From: Escherichia coli
GTDB lineage: Bacteria; Pseudomonadota; Gammaproteobacteria; Enterobacterales; Enterobacteriaceae
Direction: 5' to 3' (one strand)
Length of the DNA stretch: 64,000 bases
NCBI RefSeq assembly: GCF_003334765.1
Contig: NZ_QOWT01000004.1
In this document: positions 1 through 64,000 of the stretch, one piece after another
Position numbering within the stretch: position 1 is the first letter of the stretch
Layout: each line of letters opens with the position of its first letter
The notes under the pieces: model-generated
What the model saw: only the letters and a program-made list of their open reading frames with translations
Database searches by the model: none
Told to the model about the DNA's origin: nothing
Position numbers and translations under genes: made by a program

Positions 1-13687: not shown

Positions 13688-14020
13688 TTGAAATCTCTTG
13701 GTTTATGTTGTCGTCAGGCTCATGCCGGAGGAGGGTGATGAGCGATTATATTTAGTGTGCGAATAATTTTGTTTGTAAATGCAAATGAGAAATATACGCA
13801 TTCATATTTGTCATGTAAACCAAACAGAGAATGTCTTTTCAGCGCATTCGCAGGCAGAAATGGGAATAATGGCGATATATACGGCAGCAAAACGATTTTT
13901 TGCTTAAGAAATCGTGAGTTAAGGTTGAAAGAGCAGGTTTAACTCGACCATACTCTATACTCGCAGTGTGGCGCGGCGTAGCATGGCGCAACGCATGGCT
14001 ATTTGAAAAAGGAAAATGTC

Positions 14021-14380
14021 GTGGCAGAAGAAACTATATTCAGCAAAATTATTCGTCGTGAGATCCCCTCCGATATCGTCTACCAGGATGATCTGGTAAC
14101 GGCGTTTCGCGATATTTCGCCGCAAGCGCCAACGCATATTCTGATCATTCCGAATATCCTCATTCCGACTGTGAACGACGTCTCAGCTGAGCATGAGCAG
14201 GCGCTGGGACGCATGATCACCGTAGCGGCAAAAATTGCTGAGCAAGAAGGTATTGCCGAAGATGGCTATCGTCTGATCATGAATACCAACCGCCATGGCG
14301 GACAAGAGGTTTACCACATCCATATGCACTTGTTGGGTGGCCGTCCGCTGGGACCAATGCTGGCGCATAAAGGTCTGTAA
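14021..14380 (+). CDS. hinT: Purine nucleoside phosphoramidase (HIT family)
   Basis: ORF-track entry starts at an upstream TTG; trimmed to GTG at 14021 ([11 protein letters not shown], 119 aa); HIT motif HIHMHLLGG present. Confidence 0.9.
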
Positions 14381-14382
14381 CG

Positions 14383-14760
14383 ATGAGAAAAGGATGCTTT
14401 GGGCTGGTGTCTCTGGTGTTGTTACTGCTGGTGGGCTGTCGTTCACATCCGGAAATTCCGGTGAATGATGAGCAATCGCTGGTGATGGAGTCATCTTTAT
14501 TGGCTGCGGGCATCAGTGCAGAAAAGCCCTTCCTTTCGACGTCTGATATTCAACCTTCAGCATCCTCAACGCTTTATAACGAAAGGCAAGAACCCGTTAC
14601 CGTTCATTATCGTTTTTACTGGTATGACGCCAGAGGGCTGGAGATGCATCCTCTGGAAAGGCCACGCAGCGTTACCATTCCCGCACATTCGGCGGTAACG
14701 CTGTACGGCAGCGCCAATTTTCTGGGGGCGCACAAAGTCAGACTTTATCTATATTTGTAA
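14383..14760 (+). CDS. ycfL: Lipoprotein YcfL
   Basis: 125-aa ORF with lipobox (LVGC); conserved position after hinT. Confidence 0.88.
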   Translation: MRKGCFGLVSLVLLLLVGCRSHPEIPVNDEQSLVMESSLLAAGISAEKPFLSTSDIQPSASSTLYNERQEPVTVHYRFYWYDARGLEMHPLERPRSVTIPAHSAVTLYGSANFLGAHKVRLYLYL

Positions 14761-14773
14761 GGGGTGAATCTTG

Positions 14774-15395
14774 ATGACAAAAATGAGTCGCTACGCCTTG
14801 ATTACCGCGCTGGCGATGTTTCTCGCCGGGTGTGTGGGGCAACGTGAACCTGCACCGGTAGAAGAAGTGAAACCAGCGCCGGAACAACCAGCCGAGCCAC
14901 AACAGCCTGTCCCCACAGTGCCCTCGGTGCCGACGATCCCGCAGCAGCCAGGCCCAATTGAGCACGAAGATCAAACTGCACCGCCTGCGCCGCATATTCG
15001 CCATTATGACTGGAATGGCGCAATGCAGCCGATGGTCAGTAAGATGCTTGGGGCTGACGGGGTGACTGCGGGTAGCGTCCTGCTGGTTGATAGCGTTAAC
15101 AACCGTACTAACGGTTCGCTGAATGCCGCAGAAGCGACCGAAACGCTGCGAAATGCGCTGGCTAATAACGGGAAATTTACCCTGGTTTCCGCCCAGCAAC
15201 TGTCGATGGCGAAGCAACAGTTAGGTTTGTCGCCGCAGGACAGTTTAGGCACCCGTAGTAAAGCCATAGGCATTGCCCGCAATGTCGGCGCTCATTACGT
15301 GCTGTACTCCAGCGCCTCTGGCAACGTTAACGCTCCGACCCTACAAATGCAGCTGATGCTGGTGCAGACGGGCGAAATTATCTGGTCAGGTAAAG

Positions 15396-15415
<20 letters not shown>
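14774..15415 (+). CDS. lpoB: Outer-membrane lipoprotein LpoB (PBP1B activator)
   Basis: 213-aa ORF from ATG at 14774; lipobox LAGC; proline-rich linker. Confidence 0.9.
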
Positions 15416-17256
<1,841 letters not shown>

Positions 17257-17278
17257 CCCTGGCTTATGTGAGGAAGCG

Positions 17279-17821
17279 ATGATTATCTATTTACACGGTT
17301 TTGACTCTAACAGTCCGGGTAACCACGAGAAAGTCTTACAATTGCAGTTTATTGACCCGGATGTACGCTTGATAAGCTACAGTACGCGGCATCCGAAACA
17401 TGATATGCAGCATCTGCTTAAAGAAGTGGACAAAATGTTGCAACTGAACGTTGACGAGCGTCCGCTAATTTGCGGCGTTGGCTTGGGCGGATACTGGGCG
17501 GAACGGATTGGTTTTCTTTGCGACATCCGCCAGGTGATCTTCAACCCTAATTTGTTCCCTTATGAGAACATGGAAGGCAAGATTGATCGCCCGGAAGAGT
17601 ATGCCGATATTGCCACTAAGTGTGTGACCAACTTCCGTGAGAAGAATCGCGATCGTTGCCTGGTGATTTTGTCGCGTAATGATGAAGCGCTTAACAGCCA
17701 GCGGACATCTGAAGAGTTGCATCATTATTACGAGATTGTCTGGGACGAAGAGCAGACGCACAAATTCAAGAATATCTCCCCGCATTTACAGCGCATTAAA
17801 GCGTTCAAAACCCTCGGGTAA
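17279..17821 (+). CDS. ycfP: Alpha/beta-hydrolase family protein YcfP
   Basis: ORF-track entry trimmed to internal ATG ([13 protein letters not shown], 180 aa). Confidence 0.85.
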
Positions 17822-17829
17822 ATGCCCTC

Positions 17830-17960
17830 GTCGCATCAGGTAACCTTGCCGGTACCTGATGCGCTCCGAATTCTGTGGGTCGGATAAGGCGTCCACGCCG
17901 CATCCGACAGTCGAGCATCAATGCCTGATGCGCTTCTTATCAGGCCTACCGAACGCCCTG
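17830..17960. repeat. REP/BIME palindromic elements in the ycfP-ndh intergenic region
   Basis: Sequences such as cggataaggcgtccacgccgcatccg and gcctgatgcgc...cttatcaggcctac match the E. coli REP consensus in inverted orientations. Confidence 0.8.
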
Positions 17961-18220
17961 CATACACCCCTCACTCTATATCACTCTCACAAATTCGCTC
18001 AAATAATAAACAATAAACTCTGTTTTTTGATCTCACCCGGTAAAGTCGCCTATCTTTTCAGCAACAAAACTTGATTAACATCAATTTTGGTATGACCAAT
18101 GCACCATTCATGTTATTCTCAATAGCGAAGAACATTTTCATTGCTGTAACCTGTTGTTAATTAAGAGCTATGTTAATAACCATTAATTAACAATTGGTTA
18201 ATAAATTTAAGGGGGTCACG

Positions 18221-19525
18221 TTGACTACGCCATTGAAAAAGATTGTGATTGTCGGCGGCGGTGCTGGTGGGCTGGAAATGGCAACACAGCTGGGGCATAA
18301 GCTGGGACGCAAGAAAAAAGCCAAAATTACGCTGGTCGATCGTAACCACAGCCACCTGTGGAAACCGCTGCTGCACGAAGTGGCGACTGGCTCGCTTGAT
18401 GAAGGCGTCGATGCGTTGAGCTATCTGGCCCATGCGCGCAATCATGGTTTCCAGTTCCAGCTGGGTTCCGTCATTGATATTGATCGTGAAGCGAAAACAA
18501 TCACTATTGCAGAACTGCGCGACGAGAAAGGTGAACTGCTGGTTCCGGAACGTAAAATCGCCTATGACACCCTGGTAATGGCGCTGGGTAGCACCTCTAA
18601 CGATTTCAATACGCCAGGTGTCAAAGAGAACTGCATTTTCCTCGATAACCCGCACCAGGCGCGTCGCTTCCACCAGGAGATGCTGAATTTGTTCCTGAAA
18701 TACTCCGCCAACCTGGGCGCGAATGGCAAAGTGAACATTGCGATTGTCGGCGGCGGCGCGACGGGTGTAGAACTCTCCGCTGAATTGCACAACGCGGTCA
18801 AGCAACTGCACAGCTACGGTTACAAAGGCCTGACCAACGAAGCCCTGAACGTAACGCTGGTAGAAGCGGGAGAACGTATTTTGCCTGCGTTACCGCCACG
18901 TATCTCTGCTGCGGCCCACAACGAGCTAACGAAACTTGGCGTTCGCGTGCTGACGCAAACCATGGTCACCAGTGCTGATGAAGGCGGCCTGCACACTAAA
19001 GATGGCGAATATATTGAGGCTGATCTGATGGTATGGGCAGCCGGGATCAAAGCGCCAGACTTCCTGAAAGATATCGGTGGTCTTGAAACTAACCGTATCA
19101 ACCAGCTGGTGGTGGAACCGACGCTGCAAACCACCCGCGATCCAGACATTTACGCTATTGGCGACTGCGCGTCATGCCCGCGTCCGGAAGGGGGCTTTGT
19201 TCCGCCGCGTGCTCAGGCTGCACACCAGATGGCGACTTGCGCAATGAACAACATTCTGGCGCAGATGAACGGTAAGCCGCTGAAAAATTATCAGTATAAA
19301 GATCATGGTTCGCTGGTATCGCTGTCGAACTTCTCCACCGTCGGTAGCCTGATGGGTAACCTGACGCGCGGCTCAATGATGATTGAAGGACGAATTGCGC
19401 GCTTTGTATATATCTCGCTATACCGAATGCATCAGATTGCGCTGCATGGTTACTTTAAAACCGGATTAATGATGCTGGTGGGGAGTATTAACCGCGTTAT
19501 CCGTCCGCGTTTGAAGTTGCATTAA
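18221..19525 (+). CDS. ndh: Type II NADH dehydrogenase
   Basis: 434-aa ORF from TTG at 18221 ([17 protein letters not shown]), FAD-binding GGGAGG motif. Confidence 0.93.
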
Positions 19526-19734
19526 TCGACGTACACTGGCGGATGTGGCATAAACGCCTCATCCGCCCTTGAGGAACAGCGCGATCGGCAGCCGCGTTGT
19601 ATCAGGCATCCTTTCAGACTCCTCCGAATCCTTAAGTATTTCCAGCCATTCCCGCGCTTTTCATCTTCTGTCTGATAGCTGCTTTTCTCCTTCGCTTGCA
19701 TGATTGGCATAACTGCAAAGAAGGAGGTGTTCCC

Positions 19735-20274
19735 GTGAATAAATCAATGTTGGCGGGTATCGGGATTGGTGTCGCAGCTGCGCTGGGCGTAGCGGCAGTG
19801 GCCAGTCTGAACGTGTTTGAACGGGGCCCGCAATACGCTCAGGTTGTTTCTGCAACCCCAATCAAGGAAACGGTTAAAACACCGCGTCAGGAGTGTCGCA
19901 ACGTCACAGTGACCCATCGTCGACCGGTGCAGGATGAAAATCGCATTACCGGGTCGGTGCTCGGCGCTGTTGCTGGCGGCGTGATAGGGCATCAGTTTGG
20001 TGGTGGTCGCGGTAAAGATGTCGCCACTGTTGTGGGGGCGCTGGGTGGTGGATATGCCGGTAACCAGATCCAGGGCTCTCTCCAGGAAAGCGATACTTAC
20101 ACGACTACGCAACAGCGTTGTAAAACGGTGTATGACAAGTCAGAAAAAATGCTCGGTTATGATGTGACCTATAAGATTGGCGATCAGCAGGGCAAAATCC
20201 GCATGGACCGCGATCCGGGTACGCAGATCCCGCTAGATAGCAACGGGCAACTGATTTTGAATAACAAAGTATAA
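19735..20274 (+). CDS. ycfJ: Glycine-zipper membrane protein YcfJ
   Basis: ORF trimmed to GTG at 19735 (MNKSMLAGIGIG, 179 aa); Gly-rich region; terminator follows. Confidence 0.85.
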   Translation: MNKSMLAGIGIGVAAALGVAAVASLNVFERGPQYAQVVSATPIKETVKTPRQECRNVTVTHRRPVQDENRITGSVLGAVAGGVIGHQFGGGRGKDVATVVGALGGGYAGNQIQGSLQESDTYTTTQQRCKTVYDKSEKMLGYDVTYKIGDQQGKIRMDRDPGTQIPLDSNGQLILNNKV

Positions 20275-20296
20275 CAAGGCTGTACTCTGCAATTTG

Positions 20297-20330
20297 GCCC
20301 CTCATTCGCTCAGGCTGAGGGGCTTTTTTT
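20297..20330 (+). terminator. Rho-independent terminator after ycfJ (between convergent ycfJ and comR)
   Basis: 8-bp perfect stem gcccctca/tgaggggc followed by TTTTTTT. Confidence 0.8.
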
Positions 20331-20335
20331 GCGAC

Positions 20336-20968
20336 TTATTTCACCAGTTCGGGCCATAAACGCAAAGTCGTTCCGGCAATCTGCATCAGTTTTTCCAGCG
20401 ATGCACCTTCGCGTGCGCTGATCGACATCCCCTGAATAATACAATTAAGGAATTCTGCCAGATGTGTCACGTCACAGTGGGGCGGGATTTCCCCGCGCGC
20501 TTGTCGTTGACATAAAAACTGCTGCAAAGTGCGCTCTTGCATCGCATGGCGTGATTTCAACGTATTGGCGATATCTCCTGAATCTGGGGAGAGGGTGGTG
20601 CAGTTGTTGATCATGAAGCAGCCTGCCGGGGTGTCTTTGCTGGTAAAGCAGTTGGCGATGGCAGCAAAATAGTCAGCCAGCGCAGACTCCACGCTTTTCT
20701 CTTCACAAAACAGCTGTGCTTCATGCTTAGCGGCAAAACGATCGATATAGCGGTCGAGAACGGCACGAAATAACCCCTCTTTGTTGGTAAATTCCGCGTA
20801 TAGCGTGGGCGCTTTGGCTCCGGTCGCTTCGACGAGGTCCGCAAGAGAAGTCGCTTCATAACCGTGTTGCCAGAACAATTTCATGGCCTTATCAAGCGCG
20901 GCATCCCTGTCGAACACTTTTGGGCGGCCACGGCTTTTTTTTACACATTGTGTTGAGTCAGTTGCCAT
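20336..20968 (-). CDS. comR: TetR-family transcriptional repressor ComR (YcfQ)
   Basis: ORF trimmed to internal start MATDSTQCVKK (210 aa); TetR-type N-terminal helix-turn-helix. Confidence 0.85.
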   Translation of the reverse strand: MATDSTQCVKKSRGRPKVFDRDAALDKAMKLFWQHGYEATSLADLVEATGAKAPTLYAEFTNKEGLFRAVLDRYIDRFAAKHEAQLFCEEKSVESALADYFAAIANCFTSKDTPAGCFMINNCTTLSPDSGDIANTLKSRHAMQERTLQQFLCQRQARGEIPPHCDVTHLAEFLNCIIQGMSISAREGASLEKLMQIAGTTLRLWPELVK

Positions 20969-21208
20969 GATGCCGTTGTACCTGGTGACTGTGAATGAAA
21001 GGTTATTATAAAAATAATCACCTCCGTTCACCAGTCCAGATCCCATAAAAATAATTGCTTTCTATTTAACTGAAATTTAAAGATTTTTAAATTAATTAAT
21101 GATTGTTATAAAAAATATCTTGTATGTGATCCAGATCACATCTATCATTTAGTTATCGATCGTTAAGTAATTGCTTGCGACGTCATTCATCTGCATAAGG
21201 CCACTATT

Positions 21209-21466
21209 ATGAAAAACGTAAAAACCCTCATCGCTGCGGCGATTTTAAGCTCCATGTCATTTGCCAGCTTTGCGGCTGTCGAAGTTCAGTCAACGCCAGA
21301 AGGCCAACAAAAAGTCGGTACAATCAGTGCTAACGCGGGGACAAATCTGGGATCGCTGGAAGAGCAGCTGGCGCAAAAAGCGGATGAGATGGGCGCAAAA
21401 TCTTTCCGTATTACTTCTGTAACCGGTCCGAATACCCTCCATGGAACAGCAGTAATTTATAAATAA
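21209..21466 (+). CDS. bhsA: Stress/biofilm outer-membrane protein BhsA (YcfR)
   Basis: 85-aa ORF with signal peptide; YdgH/BhsA family; terminator follows. Confidence 0.9.
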   Translation: MKNVKTLIAAAILSSMSFASFAAVEVQSTPEGQQKVGTISANAGTNLGSLEEQLAQKADEMGAKSFRITSVTGPNTLHGTAVIYK

Positions 21467-21505
21467 GCATTAACCCTCATTAATGCCTGCTACTGCTGAT
21501 TTTTT

Positions 21506-21538
21506 CCCCGCGACATGCCGTGTCGCGGGGATTTTTTT
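21506..21538 (+). terminator. Rho-independent terminator after bhsA
   Basis: 10-bp perfect stem ccccgcgaca/tgtcgcgggg followed by ATTTTTTT. Confidence 0.8.
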
Positions 21539-21547
21539 ATCCGGGCT

Positions 21548-22513
21548 TTACAGCGTTTGTGGGCTCACTTGATGACGGCGGACATCCACCGGCATCCCGG
21601 AACGGACATCCATCACATGTTGCATCACTTCAGCGTCAGTTTGTGCTGCATCTTTAAATGATTGCATTGCGCTATTCAGCGTAATTGGCAGCAGCTGCGG
21701 ATCGTCATCAATCTTCTCTGACAGCGGCTGATGTACTTCAACCAGACGCGCACCGTTTGGTTCGGCAGAGACTTTTATCGGAGTGTTGATGATATTCACT
21801 TTGGTGCCTGGGGTGACCTGGCTAAAGAGTGTTTTGATATCGTCATCCCGCAGGCGAATACAGCCAGAACTTACCCGCATGCCAATGCCGAAATCGGCGT
21901 TCGTACCATGAAGCAAATAAACGCCGCCATAGGCCGCCAGACGAATCGCATGATGGCCCATTGGGTTATCCGGTCCAGCCGGCACTACCGCAGGCAACTC
22001 AATTCCCTGTGCTTTATAACGGGCGCGGATGTTTGCCGTTGGCGTCCAGGTTGGGTTTGCACGTTTGTCTGAAACGGTGGTCACCATTGTCGGTGTCAGC
22101 GTGTCACCACCTAACTGACCAATACCTATTGGATACACGGTTACCGAATTTTTACCCGGCGGGTAGTAATAGAGACGCAGCTCCGCAATGTTGATCACAA
22201 TGCCTTCGCGCGGCGCATCTGGAAGTAGGGTTTGCAACGGGATCGTTAACACGCTGCCCGCGCGCGGTACGTAAGGATCAACGCCGGGGTTAGCCTGTAA
22301 CAGAGCGAGAAAGCCGACGTTGTATTTTTTGGCGATGGCTTCCAGAGAACCACCGTCATTTTCCACCACATGAAATTTGTTTTCGCCAACCAGACGACTG
22401 CCCGCTGGCGGCAGCGGCCAGGTGTTGGCTTTTGCCGGTAGCGCCAGCGCCACGGCAGCGGCGAACGTAAAAAACGTTAGCCAGCGAGAAAAACGCGTTT
22501 TGATCATCACCAA
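21548..22513 (-). CDS. ldtC: L,D-transpeptidase LdtC (YcfS)
   Basis: 321-aa ORF with signal peptide, LysM-like region and YkuD-type catalytic motif SSGCIRL. Confidence 0.9.
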   Translation of the reverse strand: MVMIKTRFSRWLTFFTFAAAVALALPAKANTWPLPPAGSRLVGENKFHVVENDGGSLEAIAKKYNVGFLALLQANPGVDPYVPRAGSVLTIPLQTLLPDAPREGIVINIAELRLYYYPPGKNSVTVYPIGIGQLGGDTLTPTMVTTVSDKRANPTWTPTANIRARYKAQGIELPAVVPAGPDNPMGHHAIRLAAYGGVYLLHGTNADFGIGMRVSSGCIRLRDDDIKTLFSQVTPGTKVNIINTPIKVSAEPNGARLVEVHQPLSEKIDDDPQLLPITLNSAMQSFKDAAQTDAEVMQHVMDVRSGMPVDVRRHQVSPQTL

Positions 22514-22653
22514 AAATCCATAATAAATATAAGGTTATTGTAATAAACAGATAAGCCTGAATTATGGATGGTGACAGTGTCGGATAGTGCAGGGAAGTGC
22601 AAAGAATTTGTAAATGTTGCAGATGGGGGCGCAGAAACGCCCCCGATTTACCA

Positions 22654-25600
22654 TTAAGCGATCGCGTTCTCTTCCAGTTCACGCATAAACTGGCGTACCC
22701 ATTCGATACGCGTTTTCCGCTCACTCAAATCCTGAATAAATTTCAGGCGCGTCGGACCATCAAGGCGGTAATGCTGCGGCTGTTTTTGCAGCAAACCAAT
22801 CAACCAGGCCGGATTAACGTGATTCTTCTCGGCAAATTCGATCACCCCGCCTTTCTCATTACCTTCCAGCTTCCTGATCCCCAGTTTCTGCGCTTGCTGG
22901 CGCAGACGGGCAATATCCAGCAGGGTACGCGCCGGATCTGGCAGCAGGCCGAAGCGATCGATAAGCTCGACTTTGATCTCTTCCAGTTCGTTTTCCGTTT
23001 TGGCGCTGGCAATACGTTTGTAGAACGACAGACGCGTGTTCACGTCAGGGATGAAATCATCTGGCAATAGCGACGGCATCCGCAGCTCGACTTCTGTTTG
23101 CTGGCTGGTGAGATCTTCCAGCGACGGCTCGCGTCCGGCTTTCAGTGCATCGACGGCGTTTTCCAGCAACTCCATATACAGCGAGAAACCGATGGTTTCC
23201 ATTGAGCCGCTTTGTTCTTCGCCAAGCAGTTCACCCGCGCCGCGAATCTCCAGATCGTGCGTTGCCAGCGCAAAACCTGCCCCGAGATCTTCCAGCGAGG
23301 CAATTGCTTCAAGACGTTTTTGTGCATCGGTAGTCATCGCTTTTGGATGCGGTGTCAGCAACCATGCATATGCCTGATGATGCGAACGTCCGACGCGACC
23401 GCGTAACTGGTGCAGCTGCGCCAGACCGAAGTGATCCGCGCGTTCAATGATAATAGTGTTGGCTGTCGGGATGTCGATCCCGGTTTCGATAATGGTTGTA
23501 CAAACCAGCACGTTGAAACGTTGATGATGGAAATCATTCATCACCCGTTCCAGTTCGCGCTCGCGCATCTGCCCGTGACCGATGGCGATCCGCGCTTCTG
23601 GCACCAGTTCTGCCAGCCGTTCGGCGGCTTTCTGAATGTTTTCCACATCATTGTAGAGATAATAAACCTGTCCTCCGCGCAAAATTTCACGCAGGATCGC
23701 CTCCCGGACCACCATGCTGTCATACTCACGGACAAAGGTTTTAACTGCCAGACGACGGGCGGGCGGCGTGGCGATAATCGACAGGTCACGCATTCCGCTC
23801 ATTGCCATATTCAGCGTACGTGGGATCGGCGTTGCAGTAAGCGTCAGAATATCCACGTTCGCGCGCATCGCTTTAATGCGCTCTTTATGACGCACCCCGA
23901 AGCGGTGTTCTTCATCGACAATCAGCAGGCCTAAATCTTTAAACTTGACGTCACTTTGCAGCAGTTTGTGCGTACCGATCAGAATATCGATTTTCCCTTC
24001 CGCCACTTCCGCAAGGATTTGCGTCTGCTCTTTGGCGCTGCGGAAACGGGAGATCATTTCGATACGTACCGGCCAGTTGGCGAAACGGTCGCGGAAGTTG
24101 TCGTAATGCTGCTGCGCGAGAAGGGTGGTAGGCACCAGCACCGCCACCTGCTTGTGGTTATCTACTGCCAGGAAAGCTGCGCGCATCGCCACTTCTGTTT
24201 TACCAAAGCCAACATCGCCGCACACCAGACGATCCATTGCCAGCGGCTGACACATGTCGCTAAGTACCGCATTAATGGCCTGCGCCTGATCCGGCGTGGT
24301 TTCAAACGGGAAGCTGTCGCAGAACAACTGATACTGCTCACGATCGTGTTTAAACGCGAAGCCCTCTTTGGCGGCGCGTTGCGCGTAGATATCCAGCAAT
24401 TCCGCCGCCACATCACGCACTTTTTCCGCCGCTTTCTGCCGCGCGCGTGACCACGCATCGCCGCCAAGTTTATGCAGCGGGGCGTTTTCTTCCGCGCCAC
24501 CTGCGTAACGGCTAATCAGATGCAGTGACGACACCGGAACATACAGTTTGGCGTCGTTGGCATAGGTGAGCATCAGATACTCGCCAGTAATGCCACCCGC
24601 TTCCAGCGTGGTCATTCCGGCATAACGACCGACGCCGTGCTCCAGATGGACCACCGGCTGACCAATATGCAGTTCCGCAAGGTTACGGATCAGTGTATCG
24701 GGGTTGATGGTGCGGCGAGAATCCTGACGACGACGGGCAACGCGTTCACCGAGCAGATCGCTTTCGCAAATCAGCGCCAGATTACGCACCGTATCGACAA
24801 AACCATGTTCGGCAGCGCCAATCATCAGATAACGCCCACGGTCGCTGGCTTCATCAAGACGCATAATGCGTTGCGGAGCAATTTTAATTCGTGCGAGCAG
24901 TTCACCCAGCGCTTCACGGCGACCTTCACTTTCTACCGAGAACACCACCGGACCGTCGAAAGTCTCGAGGAACTTACGCAGCGCATCCAGCGGCGCTTTT
25001 TGTTGTGCCTGAACGGCCAGGTCTGGCAGTTTCTGGAAACCTAAATTGGCATTCGCGGCTTTTGTCGGTAAATGTTCAGTTTTTAGCTGCACCCGGGGCC
25101 AGTTTTTCAGCTCTGAGAAGAGCTCGTCCACCCGCAGCCAGAGCGATTGTGGTGGCAACAGCGGGCGCATCGGATCGACGCCGCGATTCTCAAAACGCGC
25201 CAGCGTGTCAGCCTGGAAACGTTCGGCACTGGTTTCCAGATCGCCAGTATTCACGAGCAAGGTATTGGCAGGGAAATAACTGAACAGCGGCGGCAGTGGT
25301 TCGCTGAAGAACAATGGCTGCCAGTACTCGATCCCGGCAGGTAATGTGCCTTTACTCACTTGCTGGTAAATATGTTCTGGATCGCGCTTCACTTCGAAGG
25401 TATCGCGCCACTGGCTGCGGAACAGTTCAATTGCCGCTTTATCGGTCGGAAATTCGTGCGCGGGCAGCAGATTGATCGCTTCTACTTCCTCCAGCGTGCG
25501 CTGGCTGTCGACGTCAAACACCCGCAGGCTGTCGATTTCATCATCAAAGAAATCAAGACGATAAGGCAGCTCACTCCCCATCGGGAAGAGATCCAGCAAC

Positions 25601-26100
25601 GCGCCGCGCGTGGCGTATTCGCCGTGCTCCATCACCTGGTCAACATGGCGATAACCGGCGCTGTCCAGTTGGGTTCGTAATGCATCTCGTGACAGGCGCT
25701 GACCTTTTTTCATCACCAGCGCATGACCGTGGAGAAAACTGTGTGGGCAAACGCGCTGCATAAGCGTATTCACCGGAACAATCAGTACGCCACGCTGCAT
25801 CGTCGGTAGCTGGTAAAGGGTGGAAAGGCGCGAGGAGATAATGTCCTGATGAGGCGAAAAACTGTCGTAGGGAAGAGTTTCCCAGTCCGCCAGATTCATC
25901 ACCATTTGATCGGTAAACTGGCTGATTTCATCATGCAAACGCAGAGCATTTTGCATATCTGGTGCAATGAGTACCACCGGACCGGCGTGACGTTCGGCAA
26001 TTTCCGCTACCAGCGTTGCACAGGCTGCGCCGGTTAACTCGCCCAGCAGACGCTGCTCACCCGCTTTGACGGGCAGCGTATAACGATATTGTTCAGGCAT
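22654..26100 (-). CDS. mfd: Transcription-repair coupling factor
   Basis: ORF-track entry (1169 aa) trimmed to internal start MPEQYRYTLPVKAGEQ (1148 aa); superfamily 2 helicase motifs. Confidence 0.95.
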   Translation of the reverse strand: MPEQYRYTLPVKAGEQRLLGELTGAACATLVAEIAERHAGPVVLIAPDMQNALRLHDEISQFTDQMVMNLADWETLPYDSFSPHQDIISSRLSTLYQLPTMQRGVLIVPVNTLMQRVCPHSFLHGHALVMKKGQRLSRDALRTQLDSAGYRHVDQVMEHGEYATRGALLDLFPMGSELPYRLDFFDDEIDSLRVFDVDSQRTLEEVEAINLLPAHEFPTDKAAIELFRSQWRDTFEVKRDPEHIYQQVSKGTLPAGIEYWQPLFFSEPLPPLFSYFPANTLLVNTGDLETSAERFQADTLARFENRGVDPMRPLLPPQSLWLRVDELFSELKNWPRVQLKTEHLPTKAANANLGFQKLPDLAVQAQQKAPLDALRKFLETFDGPVVFSVESEGRREALGELLARIKIAPQRIMRLDEASDRGRYLMIGAAEHGFVDTVRNLALICESDLLGERVARRRQDSRRTINPDTLIRNLAELHIGQPVVHLEHGVGRYAGMTTLEAGGITGEYLMLTYANDAKLYVPVSSLHLISRYAGGAEENAPLHKLGGDAWSRARQKAAEKVRDVAAELLDIYAQRAAKEGFAFKHDREQYQLFCDSFPFETTPDQAQAINAVLSDMCQPLAMDRLVCGDVGFGKTEVAMRAAFLAVDNHKQVAVLVPTTLLAQQHYDNFRDRFANWPVRIEMISRFRSAKEQTQILAEVAEGKIDILIGTHKLLQSDVKFKDLGLLIVDEEHRFGVRHKERIKAMRANVDILTLTATPIPRTLNMAMSGMRDLSIIATPPARRLAVKTFVREYDSMVVREAILREILRGGQVYYLYNDVENIQKAAERLAELVPEARIAIGHGQMRERELERVMNDFHHQRFNVLVCTTIIETGIDIPTANTIIIERADHFGLAQLHQLRGRVGRSHHQAYAWLLTPHPKAMTTDAQKRLEAIASLEDLGAGFALATHDLEIRGAGELLGEEQSGSMETIGFSLYMELLENAVDALKAGREPSLEDLTSQQTEVELRMPSLLPDDFIPDVNTRLSFYKRIASAKTENELEEIKVELIDRFGLLPDPARTLLDIARLRQQAQKLGIRKLEGNEKGGVIEFAEKNHVNPAWLIGLLQKQPQHYRLDGPTRLKFIQDLSERKTRIEWVRQFMRELEENAIA

Positions 26101-26227
26101 AACGGTTGTCAGATTCTCGTTAGGATATGCCTCAACATATGGGGGCATATCTCTGATAAGCAATGCTGTTCATTATCCGTAATCGACATGGTTTAGCAAA
26201 TTGAATCGCCCCGGCTGGGGCGATGGC

Positions 26228-27301
26228 TTAGCGGGAGTAACTGACGGCAGCGGGCAGTGAAGGCGGGGAGAACAACAGATCGCTGAATGCACGCTGTGAA
26301 AGTTTTCTTACCAGCAAGCCCGCAACAGTACAGATGAACAAACTGACAAAGGGATAAACCAGCAGGAGTGTCAGTTCGACTTGCGGCGACCAGCGTGCTG
26401 CGTTCATTTGCGCAAGCAGAGTTAAGCTGAATATTTCAACCAGAATGCGATGGGTGGTGTAGATAGCAATGGTGTTGGAGCCAATCACATTCAGCAGGCT
26501 GGTGGAGCGCATACCGAATCGTTGCTCGTATTGATAAAACAGCTTCATGATCACCACAATCGATACCAGCGACAACAGCAGCGAGATAGTAAACAACCAG
26601 GCACCGACCGCCAGAACGGTAAGCAAAGAAGCCATCAGCAGATGGCGGCGCAACGGCACCTCTTTAACACAGGTCATTATTGTTGCGCCAAACCATGCGC
26701 CAAGGCTGTAATAAGGCAAATTGCGGATCACACTGTTCATTCCCCACCACGGCGTGGGAACGAAATTAACCGCCACACTCAGCAGTACAAACAAGGCGAA
26801 TAGTGGCAGCGCCAGACGGCTAAAAATTTTACATACCACGAAATAGACAATTAACGCATACAGATACCACAAGCTGGTGCTGGCGGTGATCATCCCGTGC
26901 AGGAACTCACCGGTGGAATCGGCATAAGCGGCATTGGAGGCATTGCTTAAATCGCGCTCAGGTGCCAGCCACTGGTTCAGCGCACTTAACGCCAGCCACT
27001 GCACCACGCCCCAAAGCGCCAGCACCCAGAAGATGTTCCAGATCCGTTTATCGAGACAATTTCCCCACGGTACGCTGTCGATATAGCGGCGAATCAAATA
27101 GCCGGATATAAAGAAAAAAACCGGCATACGAAAGGGGGCAAGGTAAAGATTGAAATAGATCCAGCATTTGCTCAGGACTTCCGATAACGGATGCTGAAAA
27201 GTGGTCAGATGCGGATAAAAGGTAATGACCGAGTGATAAATCACCACCAGACAAATACATAACCCTTTGATCTGGTTAATCCATAGCTCTTTTTGTTTCA
27301 T
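26228..27301 (-). CDS. ycfT: Inner-membrane acyltransferase-family protein YcfT
   Basis: 357-aa polytopic membrane ORF; conserved position after mfd. Confidence 0.85.
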   Translation of the reverse strand: MKQKELWINQIKGLCICLVVIYHSVITFYPHLTTFQHPLSEVLSKCWIYFNLYLAPFRMPVFFFISGYLIRRYIDSVPWGNCLDKRIWNIFWVLALWGVVQWLALSALNQWLAPERDLSNASNAAYADSTGEFLHGMITASTSLWYLYALIVYFVVCKIFSRLALPLFALFVLLSVAVNFVPTPWWGMNSVIRNLPYYSLGAWFGATIMTCVKEVPLRRHLLMASLLTVLAVGAWLFTISLLLSLVSIVVIMKLFYQYEQRFGMRSTSLLNVIGSNTIAIYTTHRILVEIFSLTLLAQMNAARWSPQVELTLLLVYPFVSLFICTVAGLLVRKLSQRAFSDLLFSPPSLPAAVSYSR

Positions 27302-27451
27302 CAGGACAACACGCTCTTTTTTAATTTACATGCGGTTGATCCTGCGGGTTATGACCCGAGGTGTAATGGGTATCTGTCTGTATTGGATGATTTTTCAGAT
27401 TAAGATCAGGCGGCAAGATTGATGATAAAACATGGCAATTTAGCCGATTGA

Positions 27452-30700
<3,249 letters not shown>

Positions 30701-30728
30701 AGGCAGTACATTAAAACAAGGAGCGGCA

Positions 30729-31640
30729 ATGTATTACGGGTTTGATATTGGTGGAACAAAAATTGCGCTTGGCGTGTTTGATAGCGGTCGGCAGTTGCAG
30801 TGGGAAAAGCGGGTGCCGACACCGCGTGACAGCTATGACGCATTTTTAGATGCAGTGTGTGAGCTGGTAGCTGAAGCTGACCAACGTTTTGGCTGTAAAG
30901 GTTCTGTCGGCATCGGTATTCCGGGAATGCCGGAAACAGAAGATGGTACGCTGTATGCCGCCAATGTCCCCGCTGCCAGCGGTAAACCGCTGCGTGCCGA
31001 CCTGAGCGCACGTCTTGATCGCGATGTACGCCTTGATAACGATGCCAACTGTTTTGCCCTTTCAGAAGCCTGGGATGATGAATTTACTCAATATCCACTG
31101 GTGATGGGGTTGATTCTCGGCACCGGTGTTGGCGGCGGGCTGATTTTCAACGGCAAACCGATTACCGGTAAAAGCTACATTACCGGCGAGTTTGGCCATA
31201 TGCGTCTGCCGGTTGATGCGTTAACCATGATGGGGTTGGATTTCCCGTTACGCCGCTGCGGCTGTGGTCAGCATGGCTGCATTGAAAATTATCTGTCTGG
31301 TCGCGGTTTTGCGTGGCTGTATCAACACTATTATCATCAACCGTTGCAGGCTCCCGAAATTATTGCGCTTTATGATCAAGGCGATGAGCAGGCAAGGGCG
31401 CACGTTGAGCGTTATCTGGATTTATTAGCGGTTTGTCTGGGAAATATCCTGACCATCGTTGACCCTGACCTGGTCGTCATTGGTGGTGGCTTATCGAATT
31501 TCCCGGCAATCACAACGCAACTGGCGGACAGGCTGCCTCGTCATCTCTTACCTGTAGCTCGTGTTCCGCGCATTGAACGCGCGCGCCACGGTGATGCGGG
31601 AGGAATGCGTGGTGCGGCCTTCCTACATCTAACCGATTAA
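30729..31640 (+). CDS. nagK: N-acetyl-D-glucosamine kinase
   Basis: ORF trimmed to [18 protein letters not shown] (303 aa); ROK-family kinase. Confidence 0.9.
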
Positions 31641-31655
31641 ACAACAGAGGTTGCT

Positions 31656-32495
31656 ATGCTGTCGCGTCGGGGTCATCGGTTAAGTCGTTTTCGTAAAAAT
31701 AAACGCCGCCTGCGCGAGCGTTTGCGTCAGCGTATTTTTTTCAGAGATAAAGTGGTGCCGGAAGCAATGGAAAAACCAAGAGTACTCGTACTGACAGGGG
31801 CAGGAATTTCTGCGGAATCAGGTATTCGTACCTTTCGCGCCGCAGATGGCCTGTGGGAAGAACATCGGGTTGAAGATGTGGCAACGCCGGAAGGTTTCGA
31901 TCGCGATCCTGAACTGGTGCAAGCGTTTTATAACGCCCGTCGTCGACAGCTGCAGCAGCCAGAAATTCAGCCTAACGCCGCGCATCTTGCGCTGGCTAAA
32001 CTGCAAGACGCCCTCGGCGATCGCTTTTTGCTGGTGACGCAGAATATCGACAACCTGCATGAACGCGCAGGTAATACCAATGTGATTCATATGCATGGGG
32101 AACTGCTGAAAGTGCGTTGTTCACAAAGTGGTCAGGTTCTCGACTGGACAGGAGACGTTACCCCAGAAGATAAATGCCATTGTTGCCAGTTTCCGGCACC
32201 CTTGCGCCCGCACGTAGTGTGGTTTGGCGAAATGCCACTCGGCATGGATGAAATTTATATGGCGTTGTCGATGGCCGATATTTTCATTGCCATTGGCACA
32301 TCCGGGCATGTTTATCCGGCGGCTGGGTTTGTTCACGAAGCGAAACTGCATGGCGCGCACACCGTGGAACTGAATCTTGAACCGAGTCAGGTTGGTAATG
32401 AATTTGCCGAGAAATATTACGGCCCGGCAAGCCAGGTGGTGCCTGAGTTTGTTGAAAAGTTGCTGAAGGGATTAAAAGCGGGAAGCATTGCCTGA
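31656..32495 (+). CDS. cobB: NAD-dependent protein deacylase (sirtuin) CobB, long isoform
   Basis: 279-aa ORF with Arg-rich N-terminal extension; internal alternative start at 31767 ([19 protein letters not shown]) would give the 242-aa short form. Confidence 0.9.
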
Positions 32496-32504
32496 TGCAC
32501 TACG

Positions 32505-32592
32505 CTTATCAGGCCTGCAAGGGGACGCAATTAATTGAATTTGCGGGTTTTGTGGGCCGGATAAGGCGTTCGCGCCCCATCCGGCATAATAC
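32505..32592. repeat. REP palindromic element(s) downstream of cobB
   Basis: gccggataaggcgttcgcgccccatccggc and cgcttatcaggcctgcaag match the REP consensus. Confidence 0.8.
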
Positions 32593-32614
32593 ACGCGCAC
32601 TTTTCCGGCCTCTT

Positions 32615-33403
32615 TTATCGTTTACTCGTCAATAACAATGCGGCAATAAACGTACAGACACCAATTAGCCCTGCCCAGAGTGGCGATATTCTGGTAATCG
32701 CAAAGCTATTATCGATATACAAACATAAAGCCTGATAACCCATATTGGCAATAGTCATCGCCACTGCAAATTTTAACGCATAAATAAAACGAGTCGTGTA
32801 GTAAAAGATCCTGGAAAATAAGATAAACGTCGCAGCCCAGGCGATAAAACCTAATGTGTTGGTGCTGCCGGGGGGAGCATTTTCATGCTGTTGTCCTGGA
32901 TGCGGATAATACGTTAGTGGCGGCGTCGATTGTTTTAATATCTGTGCTTGTAGAACAGCCAATGCATTATTGATTCCCTGATACCAGAGATCTGCATTTA
33001 AATAAGCCAGCGTGTGATTTTCTATCAGAAGGCCGAGATGTTTATCGTCCAGACCACTTTCAACCTGGCCGTTGGTGATCATAATTAACCGTGGTTCGCG
33101 GGTAGTAAATAGTAACAGAACACTTCCTTTTACATCACTCAATGAAGATGACGCATGCGCCAGCATCGCTTTACCATTTTGTCTGAGACTGGCTTCATTA
33201 TTAATGTCGGGTAAAACCACAATAAACGGTGCAATTCCCGTTTGTTGGCGAAAAAGCTCGGCTTTATGCGCGATCTCTTCAGCATCTGGTACAGTACCGG
33301 TAACGTCCGTAAAAAGTGTCTTCATTATTGGAATTAATGGCTTGCTGGCTGCTGTCAGAGGCAGGAGTATCAGTAAACTGAGCAGTATAATGAATTTTTT
33401 CAT
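32615..33403 (-). CDS. ycfZ: Membrane protein YcfZ
   Basis: 262-aa ORF with signal peptide and C-terminal transmembrane segments; conserved position. Confidence 0.85.
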
Positions 33404-33870
33404 GGGCGGGACTTCCGTTTCCTGCGTGATTTTTTAGAGGAGGGCATACTTATTAATAAACCGACGGCGATAAAAATAACGCCCATAATGCCGATAAACC
33501 CCCATTTAAAAAAATTAACCCACGGGTTATTTATCTCAGCCTTTTCAGGATGCCCGGGAGAATAATAAACATTAACTTTATCGCCTTCGCTGTCTTCATA
33601 AAAATCGCTGCCGATACTCGAATTGAAAATTAGCGTGTAATCTGGCGTCGGTCGAAAGGCAATGACGGGATACCACGAACCATCTTTACCCGTGCGATGA
33701 GAATGACTGGAGTGCCAGACGGTATCAACAATGACGCCTTCGGTATGAATCGCGTCTTTGCTATAGGTGAACTGGTTATAAAAGACAACAACAGAAATGA
33801 GGATCAGTACCAGACCGATACCGAGGAATATACGAAAGAAAACTTTACTGTCCTGACTCATTAGCCACAT
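33400..33870 (-). CDS. ymfA: Inner-membrane protein YmfA
   Basis: 156-aa ORF with two transmembrane helices; overlaps ycfZ start. Confidence 0.83.
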
Positions 33871-33918
33871 CCTTGCTAACTAAAAAACGGGCGGTAATAC
33901 CACCGCCCGCTTGCTGAA

Positions 33919-34965
33919 TTAACGTCCTGCTTTCAGCTTCTGATAATACTCTTCATAAATGCTGCTGGCTGCGCCAACGTCATTCTGCCATTCGCCATTT
34001 TTAATGGTTTCAGCATCCGGGTAGAGTGTTTTATCGTTCGCCACTTCTGGACTTAACAGCTTACGCGCCGCAAGGTTTGGCGTTGGATAACCGATAGTTT
34101 CAGCAACCTGTTTTGCCACATCCGGGCGCAGCAGGAAGTTGATCAATTTCAGCGCGCCTTCTTTGTTTTTGGCATTTGCCGGGATCGCCAGGCTGTCCAT
34201 CCAGAAAATGCCGCCTTCTTTCGGCCACACCACGTCAATTGGCGTACCCGCCTGGCGTGCAACGAAAGCAGAACCGTTCCAGATCATGCCGAGGTTAACT
34301 TCGCCTTCCATGTACGGGTTCGCCGGGTTATCGGAGTTAAAGGCTGCCACGTTTGGCATCAGTTTTTTCAGCTCGTTATATGCAGCTTCAATCTCTTTCG
34401 GATCGGTGGTGTTACCGGAGTAGCCCAGCTTACGCAGCGCCATCTGGAACACTTCACGGGCATCGTCGGTCAACAGCAGGCTGCCTTTGTACTCTGGCTT
34501 CCACAGATCGGCCCAGCTGGTGACAGATTTCGGATCCACCGCATCACCGTTAACACCAATCGCCGTCGCACCCCAGATATACGGAATGGAGTAGTCGTTA
34601 TTCGGGTCAAAAGGCTTGTTGAGCATGTCTGGATCGAGATTGCTGAAGTTTGTTAACTTCGACTTGTCGATCTTCTGGATCATCCCTTCTTTACGCATTT
34701 TATCAACGTAATAGGTTGAAGGAACCACCAGATCATAGGCACCGTCTTTGTATGTTTTCAGCTTGGCGTACATGGTTTCGTTCGACTCGTAAGTCGAATA
34801 GATAACCTTAATACCGGTTTCTTTGGTGAACTGTTCAAGCAGTCCTGGCGGCACGTACTCGGTCCAGTTGTAGAAATACAGCGTGTTGTTGTCATCGGCG
34901 TGAGCGGCGCTCATGCCCAGTGCCAGAGCACCCGCCGCGAGCAGGTGGCGTGACCATTTTTTCAT
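33919..34965 (-). CDS. potD: Spermidine/putrescine ABC transporter periplasmic binding protein
   Basis: 348-aa ORF with signal peptide; last gene of potABCD. Confidence 0.95.
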   Translation of the reverse strand: MKKWSRHLLAAGALALGMSAAHADDNNTLYFYNWTEYVPPGLLEQFTKETGIKVIYSTYESNETMYAKLKTYKDGAYDLVVPSTYYVDKMRKEGMIQKIDKSKLTNFSNLDPDMLNKPFDPNNDYSIPYIWGATAIGVNGDAVDPKSVTSWADLWKPEYKGSLLLTDDAREVFQMALRKLGYSGNTTDPKEIEAAYNELKKLMPNVAAFNSDNPANPYMEGEVNLGMIWNGSAFVARQAGTPIDVVWPKEGGIFWMDSLAIPANAKNKEGALKLINFLLRPDVAKQVAETIGYPTPNLAARKLLSPEVANDKTLYPDAETIKNGEWQNDVGAASSIYEEYYQKLKAGR

Positions 34966-35756
34966 TTAACGTCCCCTGTGTTACCTTTCGTTTTATCACG
35001 AGCAATAAGCTGGCTGGCAATAACCATCACCAGCGACAGCACCAGTAATATGGTTGCCAGCGCGTTAACTTCCGGCGATACGCCGACTTTGACCATCGAA
35101 TAAATTTTTAACGGCAGAATTTCATAACTTGGTCCGGTGACGAACGAAGAAACTACCACATCGTCCATCGACAGGGTAAAGCTTAACACCCAGCCCGCCG
35201 CCACCGCTGGCATTGCCAGTGGCAGAATGATTTTTCGCAGAATGGTAAATTCGCTGGCACCGAGATCTTTCGCCGCTTCCAGCATTCGCACGTCAAAACC
35301 TTTCAGGCGCGAATACACCGTCACCACCACAAATGGCAGGCAGAAGGTGATATGCGAGAACAGCAGCGACCAGAAGCCAAGCTGAATACCCAGCAGCATA
35401 AACAGCACCAGCAGCGAAATCGCCATCACGATATCTGGTGACATCATCACCACAAACAGCATTCCGCTAACGAACGGCTTACCACGAAAGCGATAACGGT
35501 ACAGCGCAACTGCCGTCAGTGAACCGATAAGCGTAGCAAACGTCGCCGAAAACACCGCCATTGTTAGTGAATGCTGCGCTGCCTGTAACAGGCTGTCGTT
35601 GTTCATCAGCAGGCTATACCATTTGGTGGTAAAACCCTGCCAGTTGATGCCAAAGCGCGAGCTGTTAAAGGAGTTCACAATCAAAATAATGATTGGGATA
35701 TACAGGTACGCGTAGATAGCGGTCATAAAACCGCCGCGAAGCAGTCGACCGATCAT
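34962..35756 (-). CDS. potC: Spermidine/putrescine ABC transporter permease
   Basis: 264-aa membrane ORF overlapping potD start and potB stop. Confidence 0.95.
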   Translation of the reverse strand: MIGRLLRGGFMTAIYAYLYIPIIILIVNSFNSSRFGINWQGFTTKWYSLLMNNDSLLQAAQHSLTMAVFSATFATLIGSLTAVALYRYRFRGKPFVSGMLFVVMMSPDIVMAISLLVLFMLLGIQLGFWSLLFSHITFCLPFVVVTVYSRLKGFDVRMLEAAKDLGASEFTILRKIILPLAMPAVAAGWVLSFTLSMDDVVVSSFVTGPSYEILPLKIYSMVKVGVSPEVNALATILLVLSLVMVIASQLIARDKTKGNTGDVK

Positions 35757-36610
35757 TCGAGTTCCACCTTCTTATTCAGCAAACGAGAAGCGCGCCAGTA
35801 AACCAGCAACATCAGGCCCATTACGATAGTCAGCGTAATGCTGGTAGCTGCACCAAACGGCCAGTCACGAATATTAAGGAACTGGACCTTGATGACGTTA
35901 CCGATCAGCAGGTTTTTCGCACCGCCCATCAGGTCGGATACATAGAACAGGCCCATCGCTGGCAGCATCACCAGCAGACATCCGGCAATAATTCCCGGCA
36001 TCGTCAGTGGAATAATGATACGGATAAAAGTCTGTAACTTGCTGGCACCGAGATCGCGCGCCGCCTCAAGCAACGGCTTATCCAGTTTTTCGATACTGGA
36101 GTACAGCGGCATCACCATAAACGGCAGCAGAATGTAAACCAGACCGATAATCACCGCACTGGGCGTGAACATGATACGGATTGGTGTGTCGATAACGCCC
36201 AGCCAGAGCAAAAACTCGTTGAGATAGCCTTTGGTGCTGAGGAAAATTTTCAGCCCGTAGATACGAATTAATGAGTTGGTCCAGAACGGAACAATCAGCA
36301 GAAACAGCAGCAGCGGACGCACCTTGTGTGGCAACTTCGCCAGAAACCAGGCAAACGGGTAGCCCAGCACCAGGCAGGCGAGGGTGGCGATCAGCGCCAT
36401 ATTCAGCGAGTGCAATAGCACTTCAAAATAGAGCGGATCGAGCAGACGCGTGTAGTTATCCAGCGTAAAGACCATTTTGACAAAACTGGCGTCGTCGCGG
36501 GTCAAAAAGCTGGTGCCAATGATCATCAGGTTGGGCAGAAAGACAAACAACACAAGCCAACCGACAATAGTGACAATCACTACATTCTGGAACTTACTTG
36601 TGTTCTTCAT
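35753..36610 (-). CDS. potB: Spermidine/putrescine ABC transporter permease
   Basis: 285-aa membrane ORF; true start may lie a few codons downstream. Confidence 0.92.
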
Positions 36611-37730
36611 CAGCCAGTACGACCTCCCAGCTTTCTACCCAATTAATGGCCATTTTTTGGTCGAGAGAGTGGTCAAAGTCAGGATCGTCTTCATTGAAGA
36701 ATTCGCTGACCATCACCATCTTGCCATTTTCCAGTTCAACAACCGACTCCAGCGTCATGCCTTTGTAGTTACGCTCGCGAACGTAACCAATCAGCCCTTC
36801 AGCGTGGTTGTCGTCGTTAATCTCTTCAACACGTAAGTCTTCCGGGCGCAGCAGAACATGCAGTTTTTGCCCCGGTTCAACGGCGAAGTTAACGTAGATA
36901 TTACATTCGCGGCCTTCAACGTTGGCGCGTACGCGCTGCTCGTCTAGACGTTCGATGACAGTGGCGTTAAACATATTGATTTCGCCAATGAAGCCGGCAA
37001 CAAACAGGTTTTTCGGCTCTTCGTAGATTTCACGCGGCGTGCCGTCTTGCTCAATGCGACCATCGCGCATCACCACAATCCTGTCTGACATGGTGAGTGC
37101 TTCTTCCTGGTCGTGAGTCACAAAGACGAATGTAATGCCAAGCTTACGCTGTAACGCTTTCAGCTCGTTCTGCATTTGCTTACGCAGTTTGTAATCCAGC
37201 GCTGAGAGCGACTCATCCAGCAACAACAGACGAGGCTTGTTAACCACCGCGCGAGCAATGGCGACGCGTTGCTGTTGACCACCAGAGAGCTGATGCGGTT
37301 TGCGTTGAGCGAAGGTTTCCAACTGCACCATCCGCAGGGCTTCCATCACGCGGGGCGTAATTTCAGCAGCGGGGGTTTTTTGCATGCGCAACCCAAAGGC
37401 CACATTTTCGAACACGGTCATGTGGGGGAAAAGTGCGTAGCTTTGGAAAACAGTGTTCACATAGCGGTTTTCCGCCGGAACGTGGGTGATGTCCTCGTTA
37501 TCCAGCATGATGCGTCCGGAATCAACAGTTTCCAGACCTGCAATCAGGCGAAGAACGGTTGTTTTACCGCAGCCAGAAGGGCCAAGCAGCGTGAGGAACT
37601 CGCCATTGTTGATAGTCAGATCCAGCTGGGGAATGACCTCTTTACCATCAAAGCATTTGCGAATTCCCGCCAATTGCACCAGCGGTGAAAGCGAACTCGG
37701 TTGTTTATTCAATTTTTTACTCTGTCCCAT
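36594..37730 (-). CDS. potA: Spermidine/putrescine ABC transporter ATPase
   Basis: 378-aa ORF with Walker [10 protein letters not shown] and LSGGQQQR signature. Confidence 0.95.
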
Positions 37731-37979
37731 GTAAACGCAACGGATGGCTTACCGATGCGGGGTTTGTGGTTAACCACCTTGGTGACTCTTAATGAGGGCG
37801 GTAATTCTACGGCAAACCGCTTGAATCGCCAATCTTTGTTGTGAATTACTGGCTTAGCTTTATATTCATTAAGGTAATGCTGATAAATATTCCCGCTTGC
37901 AGGGGTAAAAGTGACCTGACGCAATATTTGTCTTTTCTTGCTTCTTAATAATGTTGTCACAAAAAGTGAGGGTGACTAC

Positions 37980-39206
37980 ATGGATAAACTACTTGAGCGA
38001 TTTTTGAACTACGTGTCTCTGGATACCCAATCAAAAGCAGGGGTGAGACAGGTTCCCAGCACGGAAGGCCAATGGAAGTTATTGCATCTGCTGAAAGAGC
38101 AGCTCGAAGAGATGGGGCTTATCAATGTGACCTTAAGTGAGAAGGGCACTTTGATGGCGACGTTACCGGCTAACGTCCCTGGCGATATCCCGGCGATTGG
38201 CTTTATTTCTCATGTGGATACCTCACCGGATTGCAGCGGCAAAAATGTGAATCCGCAAATTGTTGAAAACTATCGCGGTGGCGATATTGCGCTGGGTATC
38301 GGCGATGAAGTTTTATCACCGGTTATGTTCCCGGTGCTGCATCAGCTACTGGGTCAGACGCTGATTACCACCGATGGTAAAACCTTGTTAGGTGCCGATG
38401 ACAAAGCAGGTATTGCAGAAATCATGACCGCGCTGGCGGTATTGCAACAGAAAAAAATTCCGCATGGTGATATTCGCGTCGCCTTTACCCCGGATGAAGA
38501 AGTGGGCAAAGGGGCGAAACATTTTGATGTTGACGCCTTCGATGCCCGCTGGGCTTACACTGTTGATGGTGGTGGCGTAGGCGAACTGGAGTTTGAAAAC
38601 TTCAACGCCGCGTCGGTCAATATCAAAATTGTCGGTAACAATGTTCATCCGGGCACGGCGAAAGGAGTGATGGTAAATGCGCTGTCGCTGGCGGCACGTA
38701 TTCATGCGGAAGTTCCGGCGGATGAAAGCCCGGAAATGACAGAAGGCTATGAAGGTTTCTATCATCTGGCGAGCATGAAAGGCACCGTTGAACGGGCCGA
38801 TATGCACTACATCATCCGTGATTTCGACCGTAAACAGTTTGAAGCGCGTAAACGTAAAATGATGGAGATCGCCAAAAAAGTGGGCAAAGGGTTACATCCT
38901 GATTGCTACATTGAACTGGTGATTGAAGACAGTTACTACAATATGCGCGAGAAAGTGGTTGAGCATCCGCATATTCTCGATATCGCCCAGCAGGCGATGC
39001 GCGATTGCGATATTGAACCGGAACTGAAACCGATCCGCGGTGGTACCGACGGCGCGCAGTTGTCGTTTATGGGATTACCGTGCCCGAACCTGTTCACTGG
39101 CGGTTACAACTATCATGGTAAGCATGAGTTTGTGACTCTGGAAGGTATGGAAAAAGCGGTGCAGGTGATCGTCCGTATTGCCGAGTTAACGGCGCAACGG
39201 AAGTAA
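37980..39206 (+). CDS. pepT: Peptidase T (tripeptide aminopeptidase)
   Basis: ORF trimmed to [18 protein letters not shown] (408 aa); M20 metallopeptidase. Confidence 0.93.
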
Positions 39207-39214
39207 GCGAAAAG

Positions 39215-39239
39215 GGATGCGGCATGTGATGCCGCATCC
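39215..39239. terminator. Stem-loop between convergent pepT and roxA
   Basis: 11-bp perfect stem ggatgcggcat/atgccgcatcc with 3-nt loop; no strong T-run on either side. Confidence 0.55.
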
Positions 39240-39254
39240 GGCTTAAATCCAAAC

Positions 39255-40376
39255 TTACCCTTCGAAGAACCAATACCCGCTATTGACCAGCGCCGCGAGC
39301 ATCGCGAGGAATGACGGATCTTCCAGCGCATCGCCAAAATTCTCCGCAGTCAGCGCAATGTTGCTGGCGAGTGCATCCAGTGCCGGACGGTGCGGGGAAT
39401 CGATCTTCTCACCATTGGCATACACGTCGTCGCCAATGCGCAATACGCGCAGACCACCCAGGCGCACCAGCACTTCACCTTGTTTCAGCGCATCGTAGAT
39501 TTCATCCGGCTGATAAGGCGGCTCTGGCGGCGCGATATCCAGTTCATGACGTGACTGGGATATAAACTCGCCAAACCATTGCTTAAAGTGTTCCGGCTGG
39601 TTGATCAATTCGAGCATCATCTCACGCAGTTTATCCATCTCTTGCGGCAGAACATCCGCAGGATGAGCGCGAGGTGGAACATCCGGATCGCTGTAGTAGT
39701 TGCCGCCCAGTTCACGTTGCAGCACATAATCGGCAAATCCACTAATCAGTTCCCGCGTATTTGGCGCGCGAAAGCCCACGGAATAGTTCATCGCATTTTC
39801 CAGCGCGTAGCCTTCATGCGGGAATCCTGGCGGAATATAAAGAATATCACCAGGCTCCAGCTCTTCATCGATGATGGCTTCGAACGGATCGACCTGTAAC
39901 AGATCCGGATGTGGGCAGTGCTGTTTCATTTGCAGCTTTTCGCCCACTCGCCAGCGACGACGTCCGGTACCCTGAATGATAAACACGTCGTACTGATCGA
40001 GATGCGGACCGACGCCGCCGCCGGGTACAGAAAAAGAAATCATCAGATCATCAATACGCCAGTCCGGTAGTTCACGGAACGGTCGCATCAGCGCGGCGGT
40101 CGGCTCATGCCAGTGGTTCACTGCCTGTACCAGTAATGACCAGTTGGTTTCACCGAGATGATCGTAGCTTTCGAACGGGCCGTGGCTGACCTGCCATTTG
40201 CCATCCTGGTGACTGACCAGTCGACTGTCAACTTCGCTTTCCATCGCCAGACCCGCCAACTCGTCTGGAGAGATCGGGTCAATAAAATTATTAAAGCCGC
40301 GTTTTAACACCACCGGGCGTTTCTGCCAGTGACGTTCAAGAAAATCGGGCCAGTTAAGAGTGAGTTGGTATTCCAT
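39255..40376 (-). CDS. roxA: Ribosomal protein uL16 arginine hydroxylase (JmjC/cupin) RoxA (YcfD)
   Basis: ORF trimmed to MEYQLTLNWPDF (373 aa); cupin-fold oxygenase. Confidence 0.9.
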   Translation of the reverse strand: MEYQLTLNWPDFLERHWQKRPVVLKRGFNNFIDPISPDELAGLAMESEVDSRLVSHQDGKWQVSHGPFESYDHLGETNWSLLVQAVNHWHEPTAALMRPFRELPDWRIDDLMISFSVPGGGVGPHLDQYDVFIIQGTGRRRWRVGEKLQMKQHCPHPDLLQVDPFEAIIDEELEPGDILYIPPGFPHEGYALENAMNYSVGFRAPNTRELISGFADYVLQRELGGNYYSDPDVPPRAHPADVLPQEMDKLREMMLELINQPEHFKQWFGEFISQSRHELDIAPPEPPYQPDEIYDALKQGEVLVRLGGLRVLRIGDDVYANGEKIDSPHRPALDALASNIALTAENFGDALEDPSFLAMLAALVNSGYWFFEG

Positions 40377-40451
40377 GTTAAGCATCCACAGGCTGGTATC
40401 TGCAACCGATTATAACGGATGCTTAACGTAATGCGTGAAGTATGGGCATAT

Positions 40452-41912
40452 TTATTCATCTTTCGGCGCAGAATGCTGGCGACCAAAAATCACCTCCATC
40501 CGCGCACCGCCCAGCATGCTCTCTCCGGCGACGATTTTACCCTCATATTGCTCGGTGATTTCGCGGGCTACCGCCAGCCCTACACCTTGCCCAGGGCGTA
40601 AAGTATCAACCCGTTGACCACGGTCGAAAATGACCTCTCGCTTGCTTAATGGAATACCGGGGCCATCATCCTCGACCACAATATAGAGATGCTCGTCGGT
40701 TTGCCTTGCAGAAATTTCGACAAACTCGAGGCAATATTTACAGGCATTATCCAGCACGTTGCCCATCACCTCGACAAAATCGTTCTGCTCACCGACAAAG
40801 CTGATCTCTGGCGAAATATCGAGAGAGATATTGACCCCTTTGCGTTGATACACTTTGTTCAGCGCTGAGGTGAGATTGTCCAGCAGTGGGGCGACCGGAT
40901 GCAGCTCGCGGCTGAGCAATGTCCCGCCGCGCATACTGGCACGATGCAGGTAGTAGCCAATTTGCTGTGAAATGCGGCTGATTTGCTCCAGCATTACCGG
41001 CTCAGCATCACTGACGCTCATCTTTTCACTACGCAGAGAACGCAGCGTACTTTGCAGCACCGCCAGTGGCGTTTTCAGACTATGGGTCAGGTCGGTGAGC
41101 GTCGTACGGTATTTGTCGTAACGTTCGCGTTCACTTTTTAACAATCGGTTCAGGTTTCGTACCAGACTGGTCAGTTCTCGCGTTGTGGCTGGATTGAGCA
41201 ATTCGCGGTTATGTTCTTCCAGTTCGCGGACTTCTTTTGCCAGGGCTTCGATGGGGCGTAAACTCCACCAGGCGGCGACCCACAGCAGCGGGATCACTAA
41301 CAGCAGATTGGCTGAGAGCACATAGATAAACCAGCTCCAGACCATATAGGAACTTTTTAGCTCCACCGGAATGGTATCCACCACCACAATGGTTAATTTT
41401 GGCATCCGCGATGTTGCCGGGTAGACGTTTACTGCCACCGAGTGGGTCATCTCCGCGTCGTCATCATCTTCCCGCACTTCCTGCAACTGTTGCTGTATCG
41501 AATGATCTCCACTCAGCAAGAGGCTGGTATCGTTAACATCCGCTTCAATTTCATGAAAACCATTCGATTTCAGCCAGTCAGGCTGGATCATCTTCATCAG
41601 CCAGGGCACGTCACGTTGCGCCCATAAAAGCTGCCCGTTCTCATCATAAATTAGCGTCATGGTGGGGCTTTGCTTGTCGATATTTTCGGGTAACTCGACA
41701 TGCAACTTATTGTTTTCCCACTTCGCAAGGGTATAGAACAGATTGCTCTCGCCACGTAACAGCCGAAACGTAGTTTTATCGAAACTGACGCTATAACCGA
41801 TCAGCGCGACCATTCCGTAGGCAAGCGAAAGCACCAGTACTACCGCTGCCGTTGCCAACAGAAAACGTACCCGCAGCGAGAGCGGGAAAAAAAGACGCAG
41901 TAATTTTTTCAT
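40452..41912 (-). CDS. phoQ: Mg2+-sensing histidine kinase PhoQ
   Basis: 486-aa ORF with two transmembrane helices, HAMP and H-box (LTHSLKTPL); start overlaps phoP stop. Confidence 0.97.

Positions 41913-64000: not shown

Follow-up and report, generated by a model that had tools for sequence, protein, structure and literature searches.

Two in-frame start codons for long and short CobB in Escherichia coli and the sequence surrounding the internal start

The cobB gene in the 64,000-nt stretch of Escherichia coli DNA analyzed here (hereafter, the window) encodes two NAD+-dependent deacylase isoforms in a single reading frame, and the shorter isoform (CobB-S) is produced mainly from a shorter, intragenic transcript; we assign this reading a probability of approximately 0.9. 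The long isoform (CobB-L) would be translated from the first start codon (ATG1), which has a good Shine–Dalgarno (SD) sequence, on transcripts begun upstream, either as a nagK–cobB message or from a promoter inside nagK. CobB-S would be translated from an internal start codon at Met38 (ATG38), mainly on a shorter transcript whose 5′ end falls within the initial 111 nt of cobB. Because that transcript begins within cobB, ATG1 would not be present on it. The sirtuin core is common to both proteins, and an Arg/Lys-rich segment of 37 residues is the additional part of CobB-L, where, according to published biochemistry, it confers polyanion binding (polyphosphate and dsDNA), promotes oligomerization and carries the N-terminal acetylation that lowers activity. 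The two start codons and the occurrence of both CobB proteins in vivo have already been published, and the feature in the window is that published case. A localized signature of AGR codons and synonymous constraint that is co-distributed with the internal start is only a modest addition to the published work. Among the lysine deacylases known in E. coli, CobB is the principal one; hence, which isoform is made, and when, affects how targets such as Acs, DnaA, RcsB and the aminoacyl-tRNA synthetases are regulated through the acetylome.

The cobB locus and its two start codons

The cobB ORF is located at 31656..32495 on the + strand and lies in the gene order lolE–nagK–cobB–ycfZ–ymfA–potD of E. 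coli (window segment 29.5–35 kb). The coordinates of the features discussed below are summarized in Table 1. A sequence-only reading of the window had proposed two in-frame cobB starts, at 31656 and 31767 and 37 codons apart, and these were confirmed to the base: the in-frame ATG that encodes Met38 is exactly 37 codons past ATG1. As computed from the window sequence, CobB-L is a 279-aa protein of 31,464 Da (31.46 kDa), and CobB-S is a 242-aa protein of 26,716 Da (26.72 kDa). The short form has a pI of 5.4, which the extension raises to 7.8 in the long form.

Table 1. Positions in the window of the features at the cobB locus.
Feature	Position	Strand	Remarks
nagK (N-acetylglucosamine kinase)	30729..31640	+	Upstream gene of the nagK–cobB unit; RefSeq annotation of the identical MG1655 segment
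Candidate CobB-L promoter, TTGCGT ... TATTAT	31309..31337	+	Published BPROM prediction; −347..−319, inside nagK
Shine–Dalgarno sequence AGAGG for ATG1	31646..31650	+	5-nt spacing
ATG1	31656..31658	+	CobB-L start codon; annotated RefSeq start; ATG in 80/80 loci
37-codon N-terminal extension, CobB-L only	31656..31766	+	12 Arg + 3 Lys
Candidate CobB-S promoter zone, two −10-like hexamers	31733..31753	+	Positional conservation
Synonymous-constraint zone, codons 28–45	31737..31790	+	Amino-acid-matched synonymous entropy test
ATG38	31767..31769	+	CobB-S start codon; weak SD-like stretch before it in E. coli
Sir2 catalytic domain, residues 48–221	31797..32318	+	Pfam SIR2 PF02146
6-codon read-on KAGSIA + TGA	32475..32495	+	K-12-type alleles only; lengthens both isoforms

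A 1001-nt segment of the cobB region was 100% identical to that of K-12 MG1655 and many other strains. The RefSeq annotation of the identical MG1655 segment is the long form of cobB; this 279-aa annotation is correct yet incomplete. The gene was found in all 5426 complete E. coli genomes (5426/5426). Identity of at least 99% over the surrounding 1 kb was observed in only 1712 of these 5426 genomes, and the 171-nt 5′ segment of cobB was present with no more than one mismatch in 5129. Five of the 5448 E. coli matches to the nagK–cobB segment were plasmid-borne.

The TAA stop codon of nagK (31638-31640) lies 15 nt before ATG1, and a nagK homolog was located directly upstream of cobB on the same strand in at least 66 of 80 Enterobacterales loci, mostly with a gap of 10–16 nt. 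The duplex between the ATG1 SD sequence and the anti-SD was calculated at −6.5 kcal/mol, which ranks in the top 7% of the + strand ATG triplets of the window. The corresponding value for ATG38 was only −3.6 kcal/mol, a value equaled or bettered by 29% of the ATG triplets in the window. By chance alone, neither an in-frame ATG among the first 40 codons nor an open stretch of 37 codons would be surprising; the probability of a stop-free stretch of this length is (61/64)^37, or approximately 0.17. The two-start arrangement stands above chance because of the position of Met38, where the extension meets the sirtuin core, and because of its conservation.

Western blotting of MG1655 with an anti-CobB antibody has revealed bands of 31.5 and 26.7 kDa (NAR 2026, PMC12926920), which match the masses computed here. 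Use of a single start codon in vivo, which the sequence-only reading named as the refuting observation, is contradicted by these published blots, and the published E. coli and Salmonella data bear out its statement that enterobacteria have two isoforms. The published E. coli CobB-L and CobB-S (PMC6209979, PMC12926920) are products of the identical gene with the identical start codons and show no difference from the window; furthermore, the primers published in PMC6209979 match the window sequence at both ATGs.

The basic extension, the sirtuin core and the C-terminus

The earlier description of the extension as Arg-rich was accurate. Its 12 Arg and 3 Lys stand against 3 Asp/Glu, corresponding to a computed net charge of +12 and a pI of 12.0. 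For comparison, the 5′ end of cobB was reconstructed in 80 loci of Enterobacterales, one per species. The basic extension was kept as protein in 80/80 loci, with 35–45 residues and 9–17 Lys plus Arg, and the motif RLxRFRKNKRxLRxRLRQRIFxRD was likewise present in 80/80. In nearly all of these loci, a GAGG or AGGAG SD sequence was located 5–8 nt upstream of the extension ATG. An alignment of 47 sequences showed that R8, R22 and R24 were invariant, and the dN/dS ratio was 0.116 for extension codons 2–31 vs 0.059 for the core. Taken with the 80/80 conservation and the SD sequence, the invariant Arg residues and the dN/dS ratio of 0.116 indicate that the extension is a translated, selected segment and not an annotation artifact. 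It could be argued that only CobB-S is real and that the 37 codons are an untranslated open leader behind a spurious ATG1, given that neither the Pfam domain nor the solved structures require any residue before 39 and that an open stretch of this length is not rare by chance. We consider this barely credible in view of the amino acid conservation in every locus, the low dN/dS, the invariant Arg residues and the conserved strong SD sequence, to which are added the Erwiniaceae, which lack the internal start, and the 31.5-kDa band in MG1655 (PMC12926920).

An AlphaFold2 model built from the 47-sequence alignment had a confident core, a single low-confidence helix at residues 3–27 (pLDDT 50–59) and, after this helix, a predicted disordered linker at residues 28–42. 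The model suggests that the extension is probably a helix on a flexible tether. Residues 8–29 had a hydrophobic moment no higher than that of shuffled sequences (p 0.52), and a membrane-binding amphipathic helix is not endorsed at this shuffle-level value. The suggestion that the basic tail resembles a nucleic-acid interaction module, unlike that of a membrane-interaction tail, already has experimental support, as polyphosphate binding is confined to CobB-L, which also binds dsDNA, though more weakly, with a KD of 6.42 µM (PMC12926920). The published work thus shows that the basic tail gives CobB-L a capacity for polyphosphate and DNA binding that is absent from CobB-S. In Salmonella, the N-terminal domain of CobB-L drives oligomerization and Zn2+ sensitivity (PMC10965786), and acetylation of the CobB-L N-terminus by YiaC lowers its activity (reviewed in PMC8603916).

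Downstream of Met38, the Pfam SIR2 domain (PF02146) was detected at residues 48–221 with an E value of 5.8e-54, covering the full model (1-180/180). The E. coli CobB structures PDB 6RXJ (E 5.4e-165) and 1S5P (E 1e-161) were essentially identical to the window protein from residue 39/40 to residue 274/279. Since the solved structures begin at residue 39/40, the tail is absent from every one of them. Among the 47 Enterobacterales sequences, H147, C155, C174, C176 and C177 were invariant, and in sirtuins these positions are assigned as the catalytic His and the Zn-ribbon cysteines (PMC10965786). NAD+-dependent deacylase activity has been reported for both E. coli isoforms (PMC12926920, PMC6209979). 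Apart from the intragenic promoter, cobB agreed on every sequence feature tested with a sirtuin-family gene that encodes two isoforms.

The C-terminus differs among alleles. In K-12-type cobB, including that of the window, the ancestral TAA stop codon has lost one T (GGATTA-AAAGC here), and the ancestral stop context, GGATTATAAAGC, was found in E. coli SCPM-O-B-8794 and in E. albertii (compared with window 32470-32495). The one-T deletion results in a 6-codon read-on (Table 1) and therefore in a protein of 279 aa vs 273 aa in Salmonella and nearly all of the 80 relatives. This read-on is not part of the isoform mechanism. The cobB–ycfZ spacer (32495-32600) is filled with REP-type palindromic repeats (GCCTGATGC...GCTTATCAGGC and GCCGGATAAGGCGTTCGCGCCCCATCCGGC), and the cobB TGA of this allele is located inside the first of these palindromes. 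In two Erwinia persicina loci (locus positions 1489-2394), the cobB ORF is longer at the 3′ end by approximately 25–30 codons (302 aa), which represents another C-terminal length variant relative to the other Erwiniaceae.

The internal start and its surroundings across Enterobacterales

The codon at the Met38 position was ATG in 50 loci (Enterobacteriaceae, Yersinia, Hafnia and Edwardsiella) and GTG in 5 loci (two Citrobacter, Pectobacterium and Brenneria); that is, a start codon was observed at this position in 55/80 species. It was CAT or CAC (His) in 15 loci (Pantoea, Erwinia, Mixta, Izhakiella and one record titled Enterobacter cancerogenus), CTG or TTG (Leu) in 8 loci (Serratia, Rahnella and Rouxiella) and ACA (Thr) in 2 loci (Klebsiella sp. 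BIGb0407 and an uncultured Cedecea). The internal start is thus restricted to certain lineages. In the Erwiniaceae clade (15 loci) there was usually no nearby in-frame start. Two isoforms have been described as common in Enterobacteriaceae, and Erwinia as having the long form only (PMC10965786, PMC8603916), a statement that the codon distribution in the 80 loci reproduces. CobB of Erwinia amylovora and other Erwiniaceae has the same basic extension and sirtuin core as that of E. coli; it differs in being made as the long isoform only, in carrying His at the Met38 position (15/15 loci) and in having CGN rather than AGR at the flanking Arg codons.

Other lineages showed variations on the internal site. 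In the Yersiniaceae loci with Leu at the Met38 position (five from Serratia, two from Rahnella and one from Rouxiella), a conserved in-frame ATG was present five codons upstream, within D[TS]MAAA (locus positions ~1575-1610). From the sequence, the start of the short isoform may be shifted in these genera and not lost. In Klebsiella sp. BIGb0407 and the uncultured Cedecea, in which ACA is found near locus position 1612, an in-frame ATG lies four codons upstream of the Thr codon and has a fair SD sequence (−6.4 kcal/mol). In Hafnia, Edwardsiella and Klebsiella, the internal ATG follows strong SD sequences, from −9.0 to −10.8 kcal/mol. The presence of such sequences in spite of diverged linkers provides independent evidence that internal initiation has been selected.

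The nucleotide sequence around ATG38 is itself constrained. In an amino-acid-matched resampling of 40 colinear species, synonymous variation was suppressed in codons 28–45 (p ~0.003), and the same resampling did not detect significant synonymous constraint in codons 2–27 (p 0.13). A stronger signal for the whole extension (p ~5e-5) was rejected as largely an artifact of normalizing entropy by codon degeneracy in a segment rich in Arg, Leu and Ser. Among 24 conserved Arg columns, the AGR fraction was 0.94, 0.96 and 1.00 at columns 30, 32 and 42, respectively, and 0–18% at the remaining 21. Columns 30 and 32 are located 8 and 6 codons before ATG38, and column 42 is located 4 codons after it; in the window, the rare Arg codons are AGA30 (31743-31745) and AGA42 (31779-31781). 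Codons 39–40, which follow ATG38, were fixed as GAA-AAA. Around ATG38, the AGR:CGN ratio was 97:8 in the lineages with ATG38 vs 1:46 in Erwiniaceae, a contrast between Enterobacteriaceae and Erwiniaceae to which very few independent evolutionary events contribute. The ATG38 start codon was unpaired in the predicted RNA fold, and its surroundings were A-rich. Folding of 31700-31830 did not detect significant structure (z +0.52), and a structural switch that masks ATG38 was rejected on this value.

Such a signature, of which both the AGR codons and the synonymous constraint are missing in Erwiniaceae, does not obviously have a counterpart in the published CobB work consulted. One tentative reading of the sequence, which we would not favor over its negation, is that the purine-rich and A-rich, unstructured patch, which overlaps the end of the extension, is a dedicated element for CobB-S expression that co-evolved with the short isoform; the A/G-rich AGR codons would then serve CobB-S expression. 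The patch might, under that reading, be a transcription start or initial transcribed region, or else an SD-independent landing site for ribosomes. Through the rare AGR codons, the ratio of long to short isoform could also depend on the speed of translation of the long mRNA, in that slow ribosomes at AGA30 could occlude or expose ATG38.

Transcription and the origin of the short isoform

Published expression constructs provide the most direct information on how the two isoforms arise. In E. coli, plasmid constructs that retained 1218 or 417 nt upstream of the gene produced both CobB proteins, those that retained 30 nt or began at ATG1 produced only CobB-S, and the CobB-S ORF alone produced no protein (Umehara 2018, PMC6209979). 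These results place promoter activity in two intervals, one at −417..−30 for CobB-L (inside nagK) and one at +1..+111 for CobB-S (inside cobB). For Salmonella, transcription from two different start sites has been reported (review PMC8603916).

The E. coli −10 and −35 boxes published for both isoforms are BPROM predictions only (PMC6209979). The hexamers of the candidate CobB-L promoter (Table 1) are only 14 nt apart. The candidate CobB-S promoter zone contains TATTTT at 31733-31738 (+78), which is the published BPROM −10 box, and TAAAGT at 31748-31753 (+93), either of which may belong to the intragenic promoter. A −10-like hexamer was observed at the former position in 32/40 and at the latter in 26/40 colinear species. 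The +93 hexamer is TAAAGT in E. coli and CAGAGT in most other species, and the +78 and +93 hexamers are both weak. At standard thresholds, a sigma-70 consensus scan of 30600-32700 detected no promoter-like site, and terminator-like sites in the same interval were at chance level. An Rfam scan of the whole window returned 0 families. In start-site profiling and N-terminomics work, the text and some supplements of the Ribo-RET preprint, of the Salmonella riboproteogenomics study and of TRAINSPOTTER contained no mention of cobB.

The lack of a consensus sigma-70 promoter in the region is what would be expected if CobB-S came mainly from ribosomes that enter the long mRNA internally at ATG38, with no intragenic promoter. 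The same view gains from an earlier reporter study in which, as cited in PMC6209979, the interval −400..+151 of cobB showed no promoter activity, from the strong internal SD sequences of Hafnia, Edwardsiella and Klebsiella, which would be workable on any mRNA, and from the unstructured, A-rich context of ATG38. It is countered by the constructs that kept 30 nt upstream or began at ATG1, which gave CobB-S without CobB-L, by the absence of any product from the CobB-S ORF alone (PMC6209979) and by the two transcription start sites reported for Salmonella (PMC8603916). The weakness of the E. coli SD sequence at ATG38 also argues against internal entry, since a short dedicated leader fits such a site better than competition on a long mRNA. 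We therefore regard internal entry as an unlikely main source of CobB-S; as the promoter position is only a candidate and the reporter result was null, internal initiation is nevertheless a live secondary route.

A further possibility is that CobB-L is the sole translation product and that proteolysis yields the short species by removing the exposed basic tail. The tail and linker are Arg-rich and predicted to be flexible or disordered (pLDDT ~50), and hence protease-sensitive, and soluble CobB-L is hard to purify (PMC6209979). CobB-S arises, however, from constructs that make no CobB-L (PMC6209979). A cleavage site, moreover, would need neither the start codon conserved at the same position in 55/80 species, nor the local synonymous constraint, nor the SD sequences present in several lineages. 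The construct data and the conservation together make both proteolysis and a spurious start at either codon very unlikely, and an intragenic transcript is retained as the main source of CobB-S.

The infB gene, which encodes the IF2 isoforms (IF2-alpha/beta), resembles cobB in that one ORF yields a full-length and an N-terminally truncated protein with a shared catalytic body. The long and short forms of ClpB are another in-frame alternative-initiation pair from one ORF. The IF2 and ClpB pairs result from internal initiation on the same mRNA, whereas the published data for cobB point to a separate intragenic promoter (PMC6209979, PMC8603916). A close counterpart is Salmonella enterica CobB, for which a CobB-L of 273 aa and a CobB-S of 236 aa were described (Tucker & Escalante-Semerena 2010, as cited in PMC10965786, PMC8603916 and PMC6209979). 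It is encoded by an orthologous gene in the same nagK(ycfX)–cobB context, with two reported transcription start sites. The Salmonella locus in our set has the same 37-residue basic extension and an internal Met at the E. coli position. It differs in that a tandem pair of Met codons (MM) occupies the internal site, vs one in E. coli, and the K-12-type alleles of E. coli are 6 residues longer at the C-terminus.

Two features elsewhere in the window were also recorded. The first codons of nagK include, at 30751-30767 (+), a sequence that matches exactly the sigma-54 binding motif GTGGAACAAAAATTGCG, which was reported by ChIP-seq (PMC4591121) and lies near a gSELEX peak (PMC8743547). This site might drive nagK–cobB transcription. 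It was rejected as a determinant of isoform start choice and is considered unrelated to that choice, because it lies 905 nt upstream of ATG1 and no comparable sigma-54 motif was found in 31656-31770. In the 44000-52000 interval, bluR/bluF are located within 8 kb after icd, with the published bluF sigma-54 motif at 51473-51488. Given this distance of less than 8 kb, the ~15-kb e14 prophage, which interrupts the region in MG1655, is absent here; the window therefore represents an E. coli free of e14, although it shares the K-12 sequence in the cobB region.
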